IMG/VR virus record: IMGVR_UViG_3300025117_000061
Span: 1 to 64,000 of that record
Strand: one strand, 5' to 3'
From: a virus
DNA length: 64,000 nucleotides
Shown here piece by piece: positions 1 to 64,000 of this stretch. A program made the position numbers and the translations under genes. How positions within the stretch are numbered: the stretch's first letter is position 1; each line of letters opens with the position of its first letter. The notes below the pieces were generated by a model. It was given only the letters and a program-made list of their open reading frames with translations. It ran no database searches and had not been told where the DNA came from.

Positions 1-90
1 GCGGGTGGAGCCACGGCTAGAGCTGTCCCAATTTACGATGAATCCGGAACGCTCCTTGGATATATTCCGGTGTATGCCGTCCAATGGTGA
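1..90 (+). CDS. C-terminal end of a probable tail fibre/virion protein (partial)
   Basis: Frame 1 reads AGGATARAVPIYDESGTLLGYIPVYAVQW*, followed by a GC hairpin. Confidence 0.45.
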   Translation, partial: AGGATARAVPIYDESGTLLGYIPVYAVQW

Positions 91-98
91 TGCATCTC

Positions 99-131
99 GG
101 GGCATCCGGCCAACCCGGAGCCCCACCCTTT
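99..131 (+). terminator. Putative intrinsic terminator
   Basis: GGGGC(A)TCCGG...CCGGAGCCCC stem then short T run, between convergent gene blocks. Confidence 0.45.
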
Positions 132-162
132 ATACAGATTCCGACCGGCCGCCGAGCTGCGC

Positions 163-283
163 GTCTAACGCTGCCCATCAACCTGATACGGCGACTGGCC
201 GGTACTTCGAAGCACAAATTTGACTCACTTAAAATCTCATCTTCGGAGGATATCCACATCAGTGGATTATGTGTCCGTTCCGG
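163..283. other. Degenerate attC-like site
   Basis: GTCTAAC...CATCAACCTGAT.....ATCAGTGGATTATG...GTT over 121 bp. Confidence 0.4.
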
Positions 284-369
284 GGTGGTCCCTGGATTTC
301 CAACTCATCGCTCGTTCTCCTTGTTGTGCACCACGTTGATTTCACAGAGGAACCCGTGGGGGCTCAACC

Positions 370-612
370 CTACAAATACACCTTCAAGGCATGCACGACG
401 CCTCGAAAGATAAAGTCTTTCGACTGCTGCTCGCGGGGCAGTTGATCGAATGGCACCATGCACGGATGCTGCTTGAGATCGGGGCGCTTCTCCGGGCCGT
501 AGGTCCATCCTTCATCGGTCTTCTGTTTCATCCAACTGATGTGGGACGCTTCCGGGCCGAAATCGCCCATCTCGTGCAGATCGACACCCATCCGGCCCGA
601 CATCTCCATCAT
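370..612 (-). CDS. RyR-repeat domain protein (N-terminally short)
   Basis: SHISWMKQKTDEGWTYGPEKRPDLKQHPCMVPFDQLPREQQSKD is the RyR repeat signature. Confidence 0.8.
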   Translation of the reverse strand: MMEMSGRMGVDLHEMGDFGPEASHISWMKQKTDEGWTYGPEKRPDLKQHPCMVPFDQLPREQQSKDFIFRGVVHALKVYL

Positions 613-630
613 CTCCCCATGCTTCTAAAC

Positions 631-852
631 TCATCCTTGCCTCCTTGGTCTTGCGGCATTGTGCCAGTCTCTCCCCTCTGGAGTCTCTTTTATCCATCGC
701 TCATACGGCAAACGGCTGTCCATCCAATCCGTTCTCGGCTGTCCACTTTGAGGCTCGGGATGATCATGAACTCTGGCCCGTTCACCATTCGGATCATACC
801 ACTCATCGCACATGGCGCAACGGGACCAACCTTTCGGAATCCAACTCCTCAT
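631..852 (-). CDS. hypothetical protein
   Basis: ORF coupled to neighbours, CxxC motif. Confidence 0.55.
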   Translation of the reverse strand: MRSWIPKGWSRCAMCDEWYDPNGERARVHDHPEPQSGQPRTDWMDSRLPYERWIKETPEGRDWHNAARPRRQG

Positions 853-1187
853 TGTCCCGCTTCTTCCTTCTTCACAACCACTTCTTGCTCTTGCCAGTCA
901 AGCTTTTTGGTAGCCACGACAACAAACCGATATTTATCACTAAACCGGAGCCCGCGCCGACACGACGGCCACGTTAAATCAACAGTCATGTTATCGAATG
1001 GGATATAGTTCGCATACGAAGCCCCAATGGTTAGATAGGATGTGTTTTCCCACCATTCGATAAAGTAGTCAATCCCACATGCTGAGAACTGGATTTTGCG
1101 CTGGAATGACTCTTCTTTTAGTGATGATCTTAATGGACGACATCCCTCCTTTTCCAGTAGATCAACTATTTCCTGGATATCTTGCAT
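849..1187 (-). CDS. hypothetical protein
   Basis: ORF with AAGGAGG SD. Confidence 0.65.
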   Translation of the reverse strand: MQDIQEIVDLLEKEGCRPLRSSLKEESFQRKIQFSACGIDYFIEWWENTSYLTIGASYANYIPFDNMTVDLTWPSCRRGLRFSDKYRFVVVATKKLDWQEQEVVVKKEEAGQ

Positions 1188-1410
1188 CTGATCCCTCCTT
1201 TTCTTTTAGAATATCACTCAACTTCCGCCGAGTGATCCCGACATACTCCCGCGCCAGTTTCGCCGGCCATTCATGACTGCTTCTCTTTTCGCCCACCATC
1301 CACCAGATTCGCTCAGAGTTTGCGACCCGACCTGATGGCGTGAGGAATGCGGTTTAGCCATCGCTGGCTTGCCCAGGACCGTCAGCGTAGCCGTTGGAGC
1401 GGGCGTTTAG

Positions 1411-1623
1411 TTACTTCTTCTTTGCTTTGATCGCCTTCCCGGCCAACAGGTTATCGACGCGCTTTTCCTGACTGGCGGGGATACCAACTGTGGTCCAATT
1501 CGCTATTGTGCGCTCTGTGACTCGTAGCTTGTCAGCCACATCCTTCCACGTACCGTATCTCTCACGCAGCGCGAGAAGTCTCAAGTCAATCGTTTTAATG
1601 CTTCTTTCCAGCTTCCGCCCCAT
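1411..1623 (-). CDS. Cro/XRE-like helix-turn-helix regulator
   Basis: TWKDVADKLRVTERTIANW HTH; AAGGAG SD; divergent to the main arm. Confidence 0.7.
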   Translation of the reverse strand: MGRKLERSIKTIDLRLLALRERYGTWKDVADKLRVTERTIANWTTVGIPASQEKRVDNLLAGKAIKAKKK

Positions 1624-1659
1624 CCTCGATCTCCTTTCAGTTTCGGTGAAAATATTAAA

Positions 1660-1745
1660 GCAGATTTCATGAAAGGTCAAATTATATTTTCATGAATTTT
1701 CCACTTGACATGCTCGTAATTTTCGCCGATTCTTTATCCACCATC
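1660..1745. promoter_or_regulatory. Divergent promoter region with palindromic operator candidates
   Basis: Two TTCATGAA palindromes (~1666, ~1689) and TTGACA at ~1705. Confidence 0.5.
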
Positions 1746-2085
1746 GAAAACAACCACAACTCAAAAGGAGGAATCTTATGGCTCCAGAAACGCCGCCGCC
1801 TCCGAGACATCGCCCATGAATCTAGGCGACGAAACCGAGCATCCTGAAAACACTGGCTCTTCAGAGCCGTCAAGAATGTGGGGGCATCGAGGGCACGAGG
1901 AACGGATGACAAAATGAGATGGAAACGCATTCTTATTTTCATGCTTATTCGCACCCGCTAAGTGAGCGACCTGGACCCCCGCTTTAAAACCTGCCGCAAA
2001 AACAGAGCGGCGCCGGAGCGGGTAACCGGACTCGATTCCCCTGCGAGTGTCAGGGGTAATCTAACCACACAAAAGGAGAAGAACC

Positions 2086-2370
2086 ATGTATGAAGGGGAA
2101 GCATTACGAGCAGAAACATCGAAAGTAGAGGAATCCATGGAGTTCCACTCTTTACTCAGGAGAACCACCGAGGTCACCGAACAGGCCACAAGTGTTAGGA
2201 TCGACGCCAATCGAAAGATCAATGTGCTTGTTGGTCCGCGACTGGAAGAGAGCAACAAAGCCATTGACAAGGCTCCTAAACCGTCCAGCCTTTACGGTGA
2301 GGTTCTGTCCCTACTGGACTCTATCTCTCAGTCCCTCAACTCCATTTCCAGTCAGATCGGCCGGCTGTAG
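2086..2370 (+). CDS. hypothetical protein
   Basis: AAGGAG SD, helical composition. Confidence 0.7.
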   Translation: MYEGEALRAETSKVEESMEFHSLLRRTTEVTEQATSVRIDANRKINVLVGPRLEESNKAIDKAPKPSSLYGEVLSLLDSISQSLNSISSQIGRL

Positions 2371-2440
2371 CGTAGCCAAGATCAGATCATCGCAAGGGCA
2401 GCTCCGACGTGGGGCCGCTCATAAAAGGAAGGGGAAACCA

Positions 2441-2611
2441 TTGAGAGCCGTATTGTTTCTTTCGGCTATGTTGCTTGTAGATGCTATTGAGAAGGCTACG
2501 GTTTTAGCTACAGGGAAAGAGTGGCCACCGGTTCCAGAGGGCGTCACGGGTGGATCATTAGTTATGTTGGCCGTCTTCTTTATTATGGATTTCATTGAAT
2601 TATTAAAATAA
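2441..2611 (+). CDS. small membrane protein
   Basis: TTG start after GGGG SD, two hydrophobic segments. Confidence 0.5.
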   Translation: MRAVLFLSAMLLVDAIEKATVLATGKEWPPVPEGVTGGSLVMLAVFFIMDFIELLK

Positions 2612-2627
2612 GACGGGGGGGGGGTAG

Positions 2628-2795
2628 ATGATTGAGTTCCTATCAAACCATCCAGGATATGTCGGGTTCATTGTGGGGGTGTTTGTCGGCGCCCCGATTG
2701 GAGTCCTTGCTGTGTGCCTGCTACAGATGGCGGCTATTGGGTCAAGGTCACAGGAGGATGATGGGGCTCGGGGTAATCCGGTCGATGGTACATAG
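2628..2795 (+). CDS. small membrane protein
   Basis: MIEFLSNHPGYVGFIVGVFVGAPIGVLAVCLLQMA...; preceded by a G10 run. Confidence 0.55.
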   Translation: MIEFLSNHPGYVGFIVGVFVGAPIGVLAVCLLQMAAIGSRSQEDDGARGNPVDGT

Positions 2796-2814
2796 AAAAA
2801 TAGGGGGGGTATTT

Positions 2815-3375
2815 GTGTCTGTAGAATTGAAGTCAACTAACCCAATGATTCTTCTTCATGGCGCAGGTCCATCCGGAGTCATGTGCCGTCATTGTGACCA
2901 TCTTGATCCGGGCAAGGTCAAGGGTAACGCCCATTGCAAGAGGGCCGCAGAGCACACGACCGGACCCGAGTGGAAGCAGTACCGTAAGGGTGGTCATCGG
3001 CTCATGTGGGCACCGTGCTCCTTGTTCTCGGGAGAGACGAGCTATACTTACGTCTGCTCTGGTCCGTGCGGCAAAGAACACACAATCAGCCTTATCGCAA
3101 AAGGCGCACGCAGATTCACCGGATGGTGCAAAGCTTGTGGTGAAATCTCCGGGAAGGCCAAGAGGGACAAGGCGAAGAAGTCATTGGTGCTTCCTGAGTT
3201 CAATGGGTGTCATCCGGTCAAGACTTTTCGAGAGGGAAACCGATGCCCTCAAGAATGTGAAAACAGGCCGTTGTGCTTAAACTATACGGCTAAACGGGAT
3301 TGGCCCGGATTCAAAGCCAGCAAGAAGGAGGGGGGTTATGACTCAGTTCGACAAAGTAAGACATATCATCATTGA
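2815..3375 (+). CDS. Cys-rich (zinc-binding) hypothetical protein
   Basis: Multiple CxxC motifs. Confidence 0.6.
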   Translation: MSVELKSTNPMILLHGAGPSGVMCRHCDHLDPGKVKGNAHCKRAAEHTTGPEWKQYRKGGHRLMWAPCSLFSGETSYTYVCSGPCGKEHTISLIAKGARRFTGWCKACGEISGKAKRDKAKKSLVLPEFNGCHPVKTFREGNRCPQECENRPLCLNYTAKRDWPGFKASKKEGGYDSVRQSKTYHH

Positions 3376-3826
3376 CATTGGAGAAGGCGTACCGTTTACG
3401 GTTGACTCAATTGTAAAGAAAGATGGGGATCTGGCTCGCGTTACAGTTTCATCGTACATGAGCAAACTCAAGAATGCAGGGGCACTCAAGAAACAAGAGA
3501 TAGGGTACGTCTGCGAAGACTTGGATCGAATCACGTTCTTTGGGAAGTGTTCGTCTAAAGATGTTCAATCTCAACCCACCAACCCCGTGACGCCCATCCC
3601 CACCAACGGGACCGGACTCGATGCGTTGAAAGACATGGTGGAAAGCCTGGACTGGCTCATTAATGAGCACATTCCCGCGCTTGAGGCCAAGAATCAGAAG
3701 CTTAACGAAGAGAACCGATCCATGTACTGCTTTCTTAACAAGTTCACGGGACAACTCAGCAAGGCCAAAGAGATCCGCATGGCCACGGCAAGGGAAGAGG
3801 ACGACAAAGAAGCTATTGTGAATTAG
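3338..3826 (+). CDS. putative winged-HTH plus coiled-coil protein
   Basis: FTVDSIVKK...VTVSSYMSKLKNAGAL then heptad-like C-terminus. Confidence 0.55.
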   Translation: MTQFDKVRHIIIDIGEGVPFTVDSIVKKDGDLARVTVSSYMSKLKNAGALKKQEIGYVCEDLDRITFFGKCSSKDVQSQPTNPVTPIPTNGTGLDALKDMVESLDWLINEHIPALEAKNQKLNEENRSMYCFLNKFTGQLSKAKEIRMATAREEDDKEAIVN

Positions 3827-3845
3827 GAGAAAAGGGAGGGGAACA

Positions 3846-4028
3846 ATGACGTGCCCAGTTTGCAAGCAAGGAGTCAAGCGTCTCAAAGCCATAGCGCTCT
3901 TGGTGGTCACTAACGGCCAGCATCAACGAGCCTCGGCAGGGGTGAGTTGCCCGAAGTGCGGAGACATGTTCGTCGTGGCAAGGACCGTTGACCATGGTCA
4001 GGCGAAGCACAAGTGGAGGGTCGCATGA
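3846..4028 (+). CDS. zinc-ribbon protein
   Basis: CPVC...CPKC. Confidence 0.55.
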   Translation: MTCPVCKQGVKRLKAIALLVVTNGQHQRASAGVSCPKCGDMFVVARTVDHGQAKHKWRVA

Positions 4029-4273
4029 ACAGAATCGAGTGGAACGGAAAACCGGCAGACCATATCAACCAGATGGCAGAACATTGGGGCAATTCTGGTA
4101 ATGGACATCATTGTGAGTCGTGCGAAAGATCGGACGGCCTTCACGATTACCACGAACAAAGTTCACCGGAAAACGAGATCACCAGGCTCCGCAAAGCCCT
4201 GGCCGACATTCTTGGCTGCTCGTCCCTCAGAAAAGCATGGGGCGTGGCAGAGGAGGCATTGAAAGATGCTTGA
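4025..4273 (+). CDS. hypothetical protein
   Basis: ATGA overlap, GGAGG SD. Confidence 0.55.
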   Translation: MNRIEWNGKPADHINQMAEHWGNSGNGHHCESCERSDGLHDYHEQSSPENEITRLRKALADILGCSSLRKAWGVAEEALKDA

Positions 4274-4526
4274 GAACATAACAACGGAAGAATTGAGGGC
4301 CGAACTGGATCGCAGGGAGAATGCAGAGAAAGAGATTGCCAAGCCCAAACAGCTTGAGTCCATGGATTTCACAGCCCTTCGCAGTCTATGTCAACGCTAC
4401 ATAGACGACATAGACAAAGTTGGCGGATACGTTGATGAAAATTACCGTCACTACATCTATGAGACAGCTATCTCTGCCATCTTTGGGAAGGGAGTGTGGG
4501 AATGGATCAATCAAAAGAGAAAGTAA
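4266..4526 (+). CDS. hypothetical phage protein
   Basis: MLENITTEELRAELDRRE-type N-terminus common in phage ORFs. Confidence 0.65.
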   Translation: MLENITTEELRAELDRRENAEKEIAKPKQLESMDFTALRSLCQRYIDDIDKVGGYVDENYRHYIYETAISAIFGKGVWEWINQKRK

Positions 4527-4777
4527 CGTTGGCAGTCGGTGCCTTTCTGACCTTCGTTCTCATGGTCATATTCGTGTCCGCTGGCTTCTTCGTCGGCTAC
4601 GGCATGGCAGGCGGAAGGGACAAGTGCGATGCTCAAGCATACGTTGAACGGTGCGAAACTATGCGACAACACGCAATAGTCAACTCTGATTCAGAGGTTC
4701 TAACTCGCGCCGTTATACTGGTTGTCGATTACATTCAGCAAGTCAAGACGCCTGGGTTTCATGGGGAATTGCCATAA
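4496..4777 (+). CDS. single-TM protein
   Basis: Hydrophobic N-terminal helix; start uncertain. Confidence 0.5.
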   Translation: MGMDQSKEKVTLAVGAFLTFVLMVIFVSAGFFVGYGMAGGRDKCDAQAYVERCETMRQHAIVNSDSEVLTRAVILVVDYIQQVKTPGFHGELP

Positions 4778-4804
4778 CGCCCATCGGCGCAGCTTGAAGG
4801 GGAA

Positions 4805-5023
4805 GTGATGTTGATCGTAGTCCCAAACGGAGCATGGGTGGGACGTCTTCTCGGCACCCCGTCACGATGGCGCGGGCCGGCCACGCACGCCATAGATCCG
4901 CTTGATCCAGCCAAGACCCTATGTGGGAAGAATCCAGAGGGGTGGGACTACGAGGACGGTGATATTGGAATCGTTTCATGCAAGGTGTGCAGAAAAAAGA
5001 TTGGAAGGGGAAGCGATGATTGA
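4805..5023 (+). CDS. hypothetical protein
   Basis: THA...TLCG...CKVC zinc-like motif. Confidence 0.5.
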   Translation: MMLIVVPNGAWVGRLLGTPSRWRGPATHAIDPLDPAKTLCGKNPEGWDYEDGDIGIVSCKVCRKKIGRGSDD

Positions 5024-5270
5024 GAAAAAGTTCCTGTGTGATTTATGTCGGAAGAAACACGAGATAAGATGCATGGACGGCCCCAATCGAATGATAGGGA
5101 TTCTCTGGACGCCCCTTAATGCGTTAGTGGAGTGCCCACCAAAACAATCAGAGCATCACCTACCCGGCAACGAGTGATCGCCAATGCCCTCGATGTAAGG
5201 CGACGGTGAAGCGATGACAAGCCGGCCGGCGCGTCGGCATAAAAAAACTTACGAAAGGAGAAGAATCTTT

Positions 5271-5471
5271 ATGGATACAAGAACAGGCGAAATCCACGAT
5301 TTCCCGTACGAGAAAATGATGGAGCACATGGATTCCATAGACCGGAAATACATGATGCAGCTCAACCCAACACTTGAACAGACCGAGAAACGGAAGGTGG
5401 GCAGGAACGAACCGTGCCCGTGTGGGTCAGGAAAGAAATTCAAACGGTGTCATCTTGGAAAGCCGGCATAG
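5271..5471 (+). CDS. SEC-C motif protein
   Basis: [20 protein letters not shown]. Confidence 0.85.
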
Positions 5472-5477
5472 GGAGCA

Positions 5478-5666
5478 ATGAGCATGAACGAAAACGATTG
5501 GATCTATGAGTTGGCCCGAAAAGCCTATGAGGCCTACTGCGAATCGACGGGATGGAAAAGCGCGGTCACCGGTGCAGATCTTCCTCTGTTCGATAATTGC
5601 CCCGGCGCGGTCAAAAAAGGGTGGGTCGCGGTGGCCGAAAAGATGCTTTTGGAGATCGGAAAATAG
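5478..5666 (+). CDS. hypothetical protein
   Basis: ARKAYEAY...GWVAVA, similar to the N-terminus of 10592-10921. Confidence 0.6.
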   Translation: MSMNENDWIYELARKAYEAYCESTGWKSAVTGADLPLFDNCPGAVKKGWVAVAEKMLLEIGK

Positions 5667-5792
5667 CCGGCAGGGGTGTCGGCGGGAGGATGAGAATGGA
5701 GTTCTGGCCGGTATACTTTGGAGCACAAATAGCTGTGCATGTCGGGCTCGCTGCCGCATATTTTATTTGGTTTAGTTAGCCGGGAGGATGAG

Positions 5793-5993
5793 ATGAAAAT
5801 GGGTTGGCCCAGAGGTCGCTACAATGGATGCAGAATCGAGGGGTTCAAGGTGTGCGTCTCGATGCACGTTTTGAGCTGGCGATTTGTCCCGCTCCTGACG
5901 TGGAATTTTGGAGAGCTCGTGTTTATCTGGCTGTGCTTCACGATTCGGGCAAAGTGCGAGTATGAATATCGAAGCCATCAAGCGGGGGAATGA
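5793..5993 (+). CDS. hypothetical protein
   Basis: GGAGG SD, coupled ORF. Confidence 0.5.
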   Translation: MKMGWPRGRYNGCRIEGFKVCVSMHVLSWRFVPLLTWNFGELVFIWLCFTIRAKCEYEYRSHQAGE

Positions 5994-6193
5994 GAATGGA
6001 AGACCAGAAACGATACACAGTACCACACCCGGAGATCGACAAGCGCCATCCCTACTTACGGAAACCCTCATACGGAGATTCAGCCCGAGCGGTGCGACAA
6101 CTGCGGGCGAGAACGGTCGAGACGGCGTGGAAGGATTGCCACTTTTGCGGGCACTGCTTGCGGAGCTGCGGATGACATCAGGAAGAAAAATAT

Positions 6194-6451
6194 ATGGCCG
6201 AAAAAGCAGTAACGGTAACACAGTCGGTCAGAATCACTTACGACGAATCGAAGTTCACCGAAGAGTGGATGGCTGAATTCAGGTCGTATATGTATTCTTT
6301 TGAGACCATTGACAATCATCTGAAATACTTATCGCAATTAGCAGCCGTGGGGATTTGGGTCAACACCGATAGTTTCCTTGAAGGCTACGGAATAGCCAAA
6401 GACTTTGGCCTAAATTTCGAGATTGAGGATATTGAGACGGAGATTGAGTAA
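6194..6451 (+). CDS. hypothetical protein
   Basis: Acidic ORF with protein-like composition. Confidence 0.6.
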   Translation: MAEKAVTVTQSVRITYDESKFTEEWMAEFRSYMYSFETIDNHLKYLSQLAAVGIWVNTDSFLEGYGIAKDFGLNFEIEDIETEIE

Positions 6452-6477
6452 CCCAACATCAAAGGAGAGTAACCAAC

Positions 6478-6834
6478 ATGAGCACCCACCCGAATGTAAT
6501 CTTGATGGTTGTTATAACGCCGGAAGGTCTGTCCAGAAAGACCATGAAAAAAATTTTGGCCGATAACGGCATTGACGATCCAGAAGGAGAGATAACCATC
6601 GGAACAGAGCAGTACAGATTTATTGTCATGGAAGAGACTTACGACAAGTCAAACCAAATAGAGGCCAAGGAGGGAGACCTAATATTTTTCGATCTTGTGA
6701 CCTATGGGTATGGCGAATCCATCACATGGTCGAACCTTCAGGAAAGGAAGGAAGCATTGGAGCGGTGGGCTTTCGAAACGAGCGGGAAGCACCACTGTTC
6801 CTTTGAAATCAGAGTTTCCGCTAACTATTGGTAA
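6478..6834 (+). CDS. hypothetical protein
   Basis: AAGGAG SD. Confidence 0.7.
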   Translation: MSTHPNVILMVVITPEGLSRKTMKKILADNGIDDPEGEITIGTEQYRFIVMEETYDKSNQIEAKEGDLIFFDLVTYGYGESITWSNLQERKEALERWAFETSGKHHCSFEIRVSANYW

Positions 6835-6844
6835 AGGAGACGCC

Positions 6845-7027
6845 ATGCCAACATTCGTACAAGTTTCACGCCCAGGTATGGGCAGCTACACCGACGAACT
6901 AAAGAACCTCCCCAATATTCTGCAAGGAGAATTTGAGCAGAAGGACGTGGGCGCCAAGGTTTCTTTTGAGTTCGTCGCAATGACACAGGAAGAGTTTGAT
7001 TCTCTGCCCGAATTCACTGGATGGTGA
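6845..7027 (+). CDS. hypothetical protein
   Basis: AAGGAG SD; C-terminal MTQEEFDSLPEFTGW typical of a phage family. Confidence 0.65.
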   Translation: MPTFVQVSRPGMGSYTDELKNLPNILQGEFEQKDVGAKVSFEFVAMTQEEFDSLPEFTGW

Positions 7028-7055
7028 TTTAACTTACAGCAAAGGAGAGGACAGA

Positions 7056-7292
7056 ATGCCACTTTGTGAGTGCTCCAATTGGGCAAGAGAAAGTTCAAAG
7101 GTCTTCACGGACCATCATCCCAGGTGCCAACAGTATGATCCAGAAGGAGATGCCTTCAAGATTGTTGTGGCCCTGATTGAAGGTATTGACGCTTGGGCCG
7201 GAGATGAAGACGGAGTGCATCCCGATTGTTGGGGTGCCTATAAAATGGCAGAGGCTTTTGTTGGTCGAATCCCCAAGAACAGGGGAGAATAG
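7056..7292 (+). CDS. hypothetical protein
   Basis: SD; CEC..HHPRC motif. Confidence 0.65.
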   Translation: MPLCECSNWARESSKVFTDHHPRCQQYDPEGDAFKIVVALIEGIDAWAGDEDGVHPDCWGAYKMAEAFVGRIPKNRGE

Positions 7293-7330
7293 GAGGAATT
7301 TTCACTTGTGTTTCTAGCGCGATTCTTCTC

Positions 7331-7490
7331 TTGCGATTCGTACATTCCCGTGCTAATATGGTTGTACCAAATTAAGCACGGGAGCCTCCGTTATGGCATT
7401 TTTTATTTGCAGACAATTATTTAGCGCCAAGGGAGGCGGTAGCCGAAAGGCCCGCGGGCTTTGCTTAAGCCTGGCATCCCCTTGGCGCTT
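7331..7490 (+). ncRNA. Promoter plus c4-antisense-like structured leader
   Basis: TTGCGA-N17-TAATAT; outer stem AGCGCCAAGGG/CCCTTGGCGCT with GCCGAAAGGC arm; loop TGCTTAA complementary to upstream TTAAGCA. Confidence 0.5.
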
Positions 7491-7514
7491 TTTATTTTTC
7501 TGGGGGAGACAATT

Positions 7515-8054
7515 ATGCCGAAAAACAATGATGAGATAAGCCTGTATCGCACCTGGAACACAATGAAGCAACGGTGTTACAATGCTAAGAGTAAAGATTA
7601 TAAATACTATGGTGCAAGGGGTATCGCTATTTGTGAGGAATGGAGAAACAGTTTTCATATCTTCAAGAAAGACATGGGGCTGAGGCCTTCTCCAGGTCAC
7701 ACCATAGACAGGATCAACAACGACGGTAATTATTGTCTCGAAAATTGTAGATGGGCGACACGTCGGGAGCAAAACGAGAACCGTAAGCCCAACCACAGTT
7801 CCACCCGTAGACCTTACTGTAAGCATATTCCTTCATCTCTACGAAGGGGAGTAAAAATATCCTACCAAATAGCCAGCCAAATAAGGGCATCAAGGGCCGA
7901 CGGCGTCTCCGTCAAGGACCTACATAAAATATATAAGATCAGTAGTCAGATGATTTCCCTGATATTATTAAATCGTTGCTGGCACACCGAACTTCCTGCG
8001 GGGCACATATTTCTTGACGTGGACGGGAACCAACCGCACCACACGGGGGCATAG
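7515..8054 (+). CDS. HNH homing-endonuclease-like protein
   Basis: YRTWNTMKQRCYN...YGARGI...TIDRINNDGNYCLENCRWAT. Confidence 0.85.
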   Translation: MPKNNDEISLYRTWNTMKQRCYNAKSKDYKYYGARGIAICEEWRNSFHIFKKDMGLRPSPGHTIDRINNDGNYCLENCRWATRREQNENRKPNHSSTRRPYCKHIPSSLRRGVKISYQIASQIRASRADGVSVKDLHKIYKISSQMISLILLNRCWHTELPAGHIFLDVDGNQPHHTGA

Positions 8055-8068
8055 TTGGAGGATGAGCA

Positions 8069-9613
8069 GTGCCAGTCTACTATAACGACATAGATCCAAT
8101 CTCATGTGCAGTGACCAGAGAGCTAATTCAGGACGGGCTATTGCCGAAAGGATACGTGGATGAGCGACCAATCCAGGAAGTACAGGCAGATGACCTTGTG
8201 GGGTACACTTGGGCATCGTTCTTCAACGGCTTCGGGGGGTGGGTCCACGCCCTTGAGCTTGCAGGATGGCCGAGAGATCGACAAGTTTGGCTCGCGTCCT
8301 TGCCATGCCAGCCATGGTCTTGCGCCGGCAAAGGAGAAGGGGAAGCCGACGAGCGTCATTTGTGGCCCGTCTTCCGCGATCTCGTTGCTCAGTGTCGCCC
8401 TGACTTCATCCTTGGGGAACAGGTGCCGGGAGCGGTTGGGAAGGGTTGGCTCGATGGAGTACGACATGACTTGGAAAATCTCAACTTCGCCGTTGGGGTG
8501 GTCGTACTCCCAGCTTGCGGCCAGGGCGAGGAAGAAGCCATTCTTGTACTTGGGGAAGACGGCTTGCGGGAGAAGAGTGTTCTCGTCGGGCCACCCCACA
8601 TCCGACAACGTTTATTTTGGGGAGCTGTGCGGGTGGCAGACGTGCAAGGCTCACGATGGGGAATGGAGTTCTCCAAGGACGAGCGGAAGACCCATAGAGA
8701 AATCGACGCACCTACAGACTCAGGTTCAGGCTTGTCTGGCGGGATGGCCGACTCCGAAAGTTCAGGAAGCGGAATCCAAGGAGAGGCCAAGTCGGGCGGC
8801 AACCGGACGGACTACGGAGTACCTGGGGAGACAGGTTCAGGGATGCGTCCTAACGGGATGGAACACAACCAGAGCGACAGACTGCACGAACGGGGGGCCG
8901 AATCAGGCGGGCGGTGCGCTGCCGGCGGATGCTGCGATGATCTGCGGATACCCAACGCCGAGAACGATCACGGGCGGCGCGGAGAGTACGGAGAGGAAGC
9001 AGGAGCTTGGCAGGACGGAGAGCGGCGGCGGGGACTTACAGGCTGTTGTGTGCTTGATGGACGGATGGAGAACGCCCAACGCTCAGATGATCGAGCCGAA
9101 GGGCAATGTGACGAAGCTCTGTTGTCGGACTCCGCAAGACCCACAAGTGGGATTGGCGGATCAAGTTGTGATGGTTCAGGGGTGGTGCTCACCAATGGCG
9201 CAGGACCACACGCGGGGGACGGCTCCACCGCGCCCGCAAGACTCAGGGGTCCCACTCAGTCAGCAAGTATCTGGTCTGACTATACCATCGTCACCTGCCG
9301 AGACCGAACCAAGGACGGAATCCCCAAAGCCAGGCGCATCCCAAGGCAGATTGAACCCGGCATTCTCCGCTGTAGCGCTGATGGAATTCCCTATGTCGTT
9401 TCTTCTCTCGGCTCACCGGGCAATCCTGAAATACAACGTTGCGAAGAAGGCCGCGAAGAAGGGGAAGTCTCCACGTTCCCGCTCAGCCCCAAAGAAGCGT
9501 GGCAAGGAAGCAGAGTCGGGCTGTTGAAGCTGGCCGGGAACGCAATCAACTGCAAAATCGCGGCTGAGTTCGTGAGAGGATTCATGGAGTGTATCAACAG
9601 CGACGCACAATAA
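8069..9613 (+). CDS. DNA (cytosine-5) methyltransferase, catalytic frame
   Basis: FNGFGG (motif I), PCQPWS (IV), EQV (VI), HIRQR (VIII), GNAI (X). Confidence 0.9.
   Translation: MPVYYNDIDPISCAVTRELIQDGLLPKGYVDERPIQEVQADDLVGYTWASFFNGFGGWVHALELAGWPRDRQVWLASLPCQPWSCAGKGEGEADERHLWPVFRDLVAQCRPDFILGEQVPGAVGKGWLDGVRHDLENLNFAVGVVVLPACGQGEEEAILVLGEDGLREKSVLVGPPHIRQRLFWGAVRVADVQGSRWGMEFSKDERKTHREIDAPTDSGSGLSGGMADSESSGSGIQGEAKSGGNRTDYGVPGETGSGMRPNGMEHNQSDRLHERGAESGGRCAAGGCCDDLRIPNAENDHGRRGEYGEEAGAWQDGERRRGLTGCCVLDGRMENAQRSDDRAEGQCDEALLSDSARPTSGIGGSSCDGSGVVLTNGAGPHAGDGSTAPARLRGPTQSASIWSDYTIVTCRDRTKDGIPKARRIPRQIEPGILRCSADGIPYVVSSLGSPGNPEIQRCEEGREEGEVSTFPLSPKEAWQGSRVGLLKLAGNAINCKIAAEFVRGFMECINSDAQ
8160..9527 (+). 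CDS. Overlapping-frame MTase partner polypeptide (TRD-like repeats plus motif IX)
   Basis: 455 open codons inside the MTase gene; six GW/Y-x-T/S-P-like repeats then GRLNPAFSAVALMEFP. Confidence 0.65.
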   Translation: MSDQSRKYRQMTLWGTLGHRSSTASGGGSTPLSLQDGREIDKFGSRPCHASHGLAPAKEKGKPTSVICGPSSAISLLSVALTSSLGNRCRERLGRVGSMEYDMTWKISTSPLGWSYSQLAARARKKPFLYLGKTACGRRVFSSGHPTSDNVYFGELCGWQTCKAHDGEWSSPRTSGRPIEKSTHLQTQVQACLAGWPTPKVQEAESKERPSRAATGRTTEYLGRQVQGCVLTGWNTTRATDCTNGGPNQAGGALPADAAMICGYPTPRTITGGAESTERKQELGRTESGGGDLQAVVCLMDGWRTPNAQMIEPKGNVTKLCCRTPQDPQVGLADQVVMVQGWCSPMAQDHTRGTAPPRPQDSGVPLSQQVSGLTIPSSPAETEPRTESPKPGASQGRLNPAFSAVALMEFPMSFLLSAHRAILKYNVAKKAAKKGKSPRSRSAPKKRGKEAESGC

Positions 9614-9648
9614 CCCCCACGCACATGTGGGTTGAGAGGGGAGATGAG

Positions 9649-10287
9649 ATGACACTTAAGGACAGAATCCTGAGAGCTTGCAAGGCTGATTCAATTCCAG
9701 AAGGCGAATCCGGGTTGTGGTCGGTCAACAAGTTTGTCGCAGAGACGGACATCCAAGGATTGAGAGGAGACAAGGAGGAACTACTTCCGGCAGGCAATTA
9801 TACCTACCTTCGCAGGCTTACCACGGGGACGATGCACCGAAACCCGCCCGGCGAAATCGTCATGGAGGACACGGACGTTGAACTGCTGAAGCACATGAAC
9901 TTTATGCTCAAGGTTTACGGTCGAGTCTTAGTGACGGGTCTTGGCCTGGGCTGTGTAGTTCGCGGACTTCTCATGAACCCCGCCGTTGAATCCGTCGTGT
10001 GCATTGAGAGATCTGCCAACGTGCTCAAACTCGTTCGGGACTACATGCCGAAAGAGCGGTTGACCGTTATTCATGCAGACGCCCTTGAATGGACCAAATC
10101 AAACAGTGAGCACTTCGACTGTGCGTACCATGATCTTTGGACCGACCGGGAAGCTGGCGAGCCTCACTTGCAAGTTTGGCACGGTAAGCTGTTAAAGTAT
10201 TGTCGCAACATAGCGAAGCTTCAAGGTGCTTGGGCTTTCCCTCATCAACTCAAGCGAGCCTATGGGCGCCACATAGAATTGGCGTAG
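9649..10287 (+). CDS. class I SAM-dependent methyltransferase (spermidine-synthase-like fold)
   Basis: VLVTGLGLG, VCIE, IHADA, FDCAYHDLW. Confidence 0.8.
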   Translation: MTLKDRILRACKADSIPEGESGLWSVNKFVAETDIQGLRGDKEELLPAGNYTYLRRLTTGTMHRNPPGEIVMEDTDVELLKHMNFMLKVYGRVLVTGLGLGCVVRGLLMNPAVESVVCIERSANVLKLVRDYMPKERLTVIHADALEWTKSNSEHFDCAYHDLWTDREAGEPHLQVWHGKLLKYCRNIAKLQGAWAFPHQLKRAYGRHIELA

Positions 10288-10302
10288 GAGGGAAAAGACG
10301 TC

Positions 10303-10587
10303 ATGAACACATGGCCCAATGGCTACAGACACGCAATGGATCAAGACGAACATGAGCGGTGGAATTCGTACAACTACCCAGGCACTCGGCAACTCTGTGT
10401 CGAGTGTGACGAGCCCACCGGACGATGTGAGGACGATTCGATTTACACTGAGGATGGGCATGGTCCGCTTTGTTTGGAATGTTGGCACCAGACTGATGAA
10501 TCCGAGAAGGATGGCCGGCTCGACTGGCGAAAGAAGCATCAGGGGTTTGCGATTGTTGGAGTTGTTGGCGAGAAGAAGGAGGGATAA
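10303..10587 (+). CDS. zinc-binding hypothetical protein
   Basis: CVEC...CLEC. Confidence 0.6.
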   Translation: MNTWPNGYRHAMDQDEHERWNSYNYPGTRQLCVECDEPTGRCEDDSIYTEDGHGPLCLECWHQTDESEKDGRLDWRKKHQGFAIVGVVGEKKEG

Positions 10588-10591
10588 AATA

Positions 10592-10921
10592 ATGAGTAAC
10601 GCAAGCCGAGAGGCAGCCAAGACCATGTACGAAGCCTATCGCGCCCAGATCGCAGAACTGGCCCCGGCATGTTACCGGCGCTTGGAATTCGAGGAGCTGA
10701 AGCCGGCCATGAAGAGTGGTTGGCTTGCCGTGGCGCATGAGGTCGAGCAGCGCAACTACCAGCTTCTCAACGCCGTTCAAATGGCCTACCGTAAGCACCA
10801 CCTGGGCGACGAGTCTATCGGGTGGGAAGAACTGGGGAATGTCCTCCTTGACGCTCTTTGTGAGGCCATGGGAGATGATGGGTATCAACGATGGGTCGAG
10901 AAAACAAAGGAGGAGGGTTGA
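10592..10921 (+). CDS. hypothetical protein
   Basis: GGAGG SD. Confidence 0.6.
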   Translation: MSNASREAAKTMYEAYRAQIAELAPACYRRLEFEELKPAMKSGWLAVAHEVEQRNYQLLNAVQMAYRKHHLGDESIGWEELGNVLLDALCEAMGDDGYQRWVEKTKEEG

Positions 10922-10924
10922 CCA

Positions 10925-11161
10925 ATGAAGCTATCAGAACTAATCGCAGCCATTGGCGATGACAATGTGTTTGTCCAGAATTTGGCCGACAACGTGGTGA
11001 ATGCTACAGCCACGAAGAGCCGGGGCGACAAGGTAACATTCATGGCCCCGACCGGGAAGGGGGTGGCACTGGCGACTTGTGCCTTGACCGGACACAAACC
11101 CGAGTGGGTGGGGTTGGTTCTTTGGATTTCGAGAGACAAGATTCCGGAGGATATGAAATGA
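10925..11161 (+). CDS. hypothetical protein
   Basis: GGAGG SD. Confidence 0.6.
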   Translation: MKLSELIAAIGDDNVFVQNLADNVVNATATKSRGDKVTFMAPTGKGVALATCALTGHKPEWVGLVLWISRDKIPEDMK

Positions 11162-11440
11162 ATCAGGTAGTTATAACGTCAACAGAACATATCGTCGATT
11201 TATCAGAAGACGCGACCCGCATCGAGCGCGAACGGTGCCTCAAGATTTGTGACGAGGCGGTGGTAAATAGCTGGAGGTTTGCGGGCCTTTTTTTGGGGGA
11301 TGACCGATGAGTTCTTGCCAATCGTGATCGGGAATGTTTGGGAGAATCTCGAGCTTCTTGGGGGCGATGAAATTTCCTCTTGACATCCCATGACACATAC
11401 ATTAATGTTTACACATTACATCGGAAAGGGAGGTGATTGA

Positions 11441-11632
11441 ATGAAGCAAAAGGCTATGGCGCGGACTCAGCTCTGCATTCCAGAAGATCTCAAGGATTGG
11501 CTTTTGGGCCATGCTCACTCCAAGGGCATGAGCATGGCTGAACTTGTCAGGAAAATTGCGGGTGATTTCATGGCGAAGGAAAAGAAATGGGAAAAAGCAA
11601 AGCAAGGAGGGTCGATAAGTGAGAGAAGATAA
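11441..11632 (+). CDS. ribbon-helix-helix (Arc/CopG-like) regulator
   Basis: RTQLCIPEDLKDWL...GMSMAELVR; TTGACA promoter at ~11380. Confidence 0.75.
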   Translation: MKQKAMARTQLCIPEDLKDWLLGHAHSKGMSMAELVRKIAGDFMAKEKKWEKAKQGGSISERR

Positions 11633-12053
11633 CGGGATTGCTTTCTGTGTGTGCCCGGTATGCTGGACCAAGTTTGATCCTCCAGAGTTGGGCGATAACG
11701 AGCATGGAATCATCAACAAAACGTGGTGCTGCTCAGAGGGATGCGCCAAACAAAGAGATACCAATGTCAAAACATTAAGACCGGCACATACTCTATTGGC
11801 TCTCAGGCGTCAGCCGTTCGAGATGTCAAATTTAGAGCACAGGGCCGTGGTTGAGAATGCAATTGGGAAACCACTTAGGCGAACCGCGCCCGTTCATCAT
11901 GTCAATGAAAACAAGCGCGATAATTCTCCGTCAAATCTGGTCGCTTGCGACAGTACGGCGTACCATCATTTGCTACACCGGAGGCAACGAGCCTTTTATG
12001 CCTGCGGAGATCCCAATAAGACGCTCAACACAAGGACCGGAAGATGGGAATAA
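11619..12053 (+). CDS. HNH endonuclease with N-terminal Cys cluster
   Basis: EHRAVVENAIG...VHHVNENKRDNSPSNL. Confidence 0.8.
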   Translation: MREDNGIAFCVCPVCWTKFDPPELGDNEHGIINKTWCCSEGCAKQRDTNVKTLRPAHTLLALRRQPFEMSNLEHRAVVENAIGKPLRRTAPVHHVNENKRDNSPSNLVACDSTAYHHLLHRRQRAFYACGDPNKTLNTRTGRWE

Positions 12054-12113
12054 ATGGCAGACTCGGATTCAACCGGGTAGTGGTATTCACGCGGGAACGG
12101 AAGGAGGGCGAGA

Positions 12114-12329
12114 ATGGCGTGCTTATTGAATCACCACAAGGTCTTAAACGAAGCGGGTGAGGGCAAATGTTCGGTCCCGATGTGGCAAGGGGGAATGCCA
12201 GCCGGTTTTTGTGACATAGTAGCTTATGGGAGGCAGGAACCAAAACAGCGTAGATATGACGGATACTGCCCTGCCTTGGCTTGTTATGGGCATGGTGGGC
12301 CGCTTGAACGGAAGGATGGTGAAAAGTGA
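12114..12329 (+). CDS. Cys-rich hypothetical protein
   Basis: SD and coupled ORF. Confidence 0.55.
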   Translation: MACLLNHHKVLNEAGEGKCSVPMWQGGMPAGFCDIVAYGRQEPKQRRYDGYCPALACYGHGGPLERKDGEK

Positions 12330-12583
12330 GCGAGCACAAGACGAGGTTTGAGATCGGTGAAGAGGTGTTTACGGTACGAAACGATGACGAAATGGTGAGG
12401 GGGGAAATCTCATGGCGGAAAATCGTTACCAATGCCGGTAATGATTCGGTGGAATATTGCATCGTTGGACGGGCTTCATGGACTGCGGATGAATCTCGCG
12501 TCATGACCCGTTCCGAGGCCATGGCTTGGTACTGGAAAAAAGCCACGGACGATTTCATGGCCCTGTTTGGAGGCGCGCGATGA
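12326..12583 (+). CDS. hypothetical protein
   Basis: KTRFEIGEEVF N-terminus, GTGA overlap. Confidence 0.6.
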   Translation: MSEHKTRFEIGEEVFTVRNDDEMVRGEISWRKIVTNAGNDSVEYCIVGRASWTADESRVMTRSEAMAWYWKKATDDFMALFGGAR

Positions 12584-12762
12584 AGATCATCTTCAAGCGC
12601 AACGCCAACGACCGCGAAATGTGGGACATGATCACAGAGGTCAAGTCCCAGGGGAAACGCACGGTATGGGCCACGATCCATGAGGACTTTTTGCCTGGAA
12701 CATACGAGGATCGGTTGGACACAAACGAGGTCGTTTTGATCGCCGGGGTGGATGATGACTGA
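12580..12762 (+). CDS. hypothetical protein
   Basis: ATGA overlap. Confidence 0.5.
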   Translation: MKIIFKRNANDREMWDMITEVKSQGKRTVWATIHEDFLPGTYEDRLDTNEVVLIAGVDDD

Positions 12763-12932
12763 TTATTCCCGCGAGAAGCATGAGGCATTACGAGACCAAG
12801 ACCAGCCACCGATCAATCCGAGATACTACCGGAGATACGCCGACGTGGTTGACCGCATGGGGGTGTGGTGGTTGGAAGAGAAGGTGTTGGAGTGGGATCA
12901 TCCTGAGACTGTGCCGAGAAGGAGGGGAGTCA

Positions 12933-13439
12933 GTGGGCGTAGAGAATAAGTACCCGATTTATAGCACATCTGCAACGTGGATCGAGAAGGGCATGGATCA
13001 CCCAAACAGCACATCTTTCCAGACCATGTTCCCAATCGGTACAACTATTGAGGGTGCCCGCCAAGATGCCATTCGGTGGTGGGATGCCTACCAGGAATCC
13101 ACTGGATGGAACAAGGACAAGCCCCCTCTCGGTGACCGGCTTATCGGATTGGTGTCCATTGAGGTGAGATATGTAGAGCATGAATCGTGGGTATCGGGAT
13201 GGTTTCAGCATATCACGAGGAATGTTCATTTGTCAGACGATGAAATATTGCAGTCGTTCTCCGATTTTGTGTCCAGAAAAACACGTCAAAACATAAGGAA
13301 TGGCCACGAGTCCACGGACACGAACTTCGATAGCAAGCTTCCGTATCATTGCCTGATGGGGGCCGAAGACGAATGGCGGTGGAAACTTTGCCGGTGTGAG
13401 CACTGTCAAAAACGAGGGGTGGTCACCATTGACCATTAA
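12933..13439 (+). CDS. hypothetical protein
   Basis: SD; C-terminal CRCEHC. Confidence 0.6.
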   Translation: MGVENKYPIYSTSATWIEKGMDHPNSTSFQTMFPIGTTIEGARQDAIRWWDAYQESTGWNKDKPPLGDRLIGLVSIEVRYVEHESWVSGWFQHITRNVHLSDDEILQSFSDFVSRKTRQNIRNGHESTDTNFDSKLPYHCLMGAEDEWRWKLCRCEHCQKRGVVTIDH

Positions 13440-13454
13440 GAAGGAGGGGAGAGC

Positions 13455-14336
13455 GTGAATGAAGAGAGGCAGCGATTCATAGGCGGGTCAGACATTGCGG
13501 CCATCTGTGGGTTGTCTCCCTGGAAGACAGCCTTTCAGGTGTGGCAAGAAAAAGTGGGGGAGTCTGAGGGGCAATCTGACAACGATGCCATGGCGTATGG
13601 TCGGCTCATGGAGTCTGTAATTCGTCAATGGTACAGCAACGAGACGGGAAGAGTGGTTGTCGTTCCAGATACGAAATTGATTCACCCGAAGTACCCGTTC
13701 ATCTGTGCATCTCTGGACGGGATAGCCGATATGAAGCGGATAGTTGAGATCAAGACCACGCGTAGCGGATCTGATTGGGGCGAGCCCGGAAGCGATGAGA
13801 TCCCAGTGTACTATCGGCTTCAAGTCGAACAGTATATGATGATTACCAAGCTTGAGGTGGCAGACGTTCCAGTCAGTGTTGCTGGGTCCATCCCTGTAAT
13901 TTACGAGGTAGAGGCGGACATTGAAATTCAAGAGATGATCGTTGAGCAGGCCGTCTTGTTTTGGGGGATGGTGCAAAGGAGAGAACCTCCTGAGTTAGTT
14001 GGCATTCGGGATGTTGTCGCCAAGTTTGGCCGGTCATCCATGGCGGGATTGGTGACGGCTACGCAAGACACGGAGATGGCAGTTGCTAAGATCAAACAGA
14101 TTCGAGAGGAAATAGACAAACTCAAGAGCGAAGAGGATGCCTTGAAGTTCCTTGCCATGAAGGAAATAGGGGAGAAAGACACTTTGACGGCTATCAACGG
14201 AAGCCTCCTAGCCACGTGGAAGATGTCACGAAGCGGGAAGAAGTTTGACGAAGCGAGTTTCAAGAAAGACAATCCAGAACTGTACGCGAAGTATCTAAAC
14301 GATAAACCTGGGTCCAGGAAATTTTTACTGAAATAG
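13455..14336 (+). CDS. YqaJ/lambda-exonuclease-like recombination nuclease
   Basis: RQRFIGGSDIAAICGLSPWKT...ASLDG...VEIKT...QVEQYM. Confidence 0.9.
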   Translation: MNEERQRFIGGSDIAAICGLSPWKTAFQVWQEKVGESEGQSDNDAMAYGRLMESVIRQWYSNETGRVVVVPDTKLIHPKYPFICASLDGIADMKRIVEIKTTRSGSDWGEPGSDEIPVYYRLQVEQYMMITKLEVADVPVSVAGSIPVIYEVEADIEIQEMIVEQAVLFWGMVQRREPPELVGIRDVVAKFGRSSMAGLVTATQDTEMAVAKIKQIREEIDKLKSEEDALKFLAMKEIGEKDTLTAINGSLLATWKMSRSGKKFDEASFKKDNPELYAKYLNDKPGSRKFLLK

Positions 14337-14347
14337 GAGAAAAACAC

Positions 14348-15382
14348 ATGAATGAAGTAGCTAATCCATACGGAAACATTGCCGTAACGACTCCGCAAAG
14401 AACCGGAATGGCCGTTGATGTCGAAAGTGCAAGAGCAGTGGCAGAGGTTCAGGCCATGGTGCTCATGGCCAAGAGGTTTCCTAGAGATCCCATTCAGGCC
14501 ACCGAGCGAATCTTGAACGAATGTCAGCGCCAAGGATTGGCAGAAGTGGCTATTTACAGTTACGCAAGGGGTGGCACGGACATTGCTGGCCCATCCATTC
14601 GCCTTGCCGAGGCGATTGCAAGAGCGTGGGGCAATCTTGATGTCGGGGTCAAGGAACTTTCTCAATCCAATGGTCAATCCGAGATGATGTCATATTGTTA
14701 TGACATGGAAACAAACGTCCGGCACGTGAAGCTCTTCACCGTGAAGCACGAGAGGTTTACCAAGAAAGGGTCCTACAAACTCGAAGACCCAAGGGACGTG
14801 TACGAGCAAACCGCAAACCAAGCCGCAAGGCGCCTTCGAGCCGTTATCTTGGCGGCAATCCCAGGAGACGTGATAGAGGCTGCGGTGTCTCAGTGTGAGC
14901 AGACCTTGAAGGCCAAGGCCGACACATCTCCCGAAGCCGTAAAGAAGATGGTTGAGAAATTCTCGGAGATCCAAGTTACGAAAGATCAGATCGAAAAGAG
15001 AATCCAGCGTCGAGTGGACGCCATAACCCCGGCTCAGATCATATCTCTCCGTAAGGTATACAACTCCATCAATGACGGGATGAGCGTGGCTTCTGACTGG
15101 TTTGAAGTTGTGGACGCATCGGAAACCCCGATGGATAATCTTAAGACTGGTACTGAAAAGGCCAAGGAGGCCTTGAAGCGTGGCCGCAAGCCCAAGGATC
15201 AGTCCACAACCGAGCCTACGGGAATTAAGGCAGAACCGGCAGTCGTGGTTGATGAGCCCGACGAGCTGGTTGATTGCCCAAACGGGGACCGGATGAAGGC
15301 GAGTTACTGCAACCAGGGATGCTCAAGCCGCGAAAACTGCCCGGCATGGCCCGAACGCGAGCCCGGTCAAGACAGTGAATAG
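14348..15382 (+). CDS. putative recombinase/annealing partner of YqaJ
   Basis: Directly downstream of YqaJ; AKRFPRD...GPSIRLAE..WGN motif. Confidence 0.6.
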   Translation: MNEVANPYGNIAVTTPQRTGMAVDVESARAVAEVQAMVLMAKRFPRDPIQATERILNECQRQGLAEVAIYSYARGGTDIAGPSIRLAEAIARAWGNLDVGVKELSQSNGQSEMMSYCYDMETNVRHVKLFTVKHERFTKKGSYKLEDPRDVYEQTANQAARRLRAVILAAIPGDVIEAAVSQCEQTLKAKADTSPEAVKKMVEKFSEIQVTKDQIEKRIQRRVDAITPAQIISLRKVYNSINDGMSVASDWFEVVDASETPMDNLKTGTEKAKEALKRGRKPKDQSTTEPTGIKAEPAVVVDEPDELVDCPNGDRMKASYCNQGCSSRENCPAWPEREPGQDSE

Positions 15383-15401
15383 TACAAGGGAGGGACATCC
15401 A

Positions 15402-15863
15402 ATGTCGGTAATTCCAGAATTTGGAGACAACATCACCACGTTTCAACTTGGGTCGCTCATAGAGAGAACCGGGAAGGCACTCCAACAGCTTCCAATGGCA
15501 TCAATCAAGAACGCTGAGGAGTATGCCGTAGAAGCCATCCAGGGGCTTGAAGGCAGGTTAAAGGCCACGCTCCAATACTTGCAGACCTTTGAAGCCAAGG
15601 TTAATGAGATCGAGAGAGAGGCTTATGAGGTAACTGAGGCCGCATATTCCAAGATGTACGAGCATCGCAAGCGGCTTGAGAAGAAACTTTCCGAGCTTCC
15701 AAAGGTCGAATTCCCCAAAAACCTGAACCTCTATGAGCTCAAGAATTTTCTGGATGTAGCCGACAAACTCTGCGCTATGTCTGATCGTTCATGGGAGCGT
15801 CTTGTGAAAATCATGGAACTGTATAACCAAAGACCCGACTCGGTTGTACCAGAAACGGAATAG
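15402..15863 (+). CDS. coiled-coil hypothetical protein
   Basis: Helical charged composition. Confidence 0.6.
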   Translation: MSVIPEFGDNITTFQLGSLIERTGKALQQLPMASIKNAEEYAVEAIQGLEGRLKATLQYLQTFEAKVNEIEREAYEVTEAAYSKMYEHRKRLEKKLSELPKVEFPKNLNLYELKNFLDVADKLCAMSDRSWERLVKIMELYNQRPDSVVPETE

Positions 15864-15909
15864 CCAACCACGCAATGGCCGGGTCACCACGACCGGCCAA
15901 GGAGGGGAT

Positions 15910-16890
15910 ATGTTGAAGCTTATTGCAGTAGTAACGCCAACGTTTACATACCTGAGCGATTCGGAAGAAAACAGGAATTCACTTAGAACGTCAATTGAAA
16001 AGATGGAATTTGACGGAGCAATTCCACTTTCAACGTTTCATCCCAAGTGGGTTCGTGTAAATCACCTGCCAAAAAATATTCAAGAATGGAAGGCACAGCC
16101 CAACATCAACAAGCGGTGGGAACTCAAAGACAAAGATCTCGCTTCGGACAAGATTCCCCTTGTTCTGTTGCCGGAAGACGTTGGTGAGTACCGTGACGAA
16201 GAATATGATTGGCACTGGAAGGAAGGAATGGACACGTTGAGACCGCTCTATGAGATGCTGTCCGATCCTGCTCCACCCGCGCTGATTAATGTGCCATTCG
16301 AAATCGTTCAACGCATTGATCTTGACGATGTGATTGACTTCAAGGGTTTTAGCTACCCGGTAAAGCGCGACGGGATATGGGACAAGAAAACTACTCCGGT
16401 GACCGACAAAGATGTGAGCCATCAACTTCTTGATCGGATACTCTTCCCGGAAATTGTCCTGGCATCCAGACCGTGCAAGCTTTCATCGAGAGACAGTTAC
16501 GATATCGTCAGGTGCCATGTCCAAAACAACATCGACCCCAAGTATGCCAAGATTACCTCGGACTACGATTTTTGTTTCGCCGTGGAGAAATTGCTTCGAT
16601 ACCACGAGCCGATCCAGTACCAATATGACGCTAATTGGGCCAAGAAACGAGCGAGGCCCAAAATGGTAACGTCATATCGCCAACATCGAACCATGAAGGT
16701 TTTTGAAATGACATGGAGTCCGGAGAACTACAAGGGCTATTCGCCCATCCAGGGATTCCAGGGAGATAGCCATGAAGATCTACACGCCAATATTGAGGCA
16801 TACTTGACGGCACTTATACACGAGATCAACAAACCGATTATGGATTGCCCTACGTGTAAGGGATCTGGCGTAATTGTTGATCCACAATAA
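15910..16890 (+). CDS. hypothetical phage protein with C-terminal CxxCxGxG
   Basis: CPTCKGSG at C-terminus; strong SD. Confidence 0.7.
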   Translation: MLKLIAVVTPTFTYLSDSEENRNSLRTSIEKMEFDGAIPLSTFHPKWVRVNHLPKNIQEWKAQPNINKRWELKDKDLASDKIPLVLLPEDVGEYRDEEYDWHWKEGMDTLRPLYEMLSDPAPPALINVPFEIVQRIDLDDVIDFKGFSYPVKRDGIWDKKTTPVTDKDVSHQLLDRILFPEIVLASRPCKLSSRDSYDIVRCHVQNNIDPKYAKITSDYDFCFAVEKLLRYHEPIQYQYDANWAKKRARPKMVTSYRQHRTMKVFEMTWSPENYKGYSPIQGFQGDSHEDLHANIEAYLTALIHEINKPIMDCPTCKGSGVIVDPQ

Positions 16891-16906
16891 GGAGGGGAAT
16901 AAACAT

Positions 16907-17164
16907 ATGGATCTAATTTGCCCGTATTGTGAAGCCAAAATGGAAGATCCAGACGATAATATTAACCACAATGTTTCGGATCATGAATGGCGATGTGGCT
17001 ATTGCGATAAAAATTTCATTTTCAGCGTGGAGTATGAACCGATTTACACCTCACACCAGGTGCCTTGTTTGAACGGTGAGCCTCATGATTATCAACCGGC
17101 AACGAACGTCAATTATGTGATTTGTCGGCATTGTCACAAGGCAAAGTTGAAGGAGGCAATATGA
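16907..17164 (+). CDS. zinc-ribbon protein
   Basis: CPYC..CGYC..CRHC. Confidence 0.65.
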   Translation: MDLICPYCEAKMEDPDDNINHNVSDHEWRCGYCDKNFIFSVEYEPIYTSHQVPCLNGEPHDYQPATNVNYVICRHCHKAKLKEAI

Positions 17165-17228
17165 GAAAATCCCAAACAGAAGCCCTGCAAGCCGCGCTGG
17201 TCGAGTGCTAAAAAAGGGGGGGGATAAC

Positions 17229-17465
17229 ATGGTGACACGTGATCAACATCGCAAATTTGGGGACGCCTTCCTGCAATCCATAATCGAATGGATCAAAGAA
17301 AACATCGAGCCGGACGAGGTGTTTGGTGAAGAGGCGATGGAGGCCGTCAAGAAGCAATGGTGTAAGGACTATGCGAGCACTCACTTTGCGCCCTGGGAGC
17401 TTTTTGCTCGTTCCGATTTGGAAGCGTGGGCAGAAGATGAGGGATTTGTGGAGGCCAGCGAATAA
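17229..17465 (+). CDS. hypothetical protein
   Basis: Poly-G SD; internally repeated acidic motif. Confidence 0.6.
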   Translation: MVTRDQHRKFGDAFLQSIIEWIKENIEPDEVFGEEAMEAVKKQWCKDYASTHFAPWELFARSDLEAWAEDEGFVEASE

Positions 17466-17477
17466 GGAGATGGGGAT

Positions 17478-17882
17478 ATGCCAAGCAAAGTCAACGACCC
17501 AATGACTGCGGAGAAGTTCAGGAAAGAGCTTCAAAATATAATGCCTGGGTATAAGTGGACGATCCGCCGGGGAAGTCGCATTTATAGATGTCCCGAAATT
17601 ACCAGTTTTGGAGCAACCGGCATACAGTCGGCAGGATTCAATCGGATTTCCACTTTGGAAGTGATTTACAGGAAGAAGGACGGGAAGGTCGAGTACGAAG
17701 TGAAAAGCTCCGGTTTTGGCGTGAAAGCGCCGTGGGGTCATGAATGCACAAGGGAGACGCTTGCTCGGGCATTAAGGGGTTTGCAGGACCACTATGAGAA
17801 TCAATCATGCCATTACGGAAGGCTCGCATCGGACTTGGAAGCGGGCAGAAAAAAGTCGGAGGATATAAATGGCAAAAAGTGA
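17478..17882 (+). CDS. hypothetical protein
   Basis: AAGGAG SD. Confidence 0.65.
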   Translation: MPSKVNDPMTAEKFRKELQNIMPGYKWTIRRGSRIYRCPEITSFGATGIQSAGFNRISTLEVIYRKKDGKVEYEVKSSGFGVKAPWGHECTRETLARALRGLQDHYENQSCHYGRLASDLEAGRKKSEDINGKK

Positions 17883-18033
17883 CCCAGTAACCGTATTCGT
17901 AAACGCCGGCAACGAGATCTGGATACCCAAGAGCCAGATCGAGGATGATTTTGATTGGGACTCTTTTGAGCGCGGCGACATCCTGGACCTCGATATCCCG
18001 GAGTGGCTTGCGGAAGACAAGGGGTTGTGGTGA
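17869..18033 (+). CDS. small hypothetical protein (54 aa)
   Basis: EIWIPKSQI...IPEWLAEDKGL; below ORF-track cut-off. Confidence 0.6.
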   Translation: MAKSDPVTVFVNAGNEIWIPKSQIEDDFDWDSFERGDILDLDIPEWLAEDKGLW

Positions 18034-18863
18034 TGAGCGGAAAAACCAATATTGAATGGACGGATTACTCATGGAATCCCATTGTGGGCTGCTCTAAGTG
18101 CAGTCCGGGTTGCCTCAACTGCTACGCCGAGCGCATGGCATGCCGACTCGCGCACATGAATATCAGGGCTTACCAGGACGTGACCGAGGGCGATGAGGAT
18201 AACTGGTTTCGACGCTGGAACGGGAAAACTGAGTTCCGGCCCGAAGAGCTCAAGAAGCCCTTGCGATGGAAAAAACCGCGCCGGATTTTCGTGTGCTCCA
18301 TGGGGGACCTCTTCCACGAGACGGCTGATTTTAAGAATATCCTATCGGTTTTTTCTATCATGGAGCGATGCCGGCAGCACACGTTTGTGGTGCTCACCAA
18401 ACGGCCTCAGCGCATGCTCGATTTCTGCGGTAACTATGGAATTGGGAGCGGTAATGTGTGGCCGTCAAATATATGGGCCGGAGTGACGACCGAGAACCAG
18501 AAGATGGCCGATGAGCGCATTCCGCTCCTCCTTCGGGTTCCGGCGCCAATCCATTTTATTAGCGTCGAGCCAATGCTTTCAGGGGTTAATATCCAAAGGT
18601 ATTTTCGAGGCCACAAAACCGGAGCGGATATTCCGCAAGGATGGTTTCGACTTCACGGGATTGACTGGACCATCTGCGGTTCCGAGACTGGGCCAGGCGC
18701 AAGGCCAATGGCGATTGAGTGGGCAAAATCGCTCCGGGATCAGTGCGTATCGGCAAAGGTTCCTTTTTTCTTCAAAAAAATGATCCTGGCATCAGGTCAA
18801 AAAGAGCACACGCTGAACGGCCAAACGTGGGAGCAATTCCCGGAGGTGCCGCATGGCGAGTAG
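18033..18863 (+). CDS. DUF5131 / phage Gp37-Gp68 family (radical-SAM-like)
   Basis: TNIEWTDYSWNP..GCSKCSPGCLNCYA, SMGDLFH, LTKRP, SVEP, GSETGPGARPM. Confidence 0.9.
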   Translation: MSGKTNIEWTDYSWNPIVGCSKCSPGCLNCYAERMACRLAHMNIRAYQDVTEGDEDNWFRRWNGKTEFRPEELKKPLRWKKPRRIFVCSMGDLFHETADFKNILSVFSIMERCRQHTFVVLTKRPQRMLDFCGNYGIGSGNVWPSNIWAGVTTENQKMADERIPLLLRVPAPIHFISVEPMLSGVNIQRYFRGHKTGADIPQGWFRLHGIDWTICGSETGPGARPMAIEWAKSLRDQCVSAKVPFFFKKMILASGQKEHTLNGQTWEQFPEVPHGE

Positions 18864-18885
18864 TGCGTTTCAATACGAGTTAGCC

Positions 18886-18917
18886 GGGCGGGCGGTGGAT
18901 CTTTGGAGGGAGACGGC
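18886..18917 (+). repeat. 32-bp direct repeat copy 1
   Basis: GGGCGGGCGGTGGATCTTTGGAGGGAGACGGC; 3 mismatches to 20199-20230. Confidence 0.85.
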
Positions 18918-19469
18918 ATGAATGAGGGGACGAAATCGGTGTTATTCGGATGTCACAATCCCGTTTTGCACGGGCTGGCAGTGCTGCGAGCATGGAAGCA
19001 GGAATACGGCTCGTGGCCTGAATGGTGGCAGGTAGTCGGGATTTTTCTCCACGACATAGGCGTGTGGGGGCGTCAGTATTTAAGCGACGACGAGGCCAAG
19101 AAGGGTCATTGGATGAGAGGAGCGTGGAAGACTTGTTTTGTAGTCCTTCGGATTGGACAGTGGTTCCTTCGAGAGTCTTATAAAGACGCAAATCGCAGGG
19201 CATCGTATGCCTGGCTTTTTTGTGCAGGTCATTGTCCGAAAGAATCAGGATGGCCCCAAAGTAAGCTTGCCCGTGCCGATAAGAGATCATGGCTCGTGGC
19301 TCCGATGTGGTGGCTTTGGTGGAATTATTATGTGGAGTGGCATGGAAAGGGGATTGGCGTAACGCCTCCACCTGTGTGGCGAAAGTTGGTGGCCGAGAAC
19401 CTGAAGCGTGAGAATCCTATGGGGAATCACGAACTTTACATGCGGAATCGAGTGAGGGAGACGGCATGA
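18918..19469 (+). CDS. HD-domain-like protein
   Basis: H..LH, FLHDIG, AGH, ADK motifs. Confidence 0.6.
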   Translation: MNEGTKSVLFGCHNPVLHGLAVLRAWKQEYGSWPEWWQVVGIFLHDIGVWGRQYLSDDEAKKGHWMRGAWKTCFVVLRIGQWFLRESYKDANRRASYAWLFCAGHCPKESGWPQSKLARADKRSWLVAPMWWLWWNYYVEWHGKGIGVTPPPVWRKLVAENLKRENPMGNHELYMRNRVRETA

Positions 19470-19747
19470 TAGTAGACCATTGCTCTTTTTGTGGGCGACA
19501 CAAATGGTACGTTGACATGCTTTACACCGGGGTATCGGGTGCGGCTATCTGCTCGATGTGTATAGCGCGGAACTTGCGGAAAGTCGTGGGCGATATAACA
19601 GATCGTCGAGTATGGATCGAGCGAGCGCGGCTCGGCGAGCTTTCAGAGATTGGCTCATCCGGATTTTATGACGTGGTTGATTCCTTTTACGACTGGACGG
19701 ACATGAGGGATGTTTGGTGGGGAGACGAGAATCCGTTTGTGGCTTAA
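19466..19747 (+). CDS. ClpX-type C4 zinc-finger protein
   Basis: CSFCG...AAICSMC. Confidence 0.7.
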   Translation: MIVDHCSFCGRHKWYVDMLYTGVSGAAICSMCIARNLRKVVGDITDRRVWIERARLGELSEIGSSGFYDVVDSFYDWTDMRDVWWGDENPFVA

Positions 19748-19851
19748 TGGGACGGCGGCATGAGCCGTTGCAGATGAGAGGATATGAAGGCATGAAAGAT
19801 GAACTGGGACACATCATCGCTGTTATGTGCGGATTTTGCGAGAAAAAAGCC

Positions 19852-20212
19852 ATGGACAAGCAATTGTTGCATATTTTGCAACACTCTCTCGGCCTGGGTC
19901 AGTACGGCCAGGGGAAGCAATACCGTAACCATTTCGTGGCTGGTGACGACGACGCCGAAAAGTGCCGTGAGTTGGTTGGGATGGGATTCATGACCGAGCA
20001 CCGAGCCAGTGAATTGACCGGGGGGAGATCCGCTTTTCCGAGTGACGCGGGCCGGCATTGATGCCGTGGCAGTTGAAAGTCCGAAGCCTCCAAAGCTTAC
20101 TCGTGGGAAGAAAAGGTATCGGGCATATCTATCGGCGGATTCTGAAGAGACGTTTGGCGAGTGGCTGAAAAACCCTTATTGGGATGATTACCGGAAGAGG
20201 GCAGGCGGTTGA
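19852..20212 (+). pseudogene. frameshifted hypothetical gene
   Basis: Removing one G from the G6 run at 20020-20025 joins ...SELTGG to DPLFRVTRAG...FGEWLK. Confidence 0.6.
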
Positions 20213-20230
20213 TCTTTGGAGGGAGACGAC
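20199..20230 (+). repeat. 32-bp direct repeat copy 2
   Basis: GGGCAGGCGGTTGATCTTTGGAGGGAGACGAC. Confidence 0.85.
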
Positions 20231-20608
20231 GTGATGGGACTATCGTGCAGTTGTCATGATTGGGATCGTAGTGATCCTGGGGCTTGGGCTTATTACTTTC
20301 CAGAGGATTTCACAATCTTTCCCGGTGTCGGGAAAAGTAAGCGGAGAACTCGTTGTTCGAGTTGCAAGAGACTGCTTTCCATTGGTTCCGAATGCCTTGA
20401 ATTCCAGCGTATCCGATCTCCGTATACCGAGATGGAGGAAAGATTTTCTGGAGAAGAGATTCCTATTCCATCGCTCTGGCATTGCTCTGAGTGTGGCGAA
20501 CAATACCTCAATCTGCATGATATTGGATACTGTCTGACCCCCGGGGATGACATGCGGGAGTGCCTGAGGGAATATCACCGGCTGACTGGGTTCAAAGCCT
20601 CGGTGTGA
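20231..20608 (+). CDS. Cys-rich hypothetical protein
   Basis: CSSC...CSEC. Confidence 0.65.
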   Translation: MMGLSCSCHDWDRSDPGAWAYYFPEDFTIFPGVGKSKRRTRCSSCKRLLSIGSECLEFQRIRSPYTEMEERFSGEEIPIPSLWHCSECGEQYLNLHDIGYCLTPGDDMRECLREYHRLTGFKASV

Positions 20609-20660
20609 GCGCGAAGGATCGCGGCTCCGGTTTTACGTTGACACCCCATAGGAAAATCCG

Positions 20661-20900
20661 ATGACAAAAACGAAAGCCAAGCGATGCAGGGAGCACCATA
20701 TTTGCGACTGCCATCTTTATCAACTTGAGCAGGCACAAAAGGCCCTAGCGATAATCCAGACATGGGCGAAAGTCGATGCGGACCACATTGAATCGTGGAT
20801 GAAGCGGCCGGCGCTGGATCGGGTAATGGATGCCGGCGATGTCCTGCTTAAGCTGCGACTGATCCAGGTGAAGGCCGAGGAGGGGCTTGAAAAGATTTGA
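20661..20900 (+). CDS. hypothetical protein
   Basis: ORF in operon orientation. Confidence 0.5.
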   Translation: MTKTKAKRCREHHICDCHLYQLEQAQKALAIIQTWAKVDADHIESWMKRPALDRVMDAGDVLLKLRLIQVKAEEGLEKI

Positions 20901-21105
20901 CACTGAAAACGGGCGGGGATAGATTGGTTGTGTCGTCGGCTGGAGTGACGCCTGGCTGGCAGATTTGTCCACATTACAACTGGAGCGCGCAACCTCATGA
21001 AACCCATAATAGAATCGAGCCACCGAGACCGAGGGGGAACCTTGCTCCCATCTCTGCGCTCCGAACGTGAGAAGTACCCGCGTCAACTCGCTTTCGGTGG
21101 CTCGA
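20897..21105 (+). ncRNA. Promoter plus c4/CI-antisense-like RNA upstream of replication genes
   Basis: TTGACA-N17-TAGATT; 12-bp stem TCGAGCCACCGA/TCGGTGGCTCGA enclosing GCGCTCC and GCGTCA complementary to upstream GGAGCGC and TGACGC. Confidence 0.55.
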
Positions 21106-21112
21106 CTGTGCT

Positions 21113-21700
21113 ATGGAGTCAATTATGAGTGAAGAAATCAGAGGCGCCAATTCAAACGTTGTTGATGTATACTCCTTGGGGAATTGGGACAAGGAGGCCG
21201 ACTCGGTATCTTACCTTGACAAGATCATCCGATCAACAAGTCTGTTCACGATCTATCCCGAAATAACCGGAAATCTCCTTTTTATGAAACCCCATCAGAA
21301 ACAACAAGGCATGCGAATAGACATGATTATCTCCCCTAAACCAGCAATGGTTTTGGCCGGATGGGATCGTGGAGCCATAGGAATCGAATGCAAGAAGTCG
21401 GGTGAAAAAATAAATCATGCGTTCGCTCAAGCCTGCGACTATTCAAATACTCTGTGGCAGCTCCCGAATGGCTTTACTACCATGTGTGAGTTCTCTTTTT
21501 TGTGGCCATTTCCAAAAATGGGTGGATTTGCGGCTAGCCAGATGGCTCAATGTAAAATCGGTACACTTTCTCACAAAGATGGCAACTGGCCTGTATTGAA
21601 GTTCTTTTGTGGGGAATCAAAGGTTATCAAGATAGACCTGACAAACAATCAAGTAGAAATCGGGAAACTCAACTTCGGGAACAAAACTGGAAGCAGGTGA
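21113..21700 (+). CDS. PD-(D/E)xK nuclease-like protein
   Basis: RIDMII...IGIECKK...AFAQACDY. Confidence 0.6.
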   Translation: MESIMSEEIRGANSNVVDVYSLGNWDKEADSVSYLDKIIRSTSLFTIYPEITGNLLFMKPHQKQQGMRIDMIISPKPAMVLAGWDRGAIGIECKKSGEKINHAFAQACDYSNTLWQLPNGFTTMCEFSFLWPFPKMGGFAASQMAQCKIGTLSHKDGNWPVLKFFCGESKVIKIDLTNNQVEIGKLNFGNKTGSR

Positions 21701-21701
21701 G

Positions 21702-23882
21702 ATGGGGCAAATCGAGGAATGGGAATCGTTGTCTGGATTTTTCTCCATGATCCCCCTGGAGGGAAAGCGACCGATTGAAGATAACTGGAGCCAGTGGTGC
21801 CTCAAAAAAAGACCATTCGACCGCAAGGATTTTGAGGGACGTAACGCTGGCGTAGCATGTGGGCCGGCAAGTGGTGTCATTGTTCTTGACATAGACAACT
21901 CTGACCTGTTCAAAGAGCTGCGTGTTGAGCGAGGATGGGATGTTCCTGAAACATTAATCATTAAGACTGGTAAGGGTTTCCATCTTTATTTTGAATATGG
22001 TCAGAATGGAAAACGTTATGGTTGCACATCATTCAAAGATCCCAAGGGCCGCCTTGATGAAAAAGGCAAGCCAATCACCGTCTTCGATGTTAGAGGGATT
22101 GGTGGTCAAGTTGTCGCACAAGGATCAATTCATCCCGTTACGGGAAAACCATACTCCGTATTTAGGTCTACTACAATCAAACCTTGCCCAAAGTGGATAC
22201 TTGATCTGGTTGTCGAAGAGGATGCTCCTAGATATGTCCATTCAATCCGTTTAGCTTCAGCGTGGACTGGAGATATTTCCGATCTCCCTATCTCGAAAGA
22301 AGTCAAGGACAAGATCCTGAATGGTGGTGATAAAGGTGAACGTTCCGAATTTATTATGAGTGTTGTTAATGCTTTGGTTTTTGCCAATCTCACCGATGCA
22401 CAAATCCAAGATGTTTTCGAGAATTACGCAATAGGAAATAAGTATCGAGAAAAAGGACGTGGTAAAACCAAATGGCTTGGCAGACACATTCAGAAAGCCC
22501 GCTCATTTGTGACGGAAAGATATGACGATCAACAAAATGATTCTTGCTACAAAGATAGGCCTTATGTGAGTGAGAGAGTAAAAACAAATATTAACATTTT
22601 ATCTAATACAGATAATTGCAATGGGGATGCCAATTGTGAGGTACCAAACCATGAAGCCAATACAGAGGTTGCAAACCAAGAGCCAGAGCCAATAGAAAAT
22701 TTTGACGACAAAAGACGACGTGAGACGACACTTGACGACACCGTGACGACAGAAAGACGACAACTTGAAAATGATAACGGAATCAGCAAGTTACTAAAAC
22801 AATCAGGGATTCCCGACCAAGATGTTATCAATCTATTGGAAATCGTTGACAAAACATGCGAACGAGAGTTTGACGCTCCCTATCTGGAAAATCTCTGTCG
22901 TCAACTTGTCGTCACGTTGTCGTCGGATGTCGTCAGCCGTCGTCTTGTATCCTCGTGTCGTCAAGTGTCGTCAAAATTGGTTGATGACGTGAGAGGTTGG
23001 GTTTTCTCGGCTGATGGAGAATTTTCCATCAACGATATTTACCGCGATCTCTGCATTACCTCACGGGACGTAAAGAAAAATACTTCAAAATGCCTTGAGC
23101 GCATACAACAAGAAGGCTTGATCGAGAAGGTTGGTTCAAAGCGGGGATCTTTTAGGTTGGTGCAAGGCGAATGTGAAGAGATTGATTTCTGGAATGAGTC
23201 GGGCGGATCAATGAGCCTCTTGTGGCCGTTCGGCATTGAGTCGTTGGCCAAGATTTACCCTGGAAATATCATCGTTATCGCAGGTGAGAGCAACGCCGGG
23301 AAGACGGGGTTCCTTCTCAACTTTGTTGCCAAAAACATGTGGAAGCACAAGATCCATTTTTTCTCTTCTGAAACCAAGAAGCAGGAGCTCCATGGTAGAT
23401 TGAAAGACTTTGCCTCTGTCGGTGTAGATCTTCAAGAATGGAAACGAGCAAGGGACGCAGGGCAAGTCACGTTTTTTGAGAGGGACTGCAACTTTTCCGA
23501 CGTGATCCGTCCCGGTATTGGTAACATCAACATAATAGACTTTCTTGAGGTTTATGAAGACTTCTACAAGGTTGGCAGGTACTTCTTTGAGATATACCGG
23601 AAGTTGGAAGGTGCCATAGCGATCATCGCAATTCAGAAAAATCAGGAGCAGAGCCACGGACTCGGAGGCGCGCGAAGCATAGAGAAGGCGCGGCTTTATC
23701 TGTCTATTGGTTACAGGTGGGCTCAACTCATGAAAGTGAAGGAGCCGGTTAGACCTTTCCCGTTGGGTGAGCATCCAGACAAGCATGCCATCAATTTTGA
23801 TTATATTGGAGGGTGTGATTATTGCGTTACTAAGTCGTGGTTTAAGCCAAAGAATCAAGATGATATAAAGCCAAAAAAATAA
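21702..23882 (+). CDS. Bifunctional primase-polymerase (Prim-Pol) fused to RecA/DnaB-like helicase
   Basis: GKRP, NAGVACG, VLDID, TGKGFHLYF, DVRG..GQVV..S; Walker A AGESNAGKT; IIDF. Confidence 0.85.
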   Translation: MGQIEEWESLSGFFSMIPLEGKRPIEDNWSQWCLKKRPFDRKDFEGRNAGVACGPASGVIVLDIDNSDLFKELRVERGWDVPETLIIKTGKGFHLYFEYGQNGKRYGCTSFKDPKGRLDEKGKPITVFDVRGIGGQVVAQGSIHPVTGKPYSVFRSTTIKPCPKWILDLVVEEDAPRYVHSIRLASAWTGDISDLPISKEVKDKILNGGDKGERSEFIMSVVNALVFANLTDAQIQDVFENYAIGNKYREKGRGKTKWLGRHIQKARSFVTERYDDQQNDSCYKDRPYVSERVKTNINILSNTDNCNGDANCEVPNHEANTEVANQEPEPIENFDDKRRRETTLDDTVTTERRQLENDNGISKLLKQSGIPDQDVINLLEIVDKTCEREFDAPYLENLCRQLVVTLSSDVVSRRLVSSCRQVSSKLVDDVRGWVFSADGEFSINDIYRDLCITSRDVKKNTSKCLERIQQEGLIEKVGSKRGSFRLVQGECEEIDFWNESGGSMSLLWPFGIESLAKIYPGNIIVIAGESNAGKTGFLLNFVAKNMWKHKIHFFSSETKKQELHGRLKDFASVGVDLQEWKRARDAGQVTFFERDCNFSDVIRPGIGNINIIDFLEVYEDFYKVGRYFFEIYRKLEGAIAIIAIQKNQEQSHGLGGARSIEKARLYLSIGYRWAQLMKVKEPVRPFPLGEHPDKHAINFDYIGGCDYCVTKSWFKPKNQDDIKPKK
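22704..22972. repeat. Iteron-like array (candidate origin) within primase-helicase
   Basis: GACGAC x6 at 22704-22756, then GTCGTC x7 at 22897-22967, mostly 10-11 bp apart. Confidence 0.75.
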
Positions 23883-23896
23883 GGAGGGAAACCCAA

Positions 23897-24082
23897 ATGG
23901 AAACCGAAAGAGAAAACACGAAGTTTTACCGAGTCCAGGATGACCAAGGCAACGACATAGGCAAGGTGTGCATCGAGCCAACCGGGGATGGGTTTATAGT
24001 CATGGAGGCTTTCCCTGGCATAGTCCTCCGCTTGGTCCCAAAGCTAACCGGTGGCAAGTGGTCAACAACAAAGGAGGGGTGA
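23897..24082 (+). CDS. hypothetical protein
   Basis: AAGGAGG SD. Confidence 0.55.
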   Translation: METERENTKFYRVQDDQGNDIGKVCIEPTGDGFIVMEAFPGIVLRLVPKLTGGKWSTTKEG

Positions 24083-24083
24083 G

Positions 24084-24332
24084 ATGCAAACGAAAGAAGA
24101 CACAGACAGACTCATAAACCACTTTTTGCCGGTGGCAGAGGGTCCAAGCGCTTTACAAATAGCCAGAGAGTATTTCCCCGAAGCCACGGAAGAGGAAATA
24201 GAGTACGTCATTTGGGAGCAGACCGGCTTCCCGTCTTTCTGGCAGATCCCCAAGGATGGAGCTACGCCGGAAGAGTGTTTCAGAAAGCAACTGGCTGAGT
24301 TCGCGGCTTCGGTTAAGGAAGGACAATCATGA
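24084..24332 (+). CDS. hypothetical protein
   Basis: SD; IWEQTGFPSFW motif. Confidence 0.6.
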   Translation: MQTKEDTDRLINHFLPVAEGPSALQIAREYFPEATEEEIEYVIWEQTGFPSFWQIPKDGATPEECFRKQLAEFAASVKEGQS

Positions 24333-24338
24333 GCGACA

Positions 24339-24596
24339 GTGTACCAATTTGACGGCCTGACCATTGACGAGGCAAAACGCGCCGTGAATTATGGCGTCAA
24401 CGCCGTGAGGAATTCCAAGGGGGCATTTGAGTGCTATTGTGATTTTGATCCAAAAGATGGTCCTGATCGTTGTGAAATTGACAAGGGAACCCCTGAATTT
24501 TGCGTATATGCTGGGAACTTAGTCAAGAAAGGTTCCGATCAGTGGTCTTGTGTTTACTGGAGGGCCATTCCCGATGGAGAGAAGGAGGATGTGTGA
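24339..24596 (+). CDS. Cys-containing hypothetical protein
   Basis: ORF in operon; start uncertain. Confidence 0.5.
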   Translation: MYQFDGLTIDEAKRAVNYGVNAVRNSKGAFECYCDFDPKDGPDRCEIDKGTPEFCVYAGNLVKKGSDQWSCVYWRAIPDGEKEDV

Positions 24597-25099
24597 TGCC
24601 AAATTTATTATGTGCTCTGCGTAGAATTGACCAACCAACCACGATCCAGGAGATGGTGGAAGTCAAGAAGTACGAGATGGCCTTCATTGCGGGTCATTGT
24701 GGGAAAGATCCATCTACACGAACAACGGCTGGCGGGAAGTCGATCACGTCTGTATCGGTTGCAGTTAGTTGGGGCAAGCGTGGTGAGCCCGACCAGAAGA
24801 CGGAGTGGGTGGAAATTTTGGCGTGGGAGAACCAAAGTGAGATCCTGAGTCAATTCAAGAAAGGCGATGCAATTATGGCTGCGGGGAAGCTTTCTCTTAA
24901 CCGTTGGACCGGGAATGACGGTGTTGAGCGGGTTGCCGGCCAGATCACGGCATGGGAGATTGCAAAACCAAAGCGTGTTCAACGAGATCAGCCTCCCCAA
25001 CAACAAATCCAGTCGTCCGGCGCAACCACTTCCGGGCCAGGTAGCCAAGTCGGGATGCCTCCTGCGGGCGGTGGGGATAGTGAGGGAATCCCGTTTTGA
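24596..25099 (+). CDS. ssb: single-stranded DNA-binding protein
   Basis: GHCGKDP, KTEWV..AW, KKGD...GKL...W, acidic tail ending IPF. Confidence 0.85.
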   Translation: MPNLLCALRRIDQPTTIQEMVEVKKYEMAFIAGHCGKDPSTRTTAGGKSITSVSVAVSWGKRGEPDQKTEWVEILAWENQSEILSQFKKGDAIMAAGKLSLNRWTGNDGVERVAGQITAWEIAKPKRVQRDQPPQQQIQSSGATTSGPGSQVGMPPAGGGDSEGIPF

Positions 25100-25123
25100 T
25101 TGGCAAAAGAAAGGAGAGGAATC

Positions 25124-25447
25124 ATGACCAAGAAACAATGGATTGACCGAGTGGCAGCCTTTATGGATTGCCCGAAGGTCCGCGCTAAGTGGCTGTGGAA
25201 TTTCCTGTCTACGGAGAATGCTTCGGCGCTTTCCTTTCCTCACGGTGACGGGGTGGTTCCCGTTCCAGGCATCGGCAAGATTCGGCGCAAGTATCGGCGG
25301 CCAACGACGAAGCGGAATCCCAACACGGGGGAGGCTATCGAGGTCCCTGCGCGCCTAGTGGCCGCGCTTCGGGAGAGTGCCGAGTTCAAGGCGTTTATGA
25401 ATCCCGAGAGCGCGTCAATCGTCGGGTTGGCTAAGAGGGGGGAGTGA
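25124..25447 (+). CDS. HU/IHF-like DNA-binding protein
   Basis: MTKKQWID..., PGIGKI, KRNPNTGEAIEVPA. Confidence 0.8.
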   Translation: MTKKQWIDRVAAFMDCPKVRAKWLWNFLSTENASALSFPHGDGVVPVPGIGKIRRKYRRPTTKRNPNTGEAIEVPARLVAALRESAEFKAFMNPESASIVGLAKRGE

Positions 25448-25713
25448 TGGGAAAATCAACAGTAGGAAACGCAGAACAAGCCCTAGCCTATATAACCGAT
25501 TGCACCTTGGCAACCGTGGAACACATGGCATCACTGGAAAGCAAGCGGAAGGGTCATGAATACAGGCGCCAGATTGCCATAGCACAATGCGCTATTGGTT
25601 GGATTCAGAAGTTCGGTGTGGACTACTCAGAGACTAGGGCGAAGGAAGTCGTGGAGCGATTTAACGGGGATGTTGCGAAGTGGGCAGAGAGCTACATGGG
25701 GGATCGGTTGTGA
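25444..25713 (+). CDS. hypothetical protein
   Basis: Coupled ORF. Confidence 0.6.
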   Translation: MMGKSTVGNAEQALAYITDCTLATVEHMASLESKRKGHEYRRQIAIAQCAIGWIQKFGVDYSETRAKEVVERFNGDVAKWAESYMGDRL

Positions 25714-25943
25714 TAAATATCAGCGTTGAGATATGGCCTCATGGCGACGAATCCAAAAAAGAGGAAATCGCCAAGGGCATGATTGCAAACGACGGGACCG
25801 GGACGCCAGAGGTTGGGAATTACGTCTACTCGATCCACTCCACAAAGAGACACATCAAGGGGAGGGTACAAGGGCATAACCGGGAGTTGGACGTGCTGGA
25901 GTTGTTGCGGTTGGTTCTAAATCAACACAAGGGAGGGGAGTGA
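25710..25943 (+). CDS. hypothetical protein
   Basis: IANDGTGT..GNY motif seen in small phage proteins. Confidence 0.6.
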   Translation: MINISVEIWPHGDESKKEEIAKGMIANDGTGTPEVGNYVYSIHSTKRHIKGRVQGHNRELDVLELLRLVLNQHKGGE

Positions 25944-26398
25944 TGGTCATTGGTATAGATCCAGGCAAGACCGGGGCGATATGTGCCGACAAGCCCAAGA
26001 AGAAAGCCAAGAAGACTTCTCCAACGCAGCGAAGTCTTTCCGCTCTCAGGAAAGAGGGGGCCATAGCTCACATTGTTGAAAAATGGCAAGCAATACCTGG
26101 GCATCCTGCTGGTGGAGTAAGGATCGACGCTTGGGGTTTTGGGGATTTGCTTGTTGCCTTCCCGGGTGAGCCCGGCGCCGTCTTGGTGCAGACTACGAGC
26201 GGCCCCAATTTGGCGGCACGAAGGACAAAGGTTCTCGGCATACCAGAGGCCAAGGTGTGGTTGGAGTGTGGGAATCGGATCTTACTGGAAGGATGGAGAA
26301 AAACGAAGCCTCGTGGTCAGAAGGTAGCGAGGTGGTCCGCGAAGAGAGAATTTGTGACGCTGGAGGATTTTGACGGTAGCGGCAAGACTCAGACATAG
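25940..26398 (+). CDS. Holliday-junction-resolvase-like PD-(D/E)xK nuclease with RuvC-like first strand
   Basis: VIGIDPGKTGAI then SPTQRSL..LRKEG..VEKW..GFGDLL...LVQTTS. Confidence 0.6.
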   Translation: MMVIGIDPGKTGAICADKPKKKAKKTSPTQRSLSALRKEGAIAHIVEKWQAIPGHPAGGVRIDAWGFGDLLVAFPGEPGAVLVQTTSGPNLAARRTKVLGIPEAKVWLECGNRILLEGWRKTKPRGQKVARWSAKREFVTLEDFDGSGKTQT

Positions 26399-26506
26399 CC
26401 GTTTTTAGTGGTACGTGGTAGCCTAGAATCAAAGATCAGCTTTCGACCGTCCCGAAGTAGGGTGGAGAGTCTGGCAATCAACCACGCTCAAAATAGGAGG
26501 AACAGA

Positions 26507-26719
26507 ATGGACATCGAGAAACTCAAGGATGAGCTTCGCAGGAGCATTGCGATTGATGAGCAGTGGCTGAAGCAGGAATACGAGGACACAGCTCGACTGA
26601 CGCCGAGTATTGCTCGCCACGAGGGGAGAGTGGAGGCGATGAAGTGGGTATTGGAGAGATTGCAAGGCACAAAGGCGACGCCGGCCACGCAGTCCGATGT
26701 TCCGTGCGAGACCGAGTAG
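26507..26719 (+). CDS. hypothetical protein
   Basis: AGGAGG SD. Confidence 0.55.
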   Translation: MDIEKLKDELRRSIAIDEQWLKQEYEDTARLTPSIARHEGRVEAMKWVLERLQGTKATPATQSDVPCETE

Positions 26720-26740
26720 GCTAGCGCGGGTTATCGCCAC

Positions 26741-27034
26741 GTTAGACGGTGGGGAGGTGATTTGATGGCACAAGTCGTTATGGAAATGACAGCCCTCGCG
26801 GTTTATGGCTCCGAGTCGTGCTCGGGATGCGACAAGGCTTTCGAGCGCGGCGAATTGATGAGCGCCGTAGAGGCGCAGGATGGGGCAAAGCTGGGATGGT
26901 TTTGCCGGCAGTGTTTGGCTGACTGGTCTAACCATCAAAATGCAGCGAACCCGCCAGTCGGTGAAGCCGCGGGAATCGGCGATGTCATCGGGACATGTCG
27001 AAGGCGGGATTGCCGGAATATCGAGGCAGGATGA
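26741..27034 (+). mobile_element. Integron-cassette-like unit carrying zinc-finger ORF 26762-27034
   Basis: GTTAGAC at 26741 and its exact complement GTCTAAC at 26926, with attC-like flanks. Confidence 0.5.
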
Positions 27035-27083
27035 GGCGGAGACGATTACCTCATGTAAGATGGAAAATTAAGGGGAGTAGGAT

Positions 27084-27311
27084 ATGAAAATGATTCGGCT
27101 GGATCAAGACACGATAATAGATCCATCGGGAATCAAAGCGATCCGTGCCGTTAAAAGGCAAGATCTTGGTGATATGTTTTTCGGTCCTCGCGTCGTTATC
27201 GATTATGAGGTAGGAGGAAAGAAAAATTATATCGTTTTAGACTTCGACACAATAGAGGAAGCCAGGAATCGGGTAGGGGAGATATGGGAAGAGATGAAGA
27301 TGATGTCTTGA
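27084..27311 (+). CDS. hypothetical protein
   Basis: SD. Confidence 0.6.
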   Translation: MKMIRLDQDTIIDPSGIKAIRAVKRQDLGDMFFGPRVVIDYEVGGKKNYIVLDFDTIEEARNRVGEIWEEMKMMS

Positions 27312-27330
27312 TATGAGAAGGGAACAAGCC

Positions 27331-27693
27331 ATGAGCGAAGACCAGAAGGAATTCAACGCGCCATCGGACGTGGAGCTGGGTCAAATCCGATACAAGTCAA
27401 CAGCGCAGGTCCTTGACCCATCATTCGGGGAGACCTTCGCAACGTGTCCAAGATGTGGCAAGTGGAAACGGGTTGACGATTCAGGGCATTGCAAGGACTG
27501 TCGTACCATCGTTGTGAAAGATCCAGTCCGAGAGGCAGCCATAGACAAGCGCATTCATCAAGTCCAGCAGATCGACGAGATCGTGCGGGACATGACGGAT
27601 AGTATGGACCTGCAAGAGTTGATCGTCCACGGACGGTGGATTTTGAGTAGGAAGATCGGGAATCCTTTGGCGGGAATCATGGGAGGGAAGTGA
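27331..27693 (+). CDS. zinc-finger hypothetical protein
   Basis: CPRC...CKDC. Confidence 0.6.
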   Translation: MSEDQKEFNAPSDVELGQIRYKSTAQVLDPSFGETFATCPRCGKWKRVDDSGHCKDCRTIVVKDPVREAAIDKRIHQVQQIDEIVRDMTDSMDLQELIVHGRWILSRKIGNPLAGIMGGK

Positions 27694-27874
27694 TGGTAAA
27701 ATTTGTGGCTTCGTGGATAGTGGCGATGGTCCTACATGTTGCGTGGACCTACACGACAGATCCGCCAGCATGGGTACAACTTCCTGGATTCGTGGTCATG
27801 ATGGCTTCAGTTCGAGCAATGCTTTGGTGAATACCTGCCACGCCTATTGAAGAAGCGCACCCCGGCAGGTGAAT

Positions 27875-27910
27875 GGCCCCCTTGAGACTGGCTCTTGGGG
27901 GCTTTGCTTT
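27875..27910. terminator. Terminator at convergence of gene blocks
   Basis: GCCCCC...GGGGGC stem plus T-rich tail. Confidence 0.5.
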
Positions 27911-28289
27911 ATTCCTCTGATTCTTCGCAGTCCACACCAAAGAGCGCCTTGGCATAGTCCATCTGCCCACTTACACGTGCCGAGATAGTCTCTCGTCCTG
28001 AGTAGATTGCGGCGGCAAACCGGTGATTTCCATCGGTCAGAAGCCATTGCCGGTGATACCCAACCACGGGGATTCCTACGTCAATCTCTATGGGATCTTC
28101 GGAAGGATTCTCAACGAGATAGGCAACTCTTCCGTCGTGGTCTTCTGTTGCGTGTTCAGCCACAAGTCTTCCATCCCTGAGAGCTTTCCTTACCGATCTC
28201 CGGTTGAATCCCTTTGCTCCCCATGGGTTGGTATGACAAAATGGATTGCAATAGCGCATCAGCCGCTTGACTGGAATTTGTACTGGCAT
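27909..28289 (-). CDS. ParB/Srx-like domain protein
   Basis: PIEID...LLTDGNHRFAAA. Confidence 0.7.
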   Translation of the reverse strand: MPVQIPVKRLMRYCNPFCHTNPWGAKGFNRRSVRKALRDGRLVAEHATEDHDGRVAYLVENPSEDPIEIDVGIPVVGYHRQWLLTDGNHRFAAAIYSGRETISARVSGQMDYAKALFGVDCEESEE

Positions 28290-28348
28290 TCATCCTCTCC
28301 TTTCAAAATCGCCTCCCGGCATGGGTCGGGATGGCTGAAAGCCCGCAG

Positions 28349-28870
28349 TCACGAACTCTCCTTCTTTTTCTTTGCTTCCCTATGGATTTTATTATGTTCG
28401 CCAGGAGATACAATCTTTAGATTTTCCAATGAATTATCCAGCTTGTTTCCATTGATGTGATGTATATATTCGAACGTGTCTAGTCTCCTACCCAAAGATA
28501 TCTCGACCACATGCCGATGTTCGGGTCTCATTCTTTCTAGGTCGGTACTCCACAACTCAACGTATCCACGTTCGTTGATTTCCTTATACGGGTATTCTTT
28601 GTATCCGGAAGGTTCAAGCCTGCCAATCCTAGCCAGTGTTTTTGCTGAAGATACACGGAAGGATTCAATATCTGGGAGCATGTTTTTGATCATATAAAAA
28701 TGCGGGTTGAATATTTCAGGCGTATTAGATCTGCATGGGCGATCATTGATTCCGATGTCAAGTTCTTCGTCTAAGTCTTTAATTATTTTTACTATTTGAG
28801 ATAGTGCATTGTCTATTTTTTTGATAGATGGGGCAAGTTTGGAATGTTTGCGACGGAGCTTTTTCATCAA
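28349..28870 (-). CDS. HNH endonuclease
   Basis: EHRHVVE..LGR..IHHINGNKLDNSLENL...H. Confidence 0.85.
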   Translation of the reverse strand: MMKKLRRKHSKLAPSIKKIDNALSQIVKIIKDLDEELDIGINDRPCRSNTPEIFNPHFYMIKNMLPDIESFRVSSAKTLARIGRLEPSGYKEYPYKEINERGYVELWSTDLERMRPEHRHVVEISLGRRLDTFEYIHHINGNKLDNSLENLKIVSPGEHNKIHREAKKKKESS

Positions 28871-28879
28871 GCATCTCCT

Positions 28880-29005
28880 TCCGACAAAGGATTGTTGGAT
28901 AGTCCGGCTGTTAAATCATGTCGGTGATTTAACGCGCGGGTGGCGACCCCGCTGGCCGGACCAAATAGACACAACCATTTTACACTAACACAGGATTACT
29001 GCAAG
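28880..29005 (-). promoter_or_regulatory. Promoter and multibranch leader of HNH gene
   Basis: TTGCAG-N16-TAAAAT; GTCCGGC/GCCGGAC outer stem; loop CCGACA complementary to TGTCGG beside the SD. Confidence 0.5.
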
Positions 29006-29041
29006 AAAAATCACGTCAATAGGCTCCCTCCTTCTAGTGGT

Positions 29042-29287
29042 TCACTTCACCGTTGTCTTAATCCACCCCTTAGCGCCCATGCATTGATCCCGGAGTTGAA
29101 CCCGCTGGATGATATCAGCGAATGCTCCCCCGTACACGGCCACGGGGAGCATGGCGGCATCGCGTTGACAGGAATATGCATCTTGCTGGAATTCCTGCAT
29201 CGTGGCTCCGGGCTTAACCCATTGGGTTGAGGCGCAGCCGGACAAAAGCAATGTGGCGGCGGTCAGTATTGCTATTTTGGGGTTCAT
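29042..29287 (-). CDS. small lipoprotein
   Basis: LLLSGC lipobox. Confidence 0.75.
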   Translation of the reverse strand: MNPKIAILTAATLLLSGCASTQWVKPGATMQEFQQDAYSCQRDAAMLPVAVYGGAFADIIQRVQLRDQCMGAKGWIKTTVK

Positions 29288-29312
29288 GGTCTTGGTATCC
29301 TCCTTCGTTGGG

Positions 29313-29732
29313 TTAGTCGTCCTCTTCCTCTTCCTCTTCAGGGTCAGTATCAATTGCAATGTGACCGAAGTGGATCACTCCACCCTTCTCGTAGCACTCA
29401 AATGGATCGGGGAAGTTGACGAGCCTTCCTCCATCGAAATCAACGTTCTTTATCCCGACGTCACTTACGAGCATAATTCCGATCATTCCGGCGTCAACAC
29501 CGTAGCTATTTCCCTCTTGGTCGAAGTATTCTCCATCGCCGTAGGATGTCCCGAAGGCTACAACATGGACCATCTTGCGGCCCTTCTTGTAGTGGCCCAG
29601 GTTTCCGTCAAGGAGACCGTTGTCCAATACTTCGCTCCAAAATTCATCAGGAACCTGGTAGCATGGATCGGAGATTATGTATCTACCTGGTGCAAGCGTA
29701 AAGCGTTCGTTCTCGTTGTTGATTATTCGCAT
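29313..29732 (-). CDS. hypothetical phage protein
   Basis: YIISDPCY...T.YGDG.Y...VDAGMIG. Confidence 0.75.
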   Translation of the reverse strand: MRIINNENERFTLAPGRYIISDPCYQVPDEFWSEVLDNGLLDGNLGHYKKGRKMVHVVAFGTSYGDGEYFDQEGNSYGVDAGMIGIMLVSDVGIKNVDFDGGRLVNFPDPFECYEKGGVIHFGHIAIDTDPEEEEEEDD

Positions 29733-29752
29733 CTTTCCCCATTCCTTTCCAA

Positions 29753-29968
29753 TCAAACTGGCACTGTCTCAAGCTTCAGTTCGCGCCAGGTGACCCGCAG
29801 CGCCTCACTCTGAGTCATCCCCTGGACCATGTGGTACGCCGTGTAGCATTGGAGGTCGTGGCTTTCGTTGATCTCGGCGATTCGTCTCATGGCACCTGGG
29901 CCGACGAGACGAACTTGAAGCGACGCGAGGTCCTGGACTATGGAGATTCGGTTAGGGTTGATTGGCAT
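29753..29968 (-). CDS. hypothetical protein
   Basis: SD. Confidence 0.45.
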   Translation of the reverse strand: MPINPNRISIVQDLASLQVRLVGPGAMRRIAEINESHDLQCYTAYHMVQGMTQSEALRVTWRELKLETVPV

Positions 29969-30191
29969 ATTGTGCTCCCTTTGCCAAGACTCTCCACGCG
30001 TGTGTTTCGATGTCAGGATTAAGCCAATCTTTATTTGACGGTAGATCGTCGATGATTGACTTGAGGACAAAGATAGCCTCTGCCAGGGATTCCTTGAGTT
30101 TGATCTCCCGCGCAGTTCTGGCCTCGGTGAATTGAGACCACTCCAGGTAAAGCTTGTCGAGTGTTTCAGTTTGTCGGTTAGAGGTCTTCAT
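29952..30191 (-). CDS. hypothetical protein
   Basis: Coupled ORF. Confidence 0.55.
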   Translation of the reverse strand: MKTSNRQTETLDKLYLEWSQFTEARTAREIKLKESLAEAIFVLKSIIDDLPSNKDWLNPDIETHAWRVLAKGAQYANQP

Positions 30192-30423
30192 AATTCGCCC
30201 CTTTCACGCCCTCTATCGTTCGGTTTCGCGTAATGTCCAGGACGATAGCCAACTCTGCCCCGGACCATCCATCACGGAGGTCCTCCGGGGGCATGTCGGG
30301 ATTGCCGTGGACTTGGGCCATTTTCGCCAACGATTGGCAGCGTTCCCACGGTCTAACATCAGCCTGCCATAGTTGATTGGCGAGAGCTTGTTTCGGAGGT
30401 GTTTCGATCACGAATTGTTGCAT
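30178..30423 (-). CDS. hypothetical protein
   Basis: Coupled ORF. Confidence 0.5.
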   Translation of the reverse strand: MQQFVIETPPKQALANQLWQADVRPWERCQSLAKMAQVHGNPDMPPEDLRDGWSGAELAIVLDITRNRTIEGVKGANYEDL

Positions 30424-30599
30424 GATTTCCCCTTCCCTTTCTTGGTTATGGTCAAAGCAAGTTCCCGGTCAATGAGCATCCTGACCCATGAACCGAACGA
30501 GCGCCCGCCGTCAATTTTGGCCGCGATAGTTGCAGCCTCAGCCTGTGTGACGTCTAACAGGATGGTCTTTTGGACCTTCCCCGGTGGTAATTTTGGCAT
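30408..30599 (-). CDS. possible ribbon-helix-helix protein
   Basis: Beta strand plus two helices (SFGSWVRMLIDREL). Confidence 0.5.
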   Translation of the reverse strand: MPKLPPGKVQKTILLDVTQAEAATIAAKIDGGRSFGSWVRMLIDRELALTITKKGKGKSCNNS

Positions 30600-30630
30600 G
30601 GGTTACTCTCCTTCCCCTTTTCTGTGATCG

Positions 30631-30900
30631 TCAACTCCAACTATCCCGACTCCATCCCATGCCACGACTCTCCACGTTCGCGGCATGGCAAAAAGGCGGG
30701 AATATTAAAAGCACGTTGTTCGTCCGCAGTATTCGCAGACGTAGACATTTGTTTGCCATGTCAGGCGCATTTCTATTGGGGTACTGGATTGTCCCGACAT
30801 TTCCTCCCCCTGTCGTTTGTCTCGGAGTATCCATTTGTGGTTTCCCGTTCCTGGACTCGTTCGATCTGGCGCTTGGATGCATGGAGTATTCACAATTCAT
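30631..30900 (-). CDS. hypothetical protein
   Basis: AAAGGA SD. Confidence 0.4.
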   Translation of the reverse strand: MNCEYSMHPSARSNESRNGKPQMDTPRQTTGGGNVGTIQYPNRNAPDMANKCLRLRILRTNNVLLIFPPFCHAANVESRGMGWSRDSWS

Positions 30901-30939
30901 TCCTTTCCGCCCGCCGAAGCGGGCTTGGTGGGGTGGTTA

Positions 30940-31374
30940 TTACCACTGCGAGTCATGCTCGGCGATAAATTCGGCATCCCGTTTTGTGTCCTCACGCCTC
31001 ATGTACTCGGACAATTCCTTGCGCTCTTTGACAATTCGCCCGTCAAGGCATCGCTCAATCAGGTCTTGGAGCCACACCGTTTTACTCGTAGCTCTCATAT
31101 GGTAATCGTCGCGGTAGTTCGACGGGTCGGTCTCAAACTCGTACTGCGCCAAATCGTCGGGCAGGATTCGGACACCAGCAATCTCGATCCAACTCCCCTG
31201 ATGGCCTACGTTGCCATATCCATGCTCCATGCTCTCCGAGTGTTCATGGAGATCCGTGATGGCTCTCATGAGGTTGCGGGGGCCTATTTTGTAGGTGTAG
31301 TACGTGAGCGTTTTTCCGCCTATGCTGGCGATTCCATAATGGAAACTGGTTTTGATTTGGATTGTCTTTTTCAT
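30940..31374 (-). CDS. hypothetical protein
   Basis: GAGGGAG SD. Confidence 0.65.
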   Translation of the reverse strand: MKKTIQIKTSFHYGIASIGGKTLTYYTYKIGPRNLMRAITDLHEHSESMEHGYGNVGHQGSWIEIAGVRILPDDLAQYEFETDPSNYRDDYHMRATSKTVWLQDLIERCLDGRIVKERKELSEYMRREDTKRDAEFIAEHDSQW

Positions 31375-31402
31375 GGTCGTTCTCCCTCTCTCGGTGGGTG
31401 GG

Positions 31403-31699
31403 TTAATCGGTGACAACGACGCGGGCCACATGCTCATCATCCCAGGGATACCATTCAGGCTCTCGCGGCTCTCCGTCGCTGTCAACGATATCGTCATCAT
31501 CAAACAGGTAGATTTTGAGGCATTGCCGCCCATCGGGGAGCTTTGCGGGCTCTGCCCATTCCTCGGCATATCCTGCGTCGGAGCTGCCATCGAGGACGCG
31601 AGAGGTGGGGTATGCGTTGTCGATGCCCTTAACCGTTGCCGGATTGATTTTACCTACTGCGTGATCGCTGACGTGGTCATAGTGCAGGTTGACGTTCAT
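31403..31699 (-). CDS. acidic hypothetical protein
   Basis: SD plus ACAACCACA leader. Confidence 0.65.
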   Translation of the reverse strand: MNVNLHYDHVSDHAVGKINPATVKGIDNAYPTSRVLDGSSDAGYAEEWAEPAKLPDGRQCLKIYLFDDDDIVDSDGEPREPEWYPWDDEHVARVVVTD

Positions 31700-31799
31700 G
31701 TTTGTCTCCCTCTTGTCTGTGGTTGTCGCTTACTTCGCCTGCCTTCTCCCCGCGCTCCCGGTGTCCAGTCGAGAGCGTAGGGGGAAATCAGGATCTGCG

Positions 31800-32135
31800 T
31801 TATTCTTCTTCTTCGTCGCTCTCATCCAGTTTGGCTGCCTTGGCTTCGGCCATTTTTACGGCGGCGGTCAGGTCAGACGCATAACCATGGATTACCTCGA
31901 TACTGCCAGGAGACGAAAGCTCGGCCACCATCCAGGCCGAAGCTGCATGCATACTCGTATCTCCCTCGGGATAGACGGGATAGACGACAATGTCCACGTC
32001 GCCCAGGTCGTCGCCAGTCTCACCGAAATATCTACCCTGGTACGTGGCAGCGTGGCGGTAGTCGCCCAGCTCGTAGCCGGCTCGGTGGAGGTCGGTAAGC
32101 GTGGTGCAGTTCATGATTTTGTCTAGGTGTTTCAT
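31800..32135 (-). CDS. acidic hypothetical protein
   Basis: SD plus CAACCACA leader. Confidence 0.65.
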   Translation of the reverse strand: MKHLDKIMNCTTLTDLHRAGYELGDYRHAATYQGRYFGETGDDLGDVDIVVYPVYPEGDTSMHAASAWMVAELSSPGSIEVIHGYASDLTAAVKMAEAKAAKLDESDEEEE

Positions 32136-32268
32136 TGTCTTCTCCCTCTCGGTTGTGGTTGCTCTGTGTCTCGTTGTCCGCGTCGCTCTCTCATACTTAC
32201 GACCCAGCCCTGCCCGCGAAGGGTTGGGGGCTCGGCCTCTTAATTAGGAGGGTACGTAGTACGGGCTC

Positions 32269-32580
32269 TTAATATCGTCGCCATTGTCCGTCCTGGTACG
32301 ACTTGGCCCACCGTGGGCGCTTGATCGGCTCTACTTCTCGGCGAATGGATACCGTCTCACCGCCGTTCACTAACTGGATGGGGAAGCGCCGGCCGTTGTC
32401 GTACAACTCATACACCGATCCGCCGAAGCCGCGCACGGTCATCCCTACCCAATCTGGATAGTCAGCCGTTTTACGACCTATCGGCCAGTAATTGCGGTAT
32501 CTCTCGGGCTGGAGAAAGTCCTGTTGCCATTCGTCTACAATACAGAGCTGGCCCTTGTGATCGGCTATTGTGTAGGTCAT
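32269..32580 (-). CDS. hypothetical protein
   Basis: SD plus ACAACCACA leader. Confidence 0.65.
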   Translation of the reverse strand: MTYTIADHKGQLCIVDEWQQDFLQPERYRNYWPIGRKTADYPDWVGMTVRGFGGSVYELYDNGRRFPIQLVNGGETVSIRREVEPIKRPRWAKSYQDGQWRRY

Positions 32581-32681
32581 TGTCCATGCCCTCCCGTGTT
32601 GTTTGTGGTTGTCCTCGCCTCATAGCTTCCATGCTGCCCACCGGCGCCGAAGTTCACGGCATACCGATGGGCAGGAGCAGG

Positions 32682-32879
32682 CTAGGAAACGTGGTTGGCA
32701 GCGCGAACGAGATCCCAAAACTTGTCTTCGGCTTGTCGGAATGTCCCGGTGAAAATATGAAGCCCACCATCAGCCTTAACCGTTCCCATTGTTCCGGACT
32801 GGATCAGACGCACTGTTCGCCTCGCATTGGGGTTTTTCCCGTCGGCCAACATTTTCCCGACTGACACTTGTGTTTCCAT
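32682..32879 (-). CDS. hypothetical protein
   Basis: GGGG SD. Confidence 0.55.
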   Translation of the reverse strand: METQVSVGKMLADGKNPNARRTVRLIQSGTMGTVKADGGLHIFTGTFRQAEDKFWDLVRAANHVS

Positions 32880-32899
32880 GTGGTCCCCTTCCCTGTGGC

Positions 32900-33229
32900 T
32901 TAGGATGCGTTGAACAACGCTAAAAGCTTGTTGTATCTTGGGTTGTCGTGGTGGAACGATTCATGATGATATTTCATATCCCCGTTCATGATTGTGATGA
33001 TGCCATATGTGGAGGAAAGCTCTGCGATATAGGTCCGACCGTCCGATCCATCCACGATACGAGCCTTTGTGACATACGTGAGTTTCTTGACGGCTCCGGT
33101 AGTCTGCCGGGTAGCTCTCTCTCCGCGCTTCGGGTTCTGTTCGATTGCAAACACGGCAGTTACCTTGCGGCTACCGCTCGGCCAATTCTCGATTGTTGCG
33201 CTCATTCTCGGATTCGAATACTCTATCAT
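32900..33229 (-). CDS. hypothetical protein
   Basis: SD. Confidence 0.65.
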   Translation of the reverse strand: MIEYSNPRMSATIENWPSGSRKVTAVFAIEQNPKRGERATRQTTGAVKKLTYVTKARIVDGSDGRTYIAELSSTYGIITIMNGDMKYHHESFHHDNPRYNKLLALFNAS

Positions 33230-33450
33230 GGCGTTTCCCCTTCCTTCTCGGACGTGGTTTTAAGCTCAGTGTCGAAAAAATACAGTCCACCTTGACGCTC
33301 CTGCATATCTGTAAAGTCCAAGTGGGCAGGAACGGAGTCGAACGTGTCCAAATGCACGCAAAAACGGGTTGCTAAAATGCCCACATCGCCTTCGCGTTTT
33401 ACTACCGTTCCCGGTCCATACGGGGTGGTTACTCTGGGTCCTGGGCTCAT
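33226..33450 (-). CDS. SH3/KOW-like small protein
   Basis: RVTTPYGPGTV motif. Confidence 0.55.
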   Translation of the reverse strand: MSPGPRVTTPYGPGTVVKREGDVGILATRFCVHLDTFDSVPAHLDFTDMQERQGGLYFFDTELKTTSEKEGETP

Positions 33451-33506
33451 AGCTTCCCCTTCCTTTGTCTTGCCCCGAACGTTGGCGCGCCTCGGGGGCT
33501 TTCTGG

Positions 33507-33650
33507 TTAACCGTTTATCGCGGCATCCAGGACCTTTCTCATTCCGTCCCAGAGTTTCAGGTAAAATTCTTGCGAGCTGCGTTTCGGGAAGAGGCCCAAT
33601 CTAACAGCCTCTTTCATGGCTCTCTCTACCATTTCTTGCGTTACTTCCAT
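33507..33650 (-). CDS. small hypothetical protein (47 aa)
   Basis: MEVTQEMVERAMKEA...; SD plus ACAACCACA leader. Confidence 0.55.
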   Translation of the reverse strand: MEVTQEMVERAMKEAVRLGLFPKRSSQEFYLKLWDGMRKVLDAAING

Positions 33651-33748
33651 TTTATCCCCTCTTCTCTTTGTGGTTGTCGTTGCCCTTGCCCTTGTCCCTG
33701 TCTTCGCACTAGCCCACCACCATGCTTCGGTGATGGGCAGGCGTGAAA

Positions 33749-33955
33749 TTAGGAAGGTTCGTGGCCAGCGGCTCTTAGATTTTTGACCGCCTCATATCCG
33801 TTCTTTCCCCAAGGACGGCCTCCGAGCTTATTCATTTTGATTTCTTCTTGCGTGAGAACAACTGGCGGACCTCCGGTCTCAATCGGTGAGCGCCATTGTC
33901 CGTGTGAATAGCGTAATCCCATTGCCTTTAGCGTTTTTGCGTAGTTTTCAATCAT
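33749..33955 (-). CDS. hypothetical protein
   Basis: AAGGAG SD plus CAACCACA leader. Confidence 0.55.
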   Translation of the reverse strand: MIENYAKTLKAMGLRYSHGQWRSPIETGGPPVVLTQEEIKMNKLGGRPWGKNGYEAVKNLRAAGHEPS

Positions 33956-34242
33956 TGTCCCTCTCCTTTGTGGTTGGTAGTGGTGGGTGTTGCCGATCAT
34001 CCTTCGGTGCATGCCATGATAGATGATTTGTTCGGGCTTGTTCATGGCATCCACGAAAGGATGAGTCAAATATCTCTTTCGTTCGGGCTTGTACTCTTGA
34101 CCACTGAGGGCTTGCTTTTGTGTTCACCCGGTCGGCCATGCTGCTAAGCTCTGAAGTCTACCCGCTGATTCGCCGCTTTCTCGGTTTTGGGAGAGGCTTG
34201 TTTTCGCGTCCCGTTTTTGCTTTTCCTCCGTCGTTAGGTAGG

Positions 34243-34280
34243 AAGATAGCACCCCAAAAAACCAATGTCAACATTTTTTT
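34243..34280 (-). promoter_or_regulatory. Sigma70-type promoter for the leftward block
   Basis: TTGACA-N17-TATCTT with upstream A-tract. Confidence 0.65.
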
Positions 34281-34482
34281 GGAGGTTTTTGGGGTTGAAA
34301 GTGGGTATTCGAGTGGGTAGGGTTGTGGGTGCTCTGCTTGGATTGGCTTTGGGGGATGATTTGTGAGGATAAAATACCTTCAAGCTTGCCATTTACCCGA
34401 TTCGTACTGTATCTTGTAAGTGAAAATGAACAATATTCTCCACTTTTTTGACCGTCCTCTAACGCAAAAATGGGAGCCAGCC

Positions 34483-35094
34483 ATGGGAATTATGGGAAGA
34501 CCACCACTCGAAAATACCGTGCAGATCGCGGAAATGACGGCTGCCGGTTACTCTCAAAGGGCCATCGCCGCCGAATTGGGGTGTTCCGCGCCTACGGTCA
34601 ACTACAAGCTCAAAAAGGCCGAAGTCAAGGCCTTGGTCGAACGCATGGGGCAAGAACTTATCACCAGGTCCGCCGGGTTGCTTGTTGAGAATCACGTCCT
34701 CGCCCTCCAGAAAGCCCATAAGATCCAAGCCAGGCTCGCCAACTCTGAGTCCGAAGAGATCGAAACCGGGGGCGAAGACGACGAGACAGAAGCAGGCAAG
34801 CAAGCTGCCAAACCCAAGAGACACAGGAAGATCCGCTCCGAAGAGTTGTCGGATTCCGAGAAGGTCATTCTGGCTCTCGCCGACAAAAAAGAGTACCGGC
34901 TTGGACAGATGATGGGGATCTTCCCCTCTCACGCACCTTCCGTATTGGTCCAGAACATATTCCAGGCCGGGAGTGCGGCGGTTCTCCTGCCCAACGTGGC
35001 CGCAGCTCTGGGTCAAGCCGGTATCCAATTCCAGGCGGAACCGGAGCTTCCAGACGAAGACGAGGACGGAGTGATTGACGTTGGGGACGATTGA
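34483..35094 (+). CDS. probable terminase small subunit (HTH)
   Basis: MGRPP..., YSQRAIAAELGCSAPTVNYKL HTH, helical middle, acidic VIDV tail; TTGCCA promoter upstream. Confidence 0.55.
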   Translation: MGIMGRPPLENTVQIAEMTAAGYSQRAIAAELGCSAPTVNYKLKKAEVKALVERMGQELITRSAGLLVENHVLALQKAHKIQARLANSESEEIETGGEDDETEAGKQAAKPKRHRKIRSEELSDSEKVILALADKKEYRLGQMMGIFPSHAPSVLVQNIFQAGSAAVLLPNVAAALGQAGIQFQAEPELPDEDEDGVIDVGDD

Positions 35095-35188
35095 GGCATC
35101 GTACACTTACGGCGGATATGATGCATAGTTGTTATATTGTCGATATGTGTGTGAAAGGTTTAGAATATTCTAAATTGAAAGACTTCCA

Positions 35189-35216
35189 GGTTTACATAAT
35201 GCATGTTATCGGAAGT
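35189..35216 (-). other. dif-like XerC/XerD recombination site
   Basis: Minus strand ACTTCCGATAA-CATGCA-TTATGTAAACC (11-6-11). Confidence 0.75.
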
Positions 35217-35441
35217 TACTGAAATCCCGATTTATGCTCCCGACCTCGACTCCATCCTTAAGTGATACCGGGTATCCACCATCCCCGCCGGGTAGAGGAC
35301 TAGCCCCATGGGGTAGGGCAGAGACCCATGGGGATGCATGGGGGTGGATGGAGCGGGACGGGCTGGCTCACCTCCGGCACCCTAATCGCCTTCTCATAAA
35401 CACACGCTCACACCCACACACAGACAGAGACTCTTAGATCC

Positions 35442-35660
35442 CTACACCGATACGCTCCCAAAGACTCCTTGAAGGTAATTCAGTAATTCTCCGGCTTTTT
35501 TTACGCAAAGCGGCATAAGGCAGAATGCGGCATGGCTTTGGTGTGTGTCCCCGATGAAGATGCTCCTTCCGAATGGATCTTTAAACGTCAAGTCAATTTG
35601 GTAGTACAAATCACTCCCGGGCTCGATGGTTTTGCCACAAGATCTACACGTTCTAGTCAT
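35442..35660 (-). CDS. zinc-binding hypothetical protein
   Basis: CRSCG...FC...C. Confidence 0.55.
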   Translation of the reverse strand: MTRTCRSCGKTIEPGSDLYYQIDLTFKDPFGRSIFIGDTHQSHAAFCLMPLCVKKAGELLNYLQGVFGSVSV

Positions 35661-35673
35661 GGTTTCGCTCCTT

Positions 35674-36054
35674 CTACGCTTCGATGATTTGTTTAGCCAT
35701 GCACTTGACGATGATTTCGGTCAGTTTTTCGCTGAGTCGTTCTGCGACCATGTGGAGGATTTGTGTGTCATTGTGTATGTGACGGTCTTCTATGGGGATT
35801 TTGAGCTCGAAGGTTTTCCCGCTCAGGACCAATTTGACCATCAGTATGATTTCTCCCAGCAGAATGTCCCGGTACGCGAAGCCCGAGAAGTCGATGGTTC
35901 CCTCCTGTGTCCTCATTGATCGCAGGATGGAGGTTCTGGCCTTGTCCAGCATCTCCCCATAGAGTCGGATAGAGTCGTCAGTAGGTGCTCGCTTCTCTTC
36001 TTTGACGTATGGGACGTACTCTTTTGTGGATCTGGTCACATAGGTGTCAAACAT
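35674..36054 (-). CDS. hypothetical protein
   Basis: AAGGAG SD; EKRAPTDDSIRL. Confidence 0.65.
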   Translation of the reverse strand: MFDTYVTRSTKEYVPYVKEEKRAPTDDSIRLYGEMLDKARTSILRSMRTQEGTIDFSGFAYRDILLGEIILMVKLVLSGKTFELKIPIEDRHIHNDTQILHMVAERLSEKLTEIIVKCMAKQIIEA

Positions 36055-36083
36055 GGTCTTTGCTCCTTTGTGATTATGCGTTA

Positions 36084-36548
36084 TCAGGGAGGGCATGGCA
36101 GTAGAATCCAGTGAGTGGGGGAGACTTCGTGGAGGCAGTCGTCATCTTCGGTCCACACGCCATTATGGAATGATGCCCAGGTAGGTCTTGAGTATGTTGG
36201 GATGAAGACGAGGACTAAAGATCCATCTCTTGGTGCAGAGTGTATCGGTAGCCATTTGGGTCCCCCTGTAGTACATGGGTATGGTTCTTTTATTGGGGGT
36301 ATTGTTGTGTACAGCCCTGGTCCATAAGTGCCGTCTTCTGTCCTGGATGTGTTCTGTGTTTTGGTAGCATGGATGAGGGAAAGGATTTCCGTTACAGATT
36401 CCATTGCAAGGACGGATGAGCATGAAAGTAGGATAAAGGATTTGGCGTCAAAACTGGGGAGAGTGGGGGTGATGGAGATAATCTGTGAGATGTTGACGAC
36501 GAAGTTTCTGCCTTCGTTTGGTGAGGTAAGTTCGATAAAGCTGTTCAT
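36084..36548 (-). CDS. two-domain protein with DUF551-like C-terminus
   Basis: WLPIHSAPRDGS...PTHWILLP. Confidence 0.65.
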   Translation of the reverse strand: MNSFIELTSPNEGRNFVVNISQIISITPTLPSFDAKSFILLSCSSVLAMESVTEILSLIHATKTQNTSRTEDGTYGPGLYTTIPPIKEPYPCTTGGPKWLPIHSAPRDGSLVLVFIPTYSRPTWASFHNGVWTEDDDCLHEVSPTHWILLPCPP

Positions 36549-36639
36549 AATCTTCGCTCCTTGGTGCGGGTTGGTGGTTATCAGGGTTATCGGTTGCCAT
36601 ATCTTATTTTAGGCAACCAGATTGCCAGTTCAGCGTTGT

Positions 36640-36833
36640 GTGGTACGGATCTAAGTGATAACCATCTCCATCTTTGGAACCCCTTCAAACTGTGGTTGGG
36701 GAGGGTCTTAATGTAGCTCTTATAATAAAAGATAGAGGGCACCACAAAAAAAGTGGTACGCGGCACCACAAAATAGTTTTTGCTATGGGCCTTCTGGCAC
36801 CACATTGTTTGTGGTACGGTCATCTCGGTACGG
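36640..36833. repeat. GGCACCACA / GTGGTACG repeats (iteron/operator-like)
   Basis: GGCACCACA at 36738, 36762, 36796; GTGGTACG at 36640, 36753, 36811. Confidence 0.6.
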
Positions 36834-37133
36834 TTCATCAATTATCAAGTATCTACAAGCTTTTCTATTCTTTGTCGTCTTAAATTGCAGGTAGCCATTC
36901 ATCTCTAGTTCGTGCCGCGCCGATAAAATGGTGTTTGGGTGCATCGCCATGAGGATGCCTAGCTCTTTGTCAGAAAACCTTAGCCATCCATCTTTTTGTT
37001 TAGCTCCATTCCTTGGTCTGTTTCGGAGTCGGCACATGTGGAAGAAAAATAACTGTGCTGATTTTGATTGAAGGACAAACCGATCTTCACCGGCGGATTT
37101 GTGCGAGACCTTAAAGAAGTTATTCTTTGGCAC
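36783..37133 (-). CDS. winged-HTH replication-initiator-like protein (short)
   Basis: FFKVSH...SAQLFFFHM...SDKELG...HPNTILSARHELEMNGYL. Confidence 0.55.
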   Translation of the reverse strand: MPKNNFFKVSHKSAGEDRFVLQSKSAQLFFFHMCRLRNRPRNGAKQKDGWLRFSDKELGILMAMHPNTILSARHELEMNGYLQFKTTKNRKACRYLIIDEPYRDDRTTNNVVPEGP

Positions 37134-37332
37134 ATGCCGGCTCCTTGCTCTCGTCCTTGTTCCCGTTCCGCCCTGACTTTGCCATAAACTCATTAAGAGA
37201 CGCTTGGCTAATCCTGACGGTGTGAGAAGAAATCCGGTTCACGGATAACTGACCCGTTCTCATCCAGTAGCGCACGGTTTGGACTGAAACCGACAAGATT
37301 TCAGCCACTTGCTTGTAGGTGTACCATTTCAT
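37120..37332 (-). CDS. excisionase-like HTH (HTH_17) protein
   Basis: YTYKQVAEILSVSVQTVRYWMRTGQL...VRI. Confidence 0.75.
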   Translation of the reverse strand: MKWYTYKQVAEILSVSVQTVRYWMRTGQLSVNRISSHTVRISQASLNEFMAKSGRNGNKDESKEPACAKE

Positions 37333-37627
37333 TTTGGGCTCTCCGATTTCTGCTTGTATTTTATCTTCCACTATAGTATTAATGCTTATATAGTAGAAGA
37401 CAAACAATGTCAACCAAGATGAAGGGATGACCGATGGGTGAATTAGTTAACGGAGAGTATGAACCATGCACGAGAGATCATTGGTGTGAGAATCATTGTC
37501 CGCGACGCCTAGAATCTGAGGGCGGAATGCCGTCATGCGATTGTGACCAGTTTGAGGACGATGAGGAATAAATCATCATCAGGAGACAGAATTAAGTAGA
37601 ATGTCAACCAGAGAAAGGAGCGACAAA

Positions 37628-37864
37628 ATGAGCACCAAAGTAGAAGAGATCAAGGCGAAGAAAGAAAGCATGGGATACTATGACAAGCCCCTGTATCATC
37701 GCTGCCGGGCATGCGTGAACGTCCAGGTCAAGAAGAAAAAGAAGGAAGGCAACTACGGGAATTACTACACGGAGGCTCTTGTGTGTGGTCTCGGCGGATT
37801 TCCGGTGAAACCGAATTCGTGCTGTTCTGTTTTTGATCTCAAGGTGGGTTACAAGCCGGTGTGA
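37628..37864 (+). CDS. Cys-containing hypothetical protein
   Basis: AAGGAG SD; CRAC...C...C. Confidence 0.6.
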   Translation: MSTKVEEIKAKKESMGYYDKPLYHRCRACVNVQVKKKKKEGNYGNYYTEALVCGLGGFPVKPNSCCSVFDLKVGYKPV

Positions 37865-37997
37865 GACGGGCTCGCCAGTATGTCGAGGTCATGCGCGCCG
37901 TACTCGAGGCGTGAGACGGGGAGCCGGTTGTTGAGATGGCCACGCTGGAATCATGGAAGGCGTCACAAGCAAAGAATGAGGGATAAAAAGGGGAACC

Positions 37998-38432
37998 ATG
38001 AGGGGATATTTTGAGATCGGAATCTATCATACCAAAACAGAGGCAAATGTAGGCACCCTGTGGAGATCTGCGTATCAACTTGGGGCTAGCGGCATCTTCA
38101 CGATAGGGCGCAGATACAAGCAACAGGCCAGCGATACTGTTTGTTCCCCACGTCATATACCATTGAGACATTATGTCTCTTTCGAGGAATTCAAAGCATC
38201 GCGTCCGGTTGGGGCCGTATTGGTGGGGGTTGAAATGGGCGGGACTCCGCTAGAGGGGTGTACTCATCCCGCACAAGCTATTTATCTGTTGGGGGCTGAA
38301 GACAATGGCCTTCCAGATTCCGTAGTTCAGCAATGCAATAGGGTGATCTCGTTGTCTTCAGTGAGAGTGAATTCGTACAACGTGGCTGTCGCAGGCTCTA
38401 TTGTCATGTACCACAGGAGTTTTCTGGCATGA
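37998..38432 (+). CDS. SpoU/TrmH (SPOUT) RNA methyltransferase
   Basis: ANVGTLWRSAYQLGA; YLLGAEDNGL; SYNVAVAGSIVMY. Confidence 0.9.
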   Translation: MRGYFEIGIYHTKTEANVGTLWRSAYQLGASGIFTIGRRYKQQASDTVCSPRHIPLRHYVSFEEFKASRPVGAVLVGVEMGGTPLEGCTHPAQAIYLLGAEDNGLPDSVVQQCNRVISLSSVRVNSYNVAVAGSIVMYHRSFLA

Positions 38433-38794
38433 GACTATCGAAGCCGCAGAAGAATCTACTGGAAGAATTGCAAGAAGCAAAGGGCGCATGGTGCGAGTGC
38501 ATGGGCAGCGAATACAGGACGGCCAAGGCACTCCAAAACATGGGATTAATCGAGATCAGCGAAGAATGGGGGCCGGTCAAGACACACGATGACCGTTTCG
38601 AGGCTCGGTCTATGGCAGGCCAAATCCTTCAATCCCAGAGCGATCCAACAGTTATTTATGAGATGGGTGAGAACGGTAACCGATGGAGATGCCAGGTTCA
38701 GCCCGGTGGGGTGAATTCAATAACCCAAAAAGAAGCCGCCGAGATTGCGGCCAAGATCGTTGAGGCTCTGAATGAATGGAGGGCCAGCCAATGA
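38429..38794 (+). CDS. hypothetical protein
   Basis: ATGA overlap. Confidence 0.55.
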   Translation: MRLSKPQKNLLEELQEAKGAWCECMGSEYRTAKALQNMGLIEISEEWGPVKTHDDRFEARSMAGQILQSQSDPTVIYEMGENGNRWRCQVQPGGVNSITQKEAAEIAAKIVEALNEWRASQ

Positions 38795-39288
38795 ACGTTG
38801 ACGTAGTGGCGATGTTGCAAGGTGTCCACAACGCCAGGGATGCCAAGAAGATCCCCCAAGCCATGCACTCGGCTATTGTTCACGCGATAGTGGCCGTGGC
38901 CAAGCCTGGGCCTGTGCGACGTAGCGAGATAGACTATGGGGTGATGCTCCGGGAAATCGCGGGGGTTGATGGATTCCCGGCGTGTCAATGGGCGGGTCTG
39001 TGGCCGTATCTCGGGAAGTCCATTGCCGAAGGTATTGGCGTTGCAAGTCATGGGCACATTGAGTGTTGAGACACAAATGATTGAAGTGGTTAAAGATTTT
39101 TTGTGGGCAGCAAAGCATGGCCATTGGTATTTCGGATTTGGAAACTATCCTGGAAAGCCCATGCTATCTTTTCACCGGGTTCAGCATGACGGGCTGTGGA
39201 TCAACGCATTGCATATAGGCGCGTTTTGGGTAGAGTGCTCATATTAAAAAAATAGTCAAGGAGGAAAGGGGAGAGGACAAACACGACC

Positions 39289-39495
39289 ATGGAAAATTAC
39301 AAGTGGGGAACCGGCAAGTGGGGCCGCAAGAAGCATCTATGGAGGGGAAGCGGGGACGGAGCTTTTCCTTTTCACGCCGCATGCGATGAGCCGGCCGATG
39401 CGGTGTCTGTGGAGTGGTCGGATACCGAGCCAAGATGTAAGGCATGTTTGCGGTTGATAAGGCGAACGAAGCAGGAGGGGGGACAGGATGAATGA
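39289..39495 (+). CDS. hypothetical protein
   Basis: H...C...CKAC. Confidence 0.5.
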   Translation: MENYKWGTGKWGRKKHLWRGSGDGAFPFHAACDEPADAVSVEWSDTEPRCKACLRLIRRTKQEGGQDE

Positions 39496-39522
39496 TTGGG
39501 AGAGCCACGACAGGAGCAACCC

Positions 39523-39735
39523 ATGAACATCAGAATGACCAAGACCAGGCCGACCAAAAGAGGCGACTACCTGTGCATATTCTCCGGATCGGCTCATCCT
39601 GACTATGTGAGGGTGAGAGAGACAGAGTATGGCCTGTTTGTGTATGGCTACTCGTTTAAGATGCGGCCACTTGAGTTAATCACAGACGCTCTGTGGTCAG
39701 AAGAGATCGGTTTGGAATTTGGGGAGGGGGAGTAA
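39523..39735 (+). CDS. hypothetical protein
   Basis: TRPTKRGDY motif. Confidence 0.5.
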   Translation: MNIRMTKTRPTKRGDYLCIFSGSAHPDYVRVRETEYGLFVYGYSFKMRPLELITDALWSEEIGLEFGEGE

Positions 39736-39861
39736 TGCCAAGGGAAGGTGAATCATTTGCTTACATTTTCATCGGGTCTGTAATTATTGGGTTCGGTTTT
39801 GGATTTTGCGCCGGGATGGGAGTTTTCTTTATTTCCTGTGGGATAGCCGTGAGGATAAGCG

Positions 39862-40086
39862 ATGAGTAACAGCACCCGTGACCCAAGAAGAGATCCGATA
39901 CCAGGCGATGAGATCCAGCATTGCGTTACAGGGATAAGACGAGAAGTAGTCCCTGCGCTCAATGCCATGAGCGGCATGGTGCTATATAGAAGGGTGATGT
40001 ACTCACTTATTCGCAGATGTACGCTTGCCACCTGGCGCCAGTGGGCGAGGGGCGCGAAGGTCTTAAAGAGAGGGGATGAGCCATGA
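39862..40086 (+). CDS. hypothetical protein
   Basis: RDPRRDPIPGD...W..WA motif. Confidence 0.55.
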   Translation: MSNSTRDPRRDPIPGDEIQHCVTGIRREVVPALNAMSGMVLYRRVMYSLIRRCTLATWRQWARGAKVLKRGDEP

Positions 40087-40505
40087 ATGCGAGAGCCATA
40101 AAGAAAAAGCGTGCGCGGATGAAGACTGCCGTTGCATATCTCCAGAATTACATGAGCACGTACTCGGGCCAAGTGGGATACGAGGACTACGCCGACGAAA
40201 CTCTGATTGACGATGTTCTTTATGGGTTGGGTATGGCCCTTGATCCAGAGAACAATCAATACGGCAACGGGTTTATGCGGTTTAAGGGCATTCTCATGGA
40301 GCATCTTGCCGGGAAGCCAAAATACCTCACAGCCGATCAACTCACGGAGCCGGGGTATTACTGGTGGCTGCCGGAGAAATCTCCGTCCAGTGATTGGAGG
40401 TCAGGCGAATGGATGATCTGTCCTCTCCCGGAAGCGAAATCTCCCAAACCCAAAAAGGGCGGTGTTTTCGTTGGCCCGCTCAAGGCTCCGACGAAGAAAG
40501 GGTAA
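40083..40505 (+). CDS. hypothetical (apparently two-module) protein
   Basis: C-terminal TEPGYYWW...GPLKAP module. Confidence 0.6.
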   Translation: MNARAIKKKRARMKTAVAYLQNYMSTYSGQVGYEDYADETLIDDVLYGLGMALDPENNQYGNGFMRFKGILMEHLAGKPKYLTADQLTEPGYYWWLPEKSPSSDWRSGEWMICPLPEAKSPKPKKGGVFVGPLKAPTKKG

Positions 40506-40663
40506 GCCATGCAATCAGCACCAATAATGGAGTGGGTACAGTGCGCGAACTGCGGAGAGTGGACGCTCGTTGATCTAATACCGGGCTTCGAGTATGCGTA
40601 TTGTCCGGAGTGTGCATTTGCTCCTGTGTTGGCTTGGGGCGCAGGATGAAAGGGGGATGAGCC

Positions 40664-40918
40664 GTGACGTTTGAAGAGTGGTGGGGACAATACGCCATGG
40701 AGCAAAGAATAAACCATCCTGGCAGAGAAACCATGTTGAAATCGGGGACTAGAGCGGCTTTCGAATTGGCCGAATCCCAGTCCAATGAGCGAATTGCCGA
40801 ACTTGAACAGCTCCTTGATGATCTTACAGACATCGTGATGATCTCAGATATTATCTCGAACAAACAGGAACTGGCAGAGCGGGTAAACAAGGTGCTCACT
40901 GAAAAGTTCTTGACATGA
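40664..40918 (+). CDS. hypothetical protein
   Basis: MTFEEWW start, coiled coil. Confidence 0.55.
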   Translation: MTFEEWWGQYAMEQRINHPGRETMLKSGTRAAFELAESQSNERIAELEQLLDDLTDIVMISDIISNKQELAERVNKVLTEKFLT

Positions 40919-40929
40919 GTTTTGGAAGT

Positions 40930-40975
40930 AGAGACGGCCACCCTTTTGAGCGGGAGTGGCCGTTTCTGGTTTTAG
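40930..40975. terminator. Putative terminator between convergent genes
   Basis: ACGGCCAC...GTGGCCGT stem with T tail. Confidence 0.55.
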
Positions 40976-41211
40976 TGGGGAAGTAGTCGGTTGAGGGCTT
41001 GGTCTAGGGCTTCGGCTTGTTCTTGATTGCGAATGATCCATGTTTTGCGCTTACGGTCTCGTGATGTGTAAACGTGGTGCATTACTCCACTTGCAGCCGT
41101 GCAAACCTCATCCATGGCCTTGAGCCAGTCGGCCAAGTCGCGCTCTGGCGGACAGTGAACAAGTTCCTTGACGGTGGATATTAGGTCTTCAGCCTCGGTC
41201 TTCATGGTCAT
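40972..41211 (-). CDS. hypothetical protein
   Basis: AAGGAGG SD. Confidence 0.55.
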   Translation of the reverse strand: MTMKTEAEDLISTVKELVHCPPERDLADWLKAMDEVCTAASGVMHHVYTSRDRKRKTWIIRNQEQAEALDQALNRLLPH

Positions 41212-41221
41212 CCCTCCTTCT

Positions 41222-41941
41222 TCATGTGGTTTGTGCCTTTTTCTTCCCTCTCGGATCAACCTGTAATTTGGCGCGCGGCGCAGGTGGTACTTGAATATCT
41301 CCGCACCTTCCAGCCTTCTTCATCAGCTTTCCCATGGCCTTCTTCTCTGCGATGTCAATGGCCTGGGGGGTTATCCCCAACACTTTGGCCATTTCTCTGG
41401 TTGATTTCTCTGAAAGTCTTCGCTGCCGAATCATCCATTCTTGCCGCGGAGTGAGTTGACACAGTAGTCCGTTGAGTCTTTCTGGAGCAGACATGGATTC
41501 GGCTTCGTCTTCCGGGCTCGGCCCCGGATGTGGCAGAACATCATTGAACGTTACTGGCGTGACGGGATTTACAATATCGCAAATGATTGGAGTCTCGAAG
41601 CTTATCTCGTTACGCTTTAGTCTATAGTAGCCCTTGATGTATCGGATTATCTCCCAATGGATGGGTCTCTCTGCGTGCGTAGCGAATTTAAAACCGAGTG
41701 ATGGGTCAAAGCTGACAGAAGCGTAAATGAGCCCTTCCATCCCGGCCTGAATAAGGTCAATGAGAGGAATTCCACAATGCTTATACTTTTGCACGGCCCC
41801 AGTTACCCGGAAAAGACAGGAACAAATCAACTGATGTTTGTCGGTAGGATCTGGATTGTAGTTTGTTACTCGTTTGGCGTCGTTGTAGAAGAGTTTCAGA
41901 AGATCCAAGTCTGATGTGTCAATGTGCCTTACATTCCCCAT
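41222..41941 (-). CDS. sigma-70 family RNA polymerase sigma factor-like protein
   Basis: Region 2 DLIQAGMEGLIYA..FDPSLGFKFAT; region 4 LTPRQ...STREMAKVLGIT...EKKAMGKL. Confidence 0.85.
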   Translation of the reverse strand: MGNVRHIDTSDLDLLKLFYNDAKRVTNYNPDPTDKHQLICSCLFRVTGAVQKYKHCGIPLIDLIQAGMEGLIYASVSFDPSLGFKFATHAERPIHWEIIRYIKGYYRLKRNEISFETPIICDIVNPVTPVTFNDVLPHPGPSPEDEAESMSAPERLNGLLCQLTPRQEWMIRQRRLSEKSTREMAKVLGITPQAIDIAEKKAMGKLMKKAGRCGDIQVPPAPRAKLQVDPRGKKKAQTT

Positions 41942-42419
41942 TTATCCCCCCTTTAGTTGTGTGTGATGTGCCCTGCATTGTATGCCAATTCGGATAGATG
42001 TTCAAACCTATTTTATTTGACACGCACACATGGCTTGAGTTATCTCTTACACGTGGTGTTGGTTGTCTTTCTCCTGTGCAAGGGCTCCAGCGGGCCGTCA
42101 AAGTCGGGTTTCGATTCCCCTCCTTTCCCGGTTTCTGGCCCCGGAGCCCGATGCAACGGGGGAACCGAGAAGGAAGGGGGCTTATTGGTGGGGTGGCTTT
42201 GCCGTAAATGGTATTCTTTATTGTTCCATCGACATGCGAAGACTGACGCCACACCTACCTCTATCTCATTGATCCCATCCCTTCAAGACATTGAACGCAC
42301 CAGATCTCTCGCAATGTCCGCCCTCAGAAATCACAAATGGCCTCTCGCTAAAGCATATCTCCAAGAGCAAAAACGATACATCCGTGAATTGGAAGCCCTT
42401 CAAGAGACTAATGGAGGGG

Positions 42420-42668
42420 ATGATGCCGATTAACTCCATCCTTGCCAAAATCTCATCTTACATTGAAGCCTCAAAGGGCTCCGCAGCTTTGGCCGAGAAA
42501 GAGCTTTGGAACTTAGTTCACACTGAATCTGAATTGTTGCCCGACAAGGGGGCTCATGACCTGGCGGTTGTTGCAGGGAACCTTTCGGCTACTGGGCTAC
42601 AAATGCGTGCGCACCTTGAGGTAGTGCAGAGTTTTATTACACGGGTCATGGAGACAACGAAAAAATGA
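42420..42668 (+). CDS. hypothetical protein
   Basis: GGAGG SD. Confidence 0.5.
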   Translation: MMPINSILAKISSYIEASKGSAALAEKELWNLVHTESELLPDKGAHDLAVVAGNLSATGLQMRAHLEVVQSFITRVMETTKK

Positions 42669-42678
42669 GGCGAGAGCG

Positions 42679-42885
42679 TTGGAATGGGTAAAGCTATTCG
42701 AGGTTCCAGGCCTCCTTTTGGCGGCGGGCGTGATTGGGATGCTATTTCGGTTGCTGTCCAGGATTGTGGATCAGGAGTCGGAACGTATGCATCAGCGCAC
42801 GGAAGAGCGAGCGTTGATGGCGGAGATGGCTACCATGCTTCGCCAGTTGTGCAGGATCGACAGGGACGGGGAGCGCGACCGATGA
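42679..42885 (+). CDS. holin-like single-TM protein
   Basis: N-terminal TM plus coiled coil. Confidence 0.45.
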   Translation: MEWVKLFEVPGLLLAAGVIGMLFRLLSRIVDQESERMHQRTEERALMAEMATMLRQLCRIDRDGERDR

Positions 42886-43073
42886 AATGGCTGCGGACCT
42901 TAGTCGATATATGGAGCGGTGATTTCTGGCGGGAGGAGCGCGAGAAGTCGCGTGAGGTATTGGAAGATGCTCGAAGGGTAGTGAACGAGAGTCGCGCCAT
43001 GCTTGACGGTGAAGATGACTGGCTGATCCCCCTGGAGAGGAGAAGGCGATATTGTGACTTCCCAAAAAAATAA
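42882..43073 (+). CDS. hypothetical protein
   Basis: ATGA overlap. Confidence 0.5.
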   Translation: MKWLRTLVDIWSGDFWREEREKSREVLEDARRVVNESRAMLDGEDDWLIPLERRRRYCDFPKK

Positions 43074-43635
43074 ATCAGTCCTGAATGGATACAGGATAGC
43101 CTTCTTCTGGGCCATATCTAGCGGGCTGGTTGGCGCTGTTACGATTATAGATCACTATGAAATAGCGGACGCGCTACTTCTTTATCATGGGATTATCGCT
43201 GGCATTTGTATGATATGTGCCGTGATGTTCGCGGACTGGTGGCGAGTCAAGGGATCGGCGTCCAGCATTTTCAAATGGATCACGGTTCTACTGTTTGCAG
43301 TTGGGATTAATCAATGTGCTCAGTTTGTTTCGCACTGGGTTTCTCTTTACGGCCCGTGTTTTTATAGTGAGCTCGTGTGCTCAAGGTTTTTGGTGTGGCA
43401 ATTGGTTCCGCTGTTGGTGGCGATGGTGTACTTGCTTTCGTTTGCTATCTGGCAGCGATTCGGGCGTGGTTCAACATATCATGACGGGATTCGGAATGAT
43501 ATGGCTAATGGGTTTGAGAAGCTGTCGGCGAGAATCGTTGATGGAGAAATCAAATTCTTACATCATTCACATGACGGATTGGTGTTGGATGCCAAGATAA
43601 TTCTGAGAAACATTGAGGAGGGAGAGAGCAAATAA
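43054..43635 (+). CDS. multi-pass membrane protein
   Basis: Four hydrophobic segments. Confidence 0.65.
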   Translation: MTSQKNKSVLNGYRIAFFWAISSGLVGAVTIIDHYEIADALLLYHGIIAGICMICAVMFADWWRVKGSASSIFKWITVLLFAVGINQCAQFVSHWVSLYGPCFYSELVCSRFLVWQLVPLLVAMVYLLSFAIWQRFGRGSTYHDGIRNDMANGFEKLSARIVDGEIKFLHHSHDGLVLDAKIILRNIEEGESK

Positions 43636-43732
43636 TTAGCCTTGCAAGGGGCGTTGGTCATTCGCCTCCGTTGGGCTCTGGAATGACCGGGGCACAGCAA
43701 CCCAACGGAACAAAATAAGGAGGAAGAGAAAA

Positions 43733-44197
43733 ATGGAGAGACACAGTAAAGCACGTGGGGTCGAGAGAGTAGCTATGGCAATGGCGGCGGCAACGCTGGC
43801 GCTGATTTTCTTCGGGGCACTTTTCCTTCTTCATGGGTGTGCAGGAATGTCCACGAAAGATACGGTGGATTCAATCGCCGAGAAGGCTGGTTTTGCGGCA
43901 TATTCCTACCTTCCCAAGCATAAAGACATCATCGTCACAACCTGCACGGTCAAGGATATTGTTCAGGACAGCGACGACCCGATTGCCATCCAGGGTCTCA
44001 TCTCTGAGCAGATCGGTCGAATTTGGGTCAAAGCGACTGAGAGCGATAAAGTGTTTGTGGCTCTTTTGCTTAACGACATGGTGCGAATCATGGGGCTCAA
44101 GACCACGAATCCCACGATGACAAACGTTGTTGAGTGGCTGAGTGTGCTCGACGCTTTTTGTGGGGGTGTGGACCTGGCCTCGAAGGTGAAGGGATGA
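43733..44197 (+). CDS. lipoprotein
   Basis: Hydrophobic signal ending LLHGC. Confidence 0.65.
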   Translation: MERHSKARGVERVAMAMAAATLALIFFGALFLLHGCAGMSTKDTVDSIAEKAGFAAYSYLPKHKDIIVTTCTVKDIVQDSDDPIAIQGLISEQIGRIWVKATESDKVFVALLLNDMVRIMGLKTTNPTMTNVVEWLSVLDAFCGGVDLASKVKG

Positions 44198-44201
44198 TCC
44201 A

Positions 44202-44498
44202 ATGATGACGGAGAAATGGCAGGCGAACCAACTGGGCAGGTTACTGGTGTCCATAGCGACGTGGGTTACGTTGATTATCGTGGTCGGGCTTTGCTCAAGT
44301 TGTGCTAGCGGTGCCAACATGCGCGAGGCGCGGATCACGGTCAATCTTCCTCCTGGCATGACGGCGATTGCTACTGTTGACGCCGAGGGCAAGGGTGTCC
44401 CCGCAGTCCAGGTAAACATCGGGAACACCACGCGCACGGTGGACATCGAGACGGCGCGGGAGGCTTCGGCTACTATCCCCATGGCGGGGGCGTTGTAA
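44202..44498 (+). CDS. putative lipoprotein
   Basis: TM followed by CSSCA. Confidence 0.55.
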   Translation: MMTEKWQANQLGRLLVSIATWVTLIIVVGLCSSCASGANMREARITVNLPPGMTAIATVDAEGKGVPAVQVNIGNTTRTVDIETAREASATIPMAGAL

Positions 44499-44761
44499 TC
44501 TCATGTCAATGCGCTGCATGGTAATCACCTTCAAGGTCACTGTGACGATGAAGTCCCAGGGCACCGCAAGCTAAAACGGTCTCATGAGCGGCGCAGATTC
44601 ACCATAGAGTATTTTGCGCCACGGGATGGGGTGTGGCGTAGGTGGACCAAAAAATATGCTACCGAGAGATCCAGGGATGAAGCTGTTACGATGTTGACCG
44701 AGAAATGCCGGTCGATTGGATGGGTGTTTCGAGCTGGAAGATAAGCTGAGAGGGTAAGGAT

Positions 44762-45154
44762 ATGAGAAAGATGGGACGCAAACTATCGGTTGAGGATTCT
44801 GCCAGGATTTATGACGCAGCCGTGTCGTGCCTCAAAAGCTGTCAGACTATTGGGCACTTGGAGGTAGGCAGGAAATTTGCCAAGAGGGCAATGGCTATAT
44901 TGGAAGAAATGTCATGCAAGAGTGGGGACTTCTGTAGCGAGGCGTATTGGAGCATTCACGGCTTGATTGACAAGACGGAGAAAAGGCTGAACCCCGACAG
45001 TGCGATGATTGCACCGCATAACCCTTTGCGGCAGTTTCCGTATGGGGATTGGAGATATATTGCGGCGATGACTTCTACGCTTCCCAACTGGCTATGGGGT
45101 TTATCTTCTGACGTTCGATGTGGGCCGGCAAACCAGTCCGAAAAAAGGTTTTAA
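44762..45154 (+). CDS. hypothetical protein
   Basis: SD. Confidence 0.5.
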   Translation: MRKMGRKLSVEDSARIYDAAVSCLKSCQTIGHLEVGRKFAKRAMAILEEMSCKSGDFCSEAYWSIHGLIDKTEKRLNPDSAMIAPHNPLRQFPYGDWRYIAAMTSTLPNWLWGLSSDVRCGPANQSEKRF

Positions 45155-45323
45155 TCACAACAACATGGAAATGCACCGAATCCTAAACTGCGGCTGTGCG
45201 GCGTGCCGGATGCGAGAGCGAAATGAGCTGTGCGATGCCGAGTCTATGATCTCGCGGCTCGGTTGGATTTGGACTTGGGCGATGAAGCCGTATCGAGACA
45301 TGTGGACGTAGGGAGGTGGCAAG

Positions 45324-45620
45324 GTGGACGGATTCCCGCGCAATTGTACCATCTGTGGTACTCGAATACTTGACAAAGAACAATTCCATCGACACACAAG
45401 AATGGCCTCCCATATAAGGGCTCGAGAATCTATGGCGCGAAGAGAAGACGCGAGAAGAGATGCCGAAGCAAAGAACCTCCATGATAAATTAGAGCTGGCG
45501 TCCGCCCTTGAAGGACACAGTTTGTTTCCCGGAGATGAAGTGACCACGAGAGAAGGTCGGGCGTTTAAGGTGGACATCTATGGGAAACTCTTCGAGGTTC
45601 CGTGCGGGAGTGTTGGATGA
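45324..45620 (+). CDS. C2H2-like zinc-finger hypothetical protein
   Basis: CTIC...H....H. Confidence 0.5.
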   Translation: MDGFPRNCTICGTRILDKEQFHRHTRMASHIRARESMARREDARRDAEAKNLHDKLELASALEGHSLFPGDEVTTREGRAFKVDIYGKLFEVPCGSVG

Positions 45621-46325
45621 GAATAAGGTGACATCATGCCAGAATGCAGCGCAGTCCACATCTCAACGAAAGCCGGCTACCGTGAAGGCACGATGGTCCG
45701 TGTCGAGAATCCTGCGGGCCGGTGGATAGAGCGTTGCATTCATTGCGGCGGAACGTGGCTGAGCTTGCGGCCTGGTGAGTTTGAGAGGGAAGTTGAGAGA
45801 AAAACCGAGAGGGAGGGGGATTTTGACCGAGAAATACGAGCCGATGTTCCTGGAAGATCTTGTGAGAAGCGTGAGGTTCGAAAGCAGCGCGAGCCATGCC
45901 CCGATGAGTGCGGAGAATGTGGGGAGCATGGATCTGTCGTCAAACTCAGACATCATGGGAATGGACGATATTATTGACGAAGGGTTTTCTCTGGAAGATA
46001 TAAAAGGATGGCAACGGATGGCTTGCCTGGCATGCGAGATTGTTTGGGCTACGCCTCCCAATCCTGTTAGGATGAGTATGCCGTGTGCCAAGTGCGGTGG
46101 GATGGCTCACAATGATGGAGTGTTCTGATGGGAATTGAACAGCAACTTATAGATCTGGCCGTAAAGATGGCTACTCGAGCCGCAATGAATGGGGTGCCTC
46201 TTTCCGGAATGGTTTGGATTCCACCCGCGTCGGCCACCGATAATCCATTGGGTGTTTTCGTGGTGAAACACTATCAACCGTCAACGACCGAAACGCCGCC
46301 ATGGGATCAATGAGGAAGTGATACA

Positions 46326-46610
46326 ATGACCGAAGAACAACAACGGCTTCCCGAATGCGAAACCAAACCAGCCGGCATGCTTCAGGACGAAAAGGGCAAC
46401 GGCAGCTCCAGCCGACTCGTGAAGGTTATGTGGGTTGCTGGGCTCATTGGAATTCTGAGCATCGTGGCGTGGAGGTCCAATCCGGTGGTTGTTCCCGATG
46501 TCCCCTGGGGTATCGTCATGATTACGCTCATCATCATTGGCGGCGGGGCCGTGGGGAAGTGGATGGAACTTGGCGGGACTTTGCAGGGAATAATGAAAGG
46601 AGAGATGTAA
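46326..46610 (+). CDS. two-TM holin-like protein
   Basis: GNGSSSRL motif then two TM helices. Confidence 0.55.
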   Translation: MTEEQQRLPECETKPAGMLQDEKGNGSSSRLVKVMWVAGLIGILSIVAWRSNPVVVPDVPWGIVMITLIIIGGGAVGKWMELGGTLQGIMKGEM

Positions 46611-46611
46611 C

Positions 46612-46734
46612 ATGGCAAAAAAGTGCATGATGGGTGGTGGTGCGGGAATGCCGAAGGACAAGAAAATGCGGTCAGGCGGCAAGAAGAAGCAGGGTGGAAA
46701 GAAGCAGGGTGGAAAGAAGCAGGGGAAGTCGTAA
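46612..46734 (+). CDS. small Lys/Gly-rich basic peptide (40 aa)
   Basis: MAKKCMMGGGAGMPKDKKMRSGGKKKQGGKKQGGKKQGKS; AAGGAG SD. Confidence 0.55.
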   Translation: MAKKCMMGGGAGMPKDKKMRSGGKKKQGGKKQGGKKQGKS

Positions 46735-46738
46735 ACGA

Positions 46739-48595
46739 GTGAGCAACGACAACGACAACGATATAGCGATAAAGCAGCTCAACGAGTTTGCTGTTTTCAT
46801 AAGTTTCAAGCCAACATGGCTTTTGAAGCAATACTTACTTTTGCCTCATAAGTACGACAAAATATGTCTTTTCTGTGGAAATCAGGCAGGAAAATCATGT
46901 CTAATGGCATACTCCTATGCATTAAGGATGTTCGGGAGCCATCCATGTCCCAGAAAAAACCTTTTGTATTTTGAATGTGACAATGGCCACGAGTTCACTC
47001 GCCCAGCGCCATGGCCGGGCTTTCATACTTTTAAGTTGGAGTCGGGCCAATGTTTTTGGACGAAAAACGCCAACGTCCAGCCGAAGCCCATCCTCTTCCC
47101 GGTCAGCATGATATGCCCTGAATGCGGGGGAAAAATAAGGATACATAAGAGGGGCTCTCATGTTTTGCGGATGGCTTCGGAGAATCTCCCGGAAGATAAG
47201 GATGGCGAGGGTGAGGATAGCTCGGAGATCAAAAACAGGACGTATCCCGAGTTCAAGAAGTGGCTTCCTCCTTTCTTGGTGAAGAGGGATATCACGGCTC
47301 GTACCAAGTCCATGATCATCAGGAACATGAACAAGGGGGAGAAGTTCGGGGTTGGAGAAAACGTCGTGGTTTACGATGGCAAGGACATCGTTTTGGAGTT
47401 CATTTCGTATAGCCAGGGGGCTCAATCCGGAGCTGGGTCTCAGCGGGTTTCCGTGGCGTGCGATGAGGAGCCCGACCCGGCGACATGGGAGGAACAGCTT
47501 CCCCGTTTGTTTGCCGAGAATGGAACGATAGAGCTCTTCCTTACGCCGGCCAGGAAGATGACATGGACATATTCCGGATTGTTTGAGCAGGCCGAGATCA
47601 TACTCAGGTCTAAAACCATCCAAGATTTTTATCGAGGGAAGGGGGAGCTAGCAAATGCGGTTCCGTTGACGAGAATGGGCAACCATACCGGGATTGCCGT
47701 TTTCCAGACATCTTCGTATGACAACCCCACTTTGAGCCGTGAAGCCATAGACAGCAAGGCCTCGACTTATGAAGATCCGGAAGTGAAAGAGGCGCGCGTC
47801 TTCGGCATCTTCCACCAGGCTAGCGGCCGAATCTTCAAGATGTATGATCCCAAGATCCACGAGATTGATGAGAACGAGTATTTTCCTCATGGCATCCCGC
47901 ACTTTTGGACGCACGGAAGGGGGATAGACATCCATCCTCATGTGAATTGGGCATGTGGGGCGGCGTCGATGAGTCCGACGAATGAGATGTTTATCTGGGG
48001 GGAGTGCTGGCTTTCTCCAGATAAGTACACGACTTTGGATATTATTTCCGAGTTTGTGAGCCGATGCATGGACTATAGGTTTAAGATCAATCTCGTGGAC
48101 CCAGAGGCGAGAACGATCCAGAAGGACACCATTACTCTCCTGGACGATATCAACCGGATTTCGCTGGAGCTGAAGAAGGCGGGGAATGGGACCGGGGGTT
48201 ACTGGACTCCGTGGGACACCAAGGGGCTTGTGGGGAGGAACGAGATCAAGATGAGGCTCCAGAATAGTCGGCTGGTGGGGAGGCCATTCAATAATCTCGT
48301 TTCTCGGGATGGTGGAAGCAAAAGGCTCCCGACGCTTTGGTTGTTCAGGACATGCAGGAACGCAGCGGAGCACATGCGAAAGTGGTCGTGGGATGTATGG
48401 GCTGATTCCAGAACGTCTTCCATGAAGGATGCCAAGGACACTCCCCAGCAGAAGTACAGCCATTTGAATATGGTGTGGGAGGCGTTGCTAAAGAACCCGT
48501 ACTTCAAGGCGGGCACGACGAATGCTCCGGTTGAGAGGCACGAGGGACGGCAGTATTACAAGTCGGCTACGGGGATTGGTGGCGGCCGGCGATAA
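46739..48595 (+). CDS. terL: terminase large subunit
   Basis: Walker A GNQAGKS, Walker B ACDEEP, FLTP coupling motif, DNP, nuclease GIDIHP. Confidence 0.9.
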   Translation: MSNDNDNDIAIKQLNEFAVFISFKPTWLLKQYLLLPHKYDKICLFCGNQAGKSCLMAYSYALRMFGSHPCPRKNLLYFECDNGHEFTRPAPWPGFHTFKLESGQCFWTKNANVQPKPILFPVSMICPECGGKIRIHKRGSHVLRMASENLPEDKDGEGEDSSEIKNRTYPEFKKWLPPFLVKRDITARTKSMIIRNMNKGEKFGVGENVVVYDGKDIVLEFISYSQGAQSGAGSQRVSVACDEEPDPATWEEQLPRLFAENGTIELFLTPARKMTWTYSGLFEQAEIILRSKTIQDFYRGKGELANAVPLTRMGNHTGIAVFQTSSYDNPTLSREAIDSKASTYEDPEVKEARVFGIFHQASGRIFKMYDPKIHEIDENEYFPHGIPHFWTHGRGIDIHPHVNWACGAASMSPTNEMFIWGECWLSPDKYTTLDIISEFVSRCMDYRFKINLVDPEARTIQKDTITLLDDINRISLELKKAGNGTGGYWTPWDTKGLVGRNEIKMRLQNSRLVGRPFNNLVSRDGGSKRLPTLWLFRTCRNAAEHMRKWSWDVWADSRTSSMKDAKDTPQQKYSHLNMVWEALLKNPYFKAGTTNAPVERHEGRQYYKSATGIGGGRR

Positions 48596-48615
48596 CGAGC
48601 AAGGAGGGGAAAAAA

Positions 48616-48845
48616 TGAAGGCGAAGGCAAGAACGAAAGCAGTAGCGGTGGGAATGATTCTATTTTTTATGGCGTTATTGCTGGTGGGTTGCGCGACGAC
48701 AAGACCAACGGCGACAACCATTGACGGAGTAACGATGGTGACGAATCAAGCCAAGCCGCTCGAGAAAAAGAGTGATGGGCAGCATATCTTCGAGGATATC
48801 GTTGACATTGCGATCATGGCGATAACGATTCCGATTGTGTACTAA
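48616..48845 (+). CDS. lipoprotein
   Basis: LLVGC lipobox. Confidence 0.6.
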
Positions 48846-48858
48846 GAGGAGAGGGTGT

Positions 48859-49041
48859 GTGAAGACCAGCAGAGTCTATGATTATCATTGCAAACATTGT
48901 GGATACAAGGCAGAGTGCTTCGTATCCTTTGATTGCGACCCGGACGAACAGCATCCGGAATGCCCGTGCTGTCAAGGGAAAATGGACAAGTTGATGCCGG
49001 CCCCGGTGTGGTCGTGGGCTTCGGGGAGTCGAGGTTTTTGA
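48859..49041 (+). CDS. FmdB-like zinc-ribbon protein
   Basis: YDYHCKHCG...CPCC. Confidence 0.7.
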   Translation: MKTSRVYDYHCKHCGYKAECFVSFDCDPDEQHPECPCCQGKMDKLMPAPVWSWASGSRGF

Positions 49042-51056
49042 TGGCGAAGAAGAAGACATCCAAGCGCAAGTACGACGAAACCATTGAAGGGGCCATGTGC
49101 TCCGCGATGATGCATGAGTACGAGACCTGTAAGCAGAATCAGCGAGTGGACTTCGATGACTTCGAGTCGTACTTGGCCCTTCTCGATGCCGAGAGGACGG
49201 AGAAAGACTATGATTGGATGTCCGACATTCACATTCCGGAGTTCCTCTCTCACATGCTTACTCAACTCAGCATGGATGTGGATACTTACTATCAATCCAG
49301 GGATTTCGTGGAGTGCTACCTCCAGGACGAGTCAATAGAAGCCCTGCGCGCGTCGGACGCCACAAAGGAGCTTATCAACCGAACGTTGAATCAGCGCTCA
49401 TTGTTTCATTACCTCAAGTTTGTCAGGGCTCGGCTTTTGAACCGGTTGGACGGGAAGGTTTACGCCGAATGCTTGTGGAATCAGCAGAGCAGAAAGGCTA
49501 TCACGGGATACGAGGAGGTTTATCAGGAGCTCGATGTTGACGTTGACGGGAACCCGATAGAAGATCCGGAGACACAGGAGGCCAAGATTGAACTTGTTAA
49601 GAGGCCGGTTTACGGTGAGAAGGTTTTCATTGACCAGTTCGAGTATGAGATCCTTGATCCTCGCAACGTATTCACGGACAACTCCTATGTGTATTCGCTC
49701 CAGCAGAAGCCTTATGTCATAATCAGATCAGAAAAAACGCTGTCTCAGCTCAAGCGGGATAAGGACCGGGCCGGATATTTCAACCTGGACCTGCTGGAGG
49801 AAGTTGGGACCGGGGAAGAGACCGAGACGGCACGGGAGACTTACAACAAGGATGAGAACAAGGAGTACGCTCCTCCCAAGGGAGAGAAGAAATTCGACAT
49901 TCTGAAACGATACGGCGAGGATTGGTGCCTTGTAGATGAAATGGACGACATGGTCGGGCTTCCGAGTAAGGTGAGCCCTGGAGTTGACGAGGACGGGGAG
50001 CCGCTGGAGAAAGCGGAGCTCCATCACGTCATCAAGGAAATAGCCATGTCTGATGGAAGCAGCGGGACGTTGATCGCCTTCCATGTGACTCCGTATCTCG
50101 ACGCCAGCGACATTCCGTACATCCCGGTTATCCGTGGACTTTGCTATCCTCATCCGGTTAATGATGGAGGGTTCGGGGATGCTAAGCATGTGAAGGACCT
50201 GCAAATAGCCATCGACGACACCTTCAATTTGTGCCAGGACGGAACCATGCTGGCGACCATTCCTCTCTTCCAGGGGAAAGAGTTGAGCATAGAGGACAAC
50301 GATTCCCTCTTCGTAGAGCCGGGGCACATTATGAGTGTCAAGGAGATCGGGGACCTTCAGCAATTCCCGATCAGAACGGACATTGGTGGGTCGATGAATC
50401 AGTTGTCGATGCTGTTTTCTAAGATGCAGCAGTTCGACGCGACCTTCCCGACGACCATGGGGGACGTCCCGAGCCGGGCATCCACGACGGCAACGGCCGT
50501 GGCTGGGGCCGAAGGCCGGTCAAATCAGAGATCCAATTTCAAAGCTCTTACCTTCGAGCATACCTTTGACGATCAGCTTTATTGGATGATCCAGCAGATG
50601 ACATGGAGGTTCGCCAAACCAGAAACCGGGTACAAGCTCATGGGCCAGAAGGTTTTACACTTCGATCCCACGAGGGATTATTGGTTCAAGCCGTTATCCC
50701 AGGCGCTGGAAGGAGAGCAGAGCAAACAGGCCAAGATCCGCAACCTGCTTCAATTTATTCAGGCTCTTTCTCCATATTCTCAGCTCTATGCGAACGATCC
50801 TCAGTTCAAGGTGTTCATGAACTACTTGTTCGAAAGAAGCGCAACCTACATGGGTGACGAGGTTGTGAATGTGTCAAGGAAGCTCTTGAACCCCAATGTC
50901 ATGCCTCGGTTGCAGGCGCCTGGGGGAAATGGTCAGCAAGGTGGAGGACCGGCACTCCCCGGAGCGTCATTCGAGGCACCGACCGGGAATCAGAACGGGA
51001 TGCCGCAGAGCGATACAGAGGTCATGGCGAGAGCCAACGCGGGAGGAGGAATGTAA
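49041..51056 (+). CDS. portal protein (P22-like size)
   Basis: Position after terL, ~670 aa, TTATAV motif, Gln/Gly tail. Confidence 0.85.
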   Translation: MAKKKTSKRKYDETIEGAMCSAMMHEYETCKQNQRVDFDDFESYLALLDAERTEKDYDWMSDIHIPEFLSHMLTQLSMDVDTYYQSRDFVECYLQDESIEALRASDATKELINRTLNQRSLFHYLKFVRARLLNRLDGKVYAECLWNQQSRKAITGYEEVYQELDVDVDGNPIEDPETQEAKIELVKRPVYGEKVFIDQFEYEILDPRNVFTDNSYVYSLQQKPYVIIRSEKTLSQLKRDKDRAGYFNLDLLEEVGTGEETETARETYNKDENKEYAPPKGEKKFDILKRYGEDWCLVDEMDDMVGLPSKVSPGVDEDGEPLEKAELHHVIKEIAMSDGSSGTLIAFHVTPYLDASDIPYIPVIRGLCYPHPVNDGGFGDAKHVKDLQIAIDDTFNLCQDGTMLATIPLFQGKELSIEDNDSLFVEPGHIMSVKEIGDLQQFPIRTDIGGSMNQLSMLFSKMQQFDATFPTTMGDVPSRASTTATAVAGAEGRSNQRSNFKALTFEHTFDDQLYWMIQQMTWRFAKPETGYKLMGQKVLHFDPTRDYWFKPLSQALEGEQSKQAKIRNLLQFIQALSPYSQLYANDPQFKVFMNYLFERSATYMGDEVVNVSRKLLNPNVMPRLQAPGGNGQQGGGPALPGASFEAPTGNQNGMPQSDTEVMARANAGGGM

Positions 51057-51388
51057 TGGCCGACGCACTCCAAAGAGACAAGCTCTCGCAGTTTGTCCAG
51101 TCCTTCGGGAAGAAGCGGACGGTCAACATCCTTTCCACGCTGGGGAAGGGGCAGGCGTTTATTGATGCCATGTCGAGCGTCCCAGGCCAGCAGATCCTTG
51201 GCGAAGCGCAGGCCGAATGGAGTGCCTTGCTGGTCAAGATTGCCAAGCAAGAAGCCACCCCGGAGGATTCGATCAAGTTCAGAGTTTTGGATCAGCTCTT
51301 GGTTTCATGGGCTTCCAAAATCGCCAAGCATTTCGATTATGAGTTGAAGATAGAGGATCAGCTTAAAACCTACAAAGGCGGGAGCTAA
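51056..51388 (+). CDS. hypothetical head-associated protein
   Basis: Coupled to portal. Confidence 0.65.
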   Translation: MADALQRDKLSQFVQSFGKKRTVNILSTLGKGQAFIDAMSSVPGQQILGEAQAEWSALLVKIAKQEATPEDSIKFRVLDQLLVSWASKIAKHFDYELKIEDQLKTYKGGS

Positions 51389-51389
51389 C

Positions 51390-51548
51390 TTGGACGAGAA
51401 GCAAGTCACGATAGACAGGATAGTTGAGCAGATCAAGGTGTGGATGGACCGGAAGAAGTACGGAAACATCCAGATCAACTTCTTTGCCGGCGGGGTGAGC
51501 AACATCAACTTGAATGAGAGCGTCAAGGTAACCGAAAAGAGGGGATAG
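51390..51548 (+). CDS. small DUF2292-like protein
   Basis: KKYGNIQINFFAGGVSNINLNESVK. Confidence 0.55.
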   Translation: MDEKQVTIDRIVEQIKVWMDRKKYGNIQINFFAGGVSNINLNESVKVTEKRG

Positions 51549-51558
51549 ATAATTTTTC

Positions 51559-51707
51559 TTGACAACGGCAAGTAACCACGTAATTATATTGGCGTAACTC
51601 TAAGAAGGATACTCCTTCAAGGAATCCTTCGAGACTTATCACACAATCCGCACTCCAAGAGACTCCTATCAAGGCAAGCTTGGAAGCCATGATAGGAGTT
51701 TTTCTTT
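51559..51707 (+). promoter_or_regulatory. Promoter and structured leader of scaffold gene
   Basis: TTGACA at 51559; hairpin ACTCCTATCA/TGATAGGAGT covers the SD. Confidence 0.55.
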
Positions 51708-52607
51708 ATGCCACCCGAAGCCGCCAACGAAGCCAGCCAGTTGCAAGATCAAGACATCAGTCTCGATGATCTGCACCGGGCCGCAGAGGAAGCCAGATCC
51801 TTTGTTGAAAACGAACCCGTTGCAGCAGACAAGGAAGAAGAGATCCCCCGAGAGGAAAGGTCCGAAGAATTTCCTGTAGAAGCCAAGGAAGAGCCAGAAG
51901 AGCCCGCAAGAACCGAGCGCGAAGAAGAGGAGCCACCGGAGCCCAGAGACAACAAGGAACGGTCACAACTCGGGCGCAAGGTAGCCGCTCTTGAAGGAAC
52001 TCTCAAGGCCTACGAGCAGCAAATTCAACAGACCAACATGCTTCTGAATACGCTGTTGCAGCAAAACGCTCCACCCGCTCCCGTCGATCAGACCGTGGAA
52101 GGGGAGGATGAAGCCGAGTACATTCCTTCAACCCGCAAAGAGTTCGATGCTCTGCTCGAAAAAAGAATCAAGCAGATTCAGGAAAAGGAAACTCAAGAAC
52201 AGACCGCTCAAAGAACACAATACGAGACGGGGTATCTTTCGACGCTCACCAAACTTGGAGCCGAATCAGACGACTCTGCCCTGCATGAAGAGGCCTTTAA
52301 GCTTTCAACCGAGGCCGGTGCTCCGTACAACGTGGTTCGTACGGGAAACCCGCTCATTGATGCCGAGACAAACTATCATGCCGCGCAGGTACATGTCCTG
52401 AAACAAAGGCTCACGAGAGCGAAGAAGGATGAAGCCCCCAAAAACCCGCTCAAGGGAGATCCGCCGCGGGCTCCTCTTGGGGCACCTTCGGGGATGGCTG
52501 CTAAGGTAAAGGAGCCACCAAAGATCAAGCTTGACGACCATGCCAGGCGCGCGGCCATGAGGATGGGGCTTACCGACGCCGACGTATCCGACATTTTGGG
52601 AGCATAG
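51708..52607 (+). CDS. capsid scaffolding protein
   Basis: Acidic disordered N-terminus, coiled coil, C-terminal helix pair. Confidence 0.75.
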   Translation: MPPEAANEASQLQDQDISLDDLHRAAEEARSFVENEPVAADKEEEIPREERSEEFPVEAKEEPEEPARTEREEEEPPEPRDNKERSQLGRKVAALEGTLKAYEQQIQQTNMLLNTLLQQNAPPAPVDQTVEGEDEAEYIPSTRKEFDALLEKRIKQIQEKETQEQTAQRTQYETGYLSTLTKLGAESDDSALHEEAFKLSTEAGAPYNVVRTGNPLIDAETNYHAAQVHVLKQRLTRAKKDEAPKNPLKGDPPRAPLGAPSGMAAKVKEPPKIKLDDHARRAAMRMGLTDADVSDILGA

Positions 52608-52611
52608 GTTC

Positions 52612-53064
52612 ATGTCTTTAGGGAGAGAATACAGGCTTGGAGGAAGAACGCGCATCAGGCATGACGCCCGCACACTTCTTCTTCGCGGGAAAGATTCTCC
52701 CGGCAAGAAGGAACATGGTCGCTACGTCAAGTGTTGGAATTGCGGGTTTATCTGTGACACGGAACGGGATGATTTGGGGGGGGCACAGTCGAGAGCCGGG
52801 GATGGAGCGGAGTTTTACTATGCGATGTATCCGCAATCTTCCGGGAGTGACCGAGGCGTGGTTGCCACTTTGAGTCTGTTCGAAGAAGGGATGAGCGGTG
52901 AGTCGTTGACCCTGGCTTCATATTCCATGAGGCGAGGACATCGAAGGGGGATGCTTCTTGGTCCCGATGGATCGGAGGTCCCGATTGAATTGACGTATGT
53001 CTCGAAGGTAACTGGCGGCTGTTCTTTTTGCGGAACCAGAAATTATCGAGGCGATTTTAGATAA
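52612..53064 (+). CDS. zinc-binding hypothetical protein
   Basis: CWNCG...CSFCG. Confidence 0.6.
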   Translation: MSLGREYRLGGRTRIRHDARTLLLRGKDSPGKKEHGRYVKCWNCGFICDTERDDLGGAQSRAGDGAEFYYAMYPQSSGSDRGVVATLSLFEEGMSGESLTLASYSMRRGHRRGMLLGPDGSEVPIELTYVSKVTGGCSFCGTRNYRGDFR

Positions 53065-53075
53065 GGAGCATTTCA

Positions 53076-53894
53076 ATGGCTGAAGTAGTTTCCCAAAATC
53101 CTCAACTGATTTGGGCTCCGGTAGCCACCAATGCTGCGAACACACTCTGTGAGGGCTCCATTGTAACCGATGGGACCACGGGTGTTATTGCTCTTGGTGC
53201 TGCTGCTGGTGTTGGTGATACGACCGGGAAAAATGCAACTCTTACTACTGCGGGGGTTCCGCTGGGTGTCGTCGTGGGAACGAGTCGTCAGGAGCCTCTC
53301 TACAATTCTACCGCGAGGCGGCAGAGCATTGCTTCCATCATTACCAGCAATGCCAACATGACGGTGGATATGATGGGTATCGAGGGCGAGTGGGGGAACG
53401 ACAAGCAGGCGTATGTCCAAATCGCCAAGATCACCCCTGAAACCTTGCTTCGCGTTCCCATCTATGATGGAGCGGTTGGTACGGCACCCACAGCGTCTAC
53501 GGTTACGGGCGGGGCCAGTGCTACCGGCATGGGTTTCAACACGGCGGCTCTTGATTTCACGACCATCGCCAGCGTTACGACCGCATACTGTACCAAGGGC
53601 CTAAACATGGGATTGTATCGCACCCTCTCCAGTGCGAGTACCACGACCCATACGGTGACGTCGCCGTTTCCTTATGCCACGGCGGTCGGAGATAAGTTCC
53701 TGATTTCCTCTGTCAAGATGTTCGGGACTTCGCTTGTTCAATTCGACGCCACGTCTTCGTACATCGAAAATGATGCGGCTCTGTCCGCCGACTATTACTG
53801 GATTGACGTTACCAGGCTTTATCTGGGTGAATCCGGCAAGGAATACGTCGAGTTCCGGTTCAACCTTTTTCAGTTCATGCCCGCCTTGGCGTAA
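53076..53894 (+). CDS. capsid decoration/cement-like protein
   Basis: Thr/Ala/Gly-rich, directly upstream of MCP. Confidence 0.6.
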   Translation: MAEVVSQNPQLIWAPVATNAANTLCEGSIVTDGTTGVIALGAAAGVGDTTGKNATLTTAGVPLGVVVGTSRQEPLYNSTARRQSIASIITSNANMTVDMMGIEGEWGNDKQAYVQIAKITPETLLRVPIYDGAVGTAPTASTVTGGASATGMGFNTAALDFTTIASVTTAYCTKGLNMGLYRTLSSASTTTHTVTSPFPYATAVGDKFLISSVKMFGTSLVQFDATSSYIENDAALSADYYWIDVTRLYLGESGKEYVEFRFNLFQFMPALA

Positions 53895-53932
53895 CGGCAT
53901 CCCTGCCGCATGAATGAAAGGAGTAAATCACC

Positions 53933-54856
53933 ATGGGTAGCCCTGTAACAAGTGCCCAGTTCAGGAAGTTGGTCGAGGGAAAGGTTCAGCGGGTTGTGCG
54001 TAACACGTACGACCAGATCCCGTCCGTGAAGGACAAGATTTACGACGTCATCACATCCGACCGAGCCTACGAGGATTTTTATGGAATCACCGGGATACAG
54101 GATATCCCCAGGTTCAACGGTCAGCTTTCGTACCTTTCCATGTTTCCGGGATGGTACACTAAAATCGAGCCCAAGGAGTTTGCCGGCGGTATCCAGTTCG
54201 AGCGCAAGCTGTTGGACGATGAGCGGTATGGCGTTTTGACCGACCGGGCTAGTCTCCTTTCCGAGTCTGTTCGGCGTGTCCAGGTCAAGTACGAGGTTCG
54301 CCCCTTCGCATATGCGGCCACGGCGGCCTTCGATTTCACCACGTCCGAGGAGGGGGTGGCTTTGGCGTCCAATAGCCATGCCACCAAATCGGGAGTGAGC
54401 ACGTCGTCTGGTTTTGATAACCTGGGGACCTCTCCCATTACCAATACGTCCATAGCGACCACGCGGCTCACCATGAAGATGTTCCGGGACGATATTGGAG
54501 AGCGGTTCAACATGCCCGACGACTTGGTCCTGATTGTTCCGCAGACCCAGGAAGAGGCGGCATGGACCTTCGTCAAGACCCAATCCGGGTATCAAACGGC
54601 GGCTTCGGATAAGAACTTCCACGCTGACCGCTACGAGATCATGGCCCTCCCGTATCTGGACGACTACGATACGGCGAGTTGGGGTATGGCGAGCAAGTCC
54701 CTCATGAAGAAGTACATGAAGTGGATCGAGCGGATCAAGCCGGACCCCAATACCACCTGGGACTTCGATACCTTCATGCTGAAGCTTTCCATCTATCTGC
54801 GGTTCGCCAACGGGGTTACGGGCTGGAGGCACCTGTACTGGCACCAGGTTACATAG
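53933..54856 (+). CDS. major capsid protein
   Basis: 307 aa; TSDRAYE, EGVALASNSH, LVLIVP, WDFDT, R...G..GWR tail. Confidence 0.85.
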   Translation: MGSPVTSAQFRKLVEGKVQRVVRNTYDQIPSVKDKIYDVITSDRAYEDFYGITGIQDIPRFNGQLSYLSMFPGWYTKIEPKEFAGGIQFERKLLDDERYGVLTDRASLLSESVRRVQVKYEVRPFAYAATAAFDFTTSEEGVALASNSHATKSGVSTSSGFDNLGTSPITNTSIATTRLTMKMFRDDIGERFNMPDDLVLIVPQTQEEAAWTFVKTQSGYQTAASDKNFHADRYEIMALPYLDDYDTASWGMASKSLMKKYMKWIERIKPDPNTTWDFDTFMLKLSIYLRFANGVTGWRHLYWHQVT

Positions 54857-54940
54857 GTGCCCGTCTGTTTACGTGAACACTGCGGGGTGGTCAAGAAGAC
54901 ACCCCGGAACAAACGAGATATTCAATAGAAGGAGTACACC

Positions 54941-56734
54941 ATGCCTCTCAGTCCTTTTCCTCAAGGGCTTTCGACCTTTGGTGTTCCCGTGCTCCCTGGG
55001 GCCGGTACTCCGCCCATTACCGGAGATGTTTTTTGGGTGGATAACGGAGATCCTATTGCGTCTGATACGCCGAGCAATGGAACATTCGAGCAACCCTTTG
55101 ATACGATCAACTATGCATCCACGAGATGCACCGCAAGCAATGGGGATCAGATCTTCGTCAAGGCCGGGCACGACGAAGCCGTGTCTGCCATCGCCGGCCT
55201 CAGTCTTGCCAAAGCCGGGGTTACGGTGTGGTTTTTGGGTGAAGGTGCAGACAAAGCCAAGGTAACATTTTCAGGCGTTGCCGGTGCCGACATGGATATT
55301 GATGCGGCCAGCATTACCCTGGTCAACCCGAAGTTTGTTGCGGCTCTCGATGCATTGACCGGACCCATCGACGTTAATGCCGCGGACTTCACCATCATCA
55401 ACGGTGAGTATCACGACGGAACCACCATCGATACCACGGACTGTATCGTTGTGACTTCGGCCGCCATCCGGCTCAAAATCCACGGATGGAAGTATTACAA
55501 GGGAAATGAGGCCGGGACTGCGAAGCAGAGCGGGATTCAGCTCAACGGCGTCGATGATGCTGAACTGTTCGACATCGACATCTTCGGTGCGTTCGACGAA
55601 GGCAATATCGAGTGTTTAACGGACGAGTGGCTGAACATGCGCATGAAGAATGTGACGCTCGTTAACACCGATACCGATCCCAGTCCATGTATCGTGGGCG
55701 ATGCAAATATGACCGGCGTTGCCGAGAACGTGAAGTGCCGTGTGGCCTCTGGAACGACCTACGTTTCCAACGTGGGCAAAATGTCTTGGGGTGCGGACTG
55801 CGAAGGGTTCAGCACGGACGGGTACGGTGGTGAGCCCATTGGTACGGCGGTGAGTACGGGTGTTGAAGGAAAACTCGATACAATTACCACGGCCATCGGT
55901 GTCATTGACGAATTCCACGACGTTCCGGCCGCCAATAACGTCCTGAATGCTCAAATCAATGAGGTGATCGGAAATAAGACAGATACAGCGACAACCGGAG
56001 CCGTATCGGCTACCGCTACTTTGGTGGCATATATCAAACAGCTTGTCACCGAGGGTATCGCGCGCGATGCGGCCATCACCACCATTGATAATTTTCTGGA
56101 TACCGAAGTGGCGGCGATTCTTGCCGATACCGATACTATCTCTGGGATTACTCTTCCCTCTAACCCGGTGGCCAATTCTCTCGCCGCGTTCATCGCTTCT
56201 GGTGGAACGGCCCTCGGGACCGAATTGGCTGACAGTAAGTCCATCGTGGATGCTATTGGATTCGATGGATCTGCATTCGTTGCCGGCGGGCTTGGCATGT
56301 ATCTTCCTCGCTGTGTCGAAAAATCAGACGGAGCCGTACTCACTGGAAACGACAATCTCTTTACTATCACTGGCGGCCCTGTCCGAGCAAAGATTGTTGG
56401 ATATGTCTCCGTCGAGATTGGCGGGGCATCGAACGGGGATCTGCAGATCGTAACGACCGCCCCGGCTGCCACCGCTGACCTGAATGCGGCTCCGGTCGCC
56501 ATTACAAGCGATGCTGTCGGGACCGCCTATCACAATGTTGGTGCGACCAGTGTTTTTACCCCGACAACTGCTGGCGCCGTTATCCTTGATCCCGTGACCG
56601 AGGAGGAGGTTGAATTTATTCTTCCTCCCGGGACCGTTCATTTTCGGAGCTCTGGTGCTCAGACTGGAACGATCAAATGGTACATGACCTACACGCCGCT
56701 TTCTCCCCTTAGCGTTGTGACGGCTGCCGCCTAG
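54941..56734 (+). CDS. virion fibre/decoration protein with beta-helix-like region
   Basis: FWVD...GTFEQPFDTINYA...GDQIFVKAGH N-terminus. Confidence 0.65.
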   Translation: MPLSPFPQGLSTFGVPVLPGAGTPPITGDVFWVDNGDPIASDTPSNGTFEQPFDTINYASTRCTASNGDQIFVKAGHDEAVSAIAGLSLAKAGVTVWFLGEGADKAKVTFSGVAGADMDIDAASITLVNPKFVAALDALTGPIDVNAADFTIINGEYHDGTTIDTTDCIVVTSAAIRLKIHGWKYYKGNEAGTAKQSGIQLNGVDDAELFDIDIFGAFDEGNIECLTDEWLNMRMKNVTLVNTDTDPSPCIVGDANMTGVAENVKCRVASGTTYVSNVGKMSWGADCEGFSTDGYGGEPIGTAVSTGVEGKLDTITTAIGVIDEFHDVPAANNVLNAQINEVIGNKTDTATTGAVSATATLVAYIKQLVTEGIARDAAITTIDNFLDTEVAAILADTDTISGITLPSNPVANSLAAFIASGGTALGTELADSKSIVDAIGFDGSAFVAGGLGMYLPRCVEKSDGAVLTGNDNLFTITGGPVRAKIVGYVSVEIGGASNGDLQIVTTAPAATADLNAAPVAITSDAVGTAYHNVGATSVFTPTTAGAVILDPVTEEEVEFILPPGTVHFRSSGAQTGTIKWYMTYTPLSPLSVVTAAA

Positions 56735-56758
56735 TAAGAGTCTCCAACAAGGCAACGA

Positions 56759-56776
56759 ACGGCCCTTCGGGGCCGT
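56759..56776 (+). terminator. UUCG hairpin after capsid cluster
   Basis: ACGGCCC-TTCG-GGGCCGT; no T-tract. Confidence 0.4.
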
Positions 56777-56798
56777 AACCCCAACCAAAAGGAATCCA

Positions 56799-57617
56799 AT
56801 GGAAACGACCACGACCACAACAATAATCGACAAAACGGCCGGCGCCGATCAGATCAGCTTTTTTGGCGCGGTTGACCGCAAGAACGGGCACAAAGACGGT
56901 GCGATCATGTCGTCATATCCCGCATGGTTTTTCAATCGTCACATTGACGACCTCAAGGAATCCATTGCATCGGACGAACGGATGATGGAGCGGGGGCAAG
57001 TCCCGGTCGAGGCACAGCCGACCCACATTGCCGATATCAAGCAGAGAAAAGAGCGGCTCGATCAGATCTTGGAGTCTCAACCCGGCCTCAATGTGGGTCA
57101 AAGAATGCATCTCGAGCGCGTGCATCGTGAGCTCGAAAGCCGCATAGTGGATGCCAGGTTTACCTATGACGAGATGAGATATGGCTCGGCGTCGCCTCAT
57201 GACGAGATGATGCGCCAAAAGATGCCATGCATCAAGATGGAGCCGGACATCATCCAGTCCCTCAATCTCAGGGCCAATGCCGATAGTCTGGTTTCCCGAG
57301 ACGAAGCCGAGAAGGCATGGAAAATCATAGGGCGGCGCCTGGGCCGGCAGAGCAACACGGGAGTTCTCGAACAGAGGAAGGCCACATGCAGGACCGAAAA
57401 GGTTTCAGCCTTCACGGGAGATCCGGAGAACCCCATGGCTGCACTCTCGGCCATGATCGCCGTCATGGTGAAGGATCAAATCGCCGAAGTTTCTGCGGCG
57501 GGAGCGGGCAACCCGGCACCGGGGGGAGTAGAGCGAACTTTCGAAACCTTCGCAACCGTACTGGAAAGAAACCAGGGTCAGGAGTCCAAGCGTGGACGGA
57601 AAGCTCTTAATACGTGA
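56799..57617 (+). CDS. hypothetical morphogenesis-region protein
   Basis: SD; long ORF in structural operon. Confidence 0.65.
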   Translation: METTTTTTIIDKTAGADQISFFGAVDRKNGHKDGAIMSSYPAWFFNRHIDDLKESIASDERMMERGQVPVEAQPTHIADIKQRKERLDQILESQPGLNVGQRMHLERVHRELESRIVDARFTYDEMRYGSASPHDEMMRQKMPCIKMEPDIIQSLNLRANADSLVSRDEAEKAWKIIGRRLGRQSNTGVLEQRKATCRTEKVSAFTGDPENPMAALSAMIAVMVKDQIAEVSAAGAGNPAPGGVERTFETFATVLERNQGQESKRGRKALNT

Positions 57618-58509
57618 GTTGAAAGACCTTCTGAACGAATCTTCCAATTCGGGATGGTTCAGTGAATTCACGGCCTATCAATATCTCTACCAGGCGGCGG
57701 TTGAGTTCACCATGCGCACGAAATGCCTTCGATCCACGCAGGCCATTACCACGGAGGCCAGCCAAAGTGACTATACCTTGAATGCCGACTTCCTGGACTT
57801 CTTTATGCGGGAGGACGACAACCGAAGGTTCATTAAACTGAACGATGGAAGCACGGACTATTTTATCCCGTTCAGGGATTACGAGGATGTGTTTTACGGG
57901 AACAACACCACGGCACAGCCCGTTCCTGATTACTTCACCATAACGGACGTGCCTTCTCTCTCGGCCCGCATTACCGGGACGGCCTCTCTTGCAGGAGCGA
58001 CATCAGGAGGGGAATGCACATTGACGGATACCAGCTCGAGCACGAAGTTCGCTAATGTGTCAGCCGGGGACATCGTTCACAACACCACGGACGGGTCGGA
58101 TGGGATTGTCCTTTCCAAGACCAGCGACACGGCCTTGGTGGCAGCCCTCTTCGAGGGAACCGCGAATGATTGGACGCTCGGAGATTCGTATGTGATCCAG
58201 CCCCAGGGCAGGTACAAGATCGTGGTCGATCCTCCAACGTCCGCGGCCGGATACACAATCACGGTTCCCTACGTGACCCGGCCAGCTCCCGTCTTCTCGG
58301 ATTATGGGATGTATAAATTCCCATCCCAGTATTCGTCAGCCCTCGTGAAGTACGCCTTCTGGCTCTACAAGTATCGAGATGGAGAGCCTTCGTTCGGGGA
58401 TGCCATGTACGTGTTCTTTGACAATCAGTGCAGACTTTTCGGATCGAGTGTTACGAAGAGCCTGCGGGAGAAGCGTCAAATCTCGGTCAATTTCAGGGCA
58501 AGACGTTAA
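57592..58509 (+). CDS. head-tail adaptor / tail tubular protein A-like
   Basis: Helical termini, central beta insert, ALVKYA..LYK; position. Confidence 0.65.
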   Translation: MDGKLLIRELKDLLNESSNSGWFSEFTAYQYLYQAAVEFTMRTKCLRSTQAITTEASQSDYTLNADFLDFFMREDDNRRFIKLNDGSTDYFIPFRDYEDVFYGNNTTAQPVPDYFTITDVPSLSARITGTASLAGATSGGECTLTDTSSSTKFANVSAGDIVHNTTDGSDGIVLSKTSDTALVAALFEGTANDWTLGDSYVIQPQGRYKIVVDPPTSAAGYTITVPYVTRPAPVFSDYGMYKFPSQYSSALVKYAFWLYKYRDGEPSFGDAMYVFFDNQCRLFGSSVTKSLREKRQISVNFRARR

Positions 58510-61500
58510 TGGCTGAAAACCGGCTCACGAAGGAAATAGCTCTTCAAGGGAAATTGATCACGGCCCTTGACGGGACATTAGTCGGGACTAACTATGTTGC
58601 ACTCAAAAACTTGAGGTACACGGACGCCGGGCTAAAGGGGATTGCTGGTTGCACCAAGATCAACACCACGGCGTTGTCGTCTCATCCTCTTATTGACAAC
58701 GCTTTTCACTTCACGAAGTCGCGCCCGGAAGAGAGTCATCTTTTGGTCCAGGCGTTCAACACAGCGGAGACGCAGAGCAAGATCTTCACAAACGATACGG
58801 CCATTCCCGGTCAAGGCGATTTCAATGCGGTAGCATTGCACACGGATTCCGCGGACGCATCTCGGGGGTATTTCTCCAAGGCTCCCAACGGGAACATGGC
58901 GTATTGCAATTCGGCGGAATCGTGTATTTGGGGTGGAGACGAGCTAAAAATAGGGGCGTTTGTAAATTACGATCCGAATGGTACGTTCAAATACGACTAC
59001 ACCGATGCCCTTCGGAACAATTTGACCGATTCAGACAACATTGCCACCCTGCATACCATCGAGGGTGGGATCGACGTTTACACGCTCCTTCTCCTTTCCC
59101 TGAACAGCAACGTTACCGATACGAGCCCAACCACGCCCCACACGGTCACGGATAACAACGTGACATGGGATACGACCAATAAGAAGTTTGGGACGGCTTC
59201 GGCGGCATTCGGAGGGGTCAATTCATATTTGACCATTCCCGACAACGCCGACTTCAACTGGACAGCCGGAACATTTACCTATGATAAATGGATCAGGACG
59301 ACAAGCCTTGCCGCTGTCCAATGTCTCTATTGCCATTACACAGACGCCAACAACTGGTTCTCAATCGAGGTTACGACCACGGGGGCGGTGCGCATCAGGG
59401 TTGACGTGGCTGGAGTCGTCAGCACGATAGCTACCAGCGGAGCGGGGAAGATTGCGACGAATACATGGTATCACGTCGAAATCTCTGAAAGTGGGGATGC
59501 GTGGCGCATCTTCGTGAACGGAGACATGCTTGCAAGTGTCTCTTCGGCACTTCGGGCCGCAAACTACACCGGAGTCGTTCAAATCGGAAGATTTTACGAC
59601 GGAGCAACCGACCAATACTATTTCACCGGAAACATGGACGAGATTCGGCTGAGCAGCGTGGCTCGCCATACAAGGAACTTCAATCCTTCGAATCGTCCCT
59701 ACAACAACAGCACGAACGAGGCTTATTGCTACGTTGGCTCCACCAGACCCATACAGTCGCTACGAGCATACATTCAAACCGCCAATGCGGTGAATGGAAC
59801 GGTGTACGTTGATTACTGGAATGGATCTACGTGGACGGCGGTCGGAACCCTTGTTGACGGAACCAATGGATTGACCGAAACGGGGAGGATACTCTTCGAT
59901 TCCACGGAAACCCAGGCCAAACTCAGCATAATCGACATGGTTTCTCTGTACTGGTACAGGCTTTATATTTCGAATTCCACCAGCACGGCCCTGTACTATC
60001 TCACTGTTGATGCCCCCTTCCAAACCATCAAGGACGTATGGGATGGAATCGAAAGGACAATAGCCTCGTGCCAGAAGAGCGAATCCGACAAATACGCCGA
60101 TTACACCCTGAATGTTTTTGACACGACCTATGAGCCATCCACCACCACGACGTACTTGGATGTCGGGAGTATGGCCACGACGGATCATTTCGTGGTGGGG
60201 TTTCCGGACAGAATGATGGGGCTGCACATCTACATGCCGGGAGACATGACCAATGCGCAGGCCAACACCATTTGCACGGTATCCTACTGGAATGGAACGG
60301 CGTGGACGAGCGTAGGAAGGTTGAGTGATGCGACGAGTCATGAAGCCATTTCTCTTTCACGGTCGGGAGTCATTTCGTGGAATGCGCCGGCCAAATCTCT
60401 TGAGTTCACACATATCATGGACGATCCGTCCCTGGCCGGGACATCTCCTGACCCGACATCCACGACACCCCCGGTTCTAAACCAGACGGATGTAACGTAT
60501 TTTGGGCAGGTCCCCCTATACTTTTACAAGGTGTCCTTTGACCAGACAATCGATGCTGATACGAGAATTTACAACATAACCGGCATCCCGGCTCAAACGG
60601 AAATCGCACCTTACAAATTTCCGCTGTATGCTCTCGGCCGCTTGTTTCTTTGCAATCGGGTAGGCAGTAAGCCAAATGCCGCGATCTACTCGGCAACGGA
60701 AAGTGCCGAAGTTTTCAATGGAGATGATTCAGGCGAGCTGTATTTTGGAGACGAATCCAGCCTCATGGGAGGATCTTGGCTTTACAGCCAATTCGGGTCC
60801 AGCCTTTACAACGTGGTGGTGTTCTTCAAGGCAAATGAAACATGGGTCATTGCCGGTAACTCTCCGGAGGATTGGGCCACGTATCAGGTATCGGCCTCCA
60901 TCGGTTGTCCGTCTCCCAAGACGATTGTGACCACCAACGCACCCATTGAGCTCTATGCACAGTCGAATCGAACCATCACTATCTTCCAGGGATCGGCAGG
61001 CATTTACATCTTCGATGGTAAAGGGTTCGTTCCGATTCACACCGATATCGAGGATTGTTTCGATCAGAGATATTCCAACTCTATCAACCTGAGCGAGATA
61101 CGAGAATCGGAAGCATTCTACGATCAAACCAAGGATGAATATCATTGGTGCTTTGCGTCAGGGACAAGCGCCACATGCGACCGAGAAATGGTTTACGACC
61201 TCAAGCGCAAACGATGGTACGAGATTGACCGAGGAACAGGGAAATATCTTCAGACCGGGCTCCGCGTGAGATCGATCAAGGGAGCCGTCCACAACTACGG
61301 CATGATCGACAGTGGATACGTTGTTCGGCTGGACAACGGGACCGATTTTGATGGAAACGACATCGTTCATGTGGTTGAGACCGGAGATATTGCACTCCAC
61401 GAAGGAAGCATTTGGGTCGTTACCAAAGTCAGGAATTTTATGTTTCATTGCGTGGCCAAGACCGTTACGACCAATACCGTGGCTTTGACTCACTACGGAG

Positions 61501-61706
61501 ACACTTCGGCCACCGGAACCGCTTATACCCTTTCTCCGTCTCATGCCGGCTACCGGATTGCTTCCCCAAAGCTGAGCGAGAAGGACATGGGGGATTACGT
61601 GTATCACCGATTCAAACTGTCCATGACGACGGACAATGAAGCCGTGGGGTTTGAGCCACTGTTTCTTGGAATCAAGTATTTGATAGTCCGGGAAGATACG
61701 AAATAG
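58509..61706 (+). CDS. tail nozzle/stabilisation protein with LamG (ConA-like) insert
   Basis: KKFGTASAAF...FTYDKW...WYHV...FVNG...GNMDEIRLS; C-terminal SIGCPSP, YDLKRKRW. Confidence 0.7.
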   Translation: MAENRLTKEIALQGKLITALDGTLVGTNYVALKNLRYTDAGLKGIAGCTKINTTALSSHPLIDNAFHFTKSRPEESHLLVQAFNTAETQSKIFTNDTAIPGQGDFNAVALHTDSADASRGYFSKAPNGNMAYCNSAESCIWGGDELKIGAFVNYDPNGTFKYDYTDALRNNLTDSDNIATLHTIEGGIDVYTLLLLSLNSNVTDTSPTTPHTVTDNNVTWDTTNKKFGTASAAFGGVNSYLTIPDNADFNWTAGTFTYDKWIRTTSLAAVQCLYCHYTDANNWFSIEVTTTGAVRIRVDVAGVVSTIATSGAGKIATNTWYHVEISESGDAWRIFVNGDMLASVSSALRAANYTGVVQIGRFYDGATDQYYFTGNMDEIRLSSVARHTRNFNPSNRPYNNSTNEAYCYVGSTRPIQSLRAYIQTANAVNGTVYVDYWNGSTWTAVGTLVDGTNGLTETGRILFDSTETQAKLSIIDMVSLYWYRLYISNSTSTALYYLTVDAPFQTIKDVWDGIERTIASCQKSESDKYADYTLNVFDTTYEPSTTTTYLDVGSMATTDHFVVGFPDRMMGLHIYMPGDMTNAQANTICTVSYWNGTAWTSVGRLSDATSHEAISLSRSGVISWNAPAKSLEFTHIMDDPSLAGTSPDPTSTTPPVLNQTDVTYFGQVPLYFYKVSFDQTIDADTRIYNITGIPAQTEIAPYKFPLYALGRLFLCNRVGSKPNAAIYSATESAEVFNGDDSGELYFGDESSLMGGSWLYSQFGSSLYNVVVFFKANETWVIAGNSPEDWATYQVSASIGCPSPKTIVTTNAPIELYAQSNRTITIFQGSAGIYIFDGKGFVPIHTDIEDCFDQRYSNSINLSEIRESEAFYDQTKDEYHWCFASGTSATCDREMVYDLKRKRWYEIDRGTGKYLQTGLRVRSIKGAVHNYGMIDSGYVVRLDNGTDFDGNDIVHVVETGDIALHEGSIWVVTKVRNFMFHCVAKTVTTNTVALTHYGDTSATGTAYTLSPSHAGYRIASPKLSEKDMGDYVYHRFKLSMTTDNEAVGFEPLFLGIKYLIVREDTK

Positions 61707-61718
61707 AAGGAGCATGAA

Positions 61719-62516
61719 ATGCCTGATGCTGGAGCTTCTGGAGGTGCCGAGGGCGCCGGGGGCGGACTCGGAGACGGAACCGCTGGAATGGGTGATTCTG
61801 GATATGGCGGCGGTGGAGATGTTGGCGGCGGCGGTTACGGAGACGGTGGTGGCTATGGCGGCGGCGGGCTTGGTGCGGGTGATGTTGCTGGAACCGGTTT
61901 GGGAGCCATGGATGTTGGGGCTCAGTCTGCCGGCGCACCCGGAGCTGGTGCAAGTGGGGCACAGGGGATTGGTGCCTCTACTGGAGCTGGGGAGGAATTT
62001 TCGATTTCTCAATATGCAAAAGGTTTTTTTTCAAAAGCCAAAACAATGATGGGATACGTTACCAACCCGATAGGAAGCCTTATGGGCCCGACGCAGATAG
62101 GAATAGCGCCCAACACTCCACCTTCAAAAATGGACGCGGCTATTGGGATGAGAGACAAGCAACTAGGCTGGGGAGGTGCCGCAAAAACCGTTGGGGCCGC
62201 TATTGGCAGTGTGATGGGTCCCGCCGGAACTGCATTGGGGGGGAGGGTGGCTGAACTTGGCGGCATGACGGCTGCAAGTCTAACCGATTTGGATGCAGCT
62301 TCCCTGACCACCGGTCCACTCGGGACCCACGATCCCGCCGCCGTGGCAAACTTCAATAGCATGATGGCCGACTCTCAACCCGGGGGTGGCGGATCAGAAG
62401 GCACGATATTGGATGAAATGAGGAAGAAAAGCGGGCTCCCGGCGATATCTCCAGCGACATATCAGCGGCCGGCCATAATGTCGCCACAGGCAAGAGCGGT
62501 GTATCAGAACCGATAA
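61719..62516 (+). CDS. Gly-rich internal virion/ejection protein
   Basis: SD; Gly-zipper segments; position after nozzle. Confidence 0.55.
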   Translation: MPDAGASGGAEGAGGGLGDGTAGMGDSGYGGGGDVGGGGYGDGGGYGGGGLGAGDVAGTGLGAMDVGAQSAGAPGAGASGAQGIGASTGAGEEFSISQYAKGFFSKAKTMMGYVTNPIGSLMGPTQIGIAPNTPPSKMDAAIGMRDKQLGWGGAAKTVGAAIGSVMGPAGTALGGRVAELGGMTAASLTDLDAASLTTGPLGTHDPAAVANFNSMMADSQPGGGGSEGTILDEMRKKSGLPAISPATYQRPAIMSPQARAVYQNR

Positions 62517-62531
62517 AAAGGAGGCCTTGAT

Positions 62532-63260
62532 ATGGCTGAAGGATATCAGCAAACCCTTTCTCCGCAAGTCCTGTCACAGATCAACGCACATTTGCGTCAG
62601 GTCAAGGCTTCCGGCCGTCCCGTTACAGACGCCGATATTCGAGCGGCTTATGCCGCGGCCTTGGACGTCGAGGCCGGGCGAGCTTTGCAGAATCGCGGCC
62701 AGGCTATTCAACAGGAGCAGTGGAAGAAAACGTATGAGCTTCAAAAGAAAGCCCTGGCCGATCAAAAAGACGCAGCCACGATGACGGGTGTCGCCACCAT
62801 AGGCAGTGCCTTGTGGCAGATGGGCGGCAAGGAAGCGATCATGGGAGGAATAAACAAGCTTCGAGGGACCCCGGCCGTTGGAACAGGAGGGGCTCAAACT
62901 CAAGTTCCAACGGGAGTTGGAGGGGTTGTGGCTCCGCAGAATCCGGTTTCGGCCTTAGCCCCGACATCTACCCCTTCTATGCTTCAAGATGCCGGACCAT
63001 CCAACATTCAGCCCGCAGGCTCCCCCGCCGTGGGCGCTGGGGCACCCGGCGGGGGAGCCATGGAATTCGCCAAGGATTGGGTTCTACCGGGAGTAGTCGG
63101 CTCGGGAATAGGATACGGAGTCAAATCCCTTACCGGGTCCACGGCGGCGGGAGTAGCGGTCGGGGCCGGCATTGGTGCCATTGGTGGGTATGCAATGGAG
63201 GGTGATGTTGTTGGCGGGCTCGTCGGAGGACTTCTCGGCGGCGTGGGCGGCTTCTTTTAG
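62532..63260 (+). CDS. ejection (DNA transfer) protein-like
   Basis: Coiled coil plus C-terminal glycine zipper. Confidence 0.6.
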   Translation: MAEGYQQTLSPQVLSQINAHLRQVKASGRPVTDADIRAAYAAALDVEAGRALQNRGQAIQQEQWKKTYELQKKALADQKDAATMTGVATIGSALWQMGGKEAIMGGINKLRGTPAVGTGGAQTQVPTGVGGVVAPQNPVSALAPTSTPSMLQDAGPSNIQPAGSPAVGAGAPGGGAMEFAKDWVLPGVVGSGIGYGVKSLTGSTAAGVAVGAGIGAIGGYAMEGDVVGGLVGGLLGGVGGFF

Positions 63261-63272
63261 GGAGGTACGATC

Positions 63273-64000
63273 ATGGGATTTCTTGATGCGGTAGGTCGGG
63301 CCTCCCCGGCGATCATGAGCAACATCGGCCAAATGAAGCAGATGGCCATTCAGGACGAGCAGGAGAAGCGTGAGGCCGTAAAGTTTCAGTATCTTCAAAA
63401 GAAGATGGCCGACGAAGAAGCGGAAGAAAGCAAGCCCATTCCCTTGGCTCTTTTGCAAACCACCCCACTTGCTCAACATCCGAGGGCATTCAACCTCCTC
63501 CTGGAAAATGCGCGACAAAATGGCTCCATTCAGAAGACGATAGGCGGGGAAGAGTTCATTACCAAGAAAAACATGAAAGGCGTGCTTGACACCATGAAGC
63601 TCGGGACCGAAGCCGGAAACGCCTGGATTGGTGAGTTGGTGAACGATAAGAAGGCACAGGTTGCCAATCTTTACCAGACCATGCAGAGCGGTAAGGTAAA
63701 GAAGCCGGAAGAGTTGGAGCAACTCAAGAAACAGTATTCGGCGGCCACGGAGGACCTGATAGAGCTCACCCGCATCAGCGACCCCGATTTTATCAAGGAG
63801 TACGTGAAGACTCAGGAACAGATGAAACGGGTTGCATACGAGCAGCAGACGAAGCCGCCTCATGTTGAATCCTTCATCCAAGGAGATGAACAGGTCCAGG
63901 GTCAATGGAATCCAACGACGAGGCAATGGGAACAGGTTGGGAAGGGGCCTCGTAGAATTGAATCAGATACCGAGATATCCCTGACAAACAAAGCACTCCA
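63273..64000 (+). CDS. internal virion protein (partial, runs off window)
   Basis: GGAGG SD, MGFLDAVGRASPAIM..., helical, no stop seen. Confidence 0.6.
   Translation, partial: MGFLDAVGRASPAIMSNIGQMKQMAIQDEQEKREAVKFQYLQKKMADEEAEESKPIPLALLQTTPLAQHPRAFNLLLENARQNGSIQKTIGGEEFITKKNMKGVLDTMKLGTEAGNAWIGELVNDKKAQVANLYQTMQSGKVKKPEELEQLKKQYSAATEDLIELTRISDPDFIKEYVKTQEQMKRVAYEQQTKPPHVESFIQGDEQVQGQWNPTTRQWEQVGKGPRRIESDTEISLTNKAL

What the first reader, a model, noticed from the sequence alone, without database searches (positions are those of the whole stretch)
8069..9613. Dual-frame C5 methyltransferase: catalytic motifs in one frame, six tandem TRD-like modules plus motif IX in another
Seen: frame A (514 aa) has motifs I, IV, VI, VIII and X, but its middle ~250 aa looks like shadow sequence. 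Frame B (8160-9527) stays open for 455 codons and over that same middle region has six modules starting GWQT, GWPTP, GWNTT, GYPTP, GWRTP and GWCSP, each ending in an L-xx-x-V/A helix, followed by GRLNPAFSAVALMEFP (motif IX-like). Known: M.EcoHK31I encodes a motif IX subunit in an overlapping frame, and Bacillus phage MTases such as M.SPR and M.phi3T use tandem TRDs for multispecificity. Inference: a two-chain, modular, multispecific anti-restriction methylase whose specificity array must expand by units that keep both frames open.
Basis: partly seen in the sequence, partly recalled or inferred. Interest (0 to 1): 0.85.

Follow-up and report, generated by a model that had tools for sequence, protein, structure and literature searches.

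The report
Two-frame phage cytosine methylase, six cassettes
One 1.5-kb stretch of this uncultured groundwater phage is kept open in two overlapping reading frames that most likely give the catalytic chain and the DNA-recognition chain of one DNA cytosine methyltransferase; the second chain carries six different, exchangeable 30-39-residue cassettes whose role in choosing the methylated sites is plausible but unmeasured.

Summary
ORF A (8069-9613, 514 aa) and ORF B (8160-9527, 455 aa, +1 frame) exist as described.

A has an M.HhaI-like catalytic lobe (aa 1-192), a 206-aa disordered stretch that is the other-frame reading of B's cassettes, and a C-terminal part with motif X. B has a disordered tail, a folded beta domain, six GWxTP cassettes, a motif IX-like helix and a C-terminal helix.

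- All 80 related viral loci keep both frames open.
- The frame under selection switches A, then B, then A along the gene.
- Frame A has no stops through the cassettes, although 4-8 are expected (Fisher p 5e-75).
- A complex model supports A-B binding.

The cassettes are not DNA repeats. They are six distinct types, each 74-91% identical to cassettes placed elsewhere in proteins only about 30-40% identical overall. Two near-identical Rhodobacter phages differ by one clean 117-nt cassette.

The closest known enzyme is M.EcoHK31I, whose beta chain is read from another frame of the alpha gene. Multispecificity and anti-restriction remain untested. This copy has unusual substitutions in motif IX.

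This scan has noted the same family before on other DNA (141 notes). I know of no paper that describes the family or its cassettes. Verdict: new variant of a known kind.

The parts
8069..9613 (+). ORF A, 514 aa: the catalytic (large-domain) chain of a C5 DNA methyltransferase. GTG start.
   Evidence: Phage family phrog_363.
8160..9527 (+). ORF B, 455 aa, +1 frame: the putative DNA-recognition (small-domain) chain.
   Evidence: Phage family phrog_1008. No Pfam match.
8057..8062 (+). Shine-Dalgarno-like GGAGGA, 6 nt before A's GTG.
   Evidence: Read from the sequence. The N-terminus (xYYNDxD) matches homologues.
8147..8152 (+). Shine-Dalgarno-like AAAGGA, 7 nt before B's ATG at 8160. That ATG sits inside A's codons for V-D-E-R.
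   Evidence: The first ATG in frame B lies 83-103 codons upstream of the GSxEY motif in most loci, embedded in an xAT-Gxx dipeptide of A.
8069..8644 (+). A aa 1-192: folded catalytic lobe. Motif I at nt 8219-8239, IV at 8303-8320, VI at 8414-8425, VIII at 8594-8620.
   Evidence: AlphaFold2 pLDDT 80-96. Foldseek to M.HhaI: E 1.5e-7, 194 columns, rmsd 3.6 A. Substitutions fall at A's codon position 3.
8645..9262 (+). A aa 193-398: disordered linker. It is the other-frame reading of B's cassettes and is kept free of stops.
   Evidence: pLDDT 30-45. Homologues do not align here. No stops observed where 7.9 are expected.
9263..9610 (+). A aa 399-514: C-terminal part. It has a beta hairpin at aa 405-425, a window-specific insertion at about aa 430-472, and motif X GNAI...AAEF at nt 9536-9571.
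   Evidence: Substitutions fall at A's codon position 3 in the 3' region.
8160..8384 (+). B aa 1-75: disordered N-terminal tail. It is the other-frame reading of A's motifs I-IV.
   Evidence: pLDDT 43-52. Frame B is open about 101 codons upstream of GSxEY, against 22 in shuffles.
8385..8582 (+). B aa 76-141: folded helix plus beta sheet, including GSMEYDMTWK. It is co-encoded with A aa 106-171 (motifs VI-VII), so this stretch is true dual coding.
   Evidence: pLDDT 80-92. Mismatch rates are damped at all three codon positions. It contacts A 143-180 in the complex model.
8631..8741 (+). Cassette 1 (B 158-194, GWQTC...).
   Evidence: 75-81% identical to cassettes in 3 other proteins.
8742..8855 (+). 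Cassette 2 (B 195-232, GWPTP...).
   Evidence: Similar cassettes in 15 proteins at array positions 1-5.
8856..8945 (+). Cassette 3 (B 233-262, GWNTT...GGPNQAGGALPADAA).
   Evidence: Similar cassettes in 54 proteins at positions 1-5. 83% identical in Rhodobacter phage RcCWillis.
8946..9062 (+). Cassette 4 (B 263-301, GYPTP...).
   Evidence: similar cassettes in 55 proteins. In metagenome run X9 it is found alone with unlike flanks. Of 8 laid variants, 5 are synonymous in B and 0 in A.
9063..9179 (+). Cassette 5 (B 302-340, GWRTP...).
   Evidence: One similar cassette found (74% identity).
9180..9278 (+). Cassette 6 (B 341-373, GWCSP...PLSQQV).
   Evidence: similar cassettes in 69 proteins at positions 1-6. 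This is the only cassette with confident contacts to A in the complex model.
9351..9461 (+). B motif IX-like helix LNPAFSAVALMEFP (aa 398-411) plus the C-terminal helix (aa 412-434). The motif IX stretch is co-encoded with A's conserved RR.EPG...G.P segment.
   Evidence: pLDDT 80-90. It contacts A's N-terminal helix 10-24 and A 480-496. The family consensus is LNPxFSxWLMGFPxxW.

Best explanation
The locus encodes a two-chain DNA cytosine-5 methyltransferase from one stretch of DNA read in two frames.

**How the two chains are made (inferred).**
- Ribosomes starting at GTG 8069 make chain A. It consists of the AdoMet-binding and catalytic lobe (motifs I, IV, VI, VIII), a 206-residue disordered tether, and a C-terminal segment with motif X that folds back onto the lobe. 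The tether exists only because A must be read through B's cassette region.
- Ribosomes starting at the internal ATG 8160 make chain B. It consists of a disordered tail, a small beta domain, an array of six different 30-39-residue cassettes, a motif IX-like helix and a C-terminal helix.

**How they work together (inferred).** B docks on A through its beta domain, motif IX and C-terminal helix. It thereby supplies the small, DNA-recognition domain that A lacks. Each cassette has a common framework (GWxTP at the start, L..QV at the end) around a variable loop. The cassettes are most likely interchangeable target-recognition units, so the array would let one catalytic core protect phage DNA at several sites against host restriction.

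**How the array changes.** It changes by gain, loss and exchange of whole cassettes at the conserved junctions, always in multiples of three bases and without creating stops in frame A.

**Shown here by computation:** both frames are conserved and selected, the cassettes are modular and turn over as units, and A-B docking is predicted.

**Inferred, not shown:** that both chains are made, that both are needed, that cassettes read DNA, and that each has its own target.
For: **Both frames are kept.**
- In 80 of 80 viral loci found through a B motif, frame A (271-642 codons) and frame B (220-662 codons) are open over nearly the same span. The third frame is open for only 7-182 codons.
- Both frames are annotated as CDS in Escherichia phage K1ind2 and Xanthomonas phage PhiXhv-28.

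**The selected frame switches along the gene.** Frame-blind blastn mismatch rates at A's codon positions 1/2/3:

| Region | Pos 1 | Pos 2 | Pos 3 |
|---|---|---|---|
| 5' | .22 | .18 | .50 |
| Cassettes | .295 | .129 | .233 |
| 3' | .136 | .135 | .367 |

In the cassette region the most variable position is A1, which is B's third position.

Variants from other metagenome contigs, laid on the window itself, agree:

| Region | Synonymous in A | Synonymous in B |
|---|---|---|
| 5' | 8 of 11 | 1 of 11 |
| Cassette 4 | 0 of 8 | 5 of 8 |
| 3' | 8 of 11 | n/a |

**Frame A is kept open through the cassettes.** Shuffles predict 4.3 stops per locus. 72 of 73 loci have none, and the one exception is A's own stop. 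Fisher p is 4.5e-75.

**One polypeptide cannot carry all the conserved elements.** B's conserved beta domain (nt 8385-8582) lies between A's motif VI (8414-8425) and motif VIII (8594-8620).

**B has a conserved start.** The first ATG in frame B lies 83-103 codons before GSxEY in most loci. In the window it has an AAAGGA Shine-Dalgarno site. Frame B's upstream openness gives Fisher p 2e-6.

**A is a C5 methyltransferase.** PF00145 matches. The profile matches M.HhaI at E 1.8e-17. Foldseek to M.HhaI gives E 1.5e-7.

**A-B docking is predicted.** ipSAE is 0.80 (runs 0.81, 0.80, 0.79), and the best of 3 controls is 0.00. That mark was reached by 58 of 80 solved complexes and 2 of 110 mismatched pairs. 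The runs agree in at least 43% of contacts, and the partner's pLDDT is at least 43. Solved single-chain C5 methyltransferases have the same large-domain and small-domain arrangement, so part of this pass may be likeness from memory.

**The cassettes are modular.** 195 B proteins hold 794 cassettes in about 70 recurring types plus 166 singletons, with 1-13 per protein. A given type occurs at different array positions. Only 13 of 195 proteins repeat a type. The window's cassettes are 74-91% identical to cassettes in proteins only about 30-40% identical overall.

**Cassettes turn over as units.** RcMcLean and RcMcDreamy differ by 20 mismatches and one 117-nt indel that equals one cassette. The junctions share the microhomology GCGGGY|TGGCCGAC.

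**No fused forms were seen.** The B core profile finds 28,668 cluster representatives. None of the top 150 carries an upstream catalytic domain, and the 10 longest have no Pfam match.

**Precedent and context.** M.EcoHK31I needs alpha and beta chains, with beta encoded in another frame inside alpha (PMC2836561, PMC3404938). The gene sits in a phage early region that also holds a Gad1 anti-Gabija homologue.
Against: - There is no direct evidence that either chain is made. No RNA holder was listed and no proteomics exists.
- There is no measurement of activity or of methylated motifs.
- The cassettes are predicted disordered in isolation (pLDDT 35-50). In the complex model only cassette 6 touches A with confidence.
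- B has no detectable similarity to any solved structure or to Bacillus phage multispecific methyltransferases. 'TRD' therefore rests on position and behaviour, not on homology.
- The literature places M.EcoHK31I's predicted TRD in alpha, not beta (PMC2836561, PMC3404938).
- The window's B motif IX lacks the family's nearly invariant W and G, and A's motif X has C where the family has P. This copy could be weakened.
- In the cassette region, B's second position varies more than its first. This is not the pattern of a frame under simple purifying selection.
Confidence: 0.72

Rival explanations
1. The enzyme has two chains as above, but the cassettes do not each read a target. Together they form one composite, flexible DNA-binding or clamp region (or a spacer). 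The enzyme then has a single specificity, or a relaxed one, and cassette number tunes affinity or reach.
For: The cassettes are predicted disordered, and only the one next to motif IX contacts A in the model. M.EcoHK31I recognises a single site, YGGCCR (PMC2836561). K1ind2-type relatives of about its size carry two cassettes, although membership of M.EcoHK31I in this family was not tested.
Against: The cassette types are each strongly conserved (74-91% identity) across otherwise divergent proteins. They occur in any order and are rarely repeated within a protein (13 of 195). That pattern fits distinct ligands better than generic repeats of a solenoid.
Confidence: 0.28
2. One polypeptide is made. 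The gene would be a normal single-chain methyltransferase read A, then B, then A through two programmed frameshifts, or it would carry two compensating sequencing or assembly errors.
For: The conserved coding signal does switch A, B, A. A joined reading would give the canonical order: motifs I-VIII, variable region, IX, X.
Against: B's conserved beta domain (nt 8385-8582) lies upstream of A's invariant motif VIII (8594-8620) and overlaps motif VI, so no single path holds them all. Frame A is kept stop-free through about 200 codons that it would not need (p 4.5e-75). B has a conserved ATG about 95 codons upstream. The layout is the same in 80 of 80 independent loci and in identical contigs from several metagenome runs. 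M.EcoHK31I is made as two proteins (PMC2836561).
Confidence: 0.03
3. The family is real, but this copy is decaying or inactive. Its motif IX and motif X carry substitutions at nearly invariant positions, and A has a 45-residue insertion before motif X.
For: LNPAFSAVALMEFP compares with the consensus LNPxFSxWLMGFPxxW: the W is lost through a one-codon insertion, G is replaced by E, and the trailing W by F. A has C495 where the family has P.
Against: Both frames are intact over 1.4-1.5 kb. The catalytic residues are present (PCQ, E117, R179/R181, GN). The complex model still places B 397-427 on A with low error. Identical sequence persists in several groundwater and soil runs.
Confidence: 0.1
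4. Frame B, or A's middle, is a chance or compositional open frame with no product.
For: The region has a higher G+C content (0.577) than its surroundings, about 0.51.
Against: The shuffle tests argue against it. B-frame wobble dominates in the cassettes. The profile search finds 28,668 related cluster representatives. Parts of B are predicted to fold with confidence.
Confidence: 0.01

Closest known systems
M.EcoHK31I (E. coli HK31, target YGGCCR): heterodimeric C5 methyltransferase. Lee, Kam and Shaw 1995, as described in PMC2836561 and PMC3404938.
   Same: The second chain is encoded entirely in another reading frame inside the gene of the first. [quoted passage not shown] In M.EcoHK31I both chains are needed for activity. 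In-frame downstream methionine codons (positions 17 and 26) can also start the small chain.
   Different: Sequence relatedness could not be tested, because its sequence and the 1995 paper are not held here. The literature places its predicted TRD in alpha, whereas here the variable cassettes lie in the second chain. It is described as a single-specificity enzyme of a restriction-modification system. The window's gene is an orphan phage gene with a six-cassette array and chains of 514 and 455 aa.
Multispecific C5 methyltransferases of Bacillus phages (M.SPRI, M.Phi3TI, M.H2I, M.Rho11sI). Trautner and colleagues; titles cited in PMC8936443 refs 45, 57, 58 and PMC12707154 ref 31.
   Same: Several short, non-overlapping variable units lie in tandem between motifs VIII and IX of a phage-borne orphan methyltransferase. 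The order and content of the units vary between relatives.
   Different: Those enzymes are single polypeptides read in one frame. No sequence similarity to the window's cassettes was detected in the phage collection. Their one-unit, one-target rule was shown by experiment. Here it is only inferred.
M.AquI (two-subunit C5 methyltransferase; PMC3404938)
   Same: A C5 methyltransferase split into two polypeptides that reconstitute the enzyme.
   Different: As I recall, the M.AquI subunits come from separate adjacent genes, not overlapping frames. Its split lies within the variable region, and motifs IX-X are both in the small subunit (PMC3404938).
M.HhaI / M.HaeIII (solved single-chain C5 methyltransferases)
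   Same: A's N-terminal lobe has the same fold and catalytic motifs.
   Different: Their small domain is in the same chain. B shows no detectable sequence or fold match to it, although the fold test was weak because the model of B is mostly low-confidence.

Membership tests
C5 DNA methyltransferase (Pfam PF00145, Dcm/M.HhaI type) | Motif I, FxGxG (AdoMet binding) | tested here: met
   FFNGFGG at A 51-57. It aligns to M.HhaI motif I in the profile search (domain 1). F52, G54, G56 and G57 are invariant in the family.
C5 DNA methyltransferase (Pfam PF00145, Dcm/M.HhaI type) | Motif IV, PCQ, with the catalytic cysteine | tested here: met
   PCQPWS at A 79-84. P79, C80, Q81, P82 and S84 are invariant. 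PF00145 scores 35.2 bits against a cut-off of 22 over aa 74-150.
C5 DNA methyltransferase (Pfam PF00145, Dcm/M.HhaI type) | Motifs VI (ENV) and VIII (QxRxR) | tested here: met
   GEQV at 116-119 and RQRLFW at 179-184, with invariant columns. They align to M.HhaI 71-174 (E 1.8e-17).
C5 DNA methyltransferase (Pfam PF00145, Dcm/M.HhaI type) | Motifs IX and X in the same chain after the variable region | tested here: not met
   Motif X (GNAI, A 490-493) is in A. The best motif IX-like sequence (LNP...LMEFP) is in frame B. A's own C-terminal match to M.HhaI 268-310 is not significant, at -3.6 bits.
C5 DNA methyltransferase (Pfam PF00145, Dcm/M.HhaI type) | Large-domain fold | tested here: met
   Foldseek of the A model to M.HhaI gives E 1.5e-7, 194 columns and rmsd 3.6 A. 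M.HaeIII is also matched.
M.EcoHK31I-type two-chain C5 methyltransferase | Second chain encoded in another frame within the first chain's gene | tested here: met
   B (8160-9527) lies inside A (8069-9613) in the +1 frame. The arrangement is conserved in 80 of 80 loci.
M.EcoHK31I-type two-chain C5 methyltransferase | Large chain carries motifs I-VIII and X; small chain carries motif IX | tested here: met
   The motif IX assignment in B rests on pattern and family conservation only. No significant match to solved methyltransferases was found.
M.EcoHK31I-type two-chain C5 methyltransferase | Both polypeptides are made and both are required for methylation | not testable with these tools
   Only a complex model is available: ipSAE 0.80, best control 0.00.
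M.EcoHK31I-type two-chain C5 methyltransferase | Sequence homology to M.EcoHK31I alpha and beta | not tested
   The sequence is not on hand. PMC306636 is not held. No protein with that name appeared among the 120 best relatives of K1ind2 B.
Multispecific phage C5 methyltransferases (SPR / phi3T type) | Several tandem variable units between motifs VIII and IX | tested here: met
   Six cassettes lie at B 158-373, between A's motif VIII and B's motif IX in nucleotide order.
Multispecific phage C5 methyltransferases (SPR / phi3T type) | Single polypeptide | tested here: not met
   The cassettes are in frame B and the catalytic motifs are in frame A.
Multispecific phage C5 methyltransferases (SPR / phi3T type) | Each unit confers one target specificity | not testable with these tools
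   Only indirect support: the cassette types are conserved, shuffled and rarely repeated.
Multispecific phage C5 methyltransferases (SPR / phi3T type) | Sequence similarity of the units to SPR-type TRDs | tested here: inconclusive
   tblastn of B 77-455 against 50,697 phage records at E up to 0.01 found no Bacillus phage. Units this short could escape detection.

The most novel reading that the evidence does not exclude
Each cassette would be an autonomous mini target-recognition domain. The family (at least 28,000 sequence clusters, 1-13 cassettes per protein, at least 70 recurring types) would then be a natural plug-and-play system. Phages would assemble multispecific cytosine methylases by recombining cassettes at GWxTP junctions, under the added rule that every cassette must also read through without stops in the catalytic chain's frame. 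The window's enzyme would protect the phage at up to six different sites.
Probability: 0.4. Interest if true: 0.85.

Novelty: new variant of a known kind. Interest (0 to 1): 0.7.

Why it matters
Long same-strand dual coding of two folded, interacting proteins is rare. In the literature it is so far treated as a curiosity of a single enzyme, M.EcoHK31I. Here it appears as the rule for a very large phage family, with measurable selection in both frames.

If the cassettes set target specificity, three things would follow:
- It would explain how phages escape many restriction systems with one small gene.
- It would give a catalogue of short, portable DNA-recognition units for cytosine methylation.
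- It would offer a natural test bed for how modular evolution works under two-frame constraint.

There is also a practical point. Annotation pipelines usually record only one of the two proteins.

Tried and rejected
- **Fold search for B.** Searching the B model against 48,161 solved chains gave nothing above Z 3.5. The hits were only the C-terminal helices. The model is mostly low-confidence, so this says little.
- **Sequence search for B.** The B profile against Protein Data Bank sequences gave no hit better than E 1.4. NCBIfam has no match for B.
- **Papers not held.** The original M.EcoHK31I paper (PMC306636) and Trautner 1996 (PMC450048) are not held. PMC2836561 has no supplements held. 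Homology to M.EcoHK31I and the exact TRD sizes therefore could not be checked.
- **Looking for M.EcoHK31I by name.** The 120 best relatives of K1ind2's B protein are named only 'Mte8-like', 'DNA methyltransferase' or 'hypothetical'.
- **Literature searches.** Searches for the name 'Mte8', for 'C-specific methylase' and for overlapping-frame phage methylases found no paper describing this family.
- **DNA-level tandem repeat.** Rejected.
- **Close variants of the window's gene for a formal dN/dS.** The groundwater and soil runs hold identical sequence. Only short, more distant pieces from other organisms could be laid.
- **Expression.** No RNA holder was listed.
- **Close relatives of the phage.** None were found in the phage collection by large terminase.
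- **Shine-Dalgarno upstream of B's ATG across loci.** 41 of 72 loci have a loose match, with no control, so this is not used as evidence.
Full report
**What is there.** The window is part of an uncultured phage. It holds a YqaJ recombinase domain, a Gad1 anti-Gabija homologue, a primase-helicase, a terminase and a portal. It has no close relative in the phage collection. Identical sequence occurs in groundwater and soil metagenome runs.

At 8069-9613 lies ORF A (GTG start, 514 aa). Nested in its +1 frame, at 8160-9527, lies ORF B (ATG start, 455 aa). The third forward frame is open for only 51 codons at mid-gene. A is preceded by GGAGGA at a 6-nt spacing, and B by AAAGGA at a 7-nt spacing.

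**Chain A.**
- Pfam PF00145 matches aa 74-150.
- A profile of 40 family members matches M.HhaI motifs I and IV-VIII (E 1.8e-17).
- AlphaFold2 folds aa 1-192 with confidence. Foldseek places that lobe on M.HhaI and M.HaeIII (E 1.5e-7, 194 columns, rmsd 3.6 A).
- Residues 193-398 have pLDDT 30-45, are rich in G, S, R, E and D, and cannot be aligned between homologues.
- The last 115 residues are conserved again and end in GNAI...AAEF, which is motif X.

**Chain B.**
- It has no Pfam or NCBIfam match. It belongs to phrog_1008, which is labelled DNA methyltransferase.
- It has 517 or more relatives in one search, and 28,668 cluster representatives in a profile search.
- AlphaFold2 orders aa 76-141 (a helix plus a beta sheet, including the family motif GSxEYxLTWK) and aa 400-434 (a motif IX-like helix and a C-terminal helix). 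The first 75 residues and the cassette array are low-confidence.

**Is the double frame real?**
- I fetched 80 viral loci through a B motif. In every one, frame B and the frame one base upstream (A) are open over nearly the same span. Frame A carries motifs I, IV and X.
- Frame-blind blastn alignments between loci show substitutions concentrated at A's third position in the 5' part (.22/.18/.50) and in the 3' part (.136/.135/.367). In the cassette and motif IX zones they concentrate at B's third position (A1 .295, A2 .129, A3 .233). The pattern is damped where both frames encode folded parts.
- Variants from other metagenome contigs, laid directly on the window, agree. Synonymous changes in A are 8 of 11 (5'), 0 of 8 (cassette 4) and 8 of 11 (3'). 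Synonymous changes in B are 1 of 11 (5') and 5 of 8 (cassette 4).
- Shuffling B's synonymous codons predicts 4.3 stops in frame A per locus, and 7.9 in the window. 72 of 73 distinct loci have none, and the exception is A's own stop. Fisher p is 4.5e-75. A is therefore read through the array to reach its conserved C-terminus.
- B's frame is open about 101 codons upstream of its first conserved motif, against 22 in shuffles (Fisher p 2e-6). The first ATG in frame B lies 83-103 codons upstream of that motif in most loci, inside an xAT-Gxx dipeptide of A.

**One chain or two?** A joined A-B-A product cannot hold all the conserved elements. B's beta domain (nt 8385-8582) overlaps A's motif VI (8414-8425) and lies upstream of A's invariant motif VIII (8594-8620). 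With the stop-free linker and B's own start, this points to two polypeptides.

A complex model of A with B 96-455 supports binding. The ipSAE is 0.80 (runs 0.81, 0.80, 0.79), and the best of three controls is 0.00. That mark was reached by 58 of 80 solved complexes and 2 of 110 mismatched pairs. The runs agree in at least 43% of contacts, and the partner's pLDDT is at least 43.

The interface joins these parts:
- B's beta domain with A 143-180.
- B's motif IX and C-terminal helix with A's N-terminal helix (10-24) and motif X region (480-496).
- Cassette 6 with A 400-429.

Solved single-chain C5 methyltransferases have the same two-domain arrangement, so part of this pass may be likeness rather than independent evidence.

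**The cassettes.** They are not DNA repeats.
- Across 195 B proteins I cut 794 cassettes. They fall into about 70 recurring types plus 166 singletons, with 1-13 per protein.
- A given type occurs at various array positions. Only 13 proteins repeat a type.
- Each window cassette has counterparts 74-91% identical in proteins that are only about 30-40% identical overall. The counts are 3, 15, 54, 55, 1 and 69 proteins for cassettes 1 to 6.
- In a wastewater run, many contigs match cassette 4 alone, with unlike flanks.
- Rhodobacter phages RcMcLean and RcMcDreamy have genes 98.3% identical apart from one clean 117-nt indel. The indel is exactly one cassette, bounded by GCGGGY|TGGCCGAC on both sides, and both frames are preserved.

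This shows that the array changes by whole units. It does not show what the units do.

**Comparison with what is known.** M.EcoHK31I is described as an alpha/beta enzyme whose beta chain is encoded in another frame inside alpha, with motif IX in beta (PMC2836561, PMC3404938). The layout here is the same. Homology could not be tested, and the literature puts that enzyme's predicted TRD in alpha. Bacillus phage multispecific methyltransferases carry tandem TRDs, but in one chain, and no sequence similarity was detected. No fused form of B with a catalytic domain appeared among the best 150 representatives or the 10 longest.

**Caveats for this copy.** B's motif IX reads LNPAFSAVALMEFP. It lacks the family's nearly invariant W (a one-codon insertion) and its G. 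A's motif X has C where the family has P. A also has a 45-residue insertion before motif X. The copy is intact in both frames but may be divergent or weakened.

**Earlier notes of this scan.** A word search found 141 notes in at least 132 genomes on two-frame C5 methyltransferases, including one with six cassettes. They agree with my reading, which I reached before seeing them. They are not independent evidence.

**Verdict.** This is a new variant of a known kind.

Noticed in passing
window 15844-16890 (+): A 348-aa ORF is a strong match to Pfam PF25705, Gabija anti-defense 1 (Gad1), at E 1.6e-77. An anti-defence gene therefore lies 6 kb downstream of the methylase in the same early block.
   Followed up: no
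window 9589-10287 (+): A 232-aa ORF overlaps the last 25 nt of ORF A. It has a weak hit to the spermidine-synthase-like SAM methyltransferase fold (21.9 bits, just under the 22.9 cut-off). It may be a second methyltransferase directly downstream.
   Followed up: no
window 9351-9392 and 9536-9571: This copy departs from the family at nearly invariant positions. B's motif IX has lost the W through a one-codon insertion, has G replaced by E and has the trailing W replaced by F. A's motif X has C495 in place of P.
   Followed up: partly
L084 (RcMcLean) 795-2072 versus L087 (RcMcDreamy) 891-2075: The methylase genes of these near-identical cultured Rhodobacter phages differ by one clean 117-nt cassette indel with junction microhomology GCGGGY|TGGCCGAC. 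This is a ready natural experiment for assigning a cassette's function.
   Followed up: yes
window 8955-9045, run X9: In a wastewater metagenome run many contigs (summed depth up to 343) match only cassette 4 at 80-95% identity. Their flanks are unlike the window, and one continues into another ..NWPTTP cassette.
   Followed up: partly
L071 2317-4303; L015/L016, L022 and L057: In L071 the B frame runs about 1 kb past A's stop (662 codons). In L015/L016, L022 and L057 the A frame runs 500-660 nt past B's stop. These may be fusions to further domains.
   Followed up: no
P0040 (612 aa), P0289 (834 aa), P0316 (762 aa): Very long B-family proteins exist. P0040 has 13 cassettes by my segmentation. 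None of them has a Pfam domain.
   Followed up: partly
window 9348-9400 and family alignments A2 and A3: At the motif IX stretch both frames are conserved position for position: A reads RR.EPG.FPLAHG.P and B reads LNP.FS.WLMG.P. Both readings resemble M.HhaI motif IX. The reason is unexplained.
   Followed up: partly
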